Virus record (IMG/VR): IMGVR_UViG_3300026187_000011
Location: 14,344-78,343 of that record
DNA from: a virus
Lineage: Duplodnaviria > Caudoviricetes
DNA length: 64,000 nucleotides
Reading direction: 5' to 3' (one strand)
The translations under genes were made by a program, and so were the position numbers. The notes beneath the pieces are model-generated. The model was given only the letters and a program-made list of their open reading frames with translations. It was not told the DNA's origin and ran no database searches. Within the stretch, counting starts at the first letter, position 1; each line of letters begins with the position of its first letter. Positions 1-64,000 of the stretch are shown here, in pieces.

Positions 1-39
1 TATTTTCATTCTAAGTCCTTAAAAACCAATAGTCAATGA

Positions 40-63
40 TGTTACTACCTATATCTTGTAACA
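40..63. promoter_or_regulatory. Palindromic operator-like site, TGTTACTA-N8-TAGTAACA family
   Basis: TGTTACTA cctatatc TTGTAACA (1 arm mismatch), non-coding, downstream of the tRNA. Confidence 0.55.
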
Positions 64-100
64 TACCCTGCAAATCTAAAGTACAACTTTAGTTTTTCAA

Positions 101-176
101 TGGAGCCATCGACCGGAATCGAACCGGTGACCTTTCCATTACGAGTGGAATGCTCTACCAACTGAGCTACGATGGC
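101..176 (-). tRNA. tRNA-Thr (anticodon CGT) with encoded CCA
   Basis: Reverse complement GCCATCGTAGCTCAGTTGGTAGAGCATTCCACTCGTAATGGAAAGGTCACCGGTTCGATTCCGGTCGATGGCTCCA: acceptor stem, D loop, anticodon stem TTCCA/TGGAA with loop CTCGTAA, GGTTCGA T loop, CCA end. Confidence 0.96.
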
Positions 177-281
177 GTAGTACCAAAGCCCAAAATCCCA
201 ATTTTTTTATTTTTGGCAATTTCCAAATCCATGGAAACCCGAGAAAGAGGGTATATATCAACGCACAGCCAAATTTGCCGT

Positions 282-298
282 CCCCCCCAAGGGGGGGG
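282..298. other. C7-AA-G8 inverted repeat in the divergent intergenic region
   Basis: CCCCCCC AA GGGGGGGG seen directly; lies between the - strand tRNA and the + strand early block. Confidence 0.6.
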
Positions 299-300
299 TG

Positions 301-326
301 TGTTACTAACTGCACAGGTAGTAACA
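301..326. promoter_or_regulatory. Palindromic site with perfect arms and a 10-bp spacer
   Basis: TGTTACTA actgcacagg TAGTAACA. Confidence 0.55.
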
Positions 327-399
327 GAAATCCCCTAAACCCCTGATTTCGTGGGGTTTATATGGGTACAATGCTTAACATTCATACATATTACACATT

Positions 400-1034
400 G
401 TCCGTACGGGGTACGGATTGGGGATTGACTACCCCAAGGGTGAAACTCGCTCACCAAGCGAGGGAAACCTTACCCGCCATGAGTCACTATTCGAGACGTG
501 CATTCGATTGCAAGCTAAGGAGTGAAACTGCCAAGCCGCCTGAAAAGTCATGGGTCTATAATCTAACTTATCCGCTCTGCCTGCGACAGGTAACGGTATC
601 TCGCTCGGAGGCGAACACCCTTGGTTGGGTCAGTAGTCAGAGGAGGGCGAGTGCTCGGGTATGGTAGGCTATCCAATGGTTAACATTGGTAAAAATAGTC
701 TTTAAAGGGTCAGCGTGCGAGGGATTGTCTTAACGGGGCAATCATGCTAAGACGGGGTCAATCTAACCTAGGGGCAGTAATCCCTAAGATTGAGTCAAGA
801 GCAACCTAAAAGGTCGAGGATAAAACAAGTTCACTTTTACCTAGTACGGAAAGCAACTTGCCAAGGCAAAGCACAAAACCTCCTTCGGGAGTGGTCAGTG
901 TAGGGTGGAGCCAAGTCGTGTATAACTTCCACTGACAATCCGATAATATCGCATAAACACAGGGAGCGTAAAAGATTCAGGGAGCGAGGCAACTCATGCC
1001 ACATTCTAAGCCACTGATGAGAAGGGATTTGGTC
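400..1034 (+). ncRNA. Candidate large structured non-coding RNA
   Basis: No credible ORF. At least 12 helices, including long-range 434-442/616-624 (9 bp perfect), 426-432/633-639, 758-764/787-793 and 894-900/930-936, and a C(UUCG)G tetraloop at 883-888. Confidence 0.6.
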
Positions 1035-1080
1035 TACTACAAAGTGTAGTATTAACAATCAACTAACCAAAGGATACAAA

Positions 1081-1656
1081 GTGAATAATACAACATTAAC
1101 ACACTTCGATGCATTACTAGAATCTGACCGTGCTGAGGCTGAGAGAATACTTAGACTGAGTGAACAGGCTATAGATGGTGCCAATGCTAAAGCCATACTC
1201 GACGAGGAGACCACTGAGGTAATGACTACTAAAATGATTCTCGACAAGCTCAATGCTATTCGTGAAGACAAGTCATACAGCGTACCAAGTGGCTATCGTT
1301 TGCCTGACAATGAATATGTTCTAAGTCAGATTTCCCATGATGAGACAGGATTTCATGGTACAACTGATTTCCTAGGCATAAATGCAATGTCTTACGGCGA
1401 GGCTAAGAAGTTAGCCAAGCAGGATTATCTCGACAACTTCTGCAACGATGAGGCAATCGATGCAACATTCGATTTGATTCGTGAGCATCGTGAGTCAAAC
1501 ACAGCGACATTCTCTAAGAATACGCTGAAGCACAACAAGAATGGTACAACATCATTCAGGTTGTCCGGCACACTTGGTCGCAAGATGAAGAAAGCATCGG
1601 CAGCAACACCGGGTGAAATAGTTGCACACATGAAGAGTAAACTCTCTTCAAAGTAG
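1081..1656 (+). CDS. Hypothetical early protein (191 aa)
   Basis: GTG start after AACCAAAGGA leader, long clean ORF. Confidence 0.8.
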   Translation: MNNTTLTHFDALLESDRAEAERILRLSEQAIDGANAKAILDEETTEVMTTKMILDKLNAIREDKSYSVPSGYRLPDNEYVLSQISHDETGFHGTTDFLGINAMSYGEAKKLAKQDYLDNFCNDEAIDATFDLIREHRESNTATFSKNTLKHNKNGTTSFRLSGTLGRKMKKASAATPGEIVAHMKSKLSSK

Positions 1657-1734
1657 TACTGATGAGGCTTTAATAGCCGAAACCTATGCGCACCCTGTCA
1701 ATACGGGCAGGGTGCATCAGTATTTGTCTACTAC
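1653..1734 (+). ncRNA. Hammerhead ribozyme (type I topology)
   Basis: Stem I GTAGTA(1653-1658)/TACTAC(1729-1734); CTGATGA 1659-1665; stem II GGCT-TTAAT-AGCC; GAAAC 1679-1683; GTC cleavage triplet 1726-1728. Stem III has only 2 bp before a 2x2 internal loop. Confidence 0.65.
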
Positions 1735-1764
1735 ATAACTTCAACCCTTAACCAAGGATTTATC

Positions 1765-2076
1765 ATGAGAAATGGCAAAGTATATGCCAAGCCAATGGGT
1801 GGTCGCATTGCGATGACTACCAAGGGTAGCCGTGCGTACAGGAGTAACACTCGTCGTCGGTTTCCTAAAAAACCAAAAGGATTAGAGCTTGCACCATTTG
1901 ACATACCATTGGTGTTCGACCTGACCATTGCCGAGGATGCGCTTGCCATCCAGGACTTCAACTTATTCGACCTGCTCGAGGCTGACTCATCGAATGATAA
2001 TATTTACATACTAACATCAGACAAAATCGAATGGCGTGCCGACTTGTGGCTAGCCATCAACAACGCAATATCATGA
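1765..2076 (+). CDS. Hypothetical protein
   Basis: ORF with AACCAAGGA leader, overlapping the next start. Confidence 0.7.
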   Translation: MRNGKVYAKPMGGRIAMTTKGSRAYRSNTRRRFPKKPKGLELAPFDIPLVFDLTIAEDALAIQDFNLFDLLEADSSNDNIYILTSDKIEWRADLWLAINNAIS

Positions 2077-2471
2077 AGACAATATCAGACATCCGTCCAC
2101 TTGTGGGTATGCATCCACATGCCGGTCCTTCTCATGTAAAGTACGGCACAGAACCACGCTTCGTACATCTATCGGGTATCGACAATACCAAGCCACATGA
2201 CAACCTGCGTACTCCTGAGGATGTATTGGGGTATATGTATAATAGGTTAATGGGGTCTACATATGCCCCAGCGGTACCACTCAAGTTCGAGAAGCCCGGT
2301 ACAATTGGATGTAGTGTGCCAAAAGTCGACCGAGATTACACACCAACTGCTGACACTGCGTGCATCCTCGGTGGGTACACACCTGACGAACACGCCGCAT
2401 CATACGCCCGTGCCAAGCAGGATGCCGGACTATACAGCTACACACCACTCGCTGATATTGTTTCAAAATAA
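2073..2471 (+). CDS. Hypothetical protein
   Basis: ATGA overlap with the previous stop; start reassigned from 2031 to 2073. Confidence 0.65.
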   Translation: MKTISDIRPLVGMHPHAGPSHVKYGTEPRFVHLSGIDNTKPHDNLRTPEDVLGYMYNRLMGSTYAPAVPLKFEKPGTIGCSVPKVDRDYTPTADTACILGGYTPDEHAASYARAKQDAGLYSYTPLADIVSK

Positions 2472-2572
2472 CTATCACTACCCACAACTTGACTTATGTT
2501 CTACAACACACCTAAACGAATCTCCGCTGAAAGAATGCGGAGGCTAATTAAACAACTAAGGAGGAAACAATA

Positions 2573-2812
2573 ATGACAATACCATTAACTGAAGTACTAG
2601 ACGAAGCATGTGCACCAAAGAAGGAGCCACTTGTTATTAATATGAGTGACCTGACACATCTTGACGGCACACCTCTCACAGATGAGGAACAAGCACAAGT
2701 CATGGATGATGTGTTTTCCACTGATGATTGGGCGCAATTCTGCGAGGAAGTACAGTCAGGTGATGATGGACACACCCTATCTGAGAAGTGGGATGAGATG
2801 ATGGAACGATGA
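2573..2812 (+). CDS. Small acidic hypothetical protein
   Basis: AAGGAGG SD; 21 D/E versus 4 K/R in 79 aa. Confidence 0.8.
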   Translation: MTIPLTEVLDEACAPKKEPLVINMSDLTHLDGTPLTDEEQAQVMDDVFSTDDWAQFCEEVQSGDDGHTLSEKWDEMMER

Positions 2813-3177
2813 AAAAACTATTTACTATGAAAAATCAAAGACTAACATCACAACGCAGAAAGCGTCTTGCACGCCCTGCGTTTATTATCAATGCCCCCAG
2901 CGGGAATGTAACGATTGCTAACAGCAAGTCAGGCGATTGGTTGCGCAGCATGATGAACCGAGACCGTATCAACAGCCCAAAGGGTTGGATGATTAAGGAT
3001 GCCGTATCCTTCTTCAACCGTGGTCAGAAGTTCCGCTTCAATCGACTGCAAGCATCACAACGCAAGCTAGCCAATAACAATGTCACTGTGCGCTCACATC
3101 AGCGTAAGCTCGACTCAACACCATTCGATTACACTCAATCACTTGCATATCACCTGGCATCTGTCGGTTATGCTTGA
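2809..3177 (+). CDS. Basic hypothetical protein
   Basis: ATGA-coupled ORF. Confidence 0.7.
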   Translation: MKKLFTMKNQRLTSQRRKRLARPAFIINAPSGNVTIANSKSGDWLRSMMNRDRINSPKGWMIKDAVSFFNRGQKFRFNRLQASQRKLANNNVTVRSHQRKLDSTPFDYTQSLAYHLASVGYA

Positions 3178-3179
3178 TA

Positions 3180-3203
3180 TGTTACTAATTTTAAGTAGTA
3201 ACA
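3180..3203. promoter_or_regulatory. Perfect palindromic site TGTTACTA-ATTTTAAG-TAGTAACA
   Basis: Intergenic between 3177 and 3230; near-identical copies at 49086 and 60657. Confidence 0.7.
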
Positions 3204-3229
3204 ATCAGATTCACTATTACTAAAATGCA

Positions 3230-3433
3230 ATGAAGTTTAATCTAACTATCACCTGCGACAACTCTGCCTTCGATGATGACTACGAATTATCCCGTATCCT
3301 GTCACATCTGAAGGTGCCTGTACTTGAGGGAGTTGCTCAGTTTAAGGAGGGCGACACGCTTAATGCAGGCGGGTCTATAAAAGACCGCAACGGCAGCACT
3401 GTTGGTAAATGGGAGTTAACGGAAGAACAATGA
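3230..3433 (+). CDS. Hypothetical protein
   Basis: ORF coupled to the next gene by ATGA. Confidence 0.75.
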   Translation: MKFNLTITCDNSAFDDDYELSRILSHLKVPVLEGVAQFKEGDTLNAGGSIKDRNGSTVGKWELTEEQ

Positions 3434-3705
3434 ATGCTACATTCTGCAACCAATCAGGTGCTAAGTATCTGATTGAGTCTAGGGAAGGCAAGCGCGGAGG
3501 CTATGTGGTCACGCGCTTGTCTACCGGAAAGAAAGAGACTGTGAGTGCGAATCTTATCGCTAAGACATCCGCACGATTAGACGCAGGCGAACAAATCCCA
3601 TTCAGGGACATTAATTACACTGTAGCTGTGGAGCAGGCTGTTGTGTTCATCCTTATAGATGAAATACACATCAACCCGTTTGAGCGCGTGTATACAAAAC
3701 GATGA
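3430..3705 (+). CDS. Hypothetical protein
   Basis: ATGA overlaps at both ends; start set at 3430. Confidence 0.7.
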   Translation: MNATFCNQSGAKYLIESREGKRGGYVVTRLSTGKKETVSANLIAKTSARLDAGEQIPFRDINYTVAVEQAVVFILIDEIHINPFERVYTKR

Positions 3706-3932
3706 AAGATAACTACATACCACAACCCTCTGTTGAAGAGGAGAAGAAGGATGAGGCGAACTACAATGAGTATCGCTCACAAGCTGAACAAGATATGAAT
3801 GAGCCTCAGCATATTTCTCACATTATTGAGGATATGGAGCATGATGAGACTACCATACTAGGACTACTGAGAAGTATTAAAGCGTCGGACGACGCTATGA
3901 TTAACGAGGAGAATGGCGAATGGAACTGCTAG
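3702..3932 (+). CDS. Small acidic hypothetical protein
   Basis: Coupled ORF, D/E-rich. Confidence 0.7.
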   Translation: MKDNYIPQPSVEEEKKDEANYNEYRSQAEQDMNEPQHISHIIEDMEHDETTILGLLRSIKASDDAMINEENGEWNC

Positions 3933-4309
3933 AGAAATTACCCCTGAAGGCAGCACAGTGGTTACTTTGGGACTATCTGCCTGATGTGGACGATGATGAC
4001 TACACGCTAGAGCAGTTACTAAAGTATGACCCACGTGGTGCGTTTGAGGATAATCTGAATGATATGTCCAAGTATGATGCAGTTGCTGCCATGACCACAC
4101 TCATTCATAAGCTTCTACCAGGCTTAACTAAACTGAAACCCGATACCGTAATATGGTCTCCTACCATACACTTCTATAACGAAGAGACCGATGAACGGGA
4201 ACGCTACCTGCGTAAGTGCATTGAAGAAGAAGAACATGAAACGCGTGGACTCAATGGCTCATATGATGAGTACATTGATGAATATTCAGATGCGGACCCA
4301 GGACTATGA
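3920..4309 (+). CDS. Acidic hypothetical protein
   Basis: ORF in operon, D/E-rich C-terminus. Confidence 0.75.
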   Translation: MELLEKLPLKAAQWLLWDYLPDVDDDDYTLEQLLKYDPRGAFEDNLNDMSKYDAVAAMTTLIHKLLPGLTKLKPDTVIWSPTIHFYNEETDERERYLRKCIEEEEHETRGLNGSYDEYIDEYSDADPGL

Positions 4310-4458
4310 ATAGGGATTTCTCTAAGAGAGTACTACTGCAAATGTTCTGCGAGTATGCTGAGCATCCGTCTTCTGAGCTACTTGAACAGATACGGGAGCT
4401 GAATGATGCATTGTATCCACCCAAACCTAAACCACTTCCTTGGTGGTACGGACTATGA
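4306..4458 (+). CDS. Small hypothetical protein (50 aa, not in ORF track)
   Basis: MNRDFSKRVLLQMFCEY...PWWYGL; ATGA overlaps at both ends and fills the gap exactly. Confidence 0.6.
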   Translation: MNRDFSKRVLLQMFCEYAEHPSSELLEQIRELNDALYPPKPKPLPWWYGL

Positions 4459-4727
4459 GGAGCTTCACAAGTAAAGAGTTCTGGAGGAGGCATGCACCTG
4501 ACTTCAACTTCGACCTGAATGAGGAGCAGCTGATTGAGAAAGGCCTCGAGCGTGGGTTTATATTGCACTGTGGATTCAGGAAACCTGGGGGTATGCTCTT
4601 TAGGTACAACCCACACTACAAGTCTGTTACTGCAGAGGATGTAAACGAGGTTATTCGTGACAATGGAACGGATGCATCAGAGATGGTGCAGGACCTCGTA
4701 GATGAGGAGTTATACGGTGAGCATTGA
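4455..4727 (+). CDS. Hypothetical protein
   Basis: ATGA-coupled start MRSFTSKEFW. Confidence 0.7.
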   Translation: MRSFTSKEFWRRHAPDFNFDLNEEQLIEKGLERGFILHCGFRKPGGMLFRYNPHYKSVTAEDVNEVIRDNGTDASEMVQDLVDEELYGEH

Positions 4728-5016
4728 GGAAGAAGTATGCCCGCCTGACCCAAAGTATCACATCGAAGGGTCACACATGATATGTGAGGACGGCAAGCCT
4801 GTCATTGTGTCATCATTGTGGAAGTGTATCCAGCGTGTACGACAGATGGAGAGTGGTATGACTAGGATGTACGAGCACTCTGACCTCACCATCATGCCAT
4901 ATGAGCTAGTCATCACTAAAGATGAATACGGAGGTAGTACTGCCACATTGCCTGTAATGCACCCTCTCAAGGAGGTGAGTAACTATGATGAGCAACCCAT
5001 ATCACGATTCAAATGA
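4702..5016 (+). CDS. Hypothetical protein
   Basis: ORF in operon; true start may be GTG at 4717. Confidence 0.65.
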   Translation: MRSYTVSIEEEVCPPDPKYHIEGSHMICEDGKPVIVSSLWKCIQRVRQMESGMTRMYEHSDLTIMPYELVITKDEYGGSTATLPVMHPLKEVSNYDEQPISRFK

Positions 5017-5720
5017 GTAAAATGAGCGAGATGGACATTGAAGTGAGTAATATATGTCCAGGCACACCCGAGCGTCCAATCAGGGGCTCGGAGCATACAT
5101 TCAAGAACCTACGGGGAGAATGGATTGAGCAAGTAAAGTTAGGTACAGATGGTGGGCGCGGACATACGCATCGCGTTATACTATCACACGGCAATGCATT
5201 CAACCGACACGGCGGATTGTATACCAAATGTGACACGAAACATATATATGAAGAGTTGCGTGAGATATTCACGCCGAACACAGGGTGCAGAGTATTCGAC
5301 ATTGAGATGATTGCATCCGGTCCGAACAAAGGCAAGTGTGCCCTACTCGATATTCCTGACATGCGGAGCATGGGGAGACGAGATGTTCAGACTTGGAACG
5401 GCAGACCAATAAGTGAGGAGGCTACCGAATACCATGTGCGTCACGATATAATTAAGGCATGGTTGCCCGCTCAGCCATATTGGGAGGAAATTAAGTACGA
5501 CATATTTGCTCTGCCATCGAGCGACTGCGTATCAGGCAGAGTGAATACTAAAGAGTATCCTGACATATCACTTGCGGGAGCGATGTACGAAGACATGAAA
5601 TCCCTATCTGAGAAGTGGGAGGATATGCCGTATGAGGGTGTGGTGCTAAAGAAGCGCACCCATACATACAAATGGAATCAAAAGGACACATCCGAATGGA
5701 TAAAAGTCCGATACAAATAA
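5013..5720 (+). CDS. ATP-dependent DNA ligase-like nucleotidyltransferase (adenylation domain only)
   Basis: Motif III-like VFDIEM, IIIa-like LLDI, motif IV YEGVVLK, motif V WIKVR. Motif I is atypical (FKNLRGEW) and there is no OB domain. Confidence 0.65.
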   Translation: MSKMSEMDIEVSNICPGTPERPIRGSEHTFKNLRGEWIEQVKLGTDGGRGHTHRVILSHGNAFNRHGGLYTKCDTKHIYEELREIFTPNTGCRVFDIEMIASGPNKGKCALLDIPDMRSMGRRDVQTWNGRPISEEATEYHVRHDIIKAWLPAQPYWEEIKYDIFALPSSDCVSGRVNTKEYPDISLAGAMYEDMKSLSEKWEDMPYEGVVLKKRTHTYKWNQKDTSEWIKVRYK

Positions 5721-6298
5721 TGACAACAACAGCAACACCAGTCCTTGCTTCACAACTTGAGGAAGCAAGAGCAATGATGTCGGGTGGCTCCGACCGGTTC
5801 TACAACAATGAGCCATTAACAAGCGAGAGATACATATACACCGAGGGTGTCCGTCAGCATATGGAGCTAGCGGAATCCTACTGGTTATTGAACGACATAC
5901 TCATTAATGCTGAGCATCGGCTCAAGAAAGAGCAGTTCCTTGTGGTTGAACTAATTGTGCCACATGAGCAAGGGTATGAAAGATTAGACCGTGTGCGATT
6001 TGATGTTAAGACACACAATATACTCAAGGACAGGCATGGCATCCCTAAGAAATTAGTAGAGGATGTAGTAATGGAAGAGCATGCGCTTAATGTTACTGCT
6101 GCCATGCTCACCATGAGGCAGGACACAGACATTCCTCCTGCGTATCACAGGACATACAACATCACTAATCATCCCCCTGGTCGTTGGAAGTTCTATCTCG
6201 AACAGGGTGCTATCCCAATTAGGGGAGCGAATGACTTCGGTGATGATTGGCCGAACATGGCACTCGGATACACACTAATGCTACCTAACGAACGATGA
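5720..6298 (+). CDS. DUF6876-like conserved phage protein
   Basis: YIYTEGVRQHMELAESYWLLNDI matches my recollection of the YTDGV..AYWL.D motif; TAATG-coupled start at 5720. Confidence 0.6.
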   Translation: MTTTATPVLASQLEEARAMMSGGSDRFYNNEPLTSERYIYTEGVRQHMELAESYWLLNDILINAEHRLKKEQFLVVELIVPHEQGYERLDRVRFDVKTHNILKDRHGIPKKLVEDVVMEEHALNVTAAMLTMRQDTDIPPAYHRTYNITNHPPGRWKFYLEQGAIPIRGANDFGDDWPNMALGYTLMLPNER

Positions 6299-6627
6299 GT
6301 TTAGACTGGAATGCAAAAAAGGTTAAGGAGTGGGATAATATATCCGAGACCAAAAGAGAATTGGTTATCTACTTCACCATGTTTCTTGGTATGAACGAGA
6401 TAACTGAGAAGACACTATGGGAATGGTGCTTTCGTGCGAAGGTGTACAATGGTGTGTTCTCTGAATGGGCTGACAAGGAGTGCACATTCCTAGCTGATGA
6501 AAATGAGATGAGTAAGTTCATTGGACTACGTACGAATGCTTCACGGGAACCTGCAAGCAAGTGGTTCAATAGACATTACAAGATTTCTGCAAGGCAGGCG
6601 AAGGAGGCGAAGAAGAAGGCAGCATGA
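6295..6627 (+). CDS. Hypothetical protein
   Basis: ATGA-coupled ORF. Confidence 0.75.
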   Translation: MSLDWNAKKVKEWDNISETKRELVIYFTMFLGMNEITEKTLWEWCFRAKVYNGVFSEWADKECTFLADENEMSKFIGLRTNASREPASKWFNRHYKISARQAKEAKKKAA

Positions 6628-6794
6628 TTGAGCTAACTAAAGTTACTATTGATTGGGGTACTTGCCACATGGAGAAGGAGGTTATGTATGTCACAACTGA
6701 CTCACAAGCTCACGAAATGGTTGTCAATTATGCCAACGATAACGGATACAGCCTAAAGGAGGAGGTGGTAACTGCCACCATTAAAGATGACTAA
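6624..6794 (+). CDS. Small hypothetical protein (56 aa, not in ORF track)
   Basis: MIELTKVTIDWGTCHMEKE...ATIKDD; fills the gap with overlapping start and stop. Confidence 0.6.
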   Translation: MIELTKVTIDWGTCHMEKEVMYVTTDSQAHEMVVNYANDNGYSLKEEVVTATIKDD

Positions 6795-7014
6795 TGTAGG
6801 TAGGCTAGCAGGTAAGGATAATCAGTACTCATTGGAGCTTAATGAGTACGGATTATATGAAGAGCAGCTTGGTACCTGTCCGAAAGGTAAGAGGCACTGC
6901 TTGTTTATAAAATACCTGCCTAATCCATTGGCATCCGCATGGAAATTCTTTCCCACCTACGGGGAAGCAATACGAGCACAAGACCACTGGGTCGACAAAT
7001 TGAATAGAGAGTGA
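6787..7014 (+). CDS. Hypothetical protein
   Basis: Operon-coupled ORF. Confidence 0.65.
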   Translation: MTNVGRLAGKDNQYSLELNEYGLYEEQLGTCPKGKRHCLFIKYLPNPLASAWKFFPTYGEAIRAQDHWVDKLNRE

Positions 7015-7346
7015 AAAAAACATACACAAAGACCGAGATGATTCGCCTATGGCATACTTATCTCGAGATGTTGAGCCTACAAGAAGCAAAAGAGAAATAC
7101 AGTAAGACTGCGTACAGAAATGTACACTTAAACATGCATGAAGGTAGGACACGTGGAAGCTATGAAGCATTCATGATGAACATCAGTACTGCACGAGACA
7201 AGGCAGGGTTACCCTTACTAAAAGGGTACAAACCATCCATGCCGAACTACAACAAGTACCTGGATAAGCTATGCGTCATGACTGACGAAGAGCGTGCGAA
7301 GGAATTTGTTGATGACCTGAAGGAGCAACAGAAGAGAGCAGCCTGA
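7011..7346 (+). CDS. Hypothetical protein
   Basis: GTGA-coupled ORF. Confidence 0.7.
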   Translation: MKKTYTKTEMIRLWHTYLEMLSLQEAKEKYSKTAYRNVHLNMHEGRTRGSYEAFMMNISTARDKAGLPLLKGYKPSMPNYNKYLDKLCVMTDEERAKEFVDDLKEQQKRAA

Positions 7347-7594
7347 TGACCAACAGACTCACATGGTGGGCACACTACAATAAGCCCATGCACCAAAAGA
7401 CAGGTATTGATATAATGACCGTGCATTACAAAAACGAATGCCGGTTCGTCAAGAGTATCAAGTCTGATGGAGGCTTCCATACGCACAACAGGAAGCAACA
7501 ACCCCGTATGATTATCAAGGGCAAGACCCGTGGGATTATATGGGATGGATACGACCAAGCTACCAATACATGGGATTCAGCACACATACAATGA
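7346..7594 (+). CDS. Hypothetical protein
   Basis: TGATG-coupled ORF. Confidence 0.7.
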   Translation: MTNRLTWWAHYNKPMHQKTGIDIMTVHYKNECRFVKSIKSDGGFHTHNRKQQPRMIIKGKTRGIIWDGYDQATNTWDSAHIQ

Positions 7595-7845
7595 TACCAA
7601 CACAATACCTAGACGAGGATGGTAAACCTGAGTTTATCGATATCCCCGATGACTACGATAAGGTCATGCAAGAAGCGTATGACCACTGGGATAACTGCAA
7701 CGACACGAAGGATGCATACCAACATGATGACAACATGGGTCTGCATACTGGCGGTTCGTTGCGAGAAAAATACGAAAACTATCACGCGATGGCGATAAAC
7801 TGTAACGAAAAACCAATTGGATATGATGAGTGGCTCAACTATTAA
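7591..7845 (+). CDS. Acidic hypothetical protein
   Basis: ATGA-coupled start MIPTQYLD. Confidence 0.7.
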
Positions 7846-8167
7846 TCGTATTCAGGAAGTTGTAGCAGATTACTACAACATTAAGATGTCCGACCTCCTT
7901 TCAAGGAGGCGGACAGGCAACATTGCGTTTCCTCGACAGGTAGCAATGTTTCTCTCCCGGGAACTAACAGATGGTACTACGCCTGAGATTGGCAAGGAGT
8001 TCGCGCGTGACCATACAACTGTTATATACTCCTATGGCACAGTGTGTGACATGGTGGACATTTATCCAGCTTTGGATAAGTGCATAGATTATTTGACCAA
8101 GCAAATACTTGGTCATGAACACGAAGGAAGCATACCTATGCCTTTCCTTCCTTTTATACATGGATAA
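7823..8167 (+). CDS. Stand-alone DnaA C-terminal (domain IV) DNA-binding protein
   Basis: [56 protein letters not shown] closely follows the Bac_DnaA_C signature; no AAA+ domain. Confidence 0.9.
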
Positions 8168-8438
8168 AGAAATACTATCGTCAACTGACTATGAGTGGGT
8201 TGACAAGAACTTCGAGCTACCCACTTGGGAACTGCTCGGAAGATTAGATGCGAAAGATATACTAACCGCCATCCTATGGGCTGCGACTGAGTGGTATGAA
8301 GGCAAAAAAGATGACCTTGTGAACATTGGCGAAGAGGAGCTGTGGGAGTATGACGATGACGGCAAGCAAGACTACAAGGCAGTCAGATGGGCATTGGATG
8401 CTCTATACACAGGAGAGCACAAATTCTACAAAGAATGA
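8160..8438 (+). CDS. Acidic hypothetical protein
   Basis: ORF; start set at MDKEILS. Confidence 0.7.
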
Positions 8439-8662
8439 AGCTAGGAGACAGAAGGCTTGATACCATTGAGCCAAGAGACACATTTCTCGATTACGAGGAT
8501 GATGATGTTGTCTACCCTTTTGAAGAGGGTGATGACTACTTCACGATTGAAGACGGGAAAGTGGTTTGGTCCTGCTGGGATGATACATCCGAAGAGCTAT
8601 ACGACCCTAAGAAAAAGTATTACGCTACAGAAGAAGAGGCTGAGCGTGCACTAAATCAATGA
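8435..8662 (+). CDS. Acidic hypothetical protein
   Basis: ATGA-coupled start MKLGDRR. Confidence 0.7.
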   Translation: MKLGDRRLDTIEPRDTFLDYEDDDVVYPFEEGDDYFTIEDGKVVWSCWDDTSEELYDPKKKYYATEEEAERALNQ

Positions 8663-9552
8663 AGGAATACTTCACAGGCACCGACCGATTCTCGGAGGCA
8701 CACAAACTATCTAGGACTGAAATAATGCCTGATGGTTCAGACTGCCAATCAGGTGCCATGTTATCCGCTTATGCACTACGGGGGAGAAAATCTCCCCCTA
8801 GTGTTGGGCGATGGATGTTAGATAGTGGAGCATTCACGCAGGTTACAAAGTATGGAGATTTCATACAATCTCCTGCCGAGTATGTACGCTTAGCCGTACG
8901 CTTTCAGGATGCAGGAGACTTAGCTTGCATAGCCACACAGGATTATATGTGTGAGCCAAGCGTTATTACTGAACTGCAGTCACAAGGCAGAAAAGCATCT
9001 GTTAGAATACACCAGAACAATACAGTTAAAAGGTACATCGACATCATGGATGAGGCTGTGAAACAAGGACTCAAAGTTCCGGTCATGCCTGTTCTGCAAG
9101 GATGGGAGGTCGAGGATTATTACGACCACTACATTAAGTACTGCAATGAGCTATCTAATAGAAGGTATTGGAATGGTAAGGAGTGGCACTGCCCGTTCAT
9201 GGACAGACCGTATTACCATGGGCATACAGGAGAGCTACTCAATACAGGTCATTGGATAGGCATTGGCTCTACATGTAAACGCAACACTAATCCTGAGGTT
9301 GTATCGCAGATACTAGACAGGCTAGGCAGTTGCATTAATTACGAGTACCATAAGGTGCATCTGTTTGGGTTCAAGAAGACAGGTCTAGCACAAGCTAACA
9401 TCAAAGACCGAATCCATTCTGCTGACTCGTTTGCTTATGACTTTGCCGACCGCATGGCAGGCAAGGAGCGTACATCTCGCAAAAGGATTAAGTCAGCCCG
9501 CAAGTTCGGGCAATCAATCATTCACAATAATGTTCAAACAAATTTATTATGA
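8659..9552 (+). CDS. dpdA: DpdA/TGT-like transglycosylase (7-deazaguanine DNA modification family)
   Basis: WMLDSGAF, QDYMCEP, PVLQGW, IGIGS.CKR, VHLFGFK and SADS motifs typical of phage queuine-tRNA-ribosyltransferase-like DpdA. Confidence 0.75.
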   Translation: MKEYFTGTDRFSEAHKLSRTEIMPDGSDCQSGAMLSAYALRGRKSPPSVGRWMLDSGAFTQVTKYGDFIQSPAEYVRLAVRFQDAGDLACIATQDYMCEPSVITELQSQGRKASVRIHQNNTVKRYIDIMDEAVKQGLKVPVMPVLQGWEVEDYYDHYIKYCNELSNRRYWNGKEWHCPFMDRPYYHGHTGELLNTGHWIGIGSTCKRNTNPEVVSQILDRLGSCINYEYHKVHLFGFKKTGLAQANIKDRIHSADSFAYDFADRMAGKERTSRKRIKSARKFGQSIIHNNVQTNLL

Positions 9553-9773
9553 CAGACCAAATAATACTACCGAGCGTTGGCTCGTATATACAGACGGACG
9601 GATACATTGGTCCACTGCAAGCCGACGGTAAACCTGATATACAAAATACCATCCATATCAATGATGCCAATGCTTCTTGGTTCAATGCCTTGAACGCATA
9701 TGACCTGGCATTGGTTAGGAGCATCAATAAAGATATAAATGGCACCGCTGAATTACCATCAAATCCAAGATGA
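9549..9773 (+). CDS. Hypothetical protein
   Basis: ATGA-coupled ORF. Confidence 0.65.
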   Translation: MTDQIILPSVGSYIQTDGYIGPLQADGKPDIQNTIHINDANASWFNALNAYDLALVRSINKDINGTAELPSNPR

Positions 9774-10114
9774 GCAAAGGAGCATACCACACTGATTGTG
9801 TGCATGAGGGCGAGTATGACGTAGACCTAAGCTATTACATTATAATTTGGGATGACCCAAATTGTTTTGAGATTAGGTCACGCTTACAGCTGATAACATT
9901 CCTTGGTCACTCCCTAGCTTGTGACACATACAAGTATATACTCTACAGTGACAATTGTAACACCGTGCAGGAGACAAGAGATATTCGTGAGATTCTTGTG
10001 CACCTTGACAAGTCTGAAGACCAAGGATTCAGAAAACCTAGTCAATACTACGTCGGTGATGATGAAGGATATACCCAAATACGAAGAATAATTACCGCAC
10101 AAGGGGACGCATAA
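9770..10114 (+). CDS. Hypothetical protein
   Basis: ATGA-coupled ORF. Confidence 0.7.
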   Translation: MSKGAYHTDCVHEGEYDVDLSYYIIIWDDPNCFEIRSRLQLITFLGHSLACDTYKYILYSDNCNTVQETRDIREILVHLDKSEDQGFRKPSQYYVGDDEGYTQIRRIITAQGDA

Positions 10115-10116
10115 CA

Positions 10117-10815
10117 TTGAAGAACTGGTCAACATGGCAACCATCCAATGTGGATGAGCTTATTGGGTCGAAGACTCAACAGATATATAGAAACATAGAG
10201 ACGCAACTCGATGCATTCTCTGAGCAAACAGGTCGTGCTCGCTCAGGCAGGTATGTTCTGTCAGGTCCCCCCGGATGTGGCAAGACAACCATTGCAAGAC
10301 TACTTAGTAACAAGTGGGTTCCTGATGAGCGTAATCGTTCCATCTGTATTAAATCATGGATGGGTCGTGCTGTATCCAAAGAGTGGGTACAGGATTTAAT
10401 AAATGAGACCAGGATGTCATGGATGTATGGCAATCGTGCGTTGATTATTAACGAAGCCGACAAGGTACAGCCTGCTGCTCAAGACTTAATGCTTGATTGG
10501 CTGGAGGATGAGCTGCCTGAAGGTTACTTGGTTATGTGTACAACCAACGCCAAGGTTGCTACCGAAGGCAAGCAGGCAACCCTCAAGTTGTCGAAGACTG
10601 ACAAGGATGAGTATTTATCCACTAAGTTTCTTTCGCGACTCACCAAATACCACCTCGACTATCCTCCTGTAGATGAAATTTCGGAAGGACTATCACGCAT
10701 AGTGAAAGAAAACTGCCCTGAATATGTGGCTCTGAATGCAGCCAAAGCATCAGGTGGTGATTTACGACAAGCATTCAAAGAACTGCAAATATTCCAAGCT
10801 GAATTACTAACTTAA
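10117..10815 (+). CDS. Clamp-loader clade AAA+ ATPase (RFC/DnaX/RarA-like)
   Basis: WQPSNVDELIG (RP..L.D.IG-like), Walker A GPPGCGKT, Walker B IINEAD, sensor 1 TTN, LSR arginine finger. Confidence 0.8.
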   Translation: MKNWSTWQPSNVDELIGSKTQQIYRNIETQLDAFSEQTGRARSGRYVLSGPPGCGKTTIARLLSNKWVPDERNRSICIKSWMGRAVSKEWVQDLINETRMSWMYGNRALIINEADKVQPAAQDLMLDWLEDELPEGYLVMCTTNAKVATEGKQATLKLSKTDKDEYLSTKFLSRLTKYHLDYPPVDEISEGLSRIVKENCPEYVALNAAKASGGDLRQAFKELQIFQAELLT

Positions 10816-10820
10816 TATTT

Positions 10821-11615
10821 ATGTCACAAACATATAAAACTGCCGCTTTCGTTGATTTGTACGAAGCGCTTAAAGAGAGAGCCGCAAAGCACGGCGATGA
10901 AGTCAAAGTCAACTTCGTCAGAAATTGCTTAAAGCGTGTTAACCCCAAGATTATGACCATTATGAATGTCGCCAATGACAACGAGTGGTCATTCTTACCT
11001 AAGCCCGACGATGCTCCTGACAAGGGTGCGAGTGATGAAGATTCATTCATTGCTCAAACAAAAGACCGATACTACAAGCAGTGGCTTGAGCGTGTGAATA
11101 AGGGTGAGTTCGATAAGAAGCGTCCGGATATGCACATTGGTGAGGATGCTCCTAGAGAAGAGGAAGAGGTCGACATGGTCGCTCTTGCACGTGCTGAAAA
11201 GGAGAAAGCTCAGAAGATTGCGGCGGCCGAGCAGGCTCCTGTTTCAATCGTTAATGAGCCGAAGGAAGAGGAAGAAGATTGCATGGAGACTTGCAATGGT
11301 GAGCCTTGCCCCAATGGCAAGGAGTGTGAGCCTCATGAGGATGACAATGGGGACTTCGATGAGACCCATGAGGAGGCAATGAAGCATGAGCAACGCCTTG
11401 AAGAAGGCGGCATTGCCAAGGTTGAGAGCCACGCTCATTCGGAGATGCGTCTGCTTGATGCACTCTCTGACTTTGTCACTCGTACTGCGGTGGCGAATGA
11501 TTCACCTCCGGAGGATACTCCTGCACCTGAGGTTGACCTTACTGAGGTTAATGCCCGTCTCGACAAGTTGGAGAAGAAGGTAGCTTCTCTCTTCAACGCA
11601 ATGCGTGATTTATGA
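10821..11615 (+). CDS. Acidic hypothetical protein with C-terminal coiled coil
   Basis: 264-aa clean ORF, E/D-rich middle. Confidence 0.75.
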
Positions 11616-11881
11616 GAGGCACAGCAGGGTGCATAACAGGAACAAACAGTCGTACGGGAATGCGAATTAGCATACCTCGTATGTCAGGCGGCGACTCAGG
11701 TCACAGGCTTAAAAAGCTTGTGGCGTGGGCTCGCGACCACTTGCCTGAAGGATACGCATTAACTCTTGATGAGATTGGCAAGAGCGTGGGCATCACAAGA
11801 GAAAGAGTAAGGCAAATAGAAGCGATTGCCCTAAGGAAACTTAGGCATCCAAGTAGAATAAAAAAGATTAAAGAAGATTGA
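11612..11881 (+). CDS. Stand-alone sigma70 region 4 helix-turn-helix protein
   Basis: [32 protein letters not shown] is nearly the RpoD region 4.2 consensus [29 protein letters not shown]. Confidence 0.9.
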
Positions 11882-12366
11882 AAATAACAGACATACAACA
11901 TCTGCTTGAGGAAGGCTATCAAGTAGAGATTGTCGCATCCAAAATGGATGACGGCAGAATACGAGTAATATATCTACCCAAAATAACAGGTGATAAACTG
12001 AAACTGGGTGATGCAGACAAGTCTGTATTGCAAAACCCATTCATCCTCAAAGGTACTGCTGAAGAGCTAGATAAAGAGTCTCCTGCCAAGATTAAAGAGT
12101 GGACATCCAAGCTCAAGGAAGGCAAGGACAACCTGGAGCAAATACAGGCAGAGTTGGACAAGGCTGCCAAAGCTAAGAAAGCTTCTGCCAAGAAAGCAAC
12201 ACCTGCCAAGAAGCCTGCTGTTAAGAAAAAGACAGCGGCAGAAAAGAAAGAGGAAGCACGCAAAGCACAGGCAGCTGAACAGGGAGACTTGTTCTCTGAT
12301 AATACAAGCAGGCTTGATGACAATAAAGATGCAATGGCAGATGAGATTGCCGAGTTAGGAATATGA
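11878..12366 (+). CDS. PRTRC system protein E
   Basis: RVIYLPK..DA...[13 protein letters not shown] signature, then a Lys/Ala/Pro low-complexity tail; first gene of the cassette. Confidence 0.8.
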
Positions 12367-13025
12367 TGGAAGATGAACTAGATACCCTGGTTGAAGCACA
12401 AGAGCAATCAGGAGCAAGTATGGATGACGGGGATGATGTTATTCGAATTCAAGTCGACCATGACCAAGACTTATCCGAAGCAGTGTTTGAGTTGGAGCAA
12501 GGACTAGCACAGAAGGAGGAGGGTGAGAGACTAGAGAAAACTGCCAAGCAAGTGTTATCCAATCATGCGCGGAAGATATTGGCTGAACATAATGGAAAGG
12601 AAGGGACTATCCCCAAGAAGTTCGGCTTTGTCTCTAAGACATATACTGCATGGATTAATACTAGACCCAATGGATATGGCAAATTCACAAAGGGAATGGT
12701 AGATGACCTTGCAAAAATAGATGCGAGTATTTCGAAACATCTGACAAGGGAAACATCAGTATCAACAAAATGGGGTTCTATCCCTGAAGACAAACGGGCG
12801 CGGGCGGTGGAAATCATGATGGAACTCAACTATCTTGTGTATGGAAAGGAATGGAAGGCATCCAGTAAGCAACCAAGTCTTGTAGTTGTTGAACGTGTTC
12901 ATAAAGCAAGGACGGATTCCTTCTACACAAATCAGTTCACCATACAAAAGGATGCGATGCAGAAGCTACAGGAGCTACAGCCTATTAGGTTTGCATTGTC
13001 ATCTACAAATGGAAGGAAGAAATGA
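12363..13025 (+). CDS. Hypothetical protein inserted in the PRTRC cassette
   Basis: 220-aa ORF coupled by ATGA to PRTRC E and C. Confidence 0.75.
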   Translation: MMEDELDTLVEAQEQSGASMDDGDDVIRIQVDHDQDLSEAVFELEQGLAQKEEGERLEKTAKQVLSNHARKILAEHNGKEGTIPKKFGFVSKTYTAWINTRPNGYGKFTKGMVDDLAKIDASISKHLTRETSVSTKWGSIPEDKRARAVEIMMELNYLVYGKEWKASSKQPSLVVVERVHKARTDSFYTNQFTIQKDAMQKLQELQPIRFALSSTNGRKK

Positions 13026-13255
13026 GTATCGAAGAAGATAAATTGACGCGTGTGTTCAAGTTTAATGGTAAGGAGTTGCCTGACCCTGACCCTACCATGA
13101 CCCCACGCGAAGTTATGGAGTTATATGCTAGACAATACACATCATTAACAAATGGAGAAATCGCAGGACCATTCTACGACGGCGACCAGCAAAACTGGAA
13201 GCTCGAAGGGAAAACAGGGTACGCAATGTCAGGAAACTACGGAACTAAAGGATGA
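13022..13255 (+). CDS. PRTRC system protein C (prokaryotic ubiquitin-like)
   Basis: RVFKFNGKELPDPDPTMTPREVMELYARQYTSLTN..GP and C-terminal GTKG match the Prok_Ub/PRTRC-C family. Confidence 0.92.
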   Translation: MSIEEDKLTRVFKFNGKELPDPDPTMTPREVMELYARQYTSLTNGEIAGPFYDGDQQNWKLEGKTGYAMSGNYGTKG

Positions 13256-13267
13256 TGAGTTCGACCA

Positions 13268-14191
13268 ATGGTTAACATTATCTACGAGTATCCAGACGGG
13301 GTTACCGAAACAGGGACAGGGGACGCTACCGTCCCTTGCCCTGCCGCCCCTTTTCTGAGAGTTCCCACAATCTACCCGACCAATGTACGAGTATCGCTCG
13401 ATATTAATCATCACTCTCGGCTTGCTAGTTATCAATTCAAGAAGGAGCCTGACGAAGATGATGAATTGACACAGATTGCACACAGTATTGCGCATGGAGA
13501 TTCAGAGCCATTCTTTGACCTCACTGTTCGTGTTGCACATACACAAGACGGGGGCATATATGCTTTCATCGACCCACACTGTTCAGGTGTTACTACCTTT
13601 GCAGTTGGCGGTCGAGTGGGTCTCATTGACCGGCACTACAAGCGTGCGGGTGCATTTCTGTTATGGTTAATTGAGAAGTGTCCGCTACATGTGTGGAATC
13701 CTAACACTGTGCAAGAGTTCTCTTGCAAGCCGTACGGCGGATATGAGTGGAATGAACAGCATCAGTTAGATGTATGGGATTTGCCTGTCGGTGATTGGAA
13801 TGGTGTGCCTGAGTTACCTCCAAACTTAACAAGAATCGTCAACGAGTGCTTGGAAGCCCACAAAAAGTGGGAAGATAACTACAGAGAGTATGATGATGTT
13901 CAGTTGTTTCCTATTGGACTAGCAGTATGGCACGACACTGTGCCTTGGCAGAACAAGCGAACCAAGCGTCAGAGAGACTTTGGTATTGAGCGTGGCAATG
14001 ACCTGTCATGGTTAGCACTTGATGACCTTGGTATGTACCACATGGAGACAGGAGTGCATAGCACATGCACCGAACTAATACACTCAATCGACAGACTACA
14101 AGAAATCATGGAGCTTTCCGCTCCGTTTATAAAATTATTCAAATACTTATCACATGACTCTAAGGAAATCTCTTACCACTATTCCTTTTGA
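13268..14191 (+). CDS. Putative PRTRC system protein F-like
   Basis: 307-aa ORF in the position of protein F, between C and B; assignment is mainly by synteny. Confidence 0.45.
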   Translation: MVNIIYEYPDGVTETGTGDATVPCPAAPFLRVPTIYPTNVRVSLDINHHSRLASYQFKKEPDEDDELTQIAHSIAHGDSEPFFDLTVRVAHTQDGGIYAFIDPHCSGVTTFAVGGRVGLIDRHYKRAGAFLLWLIEKCPLHVWNPNTVQEFSCKPYGGYEWNEQHQLDVWDLPVGDWNGVPELPPNLTRIVNECLEAHKKWEDNYREYDDVQLFPIGLAVWHDTVPWQNKRTKRQRDFGIERGNDLSWLALDDLGMYHMETGVHSTCTELIHSIDRLQEIMELSAPFIKLFKYLSHDSKEISYHYSF

Positions 14192-14741
14192 TTTCGAAAT
14201 CATCAAGGGATTGATTTTTTATAAAAACGAGCAAACTAAACAAAACCTTGCTGTTATGTTCAAGCATGACAAAGGCAGGTTTCATTCGCCTGAGCCATTC
14301 AGTAAGGAGCAACTATATTCACTCCTGCCGGATGAAGAGAAACAAGACTTATGCTACCAACCTAACACACTATACTATAGTGCAGACAAAATGGTGTGGT
14401 GGGTGAAAGGAGGGATGCGATACCTAGATGTTGTAGATAAGCCACGCAAGCAATACCGAATGCCAAGACTATTATTCAAGGTGCAGTCACACAAGTTATT
14501 CGTTGCAGCATTCAAGGGTGAGCCAACCGATGACACGCCACTTTTCGCCGCGCCATTTAGGGGTATTGATGTTCATGGCGAAGCCATGGGTTCATGCAAT
14601 GTGCGACTACCTAAAACTCAAAAGATGAAGGACAGAGACCAATGGGAGGATGCGTTCTTCATGTCCGCTTTTAACCAAGAACCAAAATATAACAATCGAG
14701 CTTTGAATAAAACGATTAGCGAGTTTATATTTTGTTATTAA
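14154..14741 (+). CDS. PRTRC system protein B (prokaryotic E2 family D)
   Basis: MVWWVK, MPRLLFKV...LFVAAFK, TPLFAAPF and WEDAFFMSAFN motifs. Confidence 0.85.
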   Translation: MTLRKSLTTIPFDFEIIKGLIFYKNEQTKQNLAVMFKHDKGRFHSPEPFSKEQLYSLLPDEEKQDLCYQPNTLYYSADKMVWWVKGGMRYLDVVDKPRKQYRMPRLLFKVQSHKLFVAAFKGEPTDDTPLFAAPFRGIDVHGEAMGSCNVRLPKTQKMKDRDQWEDAFFMSAFNQEPKYNNRALNKTISEFIFCY

Positions 14742-14756
14742 TTATTTCGTGTAACA
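14733..14756. promoter_or_regulatory. Degenerate palindromic site
   Basis: TGTTATTA attatttc GTGTAACA overlapping the PRTRC-B stop codon. Confidence 0.45.
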
Positions 14757-14799
14757 TAGACATATGTATATTCGATTAGTGTAATTATATTCATAATCA

Positions 14800-14910
14800 G
14801 GTGATGGGGTCCATAGGCATGTCTTTTTCCTTAGTTAATGAAGGATATGAAGGGACAATGAGAGTGCAGGCAGCAAATCTGCATGATGACCAGTAACCTG
14901 CCCCATCACC
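14800..14910 (+). ncRNA. Candidate structured cis-element upstream of thiF-like gene
   Basis: Perfect 10-bp closing stem GGTGATGGGG/CCCCATCACC enclosing TCCTT/AAGGA and TGCAG/CTGCA hairpins; ends 13 nt before the ATG. Confidence 0.5.
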
Positions 14911-14923
14911 ATCTATTTTTAAA

Positions 14924-15592
14924 ATGTCACATAAAATTGAAAATCTATCCGAAGACAAAATACTTATTGATGTTTACGGATGTGGCGGTACAGGTAGCCA
15001 TGTGATTAATGGTTTAGCTAGGATTGCAAAAGCACTTAGCGAACTCAATCATCCTGGCATACATGTCACCGCATACGACCCTGATATTGTCACCCATGCT
15101 AATGTGGGTAGGCAAGCATTCTACGAAGCAGATGTTGGCGAGTACAAATCCTCTGTATTAATTGAGCGCGTAAACCTTTACTATCGACAGAATTGGCGAG
15201 CAGTTAAGCGTAAGGCACCTAACTATACCAAAGCTCACATCTGTATTGCTTGTGTAGACACAAAAGCATCTCGCAAAGAAATCAGTGAAGCTAAGTACAA
15301 TGACAATGCATACATAATTGATTGCGGTAACTCACGGGCTTCCGGTCAAGTTATCCTTGGGCAAAGTAAGGGTGACCTACCATTCCCGTATGACAAGGAA
15401 CTAACCGAGGGCGATGAGCCTCAGGAACCCAACTGCATCGACCAGTATTATCGTCAAGACCTGTTCATAAATTCCATGATTGCAAACCATGCACTACACT
15501 TTGTTTGGACATTGTTCAGACGAACATCACTTGACATTAGAGGCGTGTTCCTCAATTTGGAAAGTGGTATTACAAACCCAATAAAATGCTAA
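14924..15592 (+). CDS. PRTRC system ThiF/E1-like adenylyltransferase
   Basis: GCGGTG nucleotide-binding loop, YDPDIV..ANVGRQ, CVD...R, IIDCGN, GQVILG, PNC..QDLFIN. Confidence 0.92.
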   Translation: MSHKIENLSEDKILIDVYGCGGTGSHVINGLARIAKALSELNHPGIHVTAYDPDIVTHANVGRQAFYEADVGEYKSSVLIERVNLYYRQNWRAVKRKAPNYTKAHICIACVDTKASRKEISEAKYNDNAYIIDCGNSRASGQVILGQSKGDLPFPYDKELTEGDEPQEPNCIDQYYRQDLFINSMIANHALHFVWTLFRRTSLDIRGVFLNLESGITNPIKC

Positions 15593-15786
15593 CAACAAGA
15601 TATGTTGTCCTCGATGAGTATAGTTTTGTCGAATACGAAGAAGACGGAACTACTGCAATATTCGAGAGTAAAGAAGATGCGGAGAAGGTCAGAGACTTTC
15701 TCCATGAAGAGTACAAAGAAGTAAAGAGCGTAACAAGAACCATGGGGACAAACCTACAAGTTATCCCATTTGTTACTAAAGATTAA
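15586..15786 (+). CDS. Small hypothetical protein
   Basis: Coupled ORF between thiF-like gene and helicase. Confidence 0.65.
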   Translation: MLTTRYVVLDEYSFVEYEEDGTTAIFESKEDAEKVRDFLHEEYKEVKSVTRTMGTNLQVIPFVTKD

Positions 15787-18254
15787 TGCACGCATATGAC
15801 CTATGGGTCAACTCCAGCGGTACGCTAGGGGTTGATACCTCAGGGTGGCTAGGCGACAAGGTTGAGCTTGCTCTTGACCTAGTTCGCGGTAGCACACCGA
15901 TGGCACTCACTACGAGTGTTGATGACAGAGATAGATTGATACAGCTTGTTAATAACAATCGTGTATTGATTCAGCCGGAGGCACGCAGGGTAATTCTCAA
16001 GGCACTCAATGAGTCCAAGACTATTGCTCCACCCCTCATGCAGCCAACTGATTATGAGTTGATTGCATACATTGATGAAGTCAAAGAACTGACTGCTCGC
16101 AAGTCGGTCAATGGCCCTCACATGTTCATCACTGAAGGCAGGACATACGCGTTCAGCAGGTCTGCGCCAAAGTACAATGTACCGTTTCGTCGCAAGAAGA
16201 TGCACTTCAATGAGGAGACTCGGTCATCGTATGCCATGACTCATGAGATGATGCTTGTCGGCAAGGATGATGCGTTCCGCTTCACTGATGATGCAGGACG
16301 CATGATTATGTTTCGCGACCATGCGGTGGGCGACAGGCAAATCAAGGGCGAGCAAGTGTGGGAGTTCTTTGACAAGCCTGCCATTCCCAATGTTCGTACT
16401 AAGTATCGCGAGAAGTTTGATGACATTCGCTCTCGGCTTGAGATGCACGAGTTCGTTAATGACTTCAACTTCTATCCTGGGCAACTCGACTACATTTCCT
16501 CAGTTGGTTGCGTTGACTCTGCTCTTGTCTCTGCTGATACCGGGTGCGGTAAGACCCTCATCGCTATATCTTTGATTACCGCAAAGAATGCAGGCAAGAC
16601 ACTGGTTGTTGCCCCCAAGGGCACAGTCAAGGATGAGCATGGCGTTGAGACAAACCATGACCCTGCTCAGTGGATTAAGGAGTTCAAGACGTTTGCTCCC
16701 GAAATGCCTGTCCACAAGCTGTTCAGTAAGAGTGACTACTATGAAATACTTGAGGCAAATCATGGTGAGCTACCAAATGGCGTATATGTAACATACGACC
16801 ATGCCATGTTCCGCACAGGTGCTTTCGAGCAGATACCGGAAGCTTGGACTAATAATGATGAGAAGATTGAGAAGAAGTTCCGCAAGCGATTCTCTAAGGA
16901 GTTATCCGCTTCTGGATTTAATACAGACAGAAACTCATTCTCGCAATACCTCTCACAGGGTATTGGTTGTGTGAGTAATGGTATCAAGTGTGTCATGGAG
17001 CCATGCTTGTCTACCATTATCGGTGAGGTGTGGGATATGGTTATTCTTGATGAGGCACACCTTATCTGCAATCTCAACAGTCAAGTTACTAACAACTTGA
17101 TTCGACTACAGCCACGGTACAAGTTCGCTCTGTCTGCCACACCGATACCCAATATGGTATGGAATATCTTCTCACTCATGGGTTGGTTGTGTGTGCCTGA
17201 TTGGTATCAGGGCGAGCGCAGTAATCCTCGCTGGCCATTCACTCGCGAGGAGATTAGCAGATTCAAGCAGAGGTTTTCCTCTGTCGAGCGTGACCTTACA
17301 CAAGAGTTGCTTAATAGACAAGCGGGTCGCAACCCACCTGCCCCACGCAAGTCACCGCTCATATCTGAGCCTGCTGCTCTTCTCAAGTTACTGCGACCAA
17401 CCGTTGCCTACATTAGTAAAGAGCAATGCAACCCTGACCTGCAACCATGCGAGGTCATTGATGTTCGCGTCCCTATGGGCGCCGAGCAACGTGCACTCTA
17501 TTCATACTACCTTGATGTTGCTAAGATTCCATGTGCTGACCCACGATTCCGTTATGGTGTTCAGTTGTCTTACCTTCGTGGTATATGTGCTGACCCTGCG
17601 GGTGTTGAGTATGACGATGAGAATCGTCCAGTTGTGTCATCCAACTGCAATCCCAAGCTTATTACCATTATGGATACCATATTCAAGTGCGTGTCCAATG
17701 GTGAGCAGGTGGTTCATGTTTCTGCTCGCATCAATATGAGCAATGAGATTGCCACACGCTTGGAGTCCTGCGGTATCACATACAGTCGTATTGATGGTAC
17801 AGTCACCGACCATGCGGCAGAAGCTTCAGCATTCAAAGCAGGCAAGACTCAGGTGATGCTTATGGGCATCAAGTGTGCTCAGTCGTACAGCTTTCAGCAA
17901 TGCTCCAATCTTATCATTGGTAGCCTTGAGTGGTCGTACGGCACATTCTCGCAAGCGAAGGGTCGTGTATGGAGACTCAATAGTCCCAAGCCCGTTAAGA
18001 TATATGTCATACTCCACAATGATTCCATCGAGGAGCTTATGTTCGACAAGCTAGCCAACAAGGAAGATGCTGCTACCATCTGCCTACGAGGCGAGCGTGT
18101 TGATAATGATGTCATCTCCGTTGATACATCCGAAATTCTTGCCGAGCATATTGATGGATGGAAGGAGTATGACCGGGGTGAGCCTGCTGAGTTTGCCACA
18201 GAGGAGACTTGGCTAAAAATGAGAGAGGGATTGCTTGACCCTTTGGTTGCTTGA
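15786..18254 (+). CDS. SNF2/SWI2-family SF2 helicase
   Basis: Walker A ADTGCGKT, VILDEAH, LSATPIPN, SRIDG, motif VI QAKGRVWRLN. Confidence 0.92.
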   Translation: MHAYDLWVNSSGTLGVDTSGWLGDKVELALDLVRGSTPMALTTSVDDRDRLIQLVNNNRVLIQPEARRVILKALNESKTIAPPLMQPTDYELIAYIDEVKELTARKSVNGPHMFITEGRTYAFSRSAPKYNVPFRRKKMHFNEETRSSYAMTHEMMLVGKDDAFRFTDDAGRMIMFRDHAVGDRQIKGEQVWEFFDKPAIPNVRTKYREKFDDIRSRLEMHEFVNDFNFYPGQLDYISSVGCVDSALVSADTGCGKTLIAISLITAKNAGKTLVVAPKGTVKDEHGVETNHDPAQWIKEFKTFAPEMPVHKLFSKSDYYEILEANHGELPNGVYVTYDHAMFRTGAFEQIPEAWTNNDEKIEKKFRKRFSKELSASGFNTDRNSFSQYLSQGIGCVSNGIKCVMEPCLSTIIGEVWDMVILDEAHLICNLNSQVTNNLIRLQPRYKFALSATPIPNMVWNIFSLMGWLCVPDWYQGERSNPRWPFTREEISRFKQRFSSVERDLTQELLNRQAGRNPPAPRKSPLISEPAALLKLLRPTVAYISKEQCNPDLQPCEVIDVRVPMGAEQRALYSYYLDVAKIPCADPRFRYGVQLSYLRGICADPAGVEYDDENRPVVSSNCNPKLITIMDTIFKCVSNGEQVVHVSARINMSNEIATRLESCGITYSRIDGTVTDHAAEASAFKAGKTQVMLMGIKCAQSYSFQQCSNLIIGSLEWSYGTFSQAKGRVWRLNSPKPVKIYVILHNDSIEELMFDKLANKEDAATICLRGERVDNDVISVDTSEILAEHIDGWKEYDRGEPAEFATEETWLKMREGLLDPLVA

Positions 18255-18259
18255 TTTTA

Positions 18260-18283
18260 AGTAACTAATAACAATAAGTAACA
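18260..18283. promoter_or_regulatory. Degenerate palindromic site abutting the integrase ATG
   Basis: AGTAACTA ataacaat AAGTAACA directly before ATG 18284; preceded by ATTTTAAG. Confidence 0.45.
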
Positions 18284-19345
18284 ATGAGATACGAAAAGAA
18301 TAAGAAAACCGGCATTTATTCTGCCGTGATTAAGACAGCAAATGGTAAAATCATTAAGCGTTCACTTGGAACAAGGAACAAAGATGAAGCCAAGATGTTA
18401 GCTAAGGAGGCTAAGTTGGCAGAGATAGAAGCTGCTGCCAGGATAAAAGCACTTACCCGTGACACAATTACTGCCATTGTTGCAGGGAAGAATATAAAGA
18501 TTCAGGAGGTGGTTGGTGAATATGAGGAGTTTAGGAAGATGAAGTCCCACTCGAAGCATACAATCTATACTGAAGGGACTGTTATTAATTCATTCCTTAA
18601 ATTCTCAAAGCTACAAAATTCAAAGATATCCAGCATTACAACCAAGCATATCTATGAGTTTGTAAATGTAAGTGATAAGACTTCGTATAATCATAAGTGC
18701 AAAAAACTAACAGCAGTCAAAGGTTTACTGACCTATGCAATTGCCAATGCTTACATCCTCAAGGACCCTTCCTATGGGGTGTCTGTGGATAAATCATTGT
18801 TGTCCCACAAGCAGAAGGAGAAAAAGAAATCCATAGCTTTCACTAAGTCAGACTACGAAAGAATCCGTAAGCACTGCTCATACTTCTGGAGCATTGCCGC
18901 TGACTTTGCCTGGTGGACAGGGTTACGCATAGGTGATATCGCAAGCTTAGAATGGGATATGTTTAATGATAAGTATCTGACTGTGCATACACAGAAAACA
19001 GATGCTAGAGTATCACTTCCAATAGATGACGAGCTAATAGGCGGAGGGATTCTTCATGATACTATCGCTAGGATTGAGCCGGAGGATAAGAAGTATTGCT
19101 TTCCTATATGGAAAAAAATCTATGACAATGTATCCTCGCGAGCCACGCTTGCTGTATACTTCGGTAGAGAATTAGAACGAAAGCATCCGAAAGCATATGA
19201 AGAAGGTAAGCGCTTCCATTCTTTCAGGCGTTCATTTGTTACTAGATGCGCACGCGAAGGTAAGGAGCTTAGCGATATTGCAGTAATGGTGGGGCACGCC
19301 AATGAAAGCACCACACAACTATATGATACGGGCTCCAGGCTTTGA
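18284..19345 (+). CDS. int: Tyrosine recombinase/integrase
   Basis: TGLRIGD (Arg), KTD (Lys), FHSFRR (HxxR), VGH and TTQLY (Tyr) catalytic motifs; N-terminal SLGT arm. Confidence 0.95.
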   Translation: MRYEKNKKTGIYSAVIKTANGKIIKRSLGTRNKDEAKMLAKEAKLAEIEAAARIKALTRDTITAIVAGKNIKIQEVVGEYEEFRKMKSHSKHTIYTEGTVINSFLKFSKLQNSKISSITTKHIYEFVNVSDKTSYNHKCKKLTAVKGLLTYAIANAYILKDPSYGVSVDKSLLSHKQKEKKKSIAFTKSDYERIRKHCSYFWSIAADFAWWTGLRIGDIASLEWDMFNDKYLTVHTQKTDARVSLPIDDELIGGGILHDTIARIEPEDKKYCFPIWKKIYDNVSSRATLAVYFGRELERKHPKAYEEGKRFHSFRRSFVTRCAREGKELSDIAVMVGHANESTTQLYDTGSRL

Positions 19346-19519
19346 CTTCTTTCGGGGGTGTTGGTAGTTATAGGATGCAGGAGGAGATGGAACGCCACGT
19401 CGTTTCCAAAAATCATCATATCCTTCAGCCACCATTTTTTTTAGGGCTTTTTCTTCTTGGATGACCGAACGCTTAGTCCTCGTCTTCTTCATCCTCTTCC
19501 AAGGAAAAGTCTGCTTCAA
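19319..19519 (-). CDS. Small basic hypothetical protein
   Basis: Last ORF of the - strand block; start uncertain. Confidence 0.45.
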   Translation of the reverse strand: MKQTFPWKRMKKTRTKRSVIQEEKALKKMVAEGYDDFWKRRGVPSPPASYNYQHPRKKSKPGARII

Positions 19520-19673
19520 ACACTACTTGCTCTTTACAGAATGCTTCTAGCGCAGTTTTCCCAAACGCCCACATATCCTGCTCGTCAAGGTCTGACTCCT
19601 CCCACCACCTTAAGCAGACTGAAACAATCTCTTCGGCAAACTTTTCCCCGTCCCCTTTTTCTTCTTCTGTCAT
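19473..19673 (-). CDS. Small acidic hypothetical protein
   Basis: Coupled ORF with E/D-rich tail. Confidence 0.7.
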   Translation of the reverse strand: MTEEEKGDGEKFAEEIVSVCLRWWEESDLDEQDMWAFGKTALEAFCKEQVVFEADFSLEEDEEDED

Positions 19674-20233
19674 GTTGTGTAATACACGGTAAATGAATTT
19701 TCAGATACCCCTATCCATGTAAGCTTCCGCTTCTCTAGGGATATCCATTCCTCAAAATCTGTATAAAGGTCATCGGCATACTGCTTGCATAGACCAAGCA
19801 GAACACCAGCATATGCTTTCATTGGGCGGAATACTCCAAAGCAGATATGCTTCTTGTCATTTTTTTTAAATTGTGAATCTGTCTCGTAGCAATGGTAAGT
19901 GTGAATAGGCAATTTCTCCTCCGTGTATTTTTTGTAACTACGCTTATCGCCCTTGGACTCCATTGCTATCATGCCATGCGCATCTGCCTCCAAGTACAAC
20001 TTTCTCACACCTTTCATTCCGTCCACCCCAAGAAATACTCGGTCATAATTCTCATAATTTTTTAAATAAAATTTATGAACATCGGATGGGTACTTATCTT
20101 TAATATACCTACCGGCAAAAGCATCATCTGCATCATATGCAACTATCACGCGATTGTTGTTTAAGCCCTCAGGCGACACCTTAATGCTGAACTCCATTTG
20201 TGCCATTTGTGCCATGCCTAAGTTTATCAACAT
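19670..20233 (-). CDS. Hypothetical protein
   Basis: Clean ORF; true start probably one of the ATGs at 20197-20215. Confidence 0.65.
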   Translation of the reverse strand: MLINLGMAQMAQMEFSIKVSPEGLNNNRVIVAYDADDAFAGRYIKDKYPSDVHKFYLKNYENYDRVFLGVDGMKGVRKLYLEADAHGMIAMESKGDKRSYKKYTEEKLPIHTYHCYETDSQFKKNDKKHICFGVFRPMKAYAGVLLGLCKQYADDLYTDFEEWISLEKRKLTWIGVSENSFTVYYTT

Positions 20234-20510
20234 GCTCGTCTAGTTTATTAACCCGACTCTTAAGGTGCTCAATATTCATGTCTTGAGTCGCGTCTGCAGG
20301 CAATGCACCAATCTCGCCACGAGGCCATTTTATGCGAAATTCCGAATTGAGTTCTAGTTCATGGTACATCCTTATGATGTCGTTTTCTATTGTATTCAAC
20401 CGATTTACAATCGCACTATACCCCCATACCAAGGTACCAACTAAACCAATTACTTTCGCAGCGAAAGCGAGTTGGACTTTGGCCGTTGCATGCTCATTCA
20501 AGTCAGTCAT
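20181..20510 (-). CDS. Hypothetical membrane-anchored protein
   Basis: N-terminal hydrophobic helix, then coiled coil and NSEFRIKWPRGE motif. Confidence 0.75.
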   Translation of the reverse strand: MTDLNEHATAKVQLAFAAKVIGLVGTLVWGYSAIVNRLNTIENDIIRMYHELELNSEFRIKWPRGEIGALPADATQDMNIEHLKSRVNKLDEHVDKLRHGTNGTNGVQH

Positions 20511-20758
20511 CGCATGGACTTCTTACCACGACACTTCCACTTCTTGCGGGATAGAGCATTGGCGCAGGGTGGCTTCTTGCATTTTTTAATCCCCGCACTT
20601 CTTGCACAATACGCATCACCTTTCTTGGTGCCAGGACGAATCCTGTCCCCGCCACTTTTTGCCTTACCTTTCTGTCCAAAGCTTCGGCACTTGCCATTTA
20701 CTCGTTTAGCAAACCTTTTACCCTTCGTGGGCTTACACGCTTTCTTTCTAGCTGGCAT
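20507..20758 (-). CDS. Small Lys/Arg/Cys-rich protein
   Basis: RPGTKKGDAYCARS...SRKKWKC; coupled at both ends. Confidence 0.8.
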   Translation of the reverse strand: MPARKKACKPTKGKRFAKRVNGKCRSFGQKGKAKSGGDRIRPGTKKGDAYCARSAGIKKCKKPPCANALSRKKWKCRGKKSMR

Positions 20759-20871
20759 CAGTATTTCCTCTTTGTAGATTTTTTAACCGGTTTTCTCTTC
20801 ACCGCTCTTTTCTTGGTACTCTTTTTCTTTTTACCTGCACAATGCATACAGCATGCTCCTCCTTTCTTCAT
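20758..20871 (-). CDS. 37-aa Lys/Cys-rich protein (not in ORF track)
   Basis: MKKGGACCMHCAGKKKKSTKKRAVKRKPVKKSTKRKY; ATGA and TGATG overlaps at both ends. Confidence 0.65.
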   Translation of the reverse strand: MKKGGACCMHCAGKKKKSTKKRAVKRKPVKKSTKRKY

Positions 20872-20996
20872 TTCTTCTTCCCTTTACATTTCTTAGCTTT
20901 TTTACAAGCTGCGGGAGATGGACACCCCCTGCATGGTTTAAAAGGCTTTTTGCCCGCGTTACTACTCTTTGCTTTACTTTTTTTACCATATGCCAT
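20868..20996 (-). CDS. 42-aa Lys/Cys-rich protein
   Basis: MAYGKKS...KPCRGCPSPAACKKAKKCKGKKK; start reassigned to 20996. Confidence 0.7.
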   Translation of the reverse strand: MAYGKKSKAKSSNAGKKPFKPCRGCPSPAACKKAKKCKGKKK

Positions 20997-20998
20997 GA

Positions 20999-21337
20999 TT
21001 ATGCCTTTTTTGTCCTGCGCCCCATGCCTACTCGTTTTTTTTCTGCTACAAGGGAACGCTTTCGTTTGCCCACTTGTTTCCAAGTTTTAGGTGTTGATTT
21101 AGAAACTCTTTTCTTTGGTCGACACTTGACCGTACCTTTTGACTTTTTACTACCACATGCACGACCATGTTGGTCAGTCCACTTTTCTTTACCCCAGCGT
21201 TTGATTGCTGCGCCCTTGGCAGACTTCTTGACAGTGCCTTTTTTCTTCCTGCACTTTGCAATAGCCTGACTAGCACGAGCAGAAGGAAAAACCTTATACT
21301 GTGCTTTTACTTTTTTATAACAAGCGTCCTTAGGCAT
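20999..21337 (-). CDS. Lys/Arg/Cys-rich protein
   Basis: MPKDACYKKVKAQYKVFPSA..IAKCRK and RWGKEKWTD..GRACG..KCRPKKRVS motifs. Confidence 0.8.
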   Translation of the reverse strand: MPKDACYKKVKAQYKVFPSARASQAIAKCRKKKGTVKKSAKGAAIKRWGKEKWTDQHGRACGSKKSKGTVKCRPKKRVSKSTPKTWKQVGKRKRSLVAEKKRVGMGRRTKKA

Positions 21338-21396
21338 TTCTGTCAAAGTCCGGTATTATGTCGTATTCGAGGTTTCCGTCTACCTCTTCGCCTTCA

Positions 21397-21645
21397 TTAC
21401 TTTCGTCCATTTTTCTTATTCTTACTGCGGTTACTTTTTTTGCTTACGCATGATAAATTCTTGCGACTATTATTCATTGGGTTGCCATCCTTGTGGTGCA
21501 CATCTTTACCAGGACCACACTTGAGTTTTCTTCTAGCCTTATTCCTAGACGACCTGCGCTCGTTCTGCTCTGATGTAGAATTGTATTTGCGCTGATATTT
21601 ACTGCGAGGTTTTGCGCTTTTACTGTATACACCCTTCTTACCCAT
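21397..21645 (-). CDS. Small basic HNH-like protein
   Basis: GKDVHHKDGNPMNNSRKNL is an HNH-type DHxDGNxxNN..NL motif. Confidence 0.7.
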   Translation of the reverse strand: MGKKGVYSKSAKPRSKYQRKYNSTSEQNERRSSRNKARRKLKCGPGKDVHHKDGNPMNNSRKNLSCVSKKSNRSKNKKNGRK

Positions 21646-21757
21646 GGACTAATACTCCCTCTATGAAATTGTCTATAATTTCCTCCCAATCCACATACTC
21701 TGAAGTTGATATTACAGTGAAATTAAATTCTTCGGTTTTGAGTATGTGAATATGCAT
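21638..21757 (-). CDS. Possible 39-aa protein (not in ORF track)
   Basis: MHIHILKTEEFNFTVISTSEYVDWEEIIDNFIEGVLVHG fills the gap and overlaps the next start. Confidence 0.35.
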   Translation of the reverse strand: MHIHILKTEEFNFTVISTSEYVDWEEIIDNFIEGVLVHG

Positions 21758-21759
21758 AT

Positions 21760-21783
21760 AGTAATTTATTTTCTCTAGTAACA
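21760..21783. promoter_or_regulatory. Degenerate palindromic site
   Basis: One perfect TAGTAACA arm, weak second arm; lies in the gene junction. Confidence 0.35.
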
Positions 21784-21784
21784 A

Positions 21785-22198
21785 CTAGCAAATTAATAAA
21801 TCCCACCCGTGCCTATATTTCTCAAACTTGGCTTGACTACTAGGGTTTGGGAATAGTTTTATTGTAAGATTTCTTCCGATTGCCTGCTTCGGAATAATGT
21901 ACCAATACTTGTCCATGTCCCCAATTACTAGGGCAGCAAGTATATCATAGGCGTCTTCTTTGTAGTGATTCTTTCGAGATGTTTTTGCACCCATCGCTGT
22001 GGTGATATTGTATCCCTTTGGTGAGTTTTTGCGGGCAGTGCCTTTTACCTGGATTCTCCATAGTTTATTTCCGTTATCCACTATGCAGTCGTAAGGAAGG
22101 TAATCTCCTTCTGTTTGGCAGACATCCAGGCCTCTTGATAACGCCTCCTGCGTAAACATAACCTCGTAAAGTGTCCCTGCTCTTTTGTTGTGGCTCAT
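21785..22198 (-). CDS. PD-(D/E)XK endonuclease (group I intron-associated-like family)
   Basis: YE..F...GLDV...GDYLPYDCIVD...LWRIQVK. Confidence 0.8.
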   Translation of the reverse strand: MSHNKRAGTLYEVMFTQEALSRGLDVCQTEGDYLPYDCIVDNGNKLWRIQVKGTARKNSPKGYNITTAMGAKTSRKNHYKEDAYDILAALVIGDMDKYWYIIPKQAIGRNLTIKLFPNPSSQAKFEKYRHGWDLLIC

Positions 22199-25100
22199 TA
22201 GAAACCTAGCAAAGCCTTCCTTCTTAACTCATCCATACTGGTAGGACCTGCCTCAGGCTCCTTCAACCCCATCTCCTGTATGAAGTATTGATGATTTCCT
22301 TCATACCTTTTTACTTTTGCGCGCTGGTCTGAAGGCATTAATTCTAGCAAGGCCTCCCATTCGGCATCCGGGATTTTATGACGGGTTATACCTGAGCGTA
22401 GTCCTCTATCTTTAAATCTTTTTAAAACTATGTTTTCAGGAGTCCCTCGCATCTGCGGATTATCCTCAAGGTACTCACGGGCGGCTTCTAGTGCCTCCTC
22501 ATACTGCTTGTTAAAGTCTTCCTCATCTCCTGCATAAGCTGCCCTTTCCATTTGCTTCACATTTACTGACAACTTACTAGGTCTACCAAACCCTTGACTT
22601 GGTCCTCTAAGATTCATCCCCATCAGAAATGCAGTCTTCTTTACGCTCGCCCTAACTCCTATGTAATCAGCAACCCGTGACTCAAAGTTATCTAAATCAA
22701 ACAAGTTATTAGTTGCGTCAAATGCCTGCAGAGCAGAGTTACCGCCAAACGCATAAGTTAAAGGTCGCCCTACATTGCCCCAATCGAACTCTCCTTGGTG
22801 CATCCAGTTTCCCATAGAGTCGTATATGTTTTTTATAATAGAAAACGCGAAAATCCTACTGTCCAAACTAAACTCCTGCACGCCTCCATAAGTGTCACCC
22901 TTTGCCATCATGGAGTTCATTAAATCAAAACCCATGCCGTAAGGAGTGCCCGCTTTTGCCATGCGTGAGGTTAGTCCAAAGAATGATGACTGCTCATCTG
23001 ACATCGCAATTCCAGGACCAACAACAGGAAGCATAGCCCATGGTGTAAGTGGTGGTAAAGAGTTTGGCTTACCTAGCACCTCTTCGTCATACCAATCAAT
23101 CAAGAATGCGAAAGATAGTCCGACAGGTAAATAAATCGCTGACATTAATCCAAGGTACTTTAGGAAAGCTGCATAGCTATTTACTGAGTCAGTATCTCCA
23201 CGGAAGATAAACTTATTATCCCGTGCCATCTTACCAAGGGGCCACCCTAGGAAGAATGCAAAATACTTCATCATCGGATTAGTGTATAACCATGCCGGCT
23301 TAGAATTAAATCCTTCCCCTGACATATTATTCATAGCAACTTGATTGACCATGAGTATCTGCTCGTGAGACATCACAGGTGCATTAGGGTCGCTACGCAA
23401 TCTGTCTAGGTAATCAAATGCCATTCGGGATACTGTAGGTGCGCCTGCGTCAACTAACATGTTGTTAGCATTTACATACCCGTCTTTCTCCCCAACTATC
23501 CACTCAAAACTACTTTGCCCCATACCCAAGTCATCAGCACTAATTTCTTGAAAGTCACGCAGACCATTGTTCTTTATGTGCCTAGCTACTTTTAACACCA
23601 AATCCTGATATGCATATGCAGCACCCACGCCCACGGAGTGGTTGACCACATTATTTACATATGGGAAAATTCCAGTAACGGCAGTCATTAAGTCCACGGG
23701 AGCACGAGTACCACGCTTCTTGTGGTGAGTGGAGATACCTTTGATGATTCTTAGGTAACGCTTCATGTTTGATGGGTCCATCAAGTCGCCACCCCTGCCT
23801 ACCTGAGTAAGGTAATCTCTCAACGAAAGCTCCATCTCTTCCATCCTGAAGTGCGTGTTATTCAGGCTTGATGCATATCTGCCAACTCTATCCAACTGCA
23901 TACCTAATGCTTCCGCAACTCCGCCAAATGTTTGATTTGCAAAGTTTGCGAGTGCTTTTGCAGTTCCTTTGGCTGCCATCTTATTAGCACCCCTGAACGC
24001 TAAAGGAAACTCAAACAAGGACATGCCCTGCCAAAAGGATGACTTCGGGTTATTAAGTACAGTTAAGGATTGCGTCCCTAGCAATTCGAGCAGGAACCTG
24101 GCATCCTTAAATGGACCGGCATCATTATTTGCACCATAGTATGCTTTTAAATGCCTAAAGGTTGTGAGCATCTCTCCATAAGCAACAGAGTCATTGTAAA
24201 TCTTATCGAACTTTTCTCTTGGTTTATCATATCCCATATCCTTCAGGACTCGATGTGCTTCTTTTCTAACTGCTTTTGAGTAGCGAGCGTTTGGCTTATC
24301 GGGTGCTTCTCCGGTAGCTTCTGCGATTACAGTTCTAAATAAATCATATGACTTCTTGAGCTCTCCACGACCACCACTAAATGCTTCTGTAGCTTTACTG
24401 CCATCTCTCCCAAACACCGAGGCTGCCGAGAACATTGCCATACGGATTGGCGTGCTCACCTCATCATACATATCGTATAGAAAAAACTCCTTTGGTAGTC
24501 TGCTTTCTACCTGCCTTGCATCAAGTGAGCGTGGCACATGTTTGAGTGCTTCTGTCTCTCTCGTTTCTGTCTCTGCCCTACTTTTGATATCATTAGACAC
24601 ATTAGCAAGTTCTCGATATCTTTTATGCAGTTGCTTAAACATACTTAGATACCAATCAGCTCTTGCTTGTGGGTTATTTAAATCAGATGACATGGATGCA
24701 TAGTCGGCATAGATGGCATCCATAAACTTAATCACATTGCCGTCCGAACTTCTCCACTTCTCGCCCACATATGTATTCGATAGCTCTTGTCCCCATCCGT
24801 CTTTGTCTTGAGGACCGAAGAATAGACTCTTTCTATTCATTGAGTCCATGTGTGGATTGACAAAGCGTTGAACAACCTGTTCGTCAAAGTAGTCTTCTAT
24901 CTCTCCGACCATCTCATCAATCTCTCCGTTTCTGTGGAGCATGGTAATCATTTCAAACCCTGCCATGTTATTGATGTTTTCTGCCCAGCCTTTACCTTCC
25001 ATGTACTCAACCAAAGAGTTTACCTTGGAGTCATTGATTGCTCTAGGCAGGGTCGCATAACCCATGTCTAGTGGCATACGATAAAAGTCCACGCTTTTCT

Positions 25101-28100
25101 CTCCGTCTAAATATGACTGCACCTTTACCTTGTCATCACGGATACGATTGCCAAGGTCACGATTTACCTTAGCCTCCCAATCTCTTGATTGTATTGTTTT
25201 CTCAACAAGAGTTTTGACAGCCCTGCGTGACTCATCATTAAGCTTTGTCTTATCTTTAACCCTTCCACTCTTGCGCATATCTTTCCACATTGCAGTAAAC
25301 GCTTCGGTCTCGTTTTCTGCATACTCAGGATGATTATCAAACCACCAAAAAATATCTTGATATAGTCCCGTGTAGAACGATGTTCCTGTTTCACCAACTG
25401 CCTTTGTTGCGTTTTGGTAGGCACGATTAAATTCTTTAGAGTATCTCATGGACTTAGAAATCAGGTCTCTGTAAAGAGCAACTGTTCTACTTGTCATCTG
25501 AGCCAATCTTTTTCCTTCGTAACCCAAGCGAGAGAATCTTTGATTCAAACTTTCCAAGCCTGCCATCCATGCACTTCTACGAGCAGCAGTCCATTGTTGC
25601 GTTACTGGAAGGGTGAGAGCAATCTCTGCTTGCTCGCGCATAATGTCGAACCATGGTTCATTCCTATAATCTGAGCCATGATTCCTGACCCACTCAAGGG
25701 TCTCTCTGTTTGCCTTAATGAACTCTTTTCTGTTCACGAGGTCGCCGTTTTGAAACTTCACTTCGAACACTTGGAATGATTTCCTATCGTACTCTCCCTT
25801 AGCATTCTTTCTCATGACGCGAATCTTACTTCCGTCACGAATATCAAAATCTTCAAGTTCCCCTAATGTGAACCTATACTTATCTGACCGAGCCTTAAGT
25901 GTTTCGTCTATAATTTTATTTATATTTACCTCGTTCTCGATACCCTTGACTGACTCCTCTAGCTCAATCACGCGCATCTTGGCATGCTTGATATGCTTAA
26001 TCTTTGTTTTAAGTCTGTCCTGAAATTTATTAGCTACCGCCTCTACTTCCTTTTTGGATTTGGCTTTCAGTATACTGTATCCTGCTTCAAGAAATTCTTT
26101 TTGCTCAACGCCCAATTTGTTTCTAGCAAGACGAAGCAATGACATAATGTCACCGCTATTCTTAATCGCATAAACAAGAGCAGTCCTGCGAAGTGCTGTC
26201 TGCTTGTCGTTGCCTTGGAACCCAGCAAGACCGGGCACAATTGCTGTCTCCACAAACCCATTTATTTCATCTAGTGATGACTCCTCCAAAACGCCAGGCT
26301 GATTAATTATCGCTACCATAGCATCACCAATCTCTTTATTTGTGACGCCCTGCATTTCCTTGAGGTCTGCCTGTGTTAATTCTGAGTTAGGCAGGTACTG
26401 TAAGTACTTTTCTAAACGCTCAAATGCCTTGGATGATTGGCTAGAAGCTGAGTCCGCTTGCCCTACAATCTTATCGCGTATCGCACTAGACAGACCCTCA
26501 ATGGATTCTAGTTGTCTTGTTTCTAGTGCCTTAAGTAGTTTCTTGTGACTAGCTACCTCTATTTGGTTTGCCTCGAGACTTGTTACTAGGTCGGCTATAG
26601 TATTTCTTGCATGCTCCCTTGTTCTCTCAATGTATGCAATTGCGTTACGAATACCATAAAGCTTTGCCACTCGGTTACGACCGGCATCTGTAATCTTTAC
26701 CGTTTTTACATCTATTTCAAAAGGCTGAAGGTTTTTACCAACTGCCTTCATTGCTGAGCTTACACTATGAGTACCGAACCCAAGTGCCATTTTGCCATAC
26801 TTATCTATAAAGCTATTAATATCTGCGCCAGGTAGTTTATCTACGCTTGCCTTGAATGCTTGAGTGAGTGCTGTTACTAATTCATTTATGCCTCCTGCGG
26901 TGGCCTCATGGTATACTCTAGCACTATCGTCAGGGCGAGGAATAGATTCCTTGTTTGCTGGGGACGGGTTTGATGAGGCTGAGAACGCACCTGTATAGGT
27001 ATCCGAAGCTTGCTTGATTGCAGTTAGCACATCAAAGACTTCGTCTTGCTTATTGACTAAATTAGGCATCTCCCGTGAGAGCCACCATCCTGGAGGCATT
27101 GACCATGCCGCACCGGGCTTAAATTTGTCATCCATTTGGTCCTGCAGCTTGCTCAACTTGGCATCATCTAGCTTAGCATCATCCTTTGCACCAAGCACAA
27201 CCTCTCCAAATTGGTCGCCTGTTGCCTCGATGTCATCTTGCAACAACCTCTCTTGAGTCCTCGAAGTGATTTCTCCAAAGTTCCAAAAATATAAAATATC
27301 TTTTAACCAATAAGTGTGGTCCGACTCAGTGGTTATACTTGCTTCCGCAAGGAACTCTTGAGGCGTGAGACTATCCATCGAGATTGGGTCAAGGTCGATA
27401 CTAGATAAGGCATCATGCAATGTGCTTAAAACACTATGTAGATAGAAGTACTGATGCTTGTCGTATGTATCACGCAGTTCATCGCTATACTGTCTCGCAA
27501 GGACTATATCTCTTGTCTTTGCGACTGCAGGAATAATCTTGTCTGTTAAATCACTAATCGTAAATGTTTCACCACCACCTGTAAATATAAACAGGGCCAT
27601 CATGATTCCTTCAGCAATTTCACTGTTTGAACCGCGAGGAAATCCTTCAATCTCATCTACCGCATGCTGTATCTCATGTATTAAAGTCCCGCGTACATTT
27701 GAGGCATTTTCTGCCAACTCTATCGTCGGCTCACTCCTCCAACCAGGAATACTTGGGTCCCAGGTTCCATTCCATGCTCCTACATAAGGACTACTACCAG
27801 GAGACTTTCTTATCCTAACTCTTTTAAGCTGTGGGTAAGCCTTGAATAATTCGGGATGCTCAAGGATGTCGCCTAAATATGCGTCTTCGGGAACTACAAA
27901 CCCATTAATAGAATCCTTCATTGGCAACTTCACCTCGTCGCCCTCTTTTATTAACCCTCTATCAAAAGCTTCTTTTACAAGTGGATTCGAGTTAATAATC
28001 CGAGCGGTGGCTTTGGTTACTAGCTTGGCATCCCTGTCGTAAATATGCTTACGTCTAGTGCCATCTAGCCATTTAAACTCTAATAAGTTCTCTCGTACTT

Positions 28101-31100
28101 TTTGCCCAGGCTCAATCTGCCTGTTAGGTCCTGCAAATATATCCAATGTAGATATGCCACGCACATTTACTGCATTAATGGCATTACCCATAGCGCCTAA
28201 TCTGTCAGCCCTAGAGATAACTTGGTTGAGCGTCTTCTCTGCATAAGCAAGCATCTCAGGTTCTTGGCTTGCACGCTCACTCACCCCTAGGAGTTTTGCC
28301 AATAAATTAACAACCCAATCCCATGCTGTACGAATCTTGGACTTTGGTCGTATGCCAAGTGCTTTTCTTTCTTCGTTTGTCAGTTTATACTCACGAAGAA
28401 ATGAGCGTAATCGGTAGTCACTACCTACCTCGGAAAGAAATTCATCAGGTGATGATAATCCATATATCATGTCCGCCCCACCACTCTTGCGGAGCATAGG
28501 AAGCAATACATCCTGAATATGACTATACATCTTGCCATACTCTTCGCCGAAAGATTTATCTTTCAGTTCGGAAATCGCCTGCGTGTTGTTCGTACTAAAG
28601 GCATAACCAACATCAAGGAATATCTTGGTTGGCACATGGATTGCCTCATGAACAATAGAGGTCACAAGGTTCTCCATTGATGTTCCGGAACCATCCCCGA
28701 ATACATCAGACACCCATATCTCATCACGACCAAACATATACTGAGCAGCTGAGTAGCCATACTCATTGGTGGATGCCACACGACTATACTTCTCCCATGG
28801 CACAAATCGTATCTTTGTATTCTTTAGTGCCTTGTTTGCTTTGAGTTTTCGAACTATGTATCCAATCGCTTTCTCCTCACGGAAGCTTGTTCCTGACTCA
28901 ATAATTTCCAGTATTCTTTCAAATCCTACAATAGCTGAGAATGGTACATCTATCTGTCCACCATCAAGAAAGTTACTAATTGCCAACTGATTGTCAGCAA
29001 GTTGTTCATCCATCCCCATTTCAGTGAGAGGATTTCCTGACTTTCTAACAGCAATACTTCTTCGCTCTCTTGCTATTCGGTCGGCATCCTGTGCTGATTT
29101 TTCATCAAATACTAATGGTGCAGATTCCTCAACCTGTCCTGTGGCAGGACTCATCATGCCAACATGTCGAATCCTTTGGTCTAGTGTGGTTACGCTCTCC
29201 TGCGTTCTGACTGCAATAGATACCTGGTCAGCAAGTGCATTATAGTATGGGTCGTCTAGGAAACTCATACCATCATGAAACCCTACGAACTCAGATAATG
29301 TCTGAGCAAATTCAGATAGTAACATCCCGTCCTCTACCACGGTGTCCTGCATCTTTACTTCAGGCTTTGCCTTGACTGACTTAATACTATTTAGCCTGTC
29401 AGCAAGTTTCTCTATCTTTGTTTGAAGCTCTTGTATTTTCTTTTGGTCAATCTCTATCTCAGTAGCACGTTTTGACGGGCGGGTATCTCCTGTCTCTTCT
29501 CTTCTGCTTCCTTTCGCTAGATACACCTTCCGTGGAGTGTCTGAGAAAGATTCTTTTTGGTACTTACTTCTTTTGCCAGTTTTTCTGAGATTTTCCACAC
29601 CCGTGCGGAGCCTCTTTATAATCTTCGTCTCCCTGTTTATCTCATCAATAAGCTTCTGCCTTTGTGTCTCCTTCGTGGTTTCATCAAACTCTACCTCTTT
29701 TTCAATTACATTAGTGTCCTCAAGCTCGACCACATAAGACTCAGGTATCCATGCTTCTTTTAAGAAATTGCTAGCAATATCCCACTTAGCTAAATCGTCC
29801 TCCGATATTACTTTCTCACCAATCTCTCGGAGTGTATCATCTATAAATCCGACTAACGCCTTTGCGTCTGATGTCGCCATGAACCCACCCTCAAATGGAG
29901 TGCCGTCATTCTTAACCCTCGCTCCATTAGATTTATCTTTTAAAACCTCTTCATTTACAGGGTACTTCCTGCCCTTATTGAGTGGCTCCTGTAGTATCTC
30001 GGAGTACTCTATCTTCTCAATGATGCTATCTACATCTTCCTCTGTAAAGTCTGCAGAATACAATGCGTCACGAAGGTCTAACCCAAATTCCCTGTGTAAA
30101 TAATTAACTGCACCTAAGTCACTATCTCTAGACCGGTTAACATTATCTACTTCTAGTCTGTTTCTAATCTTCTTGCGAACCTCAGGCACAGGGTTCTTTT
30201 TTATTGGCCGAGTTTTTGCAGTAAGTGTATCACGAATCTTTTCTAAATTATTAAGAAAGTTATCCCTGATGTTGTAGTTTTTGTTATTTAATCGAGGAGT
30301 AAGTAGGGTGTCTTCGAATATTGCTTTTGTTTTAGCCTTAGGCTTTTCGCCCGCCAGTTCTGATTCGGTCTCCTCGGCTTTATCAGCAATTGTTGTTTGA
30401 GGTCTTGTGTAGTATCGAGATATCAACTCTTGGCTAGCTAGCTCTCGATATAAATCCTTCAGTATTGTCGTAAGCTGATTCTCGTATGCCGTCTTTACTG
30501 CATTAGGAGTATCCTGACTTATGAATAGTCGCTGTGCTGCGTCTTCAATATTATTTAAATCTATCTCAGCAAACGAACGAATATCATCTCTTAGATAGTC
30601 AGGAATCTGTGCTAAAGTAAGAGTTAAGTCTCTCGGGTTTGCGAACAACTTGTGGAACTGAACTGTGCCTCCAGTTAATTCCTGTTCTGATGAAGAGCTG
30701 AGGTAGTCTTTTGCTGAACCCACATCTCTCTCAGTTTCCTGCAGTCCCATGGATTCAGTTGTGTCCTCGTCTGCTTGCTTCTCAAGTTCACCCTGTGCAT
30801 CTTGTCTGCCTAAATCTACAAATTCTCCTCCCGATTGAAATGTGGGAACCTCAATACTTTGAGCTGCTTTTAATGCAGCCTTTACAATTGGTAAATCAAA
30901 CGGAGTGGTGTGTGGTGTTCCGGGTCCCCACTCAAGTGGTTCGTATCCTTGGGCACCTGCCGCACGTTGCAGAATATCATATATGCTGTGCTTTTTGTCA
31001 TCAAAGGTGAACTCCTTGTCATAAACTTTTTCTTTTGTTTCAAACGAGCGAACAACATCCTCCATATCATTATTCGCAAACGCAATAAATGCTTGGGTAT

Positions 31101-34100
31101 ATGCATCTATGGCATCCGTGTTACCCCCTGCCTGTGAAACTAAATAGTCCAGCCTTTCCTTGTTGGAAACAAACATAGGGGCGTTTTGTAAAGATGGGTC
31201 TATTGCTCTACCATCTTCAGTTAAATAATCAGACCCAAGGAGTGGCTCAACCTCCTTAAGGTATTTGTCTAATTTTTCTTTACCCTCTCCTTCAAGATAC
31301 GCTTGTGCCTTTTCTGAGTCCTTGAAGAGCCCGTACCATTTCTTACTAGATGATAACTGCATGCTAGTCTGAAAGGCAGGATGGCTCTCCAGTTCTTTTA
31401 TATCATCAAATAAAGCATCGAGCTTGCTAGCTTCGTAATCCACCGCATCTCGCTGAGTAGTTATTTTTCCAAGTAATCGGTAACCCTCTAGCGGGGTGGC
31501 GTCAATCTTGCCTGATTTCCCCTTACCATAAAGTGGTCTCCACCCAGGACTTTTGCCTTTCGCTCCGACTCGCAAGCTATCGTAAACCTTCAGGACATCC
31601 CTTCCATCCATCTTGGCTTTTTTTGCCGTCAGTACTCGGACTTGACCTGACTGCACGTCGTCGTGGTCATTGTTGACTTTCTCAACAACGACAAGGACAC
31701 GATTCCCAGGTGTTTTTACTTCCGCCTTTTTCTTTCCTTTGCCCGTTGTTTTTGTTGAGCTCTTCTCTCTGTCAGACAAACCTTCCCAGTTTCCCCCGAC
31801 TAATGAACCATCATTTTCTAGGGCATCTTGCATGCCTTCAGTAATATCAAACTCTCCAACAAATCGGGGAGGCATTTCTCCCTTTGGTAAGTTTATTTTT
31901 TTAGGAGCTTCCTCTGTGTTACTTATTTCATCTAGTAACTCTTCATTCGACTTTTCTTCGTCTAGCTTTTCTTGCTGTTGTAATTGTTGCTCCTTTGCTC
32001 TGTCATTTGCGATTTTGGACGCACGCTCCTGAATAAGTCTTTCAGTCTCTGCTTCAAAATCTGCAGCAGCGCCCATGCTTTCATTAATATCATCTAATGA
32101 TGGTTGAAGTTTTTCTGCCCAACTAAGTGCTTTTATTAACTTCTCTGCACGTGGCGGAGTCACAGGGTTAATTACTGGCGTATTATCAGATTTGTTTCTG
32201 TTGACCCTTAGTTCACCATTTTCTTCTATGACATCAAATCCTAGACCCTCCAAGAATGGTGCCAATTCAGTGTCAATCCCCTGGTGAAGATTACTAATTG
32301 CCACATTTCTTAAGACTTCTAGCTCTTTCTCGATATTTAGTTTTTCAAGCTTTTCTGCATCGATAAAATCAAAACCTAATTCAGGAGCATCTGCAGTTTC
32401 ATTAACCGATTGAATCTTTCTGTATAAATTAGCACCAGCTTTCTGAGATTCATTTAAATTTAATTCTTCTCTCTCCGGCTCTTCATACTTTCTTTCTGTG
32501 ATTACTTCGTCCCTTGCTTGTCGAAGGTCTTCTTCTGTCGGTGCTTTCGGGGTGTTATTTTTTGGTACAGTTTGAACTTTCTTTTTTGCTCTTGGTACCC
32601 TGAGTTTCTTTGGCTCAACGCCAACCCCATTCTCCTCAAACAGAACTTTATTATCAGCTGTAAATCCGTAGATTATCGCCTCATCATCCCCTATGGCAAC
32701 CGTGTCACCAATGGTGGCTCCCTTCAATCTGTTCTTTATAATGTCCGCGCGGTCATCAAGTATCTTCTGTCTGCGAGAATCTTCGATTTCTATATCCTGC
32801 TTTGTCTCACCCTGCCAAACACCATTCTCATTAGTAACACCTGCTTGATATAGGTATTGTCTAATCTTCTTGTTCTTAAATTTTTTATAGGTGGCACCTG
32901 ACATACCTCCTGCTTTGAGAATAACCTCATGGTTGGAGTTGGATTTACGGAAACTGCCCGCCTCGGCTTGCTTTTTAAGCTCCTTGTAGACCTCCTCTAT
33001 ATCAGCTTTTTCTTTCTGCGTAATACCACCAACCTCATATCCATCTTCTGCAAATGTAAATGTGGCAGGTTTGTTATTTTGTTCTTCGGGCGGTTGTTCT
33101 ACTTCTGTTTGCTTATCTATTTCCTCAAGTGCTTTCTGCTCCTCCATCTGTGCAGACTTATCGCCTTGGTCAGCCCTTTCTTTTACTTCATCCAGTCGAC
33201 GATTTAAATCTTCGATTGGGCGAAGCACAGGGGATAGTGTATCTTGGCTAATAGTTATTGGCTCATCCGAGCCTTCCGGTAATATCTCGACCTGTCCGTC
33301 CCCACGAATAGCACTAATCTTGCCCTTTACGCCCAAGAACTGCTCCACCTCATCTCCAACTGCGAAGTCAGATGTTTCCACCGCAAGTCTGTCCTTAAGT
33401 GTGGAGAGTCGCTCATCTATGTCTTGTGTGGTTTCTTCAGGTCCTCCTGAAATTTCATCACCTGTGTCAAGGTCTGCACCTTCAGTCTTTTTACCCCTCT
33501 GTATTGAACCCAAGGCACTGAATTGCGCGCCACCCAAAGCTCCCAATACACCTGCATCAATAAGTCTATTTATCTCATCAGCAGTTAGCTCTTCTCCCAT
33601 TTCTCCTCGAGCATACTTCTCTGCCGCCATGGAGATAAACTCTTGTGCCGCCTCGGTAGCACCCTCAAGAAAAACACCAGAGGGAAGGTTTAGTATAAGT
33701 CTCTTAAGATATGTTTCTGCAGGTTTTGCTCCTATTCCTAAAGTCTTATTAAGCAATGCTCCTGCAGATACAAAGTCCAGTCCGCCCGCCATTGCACCAA
33801 AGCTAACTGATAATGATTTCGCCTGGTCTTCGGGTATATAGTTCGGGTCCCTTGGGTCTAGCTTGGTATAGTCGTGTAACTCGGAGTATATCTCTCCGAC
33901 ATTCATGCCGAATGAACTACCTCCTAATGCTATGTTACTACCTACCTGCTGACCCCTTCTGCCTGCCTCCTCAAATTTAATTGCACCCTTAAATACTTCT
34001 TCTAGCTTATTGGGGTTAGTCTTTCTTACTACCTCTTTGAGTCTTTTCTTGGCGGCTTGCTTTGCTATTAAGTATCCACCACCTCCACCAAGGGCATATG

Positions 34101-34614
34101 AACCAGCTGCTTCTAGTACTGATGGCGTGGCTTCACCTAGTCCGCCCGCTAAAAACCTTGCTACTTCCGATGGATTGTCCCACCTGACATCTGTTGCACG
34201 CTCAATGGATGGCCCACCTCTTGCTGCTTCTGCCCTAAACTTAGCAGACTGCTCCATAAGGTAGTCTTCAGCAAAATCTAATCCCGCAACACCTGCTGCC
34301 ATTCCTCCGATTGCAGATGCACTTCCGAGTAGGCTTTGCCCTGACTTCTTGAACCCTGCGCCAAACTCTTTTACACCACCAAGTACACCTTCTCTCCCTC
34401 TCTCAGGAGCATTAATTACATCTAAGTATCTACTGGAGAAATCCGTACCATATGTATTAGCAATCTCCTCTGATGTACGACCTTGGTTCCTAAGGTCATC
34501 ACCCAAGAATCTTAGAATTTCTTCGTCGGTATATCCATCAACATTATATCCAGCATTTTGCGCCTGCTGTCTATAGTTGCGGATTACATGTCCCGCGGTA
34601 GTGTATTTTTCCAT
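22198..34614 (-). CDS. Giant polyvalent / internal virion protein (4138 aa) with zincin-like metallopeptidase motifs
   Basis: HEAIH (28636-28650) and HEIQH (27664-27678); WLDG..RK.IYD..AKL and LGDILEHPELFKAYPQL..GEITSR, typical of LPD23-linked peptidase modules; located at the end of the ejection gene block. Confidence 0.8.
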   Translation of the reverse strand: MEKYTTAGHVIRNYRQQAQNAGYNVDGYTDEEILRFLGDDLRNQGRTSEEIANTYGTDFSSRYLDVINAPERGREGVLGGVKEFGAGFKKSGQSLLGSASAIGGMAAGVAGLDFAEDYLMEQSAKFRAEAARGGPSIERATDVRWDNPSEVARFLAGGLGEATPSVLEAAGSYALGGGGGYLIAKQAAKKRLKEVVRKTNPNKLEEVFKGAIKFEEAGRRGQQVGSNIALGGSSFGMNVGEIYSELHDYTKLDPRDPNYIPEDQAKSLSVSFGAMAGGLDFVSAGALLNKTLGIGAKPAETYLKRLILNLPSGVFLEGATEAAQEFISMAAEKYARGEMGEELTADEINRLIDAGVLGALGGAQFSALGSIQRGKKTEGADLDTGDEISGGPEETTQDIDERLSTLKDRLAVETSDFAVGDEVEQFLGVKGKISAIRGDGQVEILPEGSDEPITISQDTLSPVLRPIEDLNRRLDEVKERADQGDKSAQMEEQKALEEIDKQTEVEQPPEEQNNKPATFTFAEDGYEVGGITQKEKADIEEVYKELKKQAEAGSFRKSNSNHEVILKAGGMSGATYKKFKNKKIRQYLYQAGVTNENGVWQGETKQDIEIEDSRRQKILDDRADIIKNRLKGATIGDTVAIGDDEAIIYGFTADNKVLFEENGVGVEPKKLRVPRAKKKVQTVPKNNTPKAPTEEDLRQARDEVITERKYEEPEREELNLNESQKAGANLYRKIQSVNETADAPELGFDFIDAEKLEKLNIEKELEVLRNVAISNLHQGIDTELAPFLEGLGFDVIEENGELRVNRNKSDNTPVINPVTPPRAEKLIKALSWAEKLQPSLDDINESMGAAADFEAETERLIQERASKIANDRAKEQQLQQQEKLDEEKSNEELLDEISNTEEAPKKINLPKGEMPPRFVGEFDITEGMQDALENDGSLVGGNWEGLSDREKSSTKTTGKGKKKAEVKTPGNRVLVVVEKVNNDHDDVQSGQVRVLTAKKAKMDGRDVLKVYDSLRVGAKGKSPGWRPLYGKGKSGKIDATPLEGYRLLGKITTQRDAVDYEASKLDALFDDIKELESHPAFQTSMQLSSSKKWYGLFKDSEKAQAYLEGEGKEKLDKYLKEVEPLLGSDYLTEDGRAIDPSLQNAPMFVSNKERLDYLVSQAGGNTDAIDAYTQAFIAFANNDMEDVVRSFETKEKVYDKEFTFDDKKHSIYDILQRAAGAQGYEPLEWGPGTPHTTPFDLPIVKAALKAAQSIEVPTFQSGGEFVDLGRQDAQGELEKQADEDTTESMGLQETERDVGSAKDYLSSSSEQELTGGTVQFHKLFANPRDLTLTLAQIPDYLRDDIRSFAEIDLNNIEDAAQRLFISQDTPNAVKTAYENQLTTILKDLYRELASQELISRYYTRPQTTIADKAEETESELAGEKPKAKTKAIFEDTLLTPRLNNKNYNIRDNFLNNLEKIRDTLTAKTRPIKKNPVPEVRKKIRNRLEVDNVNRSRDSDLGAVNYLHREFGLDLRDALYSADFTEEDVDSIIEKIEYSEILQEPLNKGRKYPVNEEVLKDKSNGARVKNDGTPFEGGFMATSDAKALVGFIDDTLREIGEKVISEDDLAKWDIASNFLKEAWIPESYVVELEDTNVIEKEVEFDETTKETQRQKLIDEINRETKIIKRLRTGVENLRKTGKRSKYQKESFSDTPRKVYLAKGSRREETGDTRPSKRATEIEIDQKKIQELQTKIEKLADRLNSIKSVKAKPEVKMQDTVVEDGMLLSEFAQTLSEFVGFHDGMSFLDDPYYNALADQVSIAVRTQESVTTLDQRIRHVGMMSPATGQVEESAPLVFDEKSAQDADRIARERRSIAVRKSGNPLTEMGMDEQLADNQLAISNFLDGGQIDVPFSAIVGFERILEIIESGTSFREEKAIGYIVRKLKANKALKNTKIRFVPWEKYSRVASTNEYGYSAAQYMFGRDEIWVSDVFGDGSGTSMENLVTSIVHEAIHVPTKIFLDVGYAFSTNNTQAISELKDKSFGEEYGKMYSHIQDVLLPMLRKSGGADMIYGLSSPDEFLSEVGSDYRLRSFLREYKLTNEERKALGIRPKSKIRTAWDWVVNLLAKLLGVSERASQEPEMLAYAEKTLNQVISRADRLGAMGNAINAVNVRGISTLDIFAGPNRQIEPGQKVRENLLEFKWLDGTRRKHIYDRDAKLVTKATARIINSNPLVKEAFDRGLIKEGDEVKLPMKDSINGFVVPEDAYLGDILEHPELFKAYPQLKRVRIRKSPGSSPYVGAWNGTWDPSIPGWRSEPTIELAENASNVRGTLIHEIQHAVDEIEGFPRGSNSEIAEGIMMALFIFTGGGETFTISDLTDKIIPAVAKTRDIVLARQYSDELRDTYDKHQYFYLHSVLSTLHDALSSIDLDPISMDSLTPQEFLAEASITTESDHTYWLKDILYFWNFGEITSRTQERLLQDDIEATGDQFGEVVLGAKDDAKLDDAKLSKLQDQMDDKFKPGAAWSMPPGWWLSREMPNLVNKQDEVFDVLTAIKQASDTYTGAFSASSNPSPANKESIPRPDDSARVYHEATAGGINELVTALTQAFKASVDKLPGADINSFIDKYGKMALGFGTHSVSSAMKAVGKNLQPFEIDVKTVKITDAGRNRVAKLYGIRNAIAYIERTREHARNTIADLVTSLEANQIEVASHKKLLKALETRQLESIEGLSSAIRDKIVGQADSASSQSSKAFERLEKYLQYLPNSELTQADLKEMQGVTNKEIGDAMVAIINQPGVLEESSLDEINGFVETAIVPGLAGFQGNDKQTALRRTALVYAIKNSGDIMSLLRLARNKLGVEQKEFLEAGYSILKAKSKKEVEAVANKFQDRLKTKIKHIKHAKMRVIELEESVKGIENEVNINKIIDETLKARSDKYRFTLGELEDFDIRDGSKIRVMRKNAKGEYDRKSFQVFEVKFQNGDLVNRKEFIKANRETLEWVRNHGSDYRNEPWFDIMREQAEIALTLPVTQQWTAARRSAWMAGLESLNQRFSRLGYEGKRLAQMTSRTVALYRDLISKSMRYSKEFNRAYQNATKAVGETGTSFYTGLYQDIFWWFDNHPEYAENETEAFTAMWKDMRKSGRVKDKTKLNDESRRAVKTLVEKTIQSRDWEAKVNRDLGNRIRDDKVKVQSYLDGEKSVDFYRMPLDMGYATLPRAINDSKVNSLVEYMEGKGWAENINNMAGFEMITMLHRNGEIDEMVGEIEDYFDEQVVQRFVNPHMDSMNRKSLFFGPQDKDGWGQELSNTYVGEKWRSSDGNVIKFMDAIYADYASMSSDLNNPQARADWYLSMFKQLHKRYRELANVSNDIKSRAETETRETEALKHVPRSLDARQVESRLPKEFFLYDMYDEVSTPIRMAMFSAASVFGRDGSKATEAFSGGRGELKKSYDLFRTVIAEATGEAPDKPNARYSKAVRKEAHRVLKDMGYDKPREKFDKIYNDSVAYGEMLTTFRHLKAYYGANNDAGPFKDARFLLELLGTQSLTVLNNPKSSFWQGMSLFEFPLAFRGANKMAAKGTAKALANFANQTFGGVAEALGMQLDRVGRYASSLNNTHFRMEEMELSLRDYLTQVGRGGDLMDPSNMKRYLRIIKGISTHHKKRGTRAPVDLMTAVTGIFPYVNNVVNHSVGVGAAYAYQDLVLKVARHIKNNGLRDFQEISADDLGMGQSSFEWIVGEKDGYVNANNMLVDAGAPTVSRMAFDYLDRLRSDPNAPVMSHEQILMVNQVAMNNMSGEGFNSKPAWLYTNPMMKYFAFFLGWPLGKMARDNKFIFRGDTDSVNSYAAFLKYLGLMSAIYLPVGLSFAFLIDWYDEEVLGKPNSLPPLTPWAMLPVVGPGIAMSDEQSSFFGLTSRMAKAGTPYGMGFDLMNSMMAKGDTYGGVQEFSLDSRIFAFSIIKNIYDSMGNWMHQGEFDWGNVGRPLTYAFGGNSALQAFDATNNLFDLDNFESRVADYIGVRASVKKTAFLMGMNLRGPSQGFGRPSKLSVNVKQMERAAYAGDEEDFNKQYEEALEAAREYLEDNPQMRGTPENIVLKRFKDRGLRSGITRHKIPDAEWEALLELMPSDQRAKVKRYEGNHQYFIQEMGLKEPEAGPTSMDELRRKALLGF

Positions 34615-34618
34615 TCAA

Positions 34619-35272
34619 TTAGAATAATGAGCGGAACAAATTAGGGAATGCAGCAAACATCTTTCTGTCATCTGCAAAATTAGTTGGGCCAAAAAGCCCT
34701 GATAACTGAGGAAAGAATGAAGGACTACGACTTGCTTCGGGTGCAGTCCCTGTTTCTAATGGCATATCTAATCCTTTAATGAATGATGGCAGAAACATGC
34801 CTCCCGCAGCCTGAGGCTCATTACCTTGAGCTATTTCACTAGGACTTTGCATTCCGCCTCCTGAAGATGGGGCGGGGCTAGGTGCTTGTACGGTTCCCAT
34901 TTGATTAAATATTCCACCTCCTGAAGTGGGAAGCTTATAGTCAGATACATCCATGGAATTAATTGCTGTGCCTAGTCCACTAAATATACCGCCGCCTGTT
35001 TTTGCAGGAGGAGCACTTGTATACTTGGGAGGTTCTATCGGTGCTAAAGGCTCCTTATCCGCCACCTCTTCTGCTACAGGTGCAGGCGCAAATACCCGAG
35101 CTGGTCCAGGTATCTTTGCCGTAGTGCCACTGAATAACCCCCCTCCGGAAGACTGCTCGGGCAGTTTTGCCTTAAAACCACTAAACAATCCTCCTCCGGT
35201 TGTTGGCGTTGGCGTTGAATTTGCGTAGTCTGATACTGAGTCAGACACCTTGCTAAGTATTCCTCCAAACAT
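34619..35272 (-). CDS. Low-complexity G/P/S-rich putative internal virion protein with GGG(L/I)F repeats
   Basis: GGGLFSG twice, GGGIFSG, GGGIFNQ. Confidence 0.7.
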   Translation of the reverse strand: MFGGILSKVSDSVSDYANSTPTPTTGGGLFSGFKAKLPEQSSGGGLFSGTTAKIPGPARVFAPAPVAEEVADKEPLAPIEPPKYTSAPPAKTGGGIFSGLGTAINSMDVSDYKLPTSGGGIFNQMGTVQAPSPAPSSGGGMQSPSEIAQGNEPQAAGGMFLPSFIKGLDMPLETGTAPEASRSPSFFPQLSGLFGPTNFADDRKMFAAFPNLFRSLF

Positions 35273-35988
35273 TATAAATTAGGTGGTGTGAATTGCATAG
35301 GTTGAGTAGACATTGAGTCTGCTGTTAGATAACTTTGAGGCGTATTAAATCTATTAGGCATTCCATTGTCGCCAGCAACCACATCAATTCCTTGCATTAC
35401 TAACTCAGGGGCAATCGCCCCTGCAAGTGCAGTAACAGGACCGCCCAATGCTCCAGCTCCTGCACCTAATAATCGTGGTGCTAATGCTCGTGTTAATGTT
35501 TGTGGTAATTGCTTTTGGATTGCAGGAGTAAGTGCATTAGCTGCTGCTTGCCCCATCTTTGCTCCAATTGCCATATCTGCCCCCTGAGCTACAATTTGCG
35601 TGGGAAGTTCTCTTTCTTTTTTCGTCTCTTCCTCTGCTTTTTGCTCTACCTCCTTAGAGTATTCTTCTGAAAACAAACCAACATCTTGGGCGTCATCCAA
35701 GGCAAACACTTCAGATTCCAAATTTTGTAGCATGGTTTCAATGTCATCAGCAGGTTGAGCAAATGCCTCAGATAAGCCCATAGTTTGTGGCACTAAAGCC
35801 GCAGGTGCTTGTAATGCTTGAAATGCATTTGCTAGACCTTGATTAGGTGAGGGTTGAACGGGTTGTGCAAATGCTTCGGCCAATCCTTGAGACGGAGTAG
35901 GCTGCACGGGTTGGGCGAATGCCTGAGCTAAACCCATAGTAGGTGCAGGTTGTGGAGGTTGTGAAAAAAATTGTGCTAACTTGCTCAT
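35272..35988 (-). CDS. Putative internal virion protein with GLAxAFAQP repeats
   Basis: Repeated N-terminal motifs and a Gly/Ala-rich hydrophobic segment. Confidence 0.7.
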   Translation of the reverse strand: MSKLAQFFSQPPQPAPTMGLAQAFAQPVQPTPSQGLAEAFAQPVQPSPNQGLANAFQALQAPAALVPQTMGLSEAFAQPADDIETMLQNLESEVFALDDAQDVGLFSEEYSKEVEQKAEEETKKERELPTQIVAQGADMAIGAKMGQAAANALTPAIQKQLPQTLTRALAPRLLGAGAGALGGPVTALAGAIAPELVMQGIDVVAGDNGMPNRFNTPQSYLTADSMSTQPMQFTPPNL

Positions 35989-35990
35989 AA

Positions 35991-36908
35991 TTAGTAACCC
36001 TGTCTTTGCAGTTCTGCCTGCACTCTTTTTAATCTTTCGACTTGCTGTGGTGTTAATTCAGATTCCTGCAGTTTGATACCTATGTCTGTCATTTGTGCTC
36101 TGCGATAATCTCTATCAAATGCATCAACTTTTTGCTGAGCTTCTTTGTATGCCTTTTTTGCTTCCTCTGCACCACCTACGCTACTGACTGCATTATACAT
36201 TTCCACGGTGGCAGGAACTCCCGCAGCAACTCCAAGTGCAGTTTTGCCAGCAACACTTGCCGCTCTTTTTAGACCCGGAAATCTACTTCCTCCCGCTTGC
36301 TTGTCGGGGTTAGGATGTCCTGCGATTGTCTTTGCAGTTAATGTATTCCTGAAGAACCCACCATACTTATTTTGTAAAGCATTAGAATAGTGAGTTTGAA
36401 GCTTTTGCTTCATAGTTCCTGGATGCTTTTTTAGGTCATCATAATTGATTCCCTCAGCAGCTAATTTCTTTTTAAAATCTTCTATATCAAACTGTTTAAT
36501 CTTATCACTACCTGCTTCCTGTGCGGTATTTAAAAGCTTATCTTTTCTGAACTGCTCATTACTTTTTGCGATACTATTTTTTGTAGCATTGTATGCTTCG
36601 GCAGCAGCTAATCCACCAGCTCCTGTTGCAAGCATATTTTGAGGAGTTATATAATTACCTAACCCATCAAATACACTAAGCATATCACCCGTTGCTTTAC
36701 CAAATTCATACCCTCCTTCAGGAGATAATGCATTTAGCTCTGTTTGTGCCCGTCTTAAAGCATCTAGCTCAGGTCCTGGAACAGTGTAACTACCGACTAA
36801 TTGTTTGTTCTCTTGCTGATTTAAGTAAGCTTCCAGCTCATTCACCGCATTGGCATCATTAGCTGCTCGTGCGCTAGCAAGTGCTTCTAGTATTTGTTCG
36901 TAGGTCAT
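35991..36908 (-). CDS. Putative ejection/internal virion protein
   Basis: Ala/Gly-rich helical ORF in the ejection block. Confidence 0.65.
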   Translation of the reverse strand: MTYEQILEALASARAANDANAVNELEAYLNQQENKQLVGSYTVPGPELDALRRAQTELNALSPEGGYEFGKATGDMLSVFDGLGNYITPQNMLATGAGGLAAAEAYNATKNSIAKSNEQFRKDKLLNTAQEAGSDKIKQFDIEDFKKKLAAEGINYDDLKKHPGTMKQKLQTHYSNALQNKYGGFFRNTLTAKTIAGHPNPDKQAGGSRFPGLKRAASVAGKTALGVAAGVPATVEMYNAVSSVGGAEEAKKAYKEAQQKVDAFDRDYRRAQMTDIGIKLQESELTPQQVERLKRVQAELQRQGY

Positions 36909-38083
36909 GGCTGCTTGTTAAAATATTTCATGGTGCCCGGAGAAAAGTTTGGTTGAGCTTGCGGAGTCTGCTGCTTAGGGGGAAGAAAGACTCCCATTCC
37001 TCCAATTTGACTAGGACTTGGAAGAGTGGTCCCACCATAATTAGGAATTGGTTGAGAGGGTGGTGTTAATGGATTGCCACGCGTAAAACCGCCGGGCAGA
37101 GGGTTTTTCAGTATCTCATTATACCTGCCCTCAATTAAACTCGTTTGGTCTTGTGTTCTTCTATACGCTTCTCTTTGAGCATCCTCTTTTATTTTATCAG
37201 GCAATTCAGCAAGTGTCATGTATTGGTCATCAGTTGGGTTTTCTATGACATCACCATCTTGGTCATACACAGGCACCTTTGGCTGACTCAGTACATACTG
37301 TCTATATACATTATCATAATACCTTTGATTGTCACCCGTGACCCACTTTTGTCTTTCTTCGTAGGATTTTCTTTGCACCTCTGCCAAATCGTCAGTGTCT
37401 TCTATCTCTATATCTCTTTGCTCCTTAGCTGCATCTATTCGTGCCTTTAGTCTTTTTGCATCCGAACTTTCTTCTGCTGCTATTCTCGCTTCAAGTCGTC
37501 TTTCCCACTCTGTTGTCTCTCTCTTCTCTCTTCGGTCGAGGTCGGCCTGTTCCTCTTTCCATCGCCTTTCCCACTCGTCTTTATTTCGTTGATAATTTCT
37601 ATCGTTTTCTTTTTCTTCCCACTTTTTCTGCAACGCTTCTCTGCCCATTTGGAATCTACGCATCATACTTTGCTCTTCCCTGCGGGCTTCTTTTTCTATC
37701 TTCTGCAGTGCTTGATTATTAGAGTTTCTCAAGCCTTCTAGTGCGATATTATAGGTATTAGACTTATCCAGTCGTGTTAGGGCATTTGTATTCCTTGTTT
37801 TCTCAAGCTCGATTTGTTGCCCATACTGCTTATCAACCCTTTCCATTTCATTAGCAGCTCGCTGTGCTTCCAATGCAGATGCCGCTTTCTGCCCATCTTT
37901 TTGCGCGTAGAAGTCGCGATTAAATTGTCGCTCATTCATTAGCTCTTCTGCCAAGTTTATGCCTTGTGAGCGCATTTGTGGCACTGCTACAGTACGCACG
38001 GGAGCCATTGAGGGTTGCGAATTAGCAGCCAATAACTGTGCAGTTAGTGCCTGTCCGTGTGCTATTGGATTTACTCGTGCCAT
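36905..38083 (-). CDS. Putative coiled-coil ejection protein
   Basis: Long E/R/K/Q heptad-like region. Confidence 0.65.
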   Translation of the reverse strand: MARVNPIAHGQALTAQLLAANSQPSMAPVRTVAVPQMRSQGINLAEELMNERQFNRDFYAQKDGQKAASALEAQRAANEMERVDKQYGQQIELEKTRNTNALTRLDKSNTYNIALEGLRNSNNQALQKIEKEARREEQSMMRRFQMGREALQKKWEEKENDRNYQRNKDEWERRWKEEQADLDRREKRETTEWERRLEARIAAEESSDAKRLKARIDAAKEQRDIEIEDTDDLAEVQRKSYEERQKWVTGDNQRYYDNVYRQYVLSQPKVPVYDQDGDVIENPTDDQYMTLAELPDKIKEDAQREAYRRTQDQTSLIEGRYNEILKNPLPGGFTRGNPLTPPSQPIPNYGGTTLPSPSQIGGMGVFLPPKQQTPQAQPNFSPGTMKYFNKQP

Positions 38084-39861
38084 TATATTTTATTGTAGAT
38101 GTCAGAGAATTTCATTAATTGAGTCATCCAATTACTATCGCTTCCAGAGCTGACAGGGACATAAGGACTCGTGTTAATGTAACTTTGGTAACCAGGCGCA
38201 AGTACACGCTGAGTATATGGGGATGAGTAGCGAGCAATTGAATCTAATCCTCCAAGGGAAATCTCTGTTGGTGCAGAGTTGAGATACTTCAATAGACCAA
38301 CTTGGTTTGCATTAAGTCCGAGATTTGCAAGCTGTGTGTTCATCAAGTCTTGATACAGATTTAATCCAGCGTCAGACTCCTCCATGTCATAGCCTAATGC
38401 TTTTTTCATAGCATTTACTTCTGCATCATCAAAACCTAGGTCTCTAAGCTTGTTCCCAAGTCTAATCTCTGCACCACTCACCTGTGCAGTATCTCTCTGC
38501 ATACCGGAGTCTATTAGATTGTTTATAAAGTTTTCACCTATTTCGCCTTGTTGAGCTGCTTTGTTTATTTCAGCTCCACCAACTGATTGAGCTGCTGTCG
38601 TGTCCGATGCAGCTATACCTGTTGCTTCCGATAAATCTGCTCCCGCATCTGTTATTGCGCGATTTACTCCTGCAGTAGCTAAATTAGTGGCTTTACCAAT
38701 TCCTGCCAATCCTTGGTCTTTTGAAAAATCTACATCTGCTTGATTTTCTGCACCAACTCGACCCAGTCTAGCATCTGACTCAAGACCTGTTTGTATTGAG
38801 TCTGCCTGTGCCATAGGCGCAAACATATCCTGTGCTTGACGAGCACGATTTTGAGCCATAGAGGAACGCATATTTGTTCCCGTGCCTTGCCCAATACCTT
38901 TGGTGCGCATGCCTTTGAGCGCATCATTATATGCATCTTCTGCAGCCCTTCTACCGACCATTGCGGTTCTGCGCATTTGATTTCCGAGAACTCCTGCCTC
39001 ATCAATTTGCGCGCCTTCCATCTTCTCGGCCGCACCATAAGTAGCGTCACGGACCCCCCCTGCAGAACCTACCTCTGCATCAAATATTCCTTCTATTCCT
39101 TCTTTATCCGCGTCAAAGATTGTGGCAGAGCCTTCTTTTGTAGTATCTGCAATACTCGCAAGTCCTGTCTTCGTAATGTCATTAATGTCGCCCGCGACTT
39201 TCTCAGCAGTATTAAATATATTCTGATTATTAGACTCTGCAGTTGCTTTTTTATCTATTAATAAATCCCTCGTTCCAGCACCTACATTTTCCGCTGATGT
39301 AGCTAAATTATCCCCAGCTACATTTATATTATCTTGTTTGTTTTTTACTCTTCCCGCTTCGAGGTCATTGACATCTTTCATTCCTTGGAAGTATGTCTGC
39401 AGGGAAGCAAAGTTGTCCTGCATGGCAGCCTCTAGCTCGCCATTGTAAATCGAATTTAGTGCTTCCTGACCGTCAATTACATTTTGCTTTAATTGCGGAC
39501 TTATTGCCTGTGCCTCACGCATGAGGTCTGTGAAATTAATAGAATCCGAAGCTTCATTAATTGCTGAGATAATTGCTTCTCCGGGTTGTTCTAAGTAACC
39601 AGGAAATGGATTAGATAGGTCATACCCCATCTCGTCCATCGTCGATACGAAATCTGCTCGTACTTGAGGGTCAGAAATGTCCATGACGGGGATTTTTCCT
39701 GCCGTCATTAGGGCATTCATTAAATCCATCATCCATTGTTCGGCAGTCTGCGTGTCAATGAGGTCCTTTTGCTTCTGAAGTGCTTGCTCCTGCTGCTTGA
39801 CAGGGTCGACATAATCGAAGCCTAACCAGTCATCCATTACTGTTTCTCTAAACCAGCCCAT
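38083..39861 (-). CDS. Putative DNA pilot/ejection protein
   Basis: Ala/Gly/Asp-rich helical composition; position after the tail genes. Confidence 0.6.
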   Translation of the reverse strand: MGWFRETVMDDWLGFDYVDPVKQQEQALQKQKDLIDTQTAEQWMMDLMNALMTAGKIPVMDISDPQVRADFVSTMDEMGYDLSNPFPGYLEQPGEAIISAINEASDSINFTDLMREAQAISPQLKQNVIDGQEALNSIYNGELEAAMQDNFASLQTYFQGMKDVNDLEAGRVKNKQDNINVAGDNLATSAENVGAGTRDLLIDKKATAESNNQNIFNTAEKVAGDINDITKTGLASIADTTKEGSATIFDADKEGIEGIFDAEVGSAGGVRDATYGAAEKMEGAQIDEAGVLGNQMRRTAMVGRRAAEDAYNDALKGMRTKGIGQGTGTNMRSSMAQNRARQAQDMFAPMAQADSIQTGLESDARLGRVGAENQADVDFSKDQGLAGIGKATNLATAGVNRAITDAGADLSEATGIAASDTTAAQSVGGAEINKAAQQGEIGENFINNLIDSGMQRDTAQVSGAEIRLGNKLRDLGFDDAEVNAMKKALGYDMEESDAGLNLYQDLMNTQLANLGLNANQVGLLKYLNSAPTEISLGGLDSIARYSSPYTQRVLAPGYQSYINTSPYVPVSSGSDSNWMTQLMKFSDIYNKI

Positions 39862-39900
39862 TACCTCTGCCTTTCACTTTGCTTATTCCAACTCATACTA

Positions 39901-40482
39901 TTATGCGTTTGTAATTGTTAATACACCGCCCGCATAAGAAAATGTAGGTGTGGCACCTGGGACGCCCTGGTCACCCTTTAGCTCAGCTTTTTGTGCAGTA
40001 GTTAAACTTACTTCCCCAACAATCTTGCCATCTTTATCTACGACATTAGTACCATTGACAGAGATACCATTAGAAAAATCCAAGGTTGAGCCTGATGCTA
40101 TTTTGTCTGTGGTTATAGTACCATTTGCAATCTTGTCCACTGTTATAGCATTGCTTGCAATTTTAGAACTACCCACTGCTCCATCTGCTATCTTAGAGGA
40201 AGTTACAGCTCCATCTATTATATGATTGGTGCCGATTATGTTGTCTTTAATCTTACTGACATACAAATTTTCAGTAGTAACACTGCCTAGGTCACCATTC
40301 GTTATAGCATCAACTTCCTCCCAAAGGTCATTAAATGACCTACGAAGAACCTCCCAGTTATTATCTAATGCGTCATGTGATAATGCCACCCCATCCAAGT
40401 TTTTTCTTAATTTAACAAGAAATTCCTCGGTCGGTATAGTATAATCTACCGAACTATCTGAGTTTATTTTCTTTGTTGCCAT
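39901..40482 (-). CDS. Tail fibre-like protein with KIA repeats and collagen-like end
   Basis: GAVTSSKIAD/GAVGSSKIAS/NAITVDKIAN/GTITTDKIAS repeats; KGDQGVPG; LSHDALDNNW N-terminal motif. Confidence 0.75.
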   Translation of the reverse strand: MATKKINSDSSVDYTIPTEEFLVKLRKNLDGVALSHDALDNNWEVLRRSFNDLWEEVDAITNGDLGSVTTENLYVSKIKDNIIGTNHIIDGAVTSSKIADGAVGSSKIASNAITVDKIANGTITTDKIASGSTLDFSNGISVNGTNVVDKDGKIVGEVSLTTAQKAELKGDQGVPGATPTFSYAGGVLTITNA

Positions 40483-40483
40483 G

Positions 40484-43400
40484 TTATGAATTGATTGTGA
40501 CTGTTCTTGTTACGGTTGCCGCGGATTGTCCCTCCTTAGTGAAGTCAAACTCTATTGTATAAATACCAGGGTTATTAATTGAGCTCGCGTACCACGGATT
40601 TGTATGACTACCACTCGGAATTGTTTGTACTACTACACCATTCTTCTTAATGATTTTCGATATAAGGGAATCGTAGTTTTGCCCCAAATAGGTCGCCACT
40701 GCACCGGGGTCTTCGTACCCTTCCTTCATGGCATAAGACAGGTCTACTTCTATAGCACACCCGTAGTACATTCTTTTATAAACATACTGACTATAAGTTA
40801 TGAAGCCATAAATACCAAGCGACCTACCTGTATAAAACGATTCATTAAAGGGTTCTGACGATTGCTGGGATGCGGTTGCAAAAGTTTCATACTCAACTTG
40901 CCCTGTATGCACTAGCCCTGCAGTTACCATGTTTTGCGGCAAATCTTTTCCTGGTTGTAAATTGTCGTCCATAACATCCAAGGAATATGCTCTACCATCT
41001 GCAGTCAGAATTTGGCACCCCGACCTCCTATCTAAGAACTTTAAAGCTATTACATCTGTAATATCTGTTGCAGCTGAGTCTGTTACATAGCCGGTTTGAT
41101 AACTATTTGTTGACGTTAATCCACCTGAGTCGGAAGCGAATCGAATACGTGTAGGAATAGTTTGGGTTGTAAGGCCTATTGGTGCGGGATTACTTCCCGT
41201 AGTACCAGAATATACATCTGCATTTGCACCGGTTAGTACATTTCGGAACAGGGGACCATAGTCTACAGATAATGCGTTAGTTTTTGAAAACTTTTTAACA
41301 TTCCTTGGGTACAAAATTACATGAGGAACGTTTTGTGCATACCTATACTTAAAGTATTGTGGTTGTCCCGACGCCCCATGGCAAAAATCGAGCCTACCAT
41401 ACCTAACTCCGCAATAGTCATCGTTTTCCACAACCCGTTTTGTGCCTGTTATGTTTTTCTGCGCGTCGTCAATCTCTGTGATGCCTGAATTTGTGCCCGC
41501 TTGACCAAAAGTATTATCTCCCAATACTTTTAGTTTGCCGTCATTCATCATAAAGAAAGTGTTTTCTCCTGTGGCACTTACATACGCTTCATTCACCCCT
41601 GTCAGAAAAGTAGTCGATGTTGCTTTCAGTTGAACCGGATACACAGAGCAATTATAAATATCAGAAGCGCAATCGCTGCCGACACCCCCTGTACTACCCC
41701 ATGAAAAAGTCGTTGCACGGATAATGCTCGACCAGTAGGTATTTGGAAATCCTTCGCCTAGTGCTCGAGCGTGGTCCCTCCCCATGCCCCATACCGTGCC
41801 GTCGTTTTTAACAAAGACTCCAATGGAGCCTGTGCACCTTTTTGTATGTGTGTCACTTGGTGCTTGGTCTTGCAATTCTACATGATTCGCCACGCCATGT
41901 ATCTGCTTAACATTCGTAATAGCATCACCCTTCGTCCATGTTTCTCTACCGCTAGTTGTCCCGTGGTACATCTGCCTAGCGTATGCACTTCCCTGAATAT
42001 ACCTAAATTCGTACGATGTAGATGAAGTAACTATTTGGCCACCGTCCGCTAAATCAACCCATTCGTCATCCACTCCAGGCTTACTGTCCATCCTTGGGTT
42101 GTATGCATACCTTGAGTAATTGCCGCCCGCTTTCATCATGTGCCCTGTCCCAAGCATGCTAGTATATCCTGAGCCAATAGAATACATAGTTCCGTCAGTC
42201 TTTAGGAACCAAGCGCCATTTCTGTGGTTTACAATATCTTTAACGCCCGTAAGTGGCGATAAGTGATGACGAATAAACTTATAATGCATTTTGTGAGACT
42301 GCCCAGTTACATCGTAATCTTCTGTCGTCAATGAGTACTCCCCGTTGCCGGGCCCATTATATCCTGGCTGCCAATAACTCCCTCCGGTGGTTGACTCATA
42401 CACAAAAGGTCCGAACTTCCACTGTTTGCCTGCCGGATAGTTATTGTTGTTATTAATAAAATTAGGAATGTCGTCAGCATCTGTCGTCATGACTTGGCAG
42501 AATATATTACGTATTCTTAACCTTCTGTAGTATGCTCTCGAGTCGCCATAGTCGTTCTCGTAACCTCCCATGCTTCCAGGATAATCAAGCCACCCGTATC
42601 CCTGGCAAAATCTTCCAGCCTCCGTACGAGGGTCGGTTTGGTGACTACCTAGTTCCCCAAAATAATTAGCTCCTGAAGCCCATACTGTTCCGTCATTTTT
42701 TAGTATATATGTTGTCCTAGAAATAACGCTACTAACCTGACTTACATATACTTTCTTAATGTTAGTTATTGGAGACACATTTCCTTGAAGGTCCTGTTGA
42801 TATACTATTTTAAACTTATCAGTTTCATAGCCACTATATGGATACACTCCAAGGTCGTGACTCTTATAGTACTTGGCTAAAAGACCGACAAAGTTTTGCG
42901 GACGAGAACCAATCCTAGATTCCCAAGTATTCTCGGAGGTCACATCTACGAATCCAGTATTTGTGCCTAGTTCGCCGAAAATATTCTGCCCGGCTGCATA
43001 CAAATATCCTGCTGGACTCTCTATGAACCTATTTCCCCCACAATTTTCGTCGGTGATGTGGTTCACCCAATTGCAACCCTGACTCATCCACAGTCTTTTT
43101 ACATCACCAGACCAAGTTATGCCTGCCTGAGTGGTACTTTCAGGTCGGATGTCCCATTGCCTAGATTGTCTTTTTCCTGTGTCAGCTTGGTAGCTATTTC
43201 GCCAAACAGTCTCCACATTGCCGCCACCTATAAATGTATACTGAGGATGACTTTCTCGTGTAGCTTCCTCGTCCATATCAGAGGTGCTCCCCATTGGAAC
43301 ATTTCCTGAAAAGACCAAGCTGTCGCCGGATACCTGAATCTCCTCAAATGTTTTTGTTAAGGAGGCATCTCCATTCAAGGTTAAGGTTGATGGAGCAGCT

Positions 43401-44134
43401 AAACTAAATTCTTTAGTATCTGTATCATGGATATAACTTTGCCCATCGCGTACACCTTTGTACCTTACTCTGAGTGTGTGGTCGCCTGCAGGTACGGATA
43501 GGGGCTCAGTTAACTTATAATAAATACCGTCTTTATACCCATTTTTAATAGAGCCACCAGTAACCCAGGCATTTGAATCAATCTGATACTCCCACACGGT
43601 GTCATTATTAACATCCACTGGGAGAATACTTATTGCCGGGTCAATAGTTAAAGGTCTGCTTGAGCTTGTGCCTGTGTATACTATGCTAACCGAATGCTTG
43701 ATTACTAAAACACTGCCCGTTTGAGTCTCTCCTCGCACCTCATTATTTTTAAAACCTTGAACCCGGATGTAATTATTTCCGTTCGTAAATTCACTATATG
43801 GAATTTCTATTTGGCTAGAACTATATTGTCCGCTGTTAGGACCGACTGGGGCGGTCGATGACCCTTGCCGTATGGCGTACTTCCAATAGGCAATCTTTTC
43901 AGGGGCGTTGACATTTAGAATGACATGCCCTGATGAGCGTGAATCTGCTGTTATTTGTGCACTAACAATTATGTCATAGTTAGGCTTTTCCCAAATTGTA
44001 GTACCATCTAGCTTTATTTCATCCACCTCTTGAATAGTTGCGTTCGAGGATGATTTCCAAAACACCTCCTCAACTACTTCATCGCTAAGATTTAAGTTTC
44101 CTGCAGTAGGTGGATTTCCGCCTATCGTTGTCAT
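40484..44134 (-). CDS. RCC1/BLIP-II-repeat putative receptor-binding tail protein with Ig-like (DUF5011-like) parts
   Basis: LKNDGTVWASGANYFGELG, KTDGTMYSIG, KNDGTVWGMG, NDGKLKVLGDNTFGQAG; C-terminal YEDPGAVA..PGIYTIEF..VTRTVTI. Confidence 0.8.
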   Translation of the reverse strand: MTTIGGNPPTAGNLNLSDEVVEEVFWKSSSNATIQEVDEIKLDGTTIWEKPNYDIIVSAQITADSRSSGHVILNVNAPEKIAYWKYAIRQGSSTAPVGPNSGQYSSSQIEIPYSEFTNGNNYIRVQGFKNNEVRGETQTGSVLVIKHSVSIVYTGTSSSRPLTIDPAISILPVDVNNDTVWEYQIDSNAWVTGGSIKNGYKDGIYYKLTEPLSVPAGDHTLRVRYKGVRDGQSYIHDTDTKEFSLAAPSTLTLNGDASLTKTFEEIQVSGDSLVFSGNVPMGSTSDMDEEATRESHPQYTFIGGGNVETVWRNSYQADTGKRQSRQWDIRPESTTQAGITWSGDVKRLWMSQGCNWVNHITDENCGGNRFIESPAGYLYAAGQNIFGELGTNTGFVDVTSENTWESRIGSRPQNFVGLLAKYYKSHDLGVYPYSGYETDKFKIVYQQDLQGNVSPITNIKKVYVSQVSSVISRTTYILKNDGTVWASGANYFGELGSHQTDPRTEAGRFCQGYGWLDYPGSMGGYENDYGDSRAYYRRLRIRNIFCQVMTTDADDIPNFINNNNNYPAGKQWKFGPFVYESTTGGSYWQPGYNGPGNGEYSLTTEDYDVTGQSHKMHYKFIRHHLSPLTGVKDIVNHRNGAWFLKTDGTMYSIGSGYTSMLGTGHMMKAGGNYSRYAYNPRMDSKPGVDDEWVDLADGGQIVTSSTSYEFRYIQGSAYARQMYHGTTSGRETWTKGDAITNVKQIHGVANHVELQDQAPSDTHTKRCTGSIGVFVKNDGTVWGMGRDHARALGEGFPNTYWSSIIRATTFSWGSTGGVGSDCASDIYNCSVYPVQLKATSTTFLTGVNEAYVSATGENTFFMMNDGKLKVLGDNTFGQAGTNSGITEIDDAQKNITGTKRVVENDDYCGVRYGRLDFCHGASGQPQYFKYRYAQNVPHVILYPRNVKKFSKTNALSVDYGPLFRNVLTGANADVYSGTTGSNPAPIGLTTQTIPTRIRFASDSGGLTSTNSYQTGYVTDSAATDITDVIALKFLDRRSGCQILTADGRAYSLDVMDDNLQPGKDLPQNMVTAGLVHTGQVEYETFATASQQSSEPFNESFYTGRSLGIYGFITYSQYVYKRMYYGCAIEVDLSYAMKEGYEDPGAVATYLGQNYDSLISKIIKKNGVVVQTIPSGSHTNPWYASSINNPGIYTIEFDFTKEGQSAATVTRTVTINS

Positions 44135-44748
44135 ACGTTTGTAATTGTTAAAACTCCTCCGCTGAATGAAAAAGTAGGAGATGTGCCTGTGTCGCCCTTA
44201 ACGCCCTTGTCGCCCCTCGGTACTGTAAGGACACCTGTAGATGAATTGTATGAAGCATTGGAGCCAGCACTTCCTGTAGTGACTGACAAAGATGTTACTT
44301 CACTTGCAGAAGAGCTTGCTACCGCAGCAGAGGCTGCTGCTTCCGATGCTTTTGATGAGGCTGTGGAAGCATGTCCTGATGCAGTGGTGGCAGAGGCTGC
44401 CGCTTGCGTGGCTTTTGTGGAAGCAGTTGTGGCATGACCTGATGCAGTGGTAGCGGACGCCGCTGCTTGGGATGCTTTTGTGGATGCGGTGGAGGCTGAA
44501 GAGGATGCCGCTGATGCCGAGGCAGCTGCACTAGCCGTGTCTCCATATATTGTTTTTAGAGCATTATTGCCTGCACCTGCCTCGTTAATCTTTTTTCGTA
44601 AAAGCTCAAAATTGTTATCTAGTTGCGAGTGCAACATAGGACCTCGAGGGTTTTGATTTCTACGCAAAAAAACAAACTGCTTTGAGGCCTCTATGTTGTA
44701 ATCTTCCCCGTCCTGAGGAAGTGCAGTGAAATTAGCAGGCAATGCCAT
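44131..44748 (-). CDS. Tail fibre-like protein with Ala/Ser/Thr 21-aa repeats
   Basis: ASTKASQAAASATTASGHATT / ASTKATQAAASATTASGHAST repeats; ends KGDTGTSPTFSFSGGVLTITNV. Confidence 0.75.
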   Translation of the reverse strand: MALPANFTALPQDGEDYNIEASKQFVFLRRNQNPRGPMLHSQLDNNFELLRKKINEAGAGNNALKTIYGDTASAAASASAASSSASTASTKASQAAASATTASGHATTASTKATQAAASATTASGHASTASSKASEAAASAAVASSSASEVTSLSVTTGSAGSNASYNSSTGVLTVPRGDKGVKGDTGTSPTFSFSGGVLTITNV

Positions 44749-44750
44749 CC

Positions 44751-44885
44751 TTAGTCCTCCATTGATTTAAGTATTTTATCTATCCACTCCCTCAGAAGAG
44801 AGGAGACGCTAACACCCAAGGTGCTAGCAATCTCCGTAAGCTTTTGCTTATCTTCTGCAGGAATTGTTAAAGATAATTTGTCCAT
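44751..44885 (-). CDS. Ribbon-helix-helix (CopG/Arc-like) DNA-binding protein, 44 aa (not in ORF track)
   Basis: MDKLSLTIPAEDKQKLTEIASTLGVSVSSLLREWIDKILKSMED: alternating beta strand, helix A, G-x-S turn, helix B; TAATG-coupled to the upstream gene. Confidence 0.75.
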   Translation of the reverse strand: MDKLSLTIPAEDKQKLTEIASTLGVSVSSLLREWIDKILKSMED

Positions 44886-45679
44886 TAAGCAGAGAGTCCT
44901 GCATTAAAGTCAGCAAGATTACCTAGGTTAGTGCCGTCAAGAATGACTTTCTCTAAGCCTAATGTGCCACCAAGAATATCTGCAGTAGCTGAAGTTCCAT
45001 CGGGTGCTACAAGGCTAAACTGTGCGATTGCAGACAATGCTGTGTTTCCGTCTCCATCCGTACTGACTATTACATAATTAGCAACCTCTGAGTTGGCAAT
45101 TAAGTCGCTGACCTTAGCTAAGCTGCCAACTGTAAATGCGATTTCGTCAGTTCCGGAATTATCAGTACGAACACCACTCACGGAGGCGTCGCTACCTGAA
45201 ACAGTAACTGTTACCTTAACATTTGCTGTCTTGCCTGTGAATGTCACATTCTCTGAGCCTACAACTTGAGTTGAAACCGGAGGTATTGTACCAAGACGGA
45301 AGGTGTCGGTTGACTCATCGAAAAGAAATGCCCCTGCCTGACTCCCTTGAGCTCTTTCAAAAAGAAATCCTTGGTCTTTTGTAAATGCACCTAAGTTTGC
45401 ACCCTTGGACAGTCTGATAAAGTTATCATTCACATCCAAATTGCTAGTAGACAAAGTTGTAGTGAGTCCCTGAACTGTGAAGTTGCCAGTTACAGTGGCA
45501 TCACCATTTACCTGTAAGTTTTTATTAACCCCGGAAGTTCCCACAGTAACGGCTTCTTGAAATTCATTTGTTCCTGTGTAAACGTTATTAGCAGCTTTAA
45601 ATGCTGTAATTGCGTCACTTACGTTAGATTTGGTCGCTTGACCAATTTGATAGAATATTGATGTATTATCTGCTGACAT
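44885..45679 (-). CDS. Tail fibre/structural protein
   Basis: TGNFTVQGLTTTL..LDVNDNFIRL..FERA..FDES module, also seen in 51958-53982. Confidence 0.7.
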   Translation of the reverse strand: MSADNTSIFYQIGQATKSNVSDAITAFKAANNVYTGTNEFQEAVTVGTSGVNKNLQVNGDATVTGNFTVQGLTTTLSTSNLDVNDNFIRLSKGANLGAFTKDQGFLFERAQGSQAGAFLFDESTDTFRLGTIPPVSTQVVGSENVTFTGKTANVKVTVTVSGSDASVSGVRTDNSGTDEIAFTVGSLAKVSDLIANSEVANYVIVSTDGDGNTALSAIAQFSLVAPDGTSATADILGGTLGLEKVILDGTNLGNLADFNAGLSA

Positions 45680-45691
45680 GATTATTTTTGG

Positions 45692-48421
45692 TTAAAATAA
45701 GCTAGGAATTAGCTTAGAATTGTTGTTAATAGAAGAAATTTTTGCGTTGGCATTTAGACCTGCCTCAACCTGTGGTTGAATATTAGCTACTAATGCTCCC
45801 GTGTCTAAGGTGAGTGGTTTATCTCCATTCTCTGCATACAGTACAGAGTTTCCGTCTATCCTAAATATTCGACCGCCTGTAATATTGACTGCGACGCTGC
45901 CAATATTCTGTATTTTTATATTAGCTACAGTGTTGTCTACTTGGTAGTTAGTGCCATCAATCGCACGCACTACATTAAACCATTTATCCACTCCGTCCGG
46001 TGTGGTTTGTTGGTAGACAAGGAAAGCATAAATCTGTTGAACAGTTGCGCCTCCATCAGACTCACTTAAATCTACCCCCATTGGATTATTACTAAAGTCT
46101 GCCGTCCATGCACCGAACGAGCTACCGTCTACAGCATTGTTATTATAAATAGTGTCTTCTTGCTGGTCTATGGAGAAGGTAAGTCCTGCAGTTGTTGCAA
46201 CACCTGTTACCTCCAAGGGAAGCATTGCGGTATCACCCACTACGCATGTCACACGAAGTCTTACTACATCTCCTACTGCAATCTCAGCTGCGGTGTATGT
46301 TCCATCTGTGTCTATTAATGCTCCAGCTGTGCCATCAAGTTTGGTAGTAAGAACCTGACCTGACCTTGGGTCGGTAAGGTTGAATAGTTGTATCCTTGAT
46401 GTTGCCTCTATGTTCTTAATTTCCCATGGAAGAACTGTGGTAGTCCCAAATGTACCAATGACTTCTGCATCATTACTGAGTGTGGTTGTTCCTGAAGTAG
46501 TAATATTACCCACAAATCTAGTTGCCTTGATGGTTAATGTGTTACCACTAATCGCAAATACTGAAGATGCGCTTGCATCAACCACGACATTGTAAGAGCC
46601 CGCATCAATGGAGTTCCCCTCTCGAGAAACAATAGTTTCGGTTTCCCCAGCGTAATTATCCGCTAAGTATGCTTTCGCTCTGTTGTAGAATTTCTGGGGT
46701 GTATCTATTTCGGTGTAAGCATCCGTAGTTGCTCTTGTGTCAGTGATTACAAGGTCGTCAAATAACACCCAATTAACTGCGAGTTCACCTAATCCTTTAA
46801 GGGATTGAGTTGTGGAAGACAATGAGTGTCCGTATGAACAGAACTTAAATGTAAATTCATCAGCATCAGTATTTCCGTTTCCTCTCCGGTCTACTTTGTA
46901 AAAACCACCAAATTCTGTAGTATCCCATGCTGCCGTGGTTGGTCTTTCGCCAATAGAATCAACCCAGTTATTACCATTAAGGGTTATGTCGTAAGGGCCA
47001 CCATTACCTCCTTGGCTTGACGCACTAGAATCAGTGGATAAATACTCTAAAATCTGAACTCCAATAGTGACCTGTTGAGTATCAATCAAGCCACTTGCAT
47101 CGCTAGTTCCTGTGTACTCTATTGCATTGGTGTAGTCATATGTTGCAGTTCCATCAGCATTTAATACCCCAAGTGTGTTTGTTCCTAGTTCGCTAGTGTA
47201 TTGCCTGGAAGTATCTGTTGGGGCAGGGAAGGTGGCATTCTTAGAGTAATTTGAATCCGGAGTATCTGACATATACATCTCTACACCCTGTATCGCACTA
47301 CCACTAGAATCTTTTAAATTAAAAGATACTTCCTTCTTAACAACAGTAACACCTTTTTGTGTATCACCTCTAGGGCCTGTGGATGATCGGTACATCCCAC
47401 GAACACTTGAACCAGCTTCTGAATTGATTATAACCCAATCCCGATGCGGGTAAGTATTGTTAGATGAATGACCTATGTCAGAGTATGCCGTATTATTTGA
47501 TGTATCTAAATCTCGTAAAACCACTTCGTAGTAACTTTGAGATAAGGTTTCCATTAACACGCCTTCGCTAAGAGTGAATCCTCTATTTAAAAGTTTACTG
47601 GCCTGTGCTCCTGCAAATTGGTTATTGACCAACTTAAAGTTTTTAACCGAGCCTCCCGACATTGAACGGCAATCTAGTAATGTAGGAGAAACTAATTCAG
47701 TACCATCAATGTCCGAATATCCACCGAGTGCGGTTGGTCTACTTGAATAAATCGTACCACCTCTGCCACGAAATAATCCGTCAGCTTCAACTTTTATGCC
47801 CGAACCTCGTTCTTGAAAGTTGTTTTCCTTGTTACCTACAATTAACAAACCTGTTCCTACAGATAGTCTAGTATTTCCAAAAGCTGTCTTTTCCTTACCA
47901 TAGTTATATACAGCCCTGCGCGTGACTCTGTTTGTAGCGCCAGATAATGTCGGCAGGTAGTCTGAATATTCAGTCATGCCTAGTGTGAATGTATTAGCAG
48001 TGACTGCAAGTACTGGGTACACGACTTGATGTAAATGAGCAGATGGAGATGGTGTGCCACTATCAGTTACTTGAAACTCTACTGCCTCCCCTACTACATA
48101 ACCATGTGAGGCTACAGTAAGCACGAATCTATTATCTGAGTCCCTGGTTATAGCGGTTACATTTTTCCACGCATTAGTGCCATAATTTATAAGTATTGCA
48201 GGAGTGTTACCACTAACCCAATCATGCCTAATTATTAAAACTTCCTTTTCCGGGTCGTGATGTAACGCACCTTGAATTTGTAACCTGTGAGTACTAGCGA
48301 CATCATATATAATCATGTCTTCCTCAACAGACCTAGTCACCCCTGTAATACCATTTAAGCCACTAAGGTCATTGTCTATACCAGTTTGTGTAATTATGCC
48401 ACTTGCCTCTGCGAAACTCAT
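45692..48421 (-). CDS. Large beta-rich tail-associated structural protein (909 aa)
   Basis: T/S/G/V-rich ORF within the tail block. Confidence 0.65.
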   Translation of the reverse strand: MSFAEASGIITQTGIDNDLSGLNGITGVTRSVEEDMIIYDVASTHRLQIQGALHHDPEKEVLIIRHDWVSGNTPAILINYGTNAWKNVTAITRDSDNRFVLTVASHGYVVGEAVEFQVTDSGTPSPSAHLHQVVYPVLAVTANTFTLGMTEYSDYLPTLSGATNRVTRRAVYNYGKEKTAFGNTRLSVGTGLLIVGNKENNFQERGSGIKVEADGLFRGRGGTIYSSRPTALGGYSDIDGTELVSPTLLDCRSMSGGSVKNFKLVNNQFAGAQASKLLNRGFTLSEGVLMETLSQSYYEVVLRDLDTSNNTAYSDIGHSSNNTYPHRDWVIINSEAGSSVRGMYRSSTGPRGDTQKGVTVVKKEVSFNLKDSSGSAIQGVEMYMSDTPDSNYSKNATFPAPTDTSRQYTSELGTNTLGVLNADGTATYDYTNAIEYTGTSDASGLIDTQQVTIGVQILEYLSTDSSASSQGGNGGPYDITLNGNNWVDSIGERPTTAAWDTTEFGGFYKVDRRGNGNTDADEFTFKFCSYGHSLSSTTQSLKGLGELAVNWVLFDDLVITDTRATTDAYTEIDTPQKFYNRAKAYLADNYAGETETIVSREGNSIDAGSYNVVVDASASSVFAISGNTLTIKATRFVGNITTSGTTTLSNDAEVIGTFGTTTVLPWEIKNIEATSRIQLFNLTDPRSGQVLTTKLDGTAGALIDTDGTYTAAEIAVGDVVRLRVTCVVGDTAMLPLEVTGVATTAGLTFSIDQQEDTIYNNNAVDGSSFGAWTADFSNNPMGVDLSESDGGATVQQIYAFLVYQQTTPDGVDKWFNVVRAIDGTNYQVDNTVANIKIQNIGSVAVNITGGRIFRIDGNSVLYAENGDKPLTLDTGALVANIQPQVEAGLNANAKISSINNNSKLIPSLF

Positions 48422-48711
48422 TATGCGTAATCCTTTGTAATTGATGCAAGATTACCATCTCCATCGTAGGTTAAGGTCTTGGTAAGCGTCGTAACATCTG
48501 AGCCGTCTTTTTCTACTACACTTGTTAAATTACCACTTGTATATGTAAATGTCTTACTTCCCACTTTTGTTCCTTTTCCGCTATCTGTCCATGTGGTTAT
48601 GGACTGCAATACTCCATCTATAAATGTTGGTTCGGAAAATGAGTCATCCTTCCCGTATGAAGAAATTGCCTGCCCGATTTTGTAGAATATGCTATTAGTA
48701 TCCGCGCTCAT
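48421..48711 (-). CDS. Small structural protein with YD-like ending
   Basis: KTFTYTSGNLTSV..KTLTYDGDGNLASI; N-terminus paralogous to 44885-45679. Confidence 0.65.
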   Translation of the reverse strand: MSADTNSIFYKIGQAISSYGKDDSFSEPTFIDGVLQSITTWTDSGKGTKVGSKTFTYTSGNLTSVVEKDGSDVTTLTKTLTYDGDGNLASITKDYA

Positions 48712-48713
48712 TG

Positions 48714-49085
48714 TTAAATCGTTCCATCACTTACGCAAGATGCCGAAACCCCGTCATATCCATTAATATAATCTTGCCTAGCACATTGGTTCCATTTGTT
48801 AATTTGCTTTTGCGAATATTCTAGCGCATCCATCATGGTCGCCACCTTAGTGATTGGGAATACGGTTCCATCATGCTCAAGCCTGTTCGAGCCATCAACT
48901 GTAGGACCAGGGTCGTAATACTTTAAGAGCTTCCATTTGGTAGTGCCATCTCCTACCTTCAGCATAGATGTGTCGCTTTCCCACCCCATTTCTCCGTCAA
49001 GAAGAGTGGGGTTGGTTATCTGCCATTGTGCAGCCGTGCCTTTGCGTACGGTTACTCTAGCTGTAATTCTTCGTAGTTCAGGCAT
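48714..49085 (-). CDS. Mtd_N/hyaluronidase N-terminal-like tail fibre domain protein
   Basis: RKGTAAQWQITNPTLLDGEMGWESDTSMLKVGDGTTKWKLLKY. Confidence 0.85.
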   Translation of the reverse strand: MPELRRITARVTVRKGTAAQWQITNPTLLDGEMGWESDTSMLKVGDGTTKWKLLKYYDPGPTVDGSNRLEHDGTVFPITKVATMMDALEYSQKQINKWNQCARQDYINGYDGVSASCVSDGTI

Positions 49086-49109
49086 TGTTATTTATTTTAA
49101 GTAGTAACA
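49086..49109. promoter_or_regulatory. Palindromic site abutting ATG 49085
   Basis: TGTTATTT ATTTTAAG TAGTAACA; 22 of 24 identical to the 3180 copy. Confidence 0.65.
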
Positions 49110-49118
49110 TTCTAAAGG

Positions 49119-49454
49119 TCAATCGGGTTTTGAGTACAGCATCGACTCGACATCAAGGAGTTTACTGCCCACCAAAGCTAAACTTGCCTGGGTTATCTGG
49201 TTTAAATCATCTGTTGCAGAGGTTGCCCTCTCTTCCAAGTCCTTAAGTTTATACTCAAATATCTTATCTTGCAGCTTGTCTAAATTCTCCTGCACATTGG
49301 TCCACCATTCCCTTATCTCCCTGTCGTACTTCTTAAATCCATCGGGGTCTGCCTCTTTTAATGTAATAGGAAGTTCCGGGAGGGCGTCCCCCGAGGTGTA
49401 GTAAGGGTTACTATCACGCTGGAAAGTTTCTACCTTAGCTCCTAGTCCTGGCAT
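49119..49454 (-). CDS. Hypothetical tail-associated protein
   Basis: Coupled ORF after the tail tube gene. Confidence 0.65.
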   Translation of the reverse strand: MPGLGAKVETFQRDSNPYYTSGDALPELPITLKEADPDGFKKYDREIREWWTNVQENLDKLQDKIFEYKLKDLEERATSATDDLNQITQASLALVGSKLLDVESMLYSKPD

Positions 49455-51958
49455 TATCCTTGCCCTGTTGCTTGCGTTGCCTGCCTGCTATCAATGCCGC
49501 TAACTTCGTATGTTTTGCCAACAATTTTTATTGGATTAGCAACAACTTCTATTTCATCATTCATGTATTTAGGCATAAAGTAATTCGGCATTATATAAGC
49601 TTTTGTTATTTTGTATTCAGGCTTTACCCTCACCTCATCCCTTATGTAAGGAGCCCGCACATACAAAGGTATCATATTTTCATCCCTAACACTATTTAGT
49701 GTGACATATTTTACTTCTGCTCCATTTTTTTCCGACATTGTCTGCACCTCTTCTGTGCCTTGCACTGCAGATGAAGTAGATATTGCAACTTCTACTGGGG
49801 TTACACCATACTTATTAGACATCTGCAGCACATAAGAGCGCACTTCTTTATCTGAAAAACTGTCTCCGAAATCTATTAACCCACTCTTAAGTTCACTCGT
49901 GTATCCATAGCCTAATCTACTATATACTCTATAAGGTTCAGAGGAGCCAACCTCGGGAGGCCCGTATCCATATCGGGCAACCAAACCGTCATATTGATTG
50001 TCAGGTCTGTATTTTGTGCCTATGAAAAATGGTGCTTTTTCTGAAGAATGTAACCCCATTAAAAACCATGATTGCTCGGGACCAATTCTTCTTAGTCTTG
50101 GTTTTCGAGCATAGCAGCTTGCTGTAAAACTAGCATCTATTTCCGAGAGGGTTTTACTAATGTAATCATATGCAATAATTCCCCAATCTATAATTGGCTG
50201 AGAAACAACCTTACCGGTTTGGTCGATATATTCACCAGCAGAATTTTCCATATATCCTGTTGGTACTGACAAAAATAGCTCCCTAGTGACAGGATTATCT
50301 GACGCATAAACATACTCTGCATACTCGGGTGGTATGCTTTTCCAAAAAGGTAAACCCAATTCAAATGTTGCTACAGGCTCAGGTTCTGCTGAAGACCTAG
50401 ATACTGAATAAACTCCGCTACTACCGAGAAAGATGTGTCGCTTGCCATCAATATTTGTAATTGTATGCCTGTAATCCGCTATCCTTCCCCCCGTGTATCT
50501 TGGCTCAACAGCAAATGGCTCCTGGGAGACATTAGAGCGTGATAAAAAGAAGAATCCACTATCTCTATAAACAACCAACTTATCCGCAAGAATCTCCATC
50601 TTAAGGATTCTTGTTCCGTCATCTGCAAATTCTCTAGCTGAAGCTTGGCTGTATATTTGGTTTAGATATGAAAAGATGAATACTTCATATGTGCCTTCAT
50701 TTAAATAGCCTTCAGTTATTTCCCAATCACTATTCTCATCAGGATTCGATTCTCCAGCGTCAATTGATGCCTTAGCTTTGTAAAAGCCTGCTCCGTATCT
50801 TACCGAAGTTCCCTTTGGGTAAGATGTTTGACTATCCCATATTGGTAACACAATTGACAGAAATCCAGGATTATTCCCTGCCTTATTTCTTATTACAAAG
50901 TCGTCTCCACTTTCATACAAGAAAAGGCGAGATGTTAGACCAAGATTATTAATGGCATACTTCTCATCTTCTGTCTTTATACCAAAATCTCCACTCTGCA
51001 CTACGATTGCCTCTTCTTCTAAAAAAGATGCGGAGTTAGATATTATTGGTGCGCCGTCCTCTACTTTACCAATCTTAAACTTGTGGTCTGATGATATCTT
51101 GTACTCTCCATTAGATGAGACAGTGAGTGTTGCGGGTAAGCCTCCTGTCTCTAGGGTATCAAACATTTTAGGGTTCTGCTCCATACTATAAAGCATTCGA
51201 TACTGATAACGCTGTATTTTTACCGCTCCAGTTCTTACTAATGGGTCTTCGTATACATCACCATAAGGGGCGGCTGCTTCCTTGAACCATTTATCGTAAC
51301 CATCAACAATGACCGTAAGGTCCGCCACGAATAGTCTATCTTGAAATGATTGTATTGTTCCGCACGAAACTATCCCCTGTTCACGCAGGCTATACAAGGG
51401 TTGTGCGTAATCCCATTCGGCTTTATATATTATTGGTAGGTCAACACCATTACTGATTACAACATGATTAAGTACAGTACACGCTTCCCACCTGTATGCG
51501 CCTCCTTCAAATGGATTTTTCGTCGTGCCGTCTGCATCTAGCACATCCATATGGTGAAGGCCTTCGTAAATCTTTTCCCACCAAAATACCTCTACATTAC
51601 CTTGGTAGTATCCTTCCTGCGCGTAACTTTCGAACTCGTCAAACGCATACCCTACGCTACCTGCTTGGAGTCGATAAATGTTGCCCCCAGCGGCGGCGAT
51701 AAGAATGCCTTCTCCGGTGGTAGATGGAAATTGATATAACAACCTGATTGGATACTCATTATCTAAGGCAGTCTGCCTTCCTGTTGGGTCAAATAATGTC
51801 CAACCTTCCCTCCTGAGCTCACCATCTGTTTCCCTGCGGAAATTTATCTTACGCGTATAATTAGCAGAACCCGCAACATTATCTGCTGCTGAGCCAACAA
51901 GGGCACCACCCTGAGATGGTGTTATTGTTATGTGTTTATATCGACCCTTGCGTGCCAT
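49454..51958 (-). CDS. Tail tubular B / P22 gp10-like tail stabilisation protein
   Basis: 834 aa, beta-propeller-like; NHVVISNGVD.P, QSFQDRLFV, EILADKLVVYRD; position after the adaptor. Confidence 0.65.
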   Translation of the reverse strand: MARKGRYKHITITPSQGGALVGSAADNVAGSANYTRKINFRRETDGELRREGWTLFDPTGRQTALDNEYPIRLLYQFPSTTGEGILIAAAGGNIYRLQAGSVGYAFDEFESYAQEGYYQGNVEVFWWEKIYEGLHHMDVLDADGTTKNPFEGGAYRWEACTVLNHVVISNGVDLPIIYKAEWDYAQPLYSLREQGIVSCGTIQSFQDRLFVADLTVIVDGYDKWFKEAAAPYGDVYEDPLVRTGAVKIQRYQYRMLYSMEQNPKMFDTLETGGLPATLTVSSNGEYKISSDHKFKIGKVEDGAPIISNSASFLEEEAIVVQSGDFGIKTEDEKYAINNLGLTSRLFLYESGDDFVIRNKAGNNPGFLSIVLPIWDSQTSYPKGTSVRYGAGFYKAKASIDAGESNPDENSDWEITEGYLNEGTYEVFIFSYLNQIYSQASAREFADDGTRILKMEILADKLVVYRDSGFFFLSRSNVSQEPFAVEPRYTGGRIADYRHTITNIDGKRHIFLGSSGVYSVSRSSAEPEPVATFELGLPFWKSIPPEYAEYVYASDNPVTRELFLSVPTGYMENSAGEYIDQTGKVVSQPIIDWGIIAYDYISKTLSEIDASFTASCYARKPRLRRIGPEQSWFLMGLHSSEKAPFFIGTKYRPDNQYDGLVARYGYGPPEVGSSEPYRVYSRLGYGYTSELKSGLIDFGDSFSDKEVRSYVLQMSNKYGVTPVEVAISTSSAVQGTEEVQTMSEKNGAEVKYVTLNSVRDENMIPLYVRAPYIRDEVRVKPEYKITKAYIMPNYFMPKYMNDEIEVVANPIKIVGKTYEVSGIDSRQATQATGQG

Positions 51959-53982
51959 TATGCGTAATCATCTACAGCATACTGATTGGCGACCAATGTG
52001 TCTATTTGCCCCTGCAGTAAGACTGTTGTGTTATTTATAGTAGTATTAATATTAGTAACTTGCGTCGATATCTCCTGCGTCACAGCAGTACTCACAGGCA
52101 AATCAGCAGGTGCAATATTAGAGACATCACCAAGTCCTACTTGTTCTTTTGTTACACTATGAGGATTGCTTGTATCAGCAACATGCGCATCCAAATCCTC
52201 GTCGAATGCAATCGTCTTAATTACTCCGCCAATATCTAACTTCCATTTATCGGTTGCTTCATCCCAAAATAACTCAGTGTTTTGGGAGGTACCTCGCTCA
52301 ACTACGATACCTGAATTAGTGGCTGGGTCCCCAGTAACATTCTTGTTTAAAGTAATTTTATTATCTTCGACATCTAATGTTTGGGTATTTAATATTGTTT
52401 GCGTACCCTGTACTGTAAGGTTCCCTTCAACGGTTAAATCTTTTCCTACATTAAGAGCATTAGGAATCGTAAGCGCTGAGTCGTCAGTAGTTGATATTTT
52501 ACTGGAGCAGATGCTTACATTGCTTATCTGCCCACAACCAGCTACATCTATTGTGCCGTCAAAAACCGAATTGCTTTTAAAGTTTAAGTTTCCACTTGTT
52601 GCGGCAATTTCATTTCCCGCTATGCTCACTTTAGCAATTAACCCACTTCCGTCTACTTTTATATTTCCTGCAATGCTAACATTACCAAAGAAATCTGCAT
52701 CAAAGTAGCACTCTACATTTCCATCTGATTGCTCTTTAAATAGATTAATTCCACGCCAGTCATTTTCGCCTACCTTTAAATAAGCCTTATAATTTCCGCT
52801 AGAATCTGCAGCCCATGTTAAGTCGCCTATTGACCCGGCTGATTCTTGTGGTGAGGTAGGCTTAAACGCATACCTTATTGAATCCAACCCTACAGTCACC
52901 CTACTGTCGGTCTCTGCTCGCGAATACACATCAAAGCTACCTAAAGAAACCTTATGTGGATTTTCTTCATTTAAGTGTATATCTAGGAGTTGTTTTACAT
53001 CAATATTGGGAACATTCCCTAAACTAATATCACCCTTAGTAACATTGTGGGGATTGTTAGTGTCGGACTTGTGACTGAATAGGCTTACATTAACTCCGTT
53101 GAGCTGACTGCCTAGCGAAACAAGTATCTTTTCCCTGTATGCTAATGATGCAGATGAAGCAAATAAGCTAACAGGTGAAAGGTTCTCAACATTACCCAAA
53201 CTAACTTGAGCCTTTGTTACGTCGTGCGGATTATCTTTTAAATTTGTATGGTCTAAAATCTTAAGATTAGTCTGTGCTTGAGTATATTTATCAAGGTCAG
53301 TTATCTGTGACTCGGTGTGCGTGTGAATACTTACCTTTGTGTCGACTTCTCCCTTTGTGTAAAAGCTAGTCTTAATGTCATTAATATCGCTGACCGCATG
53401 ACCATGCACTGTGTTTGCCTTTGCGTTTAAGTCTGACTTCTTCGCAAATAATGAAACTTCACCAAGTCCATCTATGTCGGAAACACTATGCTTATGCCCC
53501 AGAGATACTTTAGTGGCTATAGCCGAGTTAAATATTGATACCTGTACCTTAGCATTAAGTAAATCCTGCAGTCCACTTATTGCAGAAAGAGAAGGAAAGA
53601 CATGACCAAGTGAAACTTTATTATCTTCATTGTTTTTTACTCGTGCCTGCAATGCAGTGATACTAGCTTCATTGGCTGATACGCCATTCCCTGCGGTAGT
53701 AAAAAAATTATCTACTTCTGTCTTTTTGTAGTAACTTGACAAGGCATCAGTTTCATTAGTTTCCAGCTTAGTAACCCTGCCGGTCATTAAGTCTAATGAA
53801 TCTTTTAGTGCCTTCGCTCCAACTGAACTCAATACATTAATTGTGCTCTCAGAGTCTAATGCCGAGGATATATTATCTACTGTATTGACTGAGGAATCAA
53901 TGAGGTCACCAAACTGCGCCTCCGTCGGGGTAGCACCTGTTACAAAGTATGTTTTTAGTTTTGTTTTACTTACAGCACTCAT
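51958..53982 (-). CDS. Tail fibre protein
   Basis: HxHxxSDIxxL repeats and NPHxVTKxQVxLGNVxN repeats. Confidence 0.8.
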   Translation of the reverse strand: MSAVSKTKLKTYFVTGATPTEAQFGDLIDSSVNTVDNISSALDSESTINVLSSVGAKALKDSLDLMTGRVTKLETNETDALSSYYKKTEVDNFFTTAGNGVSANEASITALQARVKNNEDNKVSLGHVFPSLSAISGLQDLLNAKVQVSIFNSAIATKVSLGHKHSVSDIDGLGEVSLFAKKSDLNAKANTVHGHAVSDINDIKTSFYTKGEVDTKVSIHTHTESQITDLDKYTQAQTNLKILDHTNLKDNPHDVTKAQVSLGNVENLSPVSLFASSASLAYREKILVSLGSQLNGVNVSLFSHKSDTNNPHNVTKGDISLGNVPNIDVKQLLDIHLNEENPHKVSLGSFDVYSRAETDSRVTVGLDSIRYAFKPTSPQESAGSIGDLTWAADSSGNYKAYLKVGENDWRGINLFKEQSDGNVECYFDADFFGNVSIAGNIKVDGSGLIAKVSIAGNEIAATSGNLNFKSNSVFDGTIDVAGCGQISNVSICSSKISTTDDSALTIPNALNVGKDLTVEGNLTVQGTQTILNTQTLDVEDNKITLNKNVTGDPATNSGIVVERGTSQNTELFWDEATDKWKLDIGGVIKTIAFDEDLDAHVADTSNPHSVTKEQVGLGDVSNIAPADLPVSTAVTQEISTQVTNINTTINNTTVLLQGQIDTLVANQYAVDDYA

Positions 53983-54746
53983 CCAACTACAAATCCTCCT
54001 ATTCCTGAACCTGCACCAATAACCTGCTCGGCAGATGATGCGGCGTATTCTTTTTCATTAATATATATTTGTGCCCTATCTTTTACATAAAGCTGATAAT
54101 ATGATTTATATTGATTCAGGTCATTATCTACCTCGCGTGCCAGGTGGGCCTTAACAAAGTCTGCAGATGCTTTTGCTACAATGTCATCAAATACTACAGG
54201 GTCTTCTAGCTCATCACTTGTTGCCTTAAATGCAGGAGCATAATGCTTTTCTCCTTCGTAATATAAATATAAGGCTTCATCATCTCGTAGCTTTGGGGCG
54301 GTGATAAATGTCTTATCTCCAAAAGCTATTCTCCCTGATATGCTTTGAGTTCTTTCGGGGTTTTGACCGTCTATTAGGTCAAACCTGCGAGCCCAAGGAA
54401 TAATTTTTAAATAATAATATCTGCTTATCTCCTGCGCATTATCTTCGGTGGGTACTCTTCTTATTAGCACTTGCTTAACCCTTGTTTTGGCCTGATTAAA
54501 GCTACCCTGATGAGCGTTTATATCCTCAGAGTTTACCCCACTTAATGTTTCGGGGTCCGGTTCTACAAGAGTGCTTGTTGAGTAGTGCTTAATGTTATTC
54601 TCACGAAAGGAAGGTATATACCTTTGTAAATCTATTACAGAGGCTACAATCATTCTATCTATATAATTCTGTACCCCTTTTCCTTTCCTGTCACTATCTA
54701 CCAAAAGAAAAGTTCTTACTGCTTCATTAAACTCTGACCACTTCAT
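53979..54746 (-). CDS. Putative head-tail adaptor / tail tubular A-like protein
   Basis: Size about 255 aa and position; helical termini. Confidence 0.45.
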   Translation of the reverse strand: MKWSEFNEAVRTFLLVDSDRKGKGVQNYIDRMIVASVIDLQRYIPSFRENNIKHYSTSTLVEPDPETLSGVNSEDINAHQGSFNQAKTRVKQVLIRRVPTEDNAQEISRYYYLKIIPWARRFDLIDGQNPERTQSISGRIAFGDKTFITAPKLRDDEALYLYYEGEKHYAPAFKATSDELEDPVVFDDIVAKASADFVKAHLAREVDNDLNQYKSYYQLYVKDRAQIYINEKEYAASSAEQVIGAGSGIGGFVVG

Positions 54747-55207
54747 CTTCTACCTCCAGGTGTGTAATAAAATCCGACAACCATAGGGCATAGAATGACA
54801 ACGAAGTAGGCACTTAAATGTCCCGTGGTAACCATAATGGGCGACTGTTTAGCAGGAAACGAGAGGAGTCCGAAGAGGAGTTCTGTTTTTCCTTCACCAC
54901 TTGCGTTGCTGAGGGTGATGATTTCTGCTGAGGGATAAAGGGTGCAAAGAATGACGACCGCTGAGAGGGTGCCAATGAGGATGAGTGCGAGCAACCTCCT
55001 TGTAGCCCTAGTGAAAGTACCACCAGGACCATTGTTAAGCTGTTGCTGAAATTTAAGTGCGAATTCATTTCCTCGTGCCTCCCTTGCTAGTTCTAGTTCA
55101 AATTTCTGCTGGCGATTGTCCGCTATTGTCCCGAACACACCTTTGAGGATTGAGCCAAGCGCGGCACTACCCCCTCCAGTTAGAAACATTGTTAATAGCT
55201 CAAACAT
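54743..55207 (-). CDS. Putative holin-like membrane protein (3 hydrophobic segments)
   Basis: Hydrophobic N-terminus, TRRLLALILIG..VILCTLYP and SAYFVVILCPMVVGFYY segments. Confidence 0.5.
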   Translation of the reverse strand: MFELLTMFLTGGGSAALGSILKGVFGTIADNRQQKFELELAREARGNEFALKFQQQLNNGPGGTFTRATRRLLALILIGTLSAVVILCTLYPSAEIITLSNASGEGKTELLFGLLSFPAKQSPIMVTTGHLSAYFVVILCPMVVGFYYTPGGRR

Positions 55208-55228
55208 TACTTATTATAATTAGTAACA
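55205..55228. promoter_or_regulatory. Degenerate palindromic site overlapping ATG 55207
   Basis: On the - strand TGTTACTA attataat AAGTAATG; the last three bases are the start codon. Confidence 0.5.
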
Positions 55229-55480
55229 CTATGCACCCTCTAAGTCTTCGACTCTTTTTGTTAGTGCACTTATCAAGCCACCTTTGATTGTGTTTTGCTC
55301 ATGTAAGTAAGTGATTTCAAATATAAGCTGATTGATTGTCTTGGTGAAGATTGTGGAGTTGTTGTCCATATCGTCATAATCCAAGGGGTCATCGCCAGTA
55401 TATTTACGAAGCTTTATTTTGTAGTCTTGTGGGTCGATGGTGTAGTCATCGCCATTCAGCTTTAAATTTACCATACTCAT
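55229..55480 (-). CDS. Hypothetical protein
   Basis: Coupled ORF with C-terminal coiled coil. Confidence 0.65.
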   Translation of the reverse strand: MSMVNLKLNGDDYTIDPQDYKIKLRKYTGDDPLDYDDMDNNSTIFTKTINQLIFEITYLHEQNTIKGGLISALTKRVEDLEGA

Positions 55481-56274
55481 GAATAGTCCTTGTAGTTCTT
55501 GATTAAATTATCCAGCAAAAAGTCTCCATACTTTTGGTCCAAATCCTCGCTATGCAAAATCAATTCCGCCACTTCTCCAATATAATACCTTTCTGCCTTT
55601 CTGCCAATGGCAATATGGGTGGGTTGCTTAAATGGCACATCTTCCACATTATGTCCCTCCTTGTTTACAGACATAACTCTATTGATATTTTGGCTCGCAT
55701 CATATCCGTAAAAGCAACCATAACAATTACTTCCTGCGTACCTTTTCATGCCACCTCTATTTCTATTTACAACAAACTTGCCTATAGCTTCAGATGATGG
55801 CTCGATGGTCACAGATGTGTCTTCACCCCAAATACCGAAGGCAGGTCTAGGGTAATCAGTCTTGGCTGTTAATAGCACATAGAATTGGTCGGTAACATGT
55901 TGTGCAATTTCCTCAACCTCAAGGTATTCTCCATGAGAAAAAAGACCTAAATATATACCATTTTTTTGTACTAACTTTGGGGCACTGCTTACTTCAGCAA
56001 CAGCGTCTGCTTTAGCTACCCCATGCTTTATTTTTTGGTCATATATTCTAAGTAGTTTACAATCTTTAGTAAGGTCAGGAGTATGCTCCGGGTAATTCTT
56101 TTCAGAACCCCCATTCTCACTAAAAGCAAAAAAAGGACCGTCGTATTGGTATCTGAGTTTTCTATTAAGTGAATAAGCACACAAAGGATTAATTAAATCC
56201 GCAGGCAGTTTGCCCTCTAGTACGCGACTAGAAAATATACTATTATCAGATATGGCGCCAACATGATATATCAT
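55477..56274 (-). CDS. ConA/LamG-like lectin-domain structural protein
   Basis: CAYSLNRKLRYQYDGP, LLRIYDQ, APKLV, IAIG...YIGEVAELILHS. Confidence 0.6.
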   Translation of the reverse strand: MIYHVGAISDNSIFSSRVLEGKLPADLINPLCAYSLNRKLRYQYDGPFFAFSENGGSEKNYPEHTPDLTKDCKLLRIYDQKIKHGVAKADAVAEVSSAPKLVQKNGIYLGLFSHGEYLEVEEIAQHVTDQFYVLLTAKTDYPRPAFGIWGEDTSVTIEPSSEAIGKFVVNRNRGGMKRYAGSNCYGCFYGYDASQNINRVMSVNKEGHNVEDVPFKQPTHIAIGRKAERYYIGEVAELILHSEDLDQKYGDFLLDNLIKNYKDYS

Positions 56275-57059
56275 ACTAGGTCCCCGAATCCGTACCAATC
56301 AGTACCATCAAAATATATTGTAGCAGCCGAGTAAACTTCAGATAAAACATTCCCCCGTGCTTTTAATCCTGCAGGGAATGTGGTTGTCTTTCCTGCTAGT
56401 AAATTTGTAAGGGTAAATGATGTGCCCACAGGAAGCGTGTAGGGTAGCGTTATGTTAATATTTCCTGTTGCTGGCTTTGCATGAAAAATGGAGCCCGTAT
56501 CTTCTTTCGCAAGGGTGTAATCTGTAGTAATTTCCTTAATTGCAACCCTTGTATTGAGTACTGCATCCTTGATTGTTTCGGAAGTAATACTTACAGAAGT
56601 AATACTTTCGGTCTCAACTGCATTCGATTTTAGCTTACCTTCGATTACTATATCTTCTGTAGCTCCACCAAGCTTCATGGGGCCTATTCTTAATTGCCCA
56701 TCTATCTCAACATCCTCATAAAACTTACCTGTGTCTGCATACAAGTCATACTCATGCATAGACATAGGTATACGCAGGGTGTTGTTCTTAGATATGCTTA
56801 GGTCAATAAATGGGCGAATCCTTGTGGAGTTAAGCAATGTTTCCCAATATTCTGAAGTAGGATAAACGACAGGAGCACTAACAAAGCTTTCCTGTTGAGC
56901 CTCAACAAAACCGCCCGAAATCTCATACATGAATGTGTCACCGGTAAGCACATGGACTGCAAAGTCACCGGCATTTGGAGCGACACTATCTTTCCCTGCA
57001 TTAAAGCTTAGCCACTGATTCTCTTGGCTAAAGTGACTAGGATGTACTGCTTCGCTCAT
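56271..57059 (-). CDS. Tail-associated structural protein
   Basis: C-terminal DYTLAKEDTG..ITLP..VG..W.GFGDL module common in phage fibres. Confidence 0.6.
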   Translation of the reverse strand: MSEAVHPSHFSQENQWLSFNAGKDSVAPNAGDFAVHVLTGDTFMYEISGGFVEAQQESFVSAPVVYPTSEYWETLLNSTRIRPFIDLSISKNNTLRIPMSMHEYDLYADTGKFYEDVEIDGQLRIGPMKLGGATEDIVIEGKLKSNAVETESITSVSITSETIKDAVLNTRVAIKEITTDYTLAKEDTGSIFHAKPATGNINITLPYTLPVGTSFTLTNLLAGKTTTFPAGLKARGNVLSEVYSAATIYFDGTDWYGFGDLV

Positions 57060-58120
57060 TTAAAATATCCCGTGAGAGTCACATTTTCTGTATTATCCTC
57101 AAAGTCTCTTTCCTCGCTACCAAGATTGACAATCTCATACTCATTAACATTGTCTACGCAATCATATACTATTGATGAGTTGGGAGCTATAATTTCATGC
57201 GTTTGGTTATCTTTTCTTAAGTACACAACCTGGTCAATTACAGCATTTGTTGCCTCTATCGCTAGATAATATCCTGATGCAGGGTTTTTCACTCCACCTC
57301 CACCACCGTCATCATTAGTTGTGTCAAGGCCTTGGGCAATTACTTGCCTGTTTATCCCATTAAATAATTCTGCGGTAAATAACTCCTTTGTGGGATGCAC
57401 CTCAATACTTAATTTGTATGTAGTACCTTCCTTCCATTTTGCGCGACTTACAGATGGTGCAGATGTGTTAATTGCTCCACTCGAAGTAAAAGAAATGGTT
57501 GTTCCGGCATTTCCTGATGATATCAAATCGGTTCTAGCAAGTGTATCAAATAAGCCGACCTTTACTTCTCCATGCATTGCATGAATGAATAATTCAATTA
57601 TAAACTCGTCCCCAAGGTAAGGAACTTTCTTGCAGACCCTACCTTTGATGTTAGCAGATTTTTGGTCTATATGAATGCCCTGTGCATCTTCAATAGTACC
57701 TCCATCACGAAGCTCCCAGTCGCCAAAACCATTCTCGAAATCATCGAGCAGATAAGATGTGTGCCTATTTCGTATACCTACAAGTTTTCCTGTGAAGTTA
57801 GATATTCTCAACTCGTTTGCAGGTAGACTCGGAAGTCTATGGAATTTATCGTTTGTAGATACTGCAAATGTACCAAACCCCCTTGAGATTTCATCAGGGC
57901 CTTCAAGTACGGTTACTGTTCTTGACGCTGTCCCTATCTCATTCGAATCATTCTGGGCGATGTAATCCACCTGATATACAGAAGGTATTAATGTATCAAC
58001 GGGGTTTGTCGTATTGACAAGCTCCCCGCCGTCCGATGTGGCACCTGCATCTACATAGGGAAAAAATTTTTCAACTACTATTTCACTGTCTCCATTTAAA
58101 GTAAGTACTGGTGCTGCCAT
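57056..58120 (-). CDS. Ig-like (DUF5011-like) domain structural protein
   Basis: APVLTLNGDSEIVVE..YVDAGAT..D....PSVYQVDY.A.....GTASRTVTV. Confidence 0.75.
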   Translation of the reverse strand: MAAPVLTLNGDSEIVVEKFFPYVDAGATSDGGELVNTTNPVDTLIPSVYQVDYIAQNDSNEIGTASRTVTVLEGPDEISRGFGTFAVSTNDKFHRLPSLPANELRISNFTGKLVGIRNRHTSYLLDDFENGFGDWELRDGGTIEDAQGIHIDQKSANIKGRVCKKVPYLGDEFIIELFIHAMHGEVKVGLFDTLARTDLISSGNAGTTISFTSSGAINTSAPSVSRAKWKEGTTYKLSIEVHPTKELFTAELFNGINRQVIAQGLDTTNDDGGGGGVKNPASGYYLAIEATNAVIDQVVYLRKDNQTHEIIAPNSSIVYDCVDNVNEYEIVNLGSEERDFEDNTENVTLTGYFK

Positions 58121-58121
58121 T

Positions 58122-58370
58122 TTATCCTTTCCGGTTCACTGCGACCAATAAGTCGTCAAGCTTCCTGTAAATCTCTGTAATATTATTATCTATTCTTTTG
58201 ATATGCGAATATAACTCTTTGTTTTCTTGCCCCTGCGTAGCCATAGCCACACGCAAGGCATCTACCTTTTCCTCATTATCTTTGATGCGACTGAATAGAT
58301 ATTTAACTATACCTCCGCCAAGTAGAATAACCGAGCCCGTCAGTATATCTATGATTTCAGCATGCGTCAC
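58122..58370 (-). CDS. Small single-TM coiled-coil protein (holin-like candidate)
   Basis: IIDILTGSVILLGGGIVKYLF then heptad repeat. Confidence 0.55.
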   Translation of the reverse strand: MTHAEIIDILTGSVILLGGGIVKYLFSRIKDNEEKVDALRVAMATQGQENKELYSHIKRIDNNITEIYRKLDDLLVAVNRKG

Positions 58371-58744
58371 TTTCTGCGCCCCCGTTTTTTCTTGGGTGCA
58401 GACTTTTGTTCCAGCGGACTATCTAGCTCTACGGGCCCTACATCAATAACATCAGGCTCAGGGTCTACCTCCTTGGGTTCCTCCGCATAATGGGCAAGAG
58501 GGTCCCTGGTTGGGTCCTGAGGCTGAGTTGACAGCTGCCTGTACGAAACTGGTGTGTCGGTCAGTTTTTTTTTAAGATTAAGGAATTGCTCCGCGGTGAT
58601 TTCCACCACGGAGCTATCCTGAAGCAAATCCTCGGCTACCCCATCCGAGACCTCTGCAAAACCTTGTTGTAAAACGCCAACAGTAGACTTCGTAATCGTA
58701 ATTCCGTAATCCTTGCTGGGGTCTTTGAAAAGTAAGTACTTCAT
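58367..58744 (-). CDS. Hypothetical protein downstream of capsid gene
   Basis: Coupled ORF with basic C-terminus. Confidence 0.7.
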   Translation of the reverse strand: MKYLLFKDPSKDYGITITKSTVGVLQQGFAEVSDGVAEDLLQDSSVVEITAEQFLNLKKKLTDTPVSYRQLSTQPQDPTRDPLAHYAEEPKEVDPEPDVIDVGPVELDSPLEQKSAPKKKRGRRK

Positions 58745-58768
58745 ACCCCAAGGAGTTAATTATGGAAT

Positions 58769-60637
58769 TTAGCTCGACTTCAAGCTACCGCCACTTTTTA
58801 CGTCAGAAGTAATATCCAACTGGAAGTTCTCAATAATGAGGTGTCTTGAAGGCACATCCATCATTGTTGTCCAAGTGGTTGAGCGTAAGCTGTACTCAGT
58901 CTCTTTGTGAGCCATACGACATTTGTAAAGCTTATCAACCTCTGGGTGAGGAGAAGTGCGAGTTACTGCGTTGGTTCCTGCGACACCGATTTTTACATCA
59001 GACCAATCAATGAACCACATCATGCGTGATGCATTCTGCCACTCAGTTTCTCTTGTGCCAGTTCCCATTACTTTGTCGCCTGTGCGAGAACCATCAATGA
59101 AGAACTTGTTTCCAGTACCTACATTTGCATAGTCATCAAAGAATGGGTCGTGGAAGACTGCTAACTGGACGCCAACCTCAGGGATGTCGTACTTTGAGTA
59201 GTTGAAGAGAATAATACCGTCATGAGTGATGGTTTGATTCAACTCTGCGTTACGATGGATTTCCCAGCCATAACGATGTTTGTAGTAGTTGTTCATGCAC
59301 TCATAGAACAAGTTGTATGTAAATCTGTCAGTCATGACATCAATTACAGAAACAGAAGTTCCGTCTTGTTCGCGATTGCGTTTCAAGAAGTACAAGTGAG
59401 AGAACAATGACTCTAGGTCAAGTTTTCCACCTTTGTTATCAAAGACACGAAGTGACTCACGAAGTAATTGCTTGATACCGATTGCGTTACATTTGTACTC
59501 AAGAGTACATGCTGCATTTTCAGGGTCGGTAACTGCTGGCAATTCCATGTATGATTCAGGCTTTTGTTTTTCATTAATTGCCTGGTTGAACCATACTGCA
59601 CGTGTCCACTGGTCTTGTGATACTTGAGAAGCAATTTTGTTTTGCTCAGCAAGTGGCTGATAAACCATTGAGCTAAGGTAAGGGTTAACTTTGCCAGACA
59701 TAATCTTTTGCAAGGTTTCCTTATAGCTTTGGTCAATGGTACGAGACTCACGAGTAGTTTGTAACCAGTTAACGATAAGCTTTACGCTTAAGTCTGTTGG
59801 TTGGTTACGGCACCATTCTTCGAAATCATTTACATTGTTAGCTACAGTCTGAAGCATTCCATAAGTGGGCTTATACTGTCCAGCAAATGTTTCAGCATTC
59901 CATGCAGTTTCGTTTGCATATGAAGACTTAACTTGCGCACCTGTTGGACGAAGGGTTACTGCGGCTTTAGCAATGATTTTGGAATTTCCAGTATCATTAG
60001 CATCAGCATTTTTAGCACCAACAATTTTGAACTGTACTTCAATAGAAGCTTTAGAGGTAGTATCCCACCAATTTACTACTACATATCCACCAGGAAGGAA
60101 GTAACGCTCAAGTTGCTCAATTGGAGATGTCCAGTCGGAGCCACCAAGATTTACAGTTACTATATAGTCAGAACCATCATAGCTATAACCAGAAGCTTGC
60201 CCTCCTGCTAAATAGTTAGCGGCAGTGTCAGTAGATTTAACACCTGCTTCAATGGTGAAGTAGTTAGCGTTGATAACGTGGCGCTGTCTGCGCTGAATGT
60301 ATGGAAGGATGATGGACTGTTCAGCAACATTTACTTTATTAAGAAGTGGTTTAATGTTTTGAACTGAACTGTTAAGTAAAGTCGTTAGACCTCTTTCCTG
60401 AACTCCAAGCATCTTAGCTTCAGCAGAGCTTGCAATCACGCGAGCCAAATCCACTTCCTTATTAGAAAGTGCCTCGAACTCGGAAGGTGTAAGACCTTTA
60501 ATAGAAGCGTTTGTTAAAGTGCATCCAGTCGAAGTGTCGACTTTAATAATGCGTGCTACATTATTGTCTGTGCCTTTATAAAGTGTGCTGTCCGAGCTAG
60601 CTGCTGGATTAGGAAGAGATGAGTTTGTTGCTGCCAT
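58769..60637 (-). CDS. Putative major capsid protein (622 aa)
   Basis: Position after portal and scaffold; C-terminal LAVFHDPFF..FIDWSDVKI..STTWTT..HLIIENF resembles HK97-fold capsid ends. Confidence 0.6.
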   Translation of the reverse strand: MAATNSSLPNPAASSDSTLYKGTDNNVARIIKVDTSTGCTLTNASIKGLTPSEFEALSNKEVDLARVIASSAEAKMLGVQERGLTTLLNSSVQNIKPLLNKVNVAEQSIILPYIQRRQRHVINANYFTIEAGVKSTDTAANYLAGGQASGYSYDGSDYIVTVNLGGSDWTSPIEQLERYFLPGGYVVVNWWDTTSKASIEVQFKIVGAKNADANDTGNSKIIAKAAVTLRPTGAQVKSSYANETAWNAETFAGQYKPTYGMLQTVANNVNDFEEWCRNQPTDLSVKLIVNWLQTTRESRTIDQSYKETLQKIMSGKVNPYLSSMVYQPLAEQNKIASQVSQDQWTRAVWFNQAINEKQKPESYMELPAVTDPENAACTLEYKCNAIGIKQLLRESLRVFDNKGGKLDLESLFSHLYFLKRNREQDGTSVSVIDVMTDRFTYNLFYECMNNYYKHRYGWEIHRNAELNQTITHDGIILFNYSKYDIPEVGVQLAVFHDPFFDDYANVGTGNKFFIDGSRTGDKVMGTGTRETEWQNASRMMWFIDWSDVKIGVAGTNAVTRTSPHPEVDKLYKCRMAHKETEYSLRSTTWTTMMDVPSRHLIIENFQLDITSDVKSGGSLKSS

Positions 60638-60656
60638 AGTATGTTATTCCTTTGTT

Positions 60657-60680
60657 AGTTACTAAATTTAAGTAGTAACA
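60657..60680. promoter_or_regulatory. Palindromic site upstream of capsid gene
   Basis: AGTTACTA AATTTAAG TAGTAACA; 22 of 24 identical to the 3180 copy; inside a larger inverted repeat 60641-60692. Confidence 0.7.
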
Positions 60681-60787
60681 ATAGAATAACATTTTTCCTC
60701 AGCTCATCTCAAAATTTACAAACTTTTGTGCTTTTTTTTAGAAATATTAAAATTTAGGTCTTGTTTTCGTTTACTTAAAAACCCTTT

Positions 60788-62149
60788 TTACATTCCTAAA
60801 ATAGACATAGGATTTAAAGCTTTACTTTGTGGTTGCGGAGCGGATTCTGATGCTCGAGGTGATGGTGCAACCTGTGGCGCAGATACAGTCTGTGGCATGG
60901 TTGGCTTTTGTGCTTTAGGCTTTGGTTTTGCTGTAGACCTTACATAGCCTGCGCTCTCAAGCATCTTCTGTTGGTAATCTAGCGTCGCACCTAACCTTTG
61001 CTTCGCTCTCATCACCAATAGTTTAAGGAGGTCATCATCTGACCATGTAAAGTATTGTGTTCTTTTGTCCTCAGGAAGCGCGTGGAATCGCTCTCTTCTC
61101 ATGAAGGTTTTGCCCTCTCGAACAGTTTCTCCTGTCTTGATGTAATTATCCTGCTCTTGCTGGACCCAGTCTAATAGCTCTTTGTGTATTTGATTGGACT
61201 CGTCATAAGGTACTAATCCTTGAGTTATATCAACAAATGAATCAGCAAAAGAAAATAGATTTTTCGTAATGCTATCCATTACCTGGAATCGTAAGGGGTC
61301 TTCTTTTTGTATTTCCTCTAATCCGCCTTCTTGCTTAATTTTTTCCTGAACCTCTTCAGGCAAAATAGCAGCAAACTGTGAACGGAACCCTGCTTTAACT
61401 CTGTCTAGGACAGGTTTTTTTCTAGCCAACTCCTGCTCCTTACGCAATCTCTCAACCTCAGGTCGCACTCTAGCTTCCGCCGCATCCTCAGCCTGCCTTG
61501 TAATCATAGCCCGCTCCACCTTCTTCGCATCTTGCTGAGAAAACTGCGGTCTATTTTTCGCCATGAACTCCTTGTAGTCCTGGTCTTCGGCTAAGTCTGT
61601 GTAGGGGTCATCCTTGAGTCTTTTCTCAACATATGCCTTTGATTGCTTAAAAAAGTTTAAGAACTTTTTATCAAGGTCCTTATGCTCAGGCATGTTACCA
61701 GATGCGAACTTTGCCAACTCATAATACTCCTTTTCTTCGGGTATCAATCCTTTGACAATCTTATCTTCTTCAGATTCTTCAGGTTGAGAAAATGCTACTT
61801 GCTGTTGATGCTCTACAGGGACTTCCGGGTCAATAACCTGCTTAACCTTTTTGCGCTTCTTCTTTGGGCGAGCGGCTTCAGGGGGTTCTCCTGCAGCACT
61901 CCCCTGGACACTTTCCTGTTCCGGCTGCTCCTCCGATTCCTCTTCAATTGATTCTTCGGATTGAGTCTCTATGTCATAAAGGGCGTCCGTCAATGAGCTA
62001 GGATGGGGTATCTCCTCGGGTGGCTCTTCTGCTGACTCCTGTTCCTCAGCAGCTTCAAACAAAGCATTAAATAAGGGATTTTGCTCTGCTGTTTCGTTTT
62101 CGGTTTCTACCTCAGTAGGTTGTTCTGTTGCTTCAGGCTCTTCGCTCAT
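60788..62149 (-). CDS. Putative scaffold protein
   Basis: Very acidic N-terminus, helical body, Pro-rich tail; between portal and capsid. Confidence 0.6.
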   Translation of the reverse strand: MSEEPEATEQPTEVETENETAEQNPLFNALFEAAEEQESAEEPPEEIPHPSSLTDALYDIETQSEESIEEESEEQPEQESVQGSAAGEPPEAARPKKKRKKVKQVIDPEVPVEHQQQVAFSQPEESEEDKIVKGLIPEEKEYYELAKFASGNMPEHKDLDKKFLNFFKQSKAYVEKRLKDDPYTDLAEDQDYKEFMAKNRPQFSQQDAKKVERAMITRQAEDAAEARVRPEVERLRKEQELARKKPVLDRVKAGFRSQFAAILPEEVQEKIKQEGGLEEIQKEDPLRFQVMDSITKNLFSFADSFVDITQGLVPYDESNQIHKELLDWVQQEQDNYIKTGETVREGKTFMRRERFHALPEDKRTQYFTWSDDDLLKLLVMRAKQRLGATLDYQQKMLESAGYVRSTAKPKPKAQKPTMPQTVSAPQVAPSPRASESAPQPQSKALNPMSILGM

Positions 62150-64000
62150 ACTTGTGTTTGTACTTCAGGGTTAGTTTCTGCTTGTTGGACTTGTTGTTTG
62201 GGTTCCGCCGCTTGAATGCCTTGTGCCGCTTGTTGCGCTATCTGTTTTTGCCCTCCGGCTAAACCTTGTACAACCTGAGCAAGCTCTTGTAAGCTTTGTA
62301 GCATTTGTGGGAACTGTTGCTTTAGTTGCTGGAAGAATTGCTCATCCTCTATGGATTTTTGTTCTTCAGCACTTCCGTCAAATTCATCGGTTTCTAGTTT
62401 AAGGTCATGTGCTCCACTCATTCTAAATATTTCGTTAAACATCTCGAATAATCTCTCTTTACCCAAAGACTGAGCGATACCCTCAACTTGTAGAATGCCC
62501 TGCAAGAGATTACCAAGCACTTGAGCCGACTGCGTATCCCTAGCTCTTTCCGCACCGTCACGAGAACTAAATAAATACTCATGCACGAGCGTGGTTGGTT
62601 TTCCAATTATATTCCTGCTTGCGGGTCCCGCTTCTTCTGTTTGTGAAACAAACCCTGCTTCCTCTATAGATTTTTGTGTATATCTGCTTTTTATGGGAAC
62701 CATAAACTCTGACTCGCAACAGCTGATTACATGCTCATAAAGCAACTTTTTAGCCGCAGACCTCATGTCATCAATTCCTTCAGATATAAAACTGTAAACG
62801 GAATTTGTAGTGTTTGCTATCTCTGCAACCTCTGTAGCAGAAATTTCTCGTGGAGCGGCTTGACCTAATTCTTGAGGGGAAAGTATTAACAGCCGCTCCA
62901 CGAGATTCAGCAACTGGAGGATTGCTTGTATCGACTGGTTAATACCAGCGGAAAGTTCTTTTTGTGCATCTACTACAGTTATAAAATTTTTGTTATCTAT
63001 TCCTAGGTCAGCTGCCTTTTGCCCTGAGTAAAACAACGCTTTTGGCTTTGTATAAAATGTATCTTCTGCTAACCCCTGACTAATATACTCCTTAACATCA
63101 TCACCAAGTGCATCTTGGTCGATGCAGAAAATCTTCATCATGCTAATCTTCATATCATGAAGCATTTTAGACATGATGTTATTTAGTTGGTCTTGGAATG
63201 GCATGATTTCATGCGCAATAGATATGTTATCCAAGCGGTCGTCGTTTTGATTAATGCCGCCATATATAGCAGGTATTGAAGGCATGAACTCTGCAAACAG
63301 GACTGTTTCATCGCTTGCTACAGTAAACTTAACCCAAACATCATGCGGATAATCACCGAGTCCATCTCTCTGTGGGTTACAGCGCATAAAGATATTTGAA
63401 ACAAACATACCTTTATCATTATCTTCACTGCTGTAGATTCCGGTATTTGCTGTTCTCTCATTTTGCCAAGAAAATGTATCCCTTTCTCCCGGCCACCGCA
63501 TTACTTCATTCTTAAAGTAATAATTAAAGAAATCCTTGTGCACATCATATAGAGTTGTAAGGCTATTGGTATAGCTTATCTCATCTATGTTCCAGCTATC
63601 CACATTCTCTTTCATGTCGCCGTACCTGACGATATCCCAATATCCTATCCAGTCAGGACCAACATCCGTATTGATGTCATGCAAAGGTTTAGAGGTATCC
63701 CACATTAGCCTTGTTGGGTGGGGAGTAAAAAACTTTACACCCTCTTTCTCTATATAACTCTTAAGTTCGTCTTCTCCAGTAAGCTCACTCTTTTCTTCAC
63801 GCCATTGCACGACCCTAGTCCATGCTTCGGCGGGAAATGCAACAGAATGTCCATACATAAACATTTGCCTGATTATCTGCTCCCATTGGTGACGGTACCC
63901 AAATTGGTCGGTCATCATCTCTATTCTTTGAGACAAAACATCAGCCCTTAGCTTATCCTCAACATTTGTGCTTCTCGGCTCGTATTTAAAATATGGAAAC
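62146..64000 (-). CDS. Portal protein (5' end lies beyond the window)
   Basis: Frame stays open to the window edge (..FPYFKYEPRSTNVEDKLRADVLSQRIE..); QDQLNNIMSK and ELGQAAPREISATEV (TATEV-like) portal motifs. Confidence 0.75.
   Translation of the reverse strand, partial: FPYFKYEPRSTNVEDKLRADVLSQRIEMMTDQFGYRHQWEQIIRQMFMYGHSVAFPAEAWTRVVQWREEKSELTGEDELKSYIEKEGVKFFTPHPTRLMWDTSKPLHDINTDVGPDWIGYWDIVRYGDMKENVDSWNIDEISYTNSLTTLYDVHKDFFNYYFKNEVMRWPGERDTFSWQNERTANTGIYSSEDNDKGMFVSNIFMRCNPQRDGLGDYPHDVWVKFTVASDETVLFAEFMPSIPAIYGGINQNDDRLDNISIAHEIMPFQDQLNNIMSKMLHDMKISMMKIFCIDQDALGDDVKEYISQGLAEDTFYTKPKALFYSGQKAADLGIDNKNFITVVDAQKELSAGINQSIQAILQLLNLVERLLILSPQELGQAAPREISATEVAEIANTTNSVYSFISEGIDDMRSAAKKLLYEHVISCCESEFMVPIKSRYTQKSIEEAGFVSQTEEAGPASRNIIGKPTTLVHEYLFSSRDGAERARDTQSAQVLGNLLQGILQVEGIAQSLGKERLFEMFNEIFRMSGAHDLKLETDEFDGSAEEQKSIEDEQFFQQLKQQFPQMLQSLQELAQVVQGLAGGQKQIAQQAAQGIQAAEPKQQVQQAETNPEVQTQV

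What the first reader, a model, noticed from the sequence alone, without database searches (positions are those of the whole stretch)
400..1034. Candidate ~630-nt ornate non-coding RNA at the head of the early transcript, beside a tRNA
Seen: about 700 bp with no credible ORF in an otherwise gene-dense genome, packed with helices. Long-range CCAAGGGTG(434-442)/CACCCTTGG(616-624) and TGACTAC/GTAGTCA (426-432/633-639) close a multibranch domain holding 446-451/457-462, 468-472/516-520, 578-583/587-592 and 601-605/610-614. Further stems are 667-678/684-700, 712-717/743-748, 758-773/782-793, a C(UUCG)G loop at 883-888 and 894-900/930-936. I could not match group I, group II, RNase P or tmRNA signatures. 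Established: large phage ncRNAs such as GOLLD and ROOL often sit near tRNAs. Inference: this could be a new or divergent large structured RNA class.
Basis: partly seen in the sequence, partly recalled or inferred. Interest (0 to 1): 0.78.

Follow-up and report, generated by a model that had tools for sequence, protein, structure and literature searches.

The report
New large structured phage RNA
The gene-free stretch beside the tRNA in this uncultured marine phage encodes a roughly 640-nucleotide RNA whose many hairpins are kept by compensating mutations in about six related phage lineages and which matches no catalogued RNA family, so it looks like a new class of large structured RNA of unknown function.

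Summary

Thermodynamics alone does not mark the region out (MFE z = -1.24). Comparison with relatives does. I recovered the same roughly 1-kb gap from ten other marine phage contigs, about six lineages at 46-83% nucleotide identity over the compared region.

Local helices H1, H2, P3a/P3b, H4 and H5 show 87-97% pairing, against 7-55% for slid controls. 24 of the 41 pairs change on both sides, and 0/500 shuffles reach the observed covariation score. The 3' long hairpin (894-900/930-936) keeps its pairing with five different arm sequences.

Loops are conserved while stems vary. There is no codon periodicity, and non-synonymous differences far outnumber synonymous ones. Rfam 15 gives only the tRNA, in the window and in relatives.

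Its partner 426-432/633-639 has some comparative support as a loop-to-strand contact.

The RNA always precedes a 191-aa orphan gene, ORF1. A conserved type I hammerhead follows ORF1, so the three form one cassette.

Function, transcript ends and expression are untested. The verdict is a genuine new structured RNA family with revised architecture and an inferred mechanism.

The parts
101..176 (-). tRNA-Thr (CGU), left neighbour. With its 3' flank (79-100) it is 93% identical to tRNA-Thr loci of marine Verrucomicrobia single-cell genomes.
177..335 (.). Conserved intergenic block shared even by relatives that lack the RNA (L002, L007, L008). It includes a C7/G8 hairpin at 281-298 and a palindrome at 302-325. 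It is not part of the RNA.
336..394 (+). Block of about 86-88% identity found only in RNA-bearing lineages. An 8-bp hairpin (336-343/353-360) followed by a T-rich run is terminator-like. TATGGGTACAATG follows, with TACAAT at 367-372. I infer a promoter and a transcript start near 380.
   Evidence: function inferred
400..418 (+). H1 hairpin. 3 of its 6 pairs change on both sides among relatives.
419..436 (+). H2 hairpin (419-423/432-436) with a conserved loop at 424-431 (GUGACCA in relatives, AUUGACUA here). 4 of 7 pairs change on both sides and 95% of cells are paired.
437..471 (+). P3 two-tier hairpin: P3a 437-441/467-471 and P3b 446-451/457-462. It has purine-rich internal loops and an xCCA loop.
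482..487 (+). Copy 1 of the repeated word (A/G)GUCA(G/C). Further copies are at 628-633, 708-713 and 893-898.
514..536 (+). H4 two-tier hairpin with the layout stem, AAG, stem, pentaloop, stem, AA, stem. 96.7% of cells are paired against 7-42% when slid. Closely related contigs differ by compensatory changes.
570..630 (+). Central junction: P5 570-574/594-599 encloses hairpin A (579-583/587-591). Hairpin B (601-604/611-614) and hairpin C (617-620/627-630) follow. Positions are kept in relatives with quite different stem sequences.
   Evidence: read from sequences and per-sequence folds; no formal pair count
616..639 (+). Long-range pairing hub (motif-2 zone). It holds the exact complement of the H2 loop 5-mer in every lineage but one. 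In other lineages it pairs with the strand after H4.
666..701 (+). H5: outer stem 666-672/695-701, inner stem 673-678/684-689, GUUAA loop 679-683. 9 of 13 pairs change on both sides and 93.6% of cells are paired.
715..890 (+). Variable segment at 26-42% identity. The window's stems here (712-717/743-748, 758-773/782-793, UUCG loop 883-888) have no counterpart in relatives.
894..947 (+). 3' domain long hairpin 894-900/930-936, followed by conserved CAA(G/U)CC.AUAA. Eight sequences show five different, perfectly complementary arm pairs.
1032..1052 (+). GUC followed by hairpin 1035-1040/1047-1052, just before the ORF1 ribosome-binding site. Two pairs are compensated relative to relatives. The word equals the cleavage site and stem I strand of the downstream hammerhead.
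1081..1656 (+). ORF1, 191 aa, an orphan protein always found downstream of the RNA. It has no family or fold match.
1653..1734 (+). Type I hammerhead at the ORF1 stop. Cleavage is predicted after C1728. I infer it marks the 3' boundary of the RNA-ORF1 unit.

Best explanation
Window about 395-1052 is the template of a previously uncatalogued, roughly 640-nt structured RNA read on the + strand.

Shown: the fold, not the sequence, is under selection. At least eight helices keep their pairing through compensatory changes in about six phage lineages, while their loops stay constant.

Inferred: the RNA starts just downstream of the conserved block 336-394. It runs without a terminator into ORF1. A conserved type I hammerhead after the ORF1 stop cuts the unit off from the rest of the early transcript. 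This would give a unit of about 1.35 kb: structured RNA, ORF1, ribozyme.

I think it most likely works for or with ORF1. About 40%: a giant cis-acting leader that sets the stability or translation of the ORF1 message. About 25%: an RNA that binds the ORF1 protein, as OLE RNA binds the product of the gene next to it.

Higher-order folding appears to use the zone 616-639 as a docking strand for upstream elements.
For: - **Synteny.** The same 0.9-1.2-kb gap lies between the 161-aa tail-fibre-like gene (usually with tRNA-Thr) and ORF1 homologues in L003, L019, L021, L036, L037, L038 and L040. Partial copies are in L024, L025 and L039. Gene callers placed no gene there except one odd call in L038.
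- **Covariation, 5' domain.** 87% of cells are paired against 38-54% when slid. 10-11 of 22 pairs change on both sides, and 0/500 shuffles reach the covariation score.
- **Covariation, H4.** 96.7% paired against 7-42% when slid.
- **Covariation, H5.** 93.6% paired against 29-55% when slid, and 9 of 13 pairs change on both sides.
- **3' hairpin.** Five distinct perfectly complementary arm pairs sit at the same place.
- **Independent sequence.** A model built from the 5' domain finds L040, which was not used to build it, at 80.9 bits.
- **Where variation falls.** 24 of 44 paired columns vary, against 10 of 31 unpaired columns. There is no codon periodicity (12, 9 and 13 variable columns at the three codon positions). 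Non-synonymous codon differences number 326 against 76 synonymous.
- **Strand.** G-U cells number 23 and A-C cells 13 on the + strand. The downstream genes are on the + strand.
- **No Rfam match**.
- **Hammerhead.** It follows ORF1 in all eight relatives tested, with covarying stem II and a stem I matching the word at the RNA-ORF1 boundary.
Against: - There are no expression data.
- Folding energy is no better than shuffles.
- Only about six independent lineages are available, and they are related, so the shuffle controls overstate significance.
- Helices in 539-640 and the long-range contacts rest on reading sequences and on per-lineage duplex energies that disagree between lineages.
- The link to ORF1 is partly circular, because most homologues were found through ORF1.
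- ORF1 shows no RNA-binding signature.
- The G-U excess is modest.
Confidence: 0.62

Rival explanations
1. An independent trans-acting non-coding RNA, unrelated to ORF1. It would be released from the early transcript, for example at the conserved GUC site at 1032-1034. It would act on the host or on host defences, or assemble into a multimer as GOLLD and ROOL do.
For: - Its size and number of helices exceed any known bacterial cis-regulatory leader.
- It lies beside a tRNA, as GOLLD and ROOL often do (Kretsch et al., bioRxiv 10.1101/2024.12.08.627333, seen in the list).
- Words repeat inside it: GGUCAG three or four times, and a 16-nt loop word one to three times in two lineages.
- A cleavage-site-like word sits at the RNA-ORF1 boundary.
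Against: - No terminator or ribozyme core lies between the RNA and ORF1. CUGAUGAG at 1012-1019 occurs in the window only.
- The distance from the last hairpin to the ORF1 start is nearly constant across lineages.
- Nothing shows that the RNA is released.
Confidence: 0.22
2. A DNA-level element: a replication origin, attP arm sites for the integrase, or a packaging or terminal structure.
For: - It sits at a divergent-transcription point with a local minimum of cumulative GC skew near 300-500.
- The adjacent tRNA may be the attachment site, and the phage has an integrase.
- A direct word is repeated.
Against: - Stems change sequence while keeping pairing, and loops stay fixed. Protein-binding DNA sites would do the opposite.
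- G-U pairs are tolerated on one strand.
- GGGTCAG is only weakly enriched in the window: 10 copies against 5.4 expected, with 3 of 100 shuffles reaching 10.
- Two 78.3-kb assemblies start at different places, so no end maps here.
- The block shared with all relatives is 177-335, not the RNA region.
Confidence: 0.05
3. A small fast-evolving protein gene: ORF 362/371-667 and its counterparts in relatives.
For: An ORF starting at the ATG of the conserved GTACAATG stays open for 75-115 codons in every lineage. This is longer than chance would often give.
Against: - Conserved nucleotide blocks are read in different frames in different lineages, and the ends differ.
- There is no codon periodicity, and non-synonymous codon differences (326) far exceed synonymous ones (76).
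- There is no Pfam or PHROG hit.
- Gene callers did not call it, apart from one odd call in L038.
- If TACAAT is the -10 element, the ATG lies upstream of the transcript start.
Confidence: 0.03
4. An unconstrained spacer whose helices arise by chance.
For: MFE z = -1.24, and most 150-nt windows sit near 0. A 9-bp inverted repeat is expected by chance.
Against: Covariation and conserved loops hold across lineages at about 50% identity.
Confidence: 0.02

Closest known systems
GOLLD and ROOL large ornate RNAs of phages and prophages
   Same: Several hundred nucleotides long, many helices, phage-borne, next to a tRNA gene, function unknown.
   Different: No similarity to their covariance models. 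This RNA runs directly into a conserved protein gene. Nothing is known about whether it forms multimers.
OLE RNA with its neighbouring oapA gene (from my own knowledge)
   Same: An RNA of about 600 nt that is co-transcribed with, and lies immediately upstream of, a small conserved protein gene of about 20 kDa. In OLE that protein is the RNA's binding partner.
   Different: No sequence or model match. ORF1 has no predicted membrane segments or known fold. The host and setting differ: a marine phage rather than Bacillota.
Leader-encoded phage RNAs: HK022 put, lambda nut, P4 CI RNA (from my own knowledge)
   Same: They sit directly after an early promoter, ahead of the first early gene. P4 also has a loop sequence complementary to repeated words in the same leader.
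   Different: Those elements are 60-100 nt, and this one is about ten times larger. Loop-to-word complementarity here is only 5 nt and is not kept in every lineage.
Type I hammerhead ribozyme
   Same: A genuine copy lies 3' of ORF1. Its cleavage-site word recurs at the 3' edge of the large RNA.
   Different: The large RNA has no conserved CUGANGA...GAAA core, so it is not a hammerhead.

Membership tests
GOLLD / ROOL | Match to the family covariance model in Rfam | tested here: not met
   No match at gathering score, nor at E up to 10 in window 1-1800. None in relatives.
GOLLD / ROOL | Location in phage or prophage DNA next to tRNA genes | tested here: met
   tRNA-Thr lies about 220 nt upstream in the window and in most relatives. 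L037 lacks the tRNA.
GOLLD / ROOL | Self-assembly into RNA-only multimers | not testable with these tools
   Needs cryo-EM or native gels.
HEARO / omega RNA of IscB-TnpB | Adjacent RuvC/HNH nuclease gene and a model match | tested here: not met
   ORF1 has no Pfam, PHROG, NCBIfam or PADLOC family. No Rfam match.
Group I / group II introns, RNase P RNA, tmRNA | Match to the Rfam models | tested here: not met
Hammerhead ribozyme (for the large RNA itself) | Conserved CUGANGA and GAAA core around the GUC site | tested here: not met
   CUGAUGAG at 1012-1019 is in the window only. Relatives read CCACUACAUACUAGGG or similar at that place.
N4-type hairpin promoters for a virion RNA polymerase | A hairpin with a 5-7 bp stem and 3-nt loop, plus an N4-like virion polymerase gene | tested here: not met
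   The H1 loop is 3 nt only in the window and 6-7 nt in relatives. The 4138-aa protein has no Pfam, PHROG or PDB sequence match.
Type III toxin-antitoxin (ToxIN-like) | Tandem RNA repeats of about 34-45 nt upstream of an endoribonuclease toxin | tested here: not met
   No tandem repeats appear among the direct repeats. ORF1 matches no PADLOC model.
P4-like leader-encoded immunity RNA | A leader RNA segment complementary to repeated target words in the same leader | tested here: inconclusive
   The complement of the H2 loop 5-mer recurs, with three compensated variants, but it fails in L037. Duplex energies are not consistent across lineages.

The most novel reading that the evidence does not exclude
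This is a new class of large ornate RNA, about 640 nt with at least a dozen helices and a loop-to-strand tertiary contact. It is confined to a lineage of uncultured marine phages that probably infect Verrucomicrobia. It would act as an RNA machine or ribonucleoprotein scaffold together with the orphan protein ORF1, in a self-contained cassette closed by a hammerhead ribozyme.
Probability: 0.3. Interest if true: 0.85.

Novelty: new variant of a known kind. Interest (0 to 1): 0.72.

Why it matters
Very few bacterial or phage RNAs longer than 400 nt have conserved complex folds and no known function. Each one studied so far has turned out to be a ribozyme, a guide scaffold or an unexpected RNA assembly.

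This one comes with a defined set of homologues and a testable set of helices. It has a fixed protein neighbour and a ribozyme that bounds the unit. That makes it unusually ready for probing, cryo-EM and genetics.

It also belongs to a phage group with no close relative among deposited phage genomes. The likely host phylum, Verrucomicrobia, has almost no studied phages.

Tried and rejected
- **Deposited phages.** Nucleotide search of 180-1100 found no match. The portal protein found no match either.
- **ORF1 searches with one sequence.** ORF1 alone against viral contigs found nothing. The ORF1 alignment against metagenome contigs found nothing. The HMM search of representatives and the word search did find homologues.
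- **Pattern ACACCCTTGGNNGGGTCAG in viral contigs.** The four extra loci were chance matches.
- **GGTACAATGCTTAACA in viral contigs.** It gave mostly chance matches in coding DNA.
- **Promoter-block pattern in prokaryote genomes.** No match.
- **5' domain model in bacterial genomes.** No match in five genomes carrying the same tRNA-Thr, nor in 151 genomes of that order. This says nothing about absence.
- **N4-like reading.** I dropped the idea of a giant virion polymerase with hairpin promoters.
- **RNAalifold on automatic alignments of 535-641 and 705-950.** It gave almost nothing because MAFFT misplaces helices whose sequences differ completely. Those helices were read per sequence instead.
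- **ORF1 structure.** The model has pLDDT 69.5. Foldseek against PDB found nothing at E up to 0.001, the wide VIA search gave a best Z of 4.1, and the Atlas had no usable hit.
- **Alternative pairing between H2 arms and hairpin C.** It holds in the window, L003 and L021, but not in group C. I rejected it as a conserved switch (sequences).

Full report
**Setting**

The window is bases 14344-78343 of a 78,343-bp viral contig. A second assembly of 78,334 bp carries the same region, letter for letter, at a different offset. The assembly therefore behaves as a circle, and no physical end maps here.

The phage has an integrase, a helicase, tail-fibre-like proteins and a 4138-aa orphan protein. Its portal protein finds nothing among deposited phages.

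The finding lies in a gap of about 900 nt. On the left are a minus-strand tail-fibre-adhesin-like gene and tRNA-Thr(CGU) at 101-176. On the right is the first plus-strand gene, ORF1, at 1081-1656.

**Observation**

Rfam 15 reports only the tRNA, both at curated thresholds and at E up to 10.

Energy gives no support:
- The 635-nt stretch folds at -197 kcal/mol against -188.7 +/- 6.7 for shuffles (z = -1.24). The minus strand gives z = -2.69.
- In 150-nt windows only 650-850 reaches about -2.4 to -2.8.

By the covariation criterion it passes.

**Homologues**

The left-hand gene led to relatives. One type (L003, L004, L005) keeps a gap of similar size. Others (L002, L007, L008) share only window 1 to about 330 and then carry unrelated genes.

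ORF1 has few relatives. An HMM search and a word search recovered them, and their contigs were fetched. Pattern scans with the conserved block upstream of the RNA added three more.

This gives eleven sequences in all:
- the window;
- L003, L024, L037 and L040;
- L019, L025, L036, L038 and L039;
- L021.

They form about six lineages. The window is 46-52% identical to the others over the compared region, and the others are 56-83% identical to each other. All come from marine samples, including TARA. A still more distant ORF1 relative (L022) also has at least 727 nt without a gene upstream. It carries a similar hairpin before the start codon and a repeated GGUAGC word. I did not analyse it further.

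**Conservation profile**

| Window positions | Identity | Comment |
|---|---|---|
| 201-400 | 68-88% | most conserved part |
| 401-720 | 36-57% | conserved islands |
| 721-920 | 26-42% | near random |
| 921-960 | about 60% | conserved |
| 1041-1080 | about 63% | conserved |

**Helices with comparative support**

| Element | Alignment | Cells paired | Slid controls | Pairs changed on both sides | Shuffles reaching covariation score |
|---|---|---|---|---|---|
| 5' domain: H1 400-418, H2 419-436, P3a 437-441/467-471, P3b 446-451/457-462 | 79-column automatic | 87.2% | 38-54% | 10 of 22 | 0/500 |
| H4 514-536 | A8 | 96.7% | 7-42% | 4 of 6 | 0/500 |
| H5 666-701 | A9 | 93.6% | 29-55% | 9 of 13 | 0/500 |

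- A covariance model built from the 5' domain finds L040, which was not in the training set, at 80.9 bits. It finds nothing else in the window or in relatives that lack the RNA. The counts on the model-fitted alignment are the same.
- For H4, closely related contigs differ by paired changes such as GGC/GCC to GAC/GUC.
- The 3' long hairpin (894-900/930-936) ends just before a conserved CAA(G/U)CC word. An exact-complement search finds the partner arm in all eight full-length sequences. The five arm pairs are GUCAGU, GCCUAG, GCCAAG, GCCGAG and GAUUCG, each with its complement.
- The hairpin before the ORF1 ribosome-binding site (1035-1040/1047-1052) differs from relatives by two compensated pairs.
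- Hairpins A, B and C and the small closing stem P5 (570-630) keep their places with unrelated stem sequences. I read these only from sequences and single-sequence folds.
- Segment 715-890 is variable. The window's stems there have no counterparts.

**RNA rather than protein or DNA**

- *Where variation falls:* in the 5' domain, variable columns are commoner in paired positions (24 of 44) than in unpaired ones (10 of 31).
- *Codon signal:* the three codon positions vary equally (12, 9 and 13 of 25). Non-synonymous codon differences outnumber synonymous ones, 326 to 76.
- *The open frame:* an ORF from the ATG inside the conserved GTACAATG stays open for 75-115 codons in every lineage. I cannot fully explain this. 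Conserved nucleotide blocks are read in different frames in different lineages, and the ends differ.
- *Strand:* G-U cells (23) outnumber A-C cells (13) on the + strand. This is a modest preference, in line with the direction of the downstream genes.
- *DNA sites:* stems that change sequence while loops stay fixed are the opposite of what protein-binding DNA sites show.

**Long-range architecture**

No equivalent helix is kept in the L019 group. I treat it as specific to the window or as an alternative state.

The neighbouring helix 426-432/633-639 is more interesting. Its 5' strand is the H2 loop. The exact complement of the loop's central 5-mer lies in the same zone in every lineage except L037, through three compensated variants:

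| Lineage | H2 loop 5-mer | Complement in the zone |
|---|---|---|
| window | UGACU | AGUCA |
| L003, L021 | UGACC | GGUCA |
| L040 | CGACC | GGUCG |
| L019 group | UUACC | GGUAA |

The position slides by a few bases. Duplex energies favour a different partner, the strand after H4, in L040 and the L019 group (p at most 0.02). The H2 region stands out only in the window (p = 0.03). The zone 616-639 therefore looks like a docking strand, but the global fold is unresolved.

**Boundaries and neighbours**

Upstream, block 336-394 is nearly invariant and is found only in RNA-bearing lineages. It holds a terminator-like hairpin followed by TATGGGTACAATG. I read this as an insulated promoter with a start near 380. 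That is inference.

Downstream, no terminator separates the RNA from ORF1. Right after the ORF1 stop lies a type I hammerhead:
- It is present in all eight relatives tested.
- Its stem II covaries.
- Its stem I is GUAACA/UGUUAC in relatives and GUAGUA/UACUAC in the window.

The same GUC-plus-stem-I word stands at the RNA-ORF1 boundary and changes in step with the hammerhead. No ribozyme core accompanies it there. The simplest reading is a cassette of structured RNA, ORF1 and ribozyme.

**Function**

Nothing here tests function. ORF1 has no family, defence-system or fold match.

The size and complexity of the RNA exceed known leaders. Its fixed coupling to ORF1, and the ribozyme that closes the unit, argue that it serves or partners ORF1.

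| Reading | My estimate |
|---|---|
| Cis-acting leader for the ORF1 message | about 40% |
| Ribonucleoprotein with the ORF1 protein | about 25% |
| Independent trans-acting RNA | about 22% |
| DNA element, protein gene or chance, together | about 10% |

**Host hint**

The tRNA and 22 nt of its 3' flank are 93% identical to tRNA-Thr loci in marine Verrucomicrobia single-cell genomes. This suggests the host, and perhaps the attachment site. The RNA model was not found in those genomes or in 151 genomes of that order.

Noticed in passing
window 1653-1734; L003, L019, L020, L021, L037, L038, L039, L040 after the ORF1 stop: A type I hammerhead ribozyme overlaps the ORF1 stop codon and is conserved in all relatives tested. 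Stem II covaries (GACC/GGUC, GGGU/ACCC, GUCC/GGAC). Stem I is GUAACA/UGUUAC in relatives and GUAGUA/UACUAC here. Rfam scores it below threshold (17.8 bits), probably because stem III carries a long insert.
   Followed up: partly
window 79-177; L042, L045: tRNA-Thr plus 22 nt of its 3' flank is 93% identical to tRNA-Thr loci of marine Verrucomicrobia single-cell genomes AG-891-C06 and AG-919-G08. This points to a likely host group and a possible attachment site for the integrase at 18284-19345.
   Followed up: partly
window 371-667 and counterparts in relatives: An ORF starting at the ATG of the conserved GTACAATG stays open for 75-115 codons in every lineage, although the protein sequence is not conserved and the frames differ. 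Whether the 5' third of the RNA is translated or merely poor in stop codons is unexplained.
   Followed up: partly
L003, L019, L024, L025, L037, L038, L039, L040 (not in the window): A 16-nt word, GUGAAUAAUAGUAGCG, occurs one to three times per RNA. It lies in hairpin loops, only inside this RNA, and only in two lineage groups. It resembles the first bases of the window's ORF1 (AAAGUGAAUAAUA at 1077-1089).
   Followed up: partly
L005/L034, L024, L025/L033: Several independent metagenome contigs end 340-440 nt into the RNA. This suggests strain-level diversity there that breaks assemblies.
   Followed up: no
L022:1-727: A distant ORF1 relative also has a long gene-free upstream region. It has a hairpin just before the start codon and six copies of GGUAGC, possibly a divergent member of the same RNA class. 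The 5' domain model does not match it.
   Followed up: partly
window 177-335: An intergenic block is conserved even in relatives with unrelated early genes. It includes a C7/G8 hairpin (281-298) and the palindrome GTTACTA-N10-TAGTAAC (302-325). With up to two mismatches, this palindrome has only this one copy in the window.
   Followed up: partly
window 22198-34614 (minus strand): A 4138-aa protein has no Pfam, PHROG or PDB sequence match.
   Followed up: no

Follow-up and report, generated by a model that had tools for sequence, protein, structure and literature searches.

The question raised by this locus is whether an uncultured tailed phage of about 78 kb carries a working ubiquitin-like (Ubl) conjugation module and, if so, which process that module would serve. 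The window analyzed here is the 64,000-nucleotide stretch at positions 14,344 to 78,343 of IMG/VR record IMGVR_UViG_3300026187_000011 (full length, 78,343 bp), identified as a tailed phage by the presence of genes for TerL (terminase), DnaB, an exonuclease and two integrases. A first-pass annotation made from the sequence alone had proposed a cassette of the PRTRC type that would tag host or phage proteins in counter-defence or host takeover.

Gene content of the cassette

The six predicted open reading frames at 11878-15592 were confirmed, all on the plus strand, mostly overlapping and in the proposed order E-x-C-F-B-ThiF, as were the flanking genes for a sigma-70 region 4 mini-protein upstream and an SNF2 helicase downstream:

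10117..10815, plus strand: clamp-loader-like AAA+ ATPase (phrog_5846 'clamp loader of DNA polymerase', 2.2e-23)
11612..11881, plus strand: sigma-70 region 4 mini-protein, 89 aa, with little else in it (PF04545, 4.9e-12; NF004208 RpoD C-terminus, 4.8e-15); overlaps the start of the next gene
11878..12366, plus strand: PRTRC_E, 162 aa (TIGR03741, 49.3 bits, cut-off 37.95; PF19556, 33.8, cut-off 26)
12363..13025, plus strand: 'x220', 220 aa, no family match; 4-nt overlap with each neighbouring gene
13022..13255, plus strand: PRTRC_C/Prok_Ub ubiquitin-like protein, 77 aa (TIGR03738, 61.9 bits, cut-off 45.95; PF14454, 63.4, cut-off 25)
13268..14191, plus strand: divergent PRTRC_F, 307 aa, alpha/beta (hhalign to PRTRC_F)
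14154..14741, plus strand: Prok-E2_D/PRTRC_B-like E2, 195 aa (PF14460, 69.7 bits, cut-off 25)
14742..14923, no strand: E2-E1 intergenic gap, 182 nt, read from the sequence
14924..15592, plus strand: PRTRC-type ThiF/E1, 222 aa, compact form (TIGR03736, 202.5 bits, cut-off 144.75)
15786..18254, plus strand: SNF2-family helicase, 822 aa, directly 3' of the cassette (PF00176, 5.3e-17; phrog_62, 2e-48)

The E, C and ThiF proteins score above the NCBIfam cut-offs and B above that of Pfam Prok-E2_D; on these family assignments, we regard the cassette as a real PRTRC-type E1/E2/Ubl conjugation kit with the conserved core E-C-F-B-ThiF. The genes are coupled as originally described, the start of the E2 gene overlapping the end of the F gene by 38 nt, except that the 182-nt gap separates the E2 and E1 genes. 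A copy of a palindrome is located at 14733-14756, in the region of this gap.

The product of the fourth gene yielded no direct HMM match, including to the PRTRC_F model, but comparison of its family with the Dina-type PRTRC_F using hhalign gave a probability of 97.6% (E 2.8e-12), which identifies it, at the level of profile similarity, as a divergent PRTRC_F. Its homologues form only 37 clusters among 1.84 billion representatives, and its AF2 model (pLDDT 81.9, pTM 0.77) had no match in the PDB and no recognisable solved fold. The x220 protein matched no Pfam, NCBIfam, PHROG or PADLOC family and was not linked by hhalign to PRTRC_A or PRTRC_F. The genes for its homologues are found between E and C (locus L004), directly after ThiF (L006, L007) or upstream (L005), so that x220 is a clade-specific accessory of shifting position.

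The cassette had been described as stripped-down, and searches of the entire 78,343-bp record indeed gave zero matches for PRTRC_A (JAB), D, the F model and ParB, and no ParM-like gene. This state, however, is not special to the phage: JAB is absent in 49 of the 50 IMG/VR records with this E1 (the search recovered JAB in both of two positive controls), and 77 of 80 bacterial PRTRC loci have no JAB within 8 kb. Loss of JAB thus is the norm among viral cassettes. The same searches bear on the view of the cassette as a partition or plasmid-prophage maintenance module, which is implied by the name 'ParB-related cassette' and by the term putative partitioning cassette used for Burkholderia phages (PMC13366799, 2026). 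ParB_N genes are present in 15 of 50 related viral records but in none of the 8 records of the clade to which this phage belongs; with neither ParB nor a ParM-like gene in the record, integrases encoded by the phage, and an E1/E2/Ubl core that persists without any partition gene, such a function appears highly improbable.

Catalytic residues and the tail of the ubiquitin-like protein

The reading that we favour, with moderate confidence, is that of a working, streamlined PRTRC Ubl-conjugation module that is directed by E to DNA and the sliding clamp, and that can do without a JAB peptidase because translation of its Ubl stops directly after the reactive glycine. In the relay expected from homologous E1/E2 systems, Gly77 of the 77-aa Ubl would be adenylated by ThiF/E1, and the Ubl would be taken up as a thioester on Cys171 and then handed to Cys148 of the E2, a residue conserved in the clade; the E2 would transfer it to lysines of a target, with E and the remote PRTRC_F as obligatory partners.

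The Ubl of the phage ends in GTKG-COOH at residue 77, as initially noted, and the C-terminus is exactly GxKG in all JAB-less loci, both viral (56/56) and bacterial (49/49). Conversely, the Ubl is extended in all 5 loci with JAB, by 47-60 residues in the three bacterial ones. The E1 retains all adenylation residues (G19-C-G21-G22-T-G24, N60-x-G62-R63-Q64, D112) along with C171. The GCGGTG loop, the NxxRQ motif and Cys171 that had been singled out in the first-pass annotation are invariant in an alignment of 26 sequences, in which G19, G21, G22, G24, D52, N60, G62, R63, Q64, K75, C110, D112 and C171 do not vary. The E1s of the 8-record phage group form one clade and are compact, at about 222 aa and without an insert, versus 245-296 aa elsewhere in PRTRC.

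The E2 is the most unusual component. Its assignment to family D stands on the PF14460 score, but the score against TIGR03737 (67.4 bits) is under the model cut-off of 131.45, and the protein is not a standard member of the family because all three signature residues are replaced. Among 47 canonical E2s, the signature consists of Asn137 (47/47), Cys144 (47/47) and His175 (43/47); in the clade of ~80-kb phages, Asn...Cys...His gives way to Asp-x-His...Cys, the loop in this phage reading D139-V-H141 ... C148, and the protein is shorter by about 25 C-terminal residues. Cys148 is kept in 8/8 clade members from the loci and in 14/14 clade rows of the E2 alignment. The AF2 model has a pLDDT of 81.6, falling under 50 at residues 139-144. 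Foldseek detected no E2 match, and a VIA search with residues 64-190 returned UBC/UEV/RWD chains as about 20 of the top 50, with weak Z scores of 3-4. With the family signature lost and the TIGR03737 score below the cut-off, competence of the protein as an E2 therefore would rest on a clade-specific cysteine in a loop modelled at low confidence.

Loss of the canonical Asn, Cys and His would also be in keeping with a pathway in which the E1 only adenylated or thiocarboxylated the small protein, as in the ThiF-ThiS and MoeB-MoaD pairs, and the 'E2' were a non-catalytic scaffold. Such a sulfur-carrier or cofactor pathway could feed a nucleic-acid modification connected with DpdA, a transglycosylase encoded nearby: the E1 belongs to the ThiF family (PF00899), and throughout the clade the genes for DpdA and a DpdE-like SNF2 protein keep their synteny with the cassette. 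Nevertheless, we consider this very unlikely, given that the cassette contains no rhodanese, cysteine desulfurase or sulfurtransferase gene, that the solved sequences nearest to the E1 profile are the eukaryotic E1s UBA5, UBA6, UBA3 and SAE2 rather than MoeB/ThiF structures, that the cysteine in the E2 loop is strictly retained within the clade, and that the 65 remaining viral loci, which keep E-C-F-B-ThiF, have no DpdA.

Relatives, replication genes and the PRTRC_E tail

A PRTRC E1 is encoded in 73 IMG/VR records. Degradation or absence of the cassette in relatives would have argued against a function, and neither is seen: 8 related records, several of them about 80 kb and rated complete, carry the cassette intact and in synteny. 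Within this clade, whose specific marks are the compact E1, rapid evolution of E2 and F, and a rebuilt E2 active site, the components diverge at very different rates: identity between the window and locus L004 is 76% for ThiF, 75% for C, 59% for B and 44% for F, and the respective values for L005 are 60%, 59%, 24% and 22% (48% for SNF2).

Such divergence of E2 and F, far faster than that of E1 and Ubl, would be accounted for if these two proteins were engaged in arms-race target recognition, the same chemistry then placing the Ubl on host proteins (defence, proteostasis) or phage proteins, in counter-defence or host takeover. Consistent with this, a 'rapidly diverging' alpha-helical partner was noted by Iyer et al. 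2006 (PMC1779556), and a 2026 preprint reports that mutations in a Phocaeicola vulgatus prophage recurrently concentrate in PRTRC protein B, a hotspot linked there to a diversity-generating retroelement. Fast evolution alone, however, is no proof of an arms race; no target or mimicry of a defence system was detected, PADLOC yielding only weak, generic similarity of the E1 to CBASS E1-E2 fusion models (E 1e-5) and nothing for the other cassette genes; and the genes conserved beside the cassette encode replication proteins rather than anti-defence factors. We therefore rate these targets as rather unlikely.

A role of the cassette in defence or addiction, by Bil-like tagging of the proteins of competing phages or as a maintenance device, is quite improbable. 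In its favour, E1-E2-Ubl systems of the BilABCD type act in antiviral defence (10.1101/2023.09.26.559546), addiction or protection roles were the subject of speculation by Iyer et al. 2006 (PMC1779556), the phage encodes two integrases and a provirus classification is attached to many of the related IMG/VR records. Against it, no component goes beyond the above similarity of the E1 to defence models, the cassette lies inside an early/replication operon and not in a moron-like island, and no E1 more than 42% identical to that of the phage was found in 185,579 species-representative genomes; therefore, the clade is not seen as a resident prophage.

Returning to the clamp-directed conjugation module, the cassette sits in the replication/early block, among DNA-replication genes. 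The gene for the clamp-loader-like ATPase is syntenic 5' of the cassette in the clade, with homologues in loci L004, L008, L009 and L010, and the SNF2 helicase gene is likewise syntenic, its product being weakly DpdE-like in the C-terminal half (PADLOC DpdE, 9.9e-17). Of the 73 viral loci, 24 have an SNF2 gene and 13 have dnaN at a distance of no more than 8 kb from the cassette; dnaN lies directly 5' of E in 11/73 viral and 5/80 bacterial loci (overall, in 18 other loci). The phage itself does not encode DnaN.

PRTRC_E consists of an N-terminal domain, a Lys/Ala/Pro-rich stretch, the peptide QGDLF (residues 135-139) and an acidic tail. Qxx[LMI]F is present in 20 of 56 viral E tails, whereas shuffles predict 1.0, and x-polar-L-F occurs within the last 45 residues in 36/54 bacterial E proteins vs 150/947 other ORFs (p 1e-15); under a stricter definition of the C-terminal motif, viral E proteins are not enriched (11/53 vs 110/894, p 0.09). 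QGDLF, short and degenerate, is a candidate clamp-binding-like peptide and a lead for the whole PRTRC family. Because of this peptide and the Lys/Ala-rich stretch, dnaN directly 5' of E elsewhere, and the clamp loader and SNF2 genes flanking the cassette here, the most likely role of E would be recruitment of the module to DNA and the sliding clamp, as adaptor or as substrate. The genomic context is at least as suggestive of a link with DNA replication and the clamp as of the counter-defence or host takeover originally proposed.

Relation to known conjugation systems

PRTRC (ParB-Related, ThiF-Related Cassette; TIGR03734-TIGR03742) matches type 6d among the operons classified by Iyer, Burroughs & Aravind 2006 (PMC1779556). 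The phage cassette shares with this type the E, C, F, B and ThiF families and their order, a Ubl ending in GxKG and a fast-diverging F, but differs in lacking ParB, A (JAB) and D, in the insertion of x220, in a compact E1 without the insert and in an E2 with Asp-x-His...Cys and ~25 fewer C-terminal residues. PRTRC cassettes, initially described as known mainly from plasmids and integrative elements, have already been recorded in phages, and the present copy is not the first: Ralstonia phage Dina (NC_055026) is annotated with E-C-F-B-A-ThiF (gp02-gp07), and two papers mention phage copies, one in B. gladioli phage AB2 (PMC13366799) and one in the prophage of the 2026 preprint. Dina, Burkholderia phage BgVeeders33 (OK665841) and AB2, all temperate phages in culture, resemble this phage in carrying E-C-F-B-ThiF in the early region, the Dina-type F being a detectable homologue of its F; unlike here, they retain the JAB gene between B and ThiF and a Ubl extended past G[RT]KG, their E1s are only 36-38% identical to that of this phage, and their genomes are 33-39 kb versus 78 kb.

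The JAB-less cassettes of other IMG/VR phages or proviruses and of Bacteroidota (e.g., L015, L023, L092) have the same five-gene layout with a finished Ubl and often adjoin dnaN and SNF2 genes, but they retain the canonical Asn/Cys/His of E2, and their F-position protein (361-425 aa) has no detectable similarity to PRTRC_F or the phage F. In bacteria, E1-E2-Ubl chemistry has been shown only for Bil and CBASS Cap2. Similar to BilABCD (type II Bil) and Cap2, the phage cassette combines an E1 adenylation domain, cysteines in E1 and E2 and a C-terminal glycine on the Ubl, but it is encoded by a phage, not a host, and has no fused E1-E2, inactive adenylation domain or DUB. Membership in Bil/CBASS was rejected given the weak similarity of the E1 and the lack of matches for the other genes.

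In eukaryotes, a conjugation kit acts together with a sliding clamp and an SNF2-family helicase in the ubiquitylation of PCNA by Rad6-Rad18 and Ubc13-Mms2-Rad5/HLTF. Homology to that system does not go beyond the generic folds of E1, E2 and Ubl, and the SNF2 protein of the phage has no detectable RING domain; as a lead, however, the analogy would join the peptide of E that resembles a clamp-binding motif, the dnaN genes adjoining E at other loci, and the clamp loader and SNF2 helicase encoded beside the cassette here.

Genomic setting of the cassette

The 78,343-bp record, of which the window covers bases 14344-78343, is 100% complete by CheckV and, judged from its gene content, is a tailed phage. 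It encodes a large terminase (phrog_2, 2e-23; L003:1144-2673, in locus coordinates), a DnaB-type helicase, an exonuclease, two tyrosine integrases and, in a long minus-strand block, tail-like genes including that of a 4138-aa protein. The cassette is located in the plus-strand early/replication block.

Genes of the early block around the cassette, in block order (window positions)
8659-9552, plus strand: DpdA-like transglycosylase (PF23859, 3e-23), first in the order
10117-10815, plus strand: clamp-loader-like AAA+ protein (phrog_5846, 2e-23)
between the clamp-loader-like and sigma-70 region-4 genes, plus strand: acidic 264-aa protein
11612-11881, plus strand: 89-aa sigma-70 region-4 protein (PF04545, 4.9e-12; RpoD C-terminus, 4.8e-15)
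11878-15592, plus strand: the cassette, E-x-C-F-B-ThiF
between the cassette and the SNF2 helicase gene, plus strand: 66-aa ORF
15786-18254, plus strand: SNF2 helicase, the C-terminal half of which weakly matches DpdE models (PADLOC, 9.9e-17)
downstream of the SNF2 helicase gene: integrase

The cassette genes are tightly packed: E, the gene for the 220-aa protein (x220) and C overlap by 4 nt each, F and B overlap by 38 nt, and the start of E is itself overlapped by the stop of the sigma-70 region-4 gene (11612-11881). The only sizeable gap, of 182 nt (14742-14923), separates the E2 gene (B) from the E1 gene (ThiF) and begins at a palindrome copy; it may mark an internal regulatory point. A promoter and terminator scan of 9500-18400 produced counts at or below shuffle expectation, and no operon boundaries could be called from it. 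The 89-aa mini-protein amounts to little besides sigma-70 region 4 and has a homologue only in locus L004 of a related record; it may act as a mimic or an appropriator of sigma. The DpdA-family and SNF2 genes bracket the cassette and remain syntenic with it across the clade (loci L004-L010); the pairing of DpdA with a DpdE-like SNF2 protein may point to a DNA modification module of the 7-deazaguanine type that would lack the usual biosynthesis genes. The same block also encodes a DUF6876 protein (5672-6298; 5.9e-12) and, at 5013-5720, a 235-aa protein matching only the C-terminal end of the ATP-dependent DNA ligase adenylation domain (PF01068, 3e-7).

The whole cassette is present in three sequencing runs, all labelled soil metagenome, and marine and freshwater runs contain only small shares of the sampled words; there is no RNA run among the listed runs with the cassette.

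PRTRC components, the divergent E2-like protein and a probable F

The six cassette ORFs described in the first-pass annotation are all real, and three of them exceed the curated NCBIfam cut-offs of PRTRC models: ThiF (TIGR03736, 202.5 bits against a cut-off of 144.75, and 201.7 bits in the genome search; PF00899, 41.1 against 28.1), the ubiquitin-like protein C (TIGR03738, 61.9 against 45.95; PF14454, 63.4 against 25) and E (TIGR03741, 49.3 against 37.95; PF19556, 33.8 against 26). The E1 motifs that had been read as intact are indeed so: in an alignment of 26 E1 homologues reaching out to Dysgonomonas and Burkholderiales proteins, the Gly-rich loop GCGGTG (G19, G21, G22, G24), NVGRQ (N60, G62, R63, Q64) and Cys171 are invariant, as are Lys75 and Asp112, and the solved sequences nearest to the E1 profile are those of the eukaryotic E1s UBA5, UBA6, UBA3 and SAE2. 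E, x220, C, F and B are all without a PHROGs family.

The assignment of B to E2 family D stood at the level of the Pfam Prok-E2_D model (PF14460, 69.7 bits against a cut-off of 25) and fell short at that of the narrower TIGR03737 (67.4 bits, below 131.45). A word-based protein search with B recovered only 8 relatives. Its AF2 model (pLDDT 81.6) had no Foldseek match at E <= 0.001, and the B profile found nothing relevant among PDB sequences; in a wide VIA search E2, UEV or RWD folds made up about 20 of the 50 best chains, with Z of only 3.0-3.7. Support for the E2 (UBC) fold is weak but directional.

The active site of B departs from that of the family. In the description of Iyer 6d-type E2s (PMC1779556), a conserved Cys has on its C-terminal side a His that is 'absolutely conserved'. 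Our counts for canonical PRTRC_B agree with this: Asn137 in 47/47, Cys144 in 47/47 and His175 in 43/47 sequences. At the same three positions the clade of the window phage, eight IMG/VR records, retains N137 in one of eight, C144 in none and H175 in none. Where Prok-E2_D/Iyer 6d enzymes combine an Asn and a Cys in the active-site loop with the His, B replaces all three with Asp-x-His...Cys, formed by Asp139 (8/8), His141 (7/8) and Cys148 (8/8, and 14/14 clade rows in the E2 alignment). Because the spacing between His141 and Cys148 equals the canonical Asn-Cys spacing, this pattern can be read in two ways, as a 4-residue register shift that places His in the Asn position or as a true relocation of the Cys; either is possible, the loop being modelled with low confidence. 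A phage clade with such a rebuilt E2 signature offers a natural experiment on E2 catalysis.

The 307-aa protein occupies the PRTRC_F position, and the PRTRC_F model TIGR03742 produced no match anywhere in the whole record, the 307-aa protein included (E <= 1). It belongs to a small family of 37 clusters among 1.84 billion representatives, and weak outliers of the family search match TIGR03742 below its cut-off. When Dina-type (after Ralstonia phage Dina) and Bacteroidota-type F proteins were separated, hhalign linked the family to Dina-type PRTRC_F with a probability of 97.6% (E 2.8e-12, 178 columns), a link that the mixed canonical set did not give. On the strength of this profile match, the 307-aa protein is probably a divergent PRTRC_F. 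Its AF2 model (pLDDT 81.9, pTM 0.77) has no recognisable solved relative (best Foldseek E 0.65; best wide VIA Z 2.3), which does not by itself prove a new fold, and the ESM Atlas contained no usable match. A B+F complex prediction, run without controls, scored 0.01 against a mark of 0.32 and is evidence for neither side. The common JAB-less cassettes carry in the F position a protein of 361-425 aa (L015:6106-7272, L023:6123-7256 and about 95 more from viral and Bacteroidota loci) that shows no detectable similarity to TIGR03742, Dina-type PRTRC_F or the F of the window phage (hhalign probability 0.2-9%); judging by these comparisons, the 'F' slot may be filled by two unrelated families.

The x220 protein belongs to no known family, and its gene shifts position among relatives: some have it between E and C, others behind ThiF or upstream. 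The ESM Atlas places it in unnamed viral clusters only, with a poor model (pTM 0.36), and hhalign found no similarity to F. We considered and rejected x220 as a hidden JAB peptidase, given the lack of hhalign similarity to JAB and of an HxH motif, and treat it as a clade-specific accessory.

Conservation of a cassette without JAB or ParB

The reported absence of JAB and ParB holds for the entire record: PRTRC_A (JAB, TIGR03735) had no match in the 78 kb, with both control phages, Dina and BgVeeders33, detected (2/2), and neither did the PRTRC ParB (TIGR03734) or PRTRC_D (TIGR03739) at E <= 1; ParB_N is likewise absent from all eight clade records. Lack of JAB is usual: TIGR03735 was matched in one of 50 viral records and in none of the 23 complete ones, and JAB is present in three of 80 bacterial loci. 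The form of the ubiquitin-like protein follows this distribution. C ends, as first noted, in GTKG-COOH, an ending of the type found in all 56 viral-contig homologues, and in JAB-less loci (56 viral and 49 bacterial) the protein stops exactly at GxKG; in the JAB-carrying loci (5/5) it extends past that glycine, by 47-60 residues in the three bacterial loci. A ubiquitin-like protein made in finished form accounts for the lack of the peptidase, and the restriction of JAB to loci with a tailed protein speaks for functional, not decayed, JAB-less forms.

All eight clade records follow the gene order (clamp loader)-(acidic protein)-E-(x)-C-F-B-ThiF-SNF2...DpdA...integrase, so that the cassette survives intact in relatives, and four of them (~73-81 kb) are rated complete, with direct terminal repeats in one. 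This shared order in complete genomes indicates that the cassette is conserved and not decaying, with E1 and the ubiquitin-like protein evolving slowly and E2 and F fast (60% and 59% against 24% and 22% identity to the clade locus L005). We conclude that the cassette exists as described, is conserved and, as far as its sequences indicate, probably constitutes a functional ubiquitin-like conjugation module of the known PRTRC kind. Both the correlation between JAB and the tail and the minimal conserved unit, E-C-F-B-ThiF, are sharpened by the window phage.

The E1 family comprises about 45 protein clusters at >=45% identity, of 215-236 aa, many of them on 50-80-kb contigs, beyond which lie the longer canonical PRTRC E1s. 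No E1 from species-representative bacterial genomes is more than 42% identical to that of the window, and among 50,697 phage records megablast found no match to the cassette. In IMG/VR, 73 records encode the E1, and the phrog_2 terminase was found in 27 of the 50 searched. One 18,141-bp record (IMGVR_UViG_2788500581_000001; loci L053 and L060) matches ThiF twice and carries PRTRC_C and E genes in two identical copies ~10 kb apart, the result of a tandem duplication or of a repeat in the assembly.

A possible sliding-clamp connection and comparison with known systems

The E protein carries a Lys/Ala/Pro-rich stretch, then the peptide QGDLF (residues 135-139) and then an acidic tail. The bacterial clamp-binding consensus is QL[SD]LF (also QLxLxL), and QGDLF fits QL[SD]LF at four of five positions. 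Of 56 viral E tails, 20 contain Qxx[LMI]F, against 1.0 expected and a maximum of 5 in shuffles. Among bacterial E proteins, endings of the kind ALSLFNQD, APSLFT or QTSLF are frequent, and 36 of 54 carry x-polar-L-F within the last 45 residues, compared with 16% of other ORFs (p 1e-15); under this C-terminal definition the viral E proteins are not enriched (p 0.09), so the clamp-motif result changes with the motif definition. As for gene neighbourhoods, 13 of 73 viral loci have dnaN <=8 kb from the cassette, and in 11 of these 13 it immediately precedes E, as it does in five of 80 bacterial loci; SNF2 genes occur <=8 kb from the cassette in 24 of the 73 viral loci. The window phage has a clamp loader upstream of the cassette but no dnaN.

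The chances that E docks on the sliding clamp appear to us evenly balanced. In a conceivable but rather unlikely mechanism, PRTRC_E would dock on the beta clamp via its QxxLF-type tail peptide, the E1-E2-F machinery would conjugate the ubiquitin-like protein to E, the clamp or clamp-bound proteins at the replication forks of mobile elements, and the neighbouring clamp or clamp loader and SNF2 helicase would work together with this conjugation. That the system actually targets the clamp or fork proteins seems rather unlikely. As to what the family does, clamp docking through a short PRTRC_E peptide is a concrete and cheap hypothesis.

The prediction that PRTRC (operon type 6d) represents a genuine system of prokaryotic ubiquitin-like conjugation dates from 2006 (PMC1779556), and tests of it are absent from the literature searched. 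Nor is the window phage the first to carry such a cassette: the RefSeq annotation of Ralstonia phage Dina reads E-C-F-B-A-ThiF, Burkholderia phage BgVeeders33 also has PRTRC genes, a 2026 paper describes PRTRC in the B. gladioli phage AB2, calling its function unstudied (PMC13366799), and a 2026 preprint on a P. vulgatus prophage reports its PRTRC protein B to be a hotspot of mutation and links this to a diversity-generating retroelement.

By curated models, the cassette components are not members of the Bil, CBASS-Cap2 or 6A-MBL systems. In PADLOC, E1 matched E1-E2 models only (E 1e-5 to 4e-4) and C, B, E and F matched nothing, and the NCBIfam 6A-MBL model cap2_3 scored 27.2 bits for a cut-off of 320. 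With respect to PRTRC itself, canonical E1s contain a 10-40-residue insert between the GQVILG strand and the catalytic-Cys loop, which the clade E1s (215-236 aa) lack (E1 alignment columns 177-215), as they lack the basic C-terminal tail of Burkholderiales proteins. Viewed against eukaryotic systems, PRTRC might, by analogy and with low probability, be a sliding-clamp-directed ubiquitin-like system, the prokaryotic and phage counterpart of PCNA ubiquitylation, with a re-invented Asp-x-His...Cys centre in the E2 of the clade; if the clamp link were true, eukaryotes would not have invented the control of the replication clamp by ubiquitin-type tagging. What is new in the window phage is not a new kind of system but a PRTRC cassette with a compact E1, a rebuilt E2 centre, a probable divergent F and an extra gene, and free of JAB and ParB.
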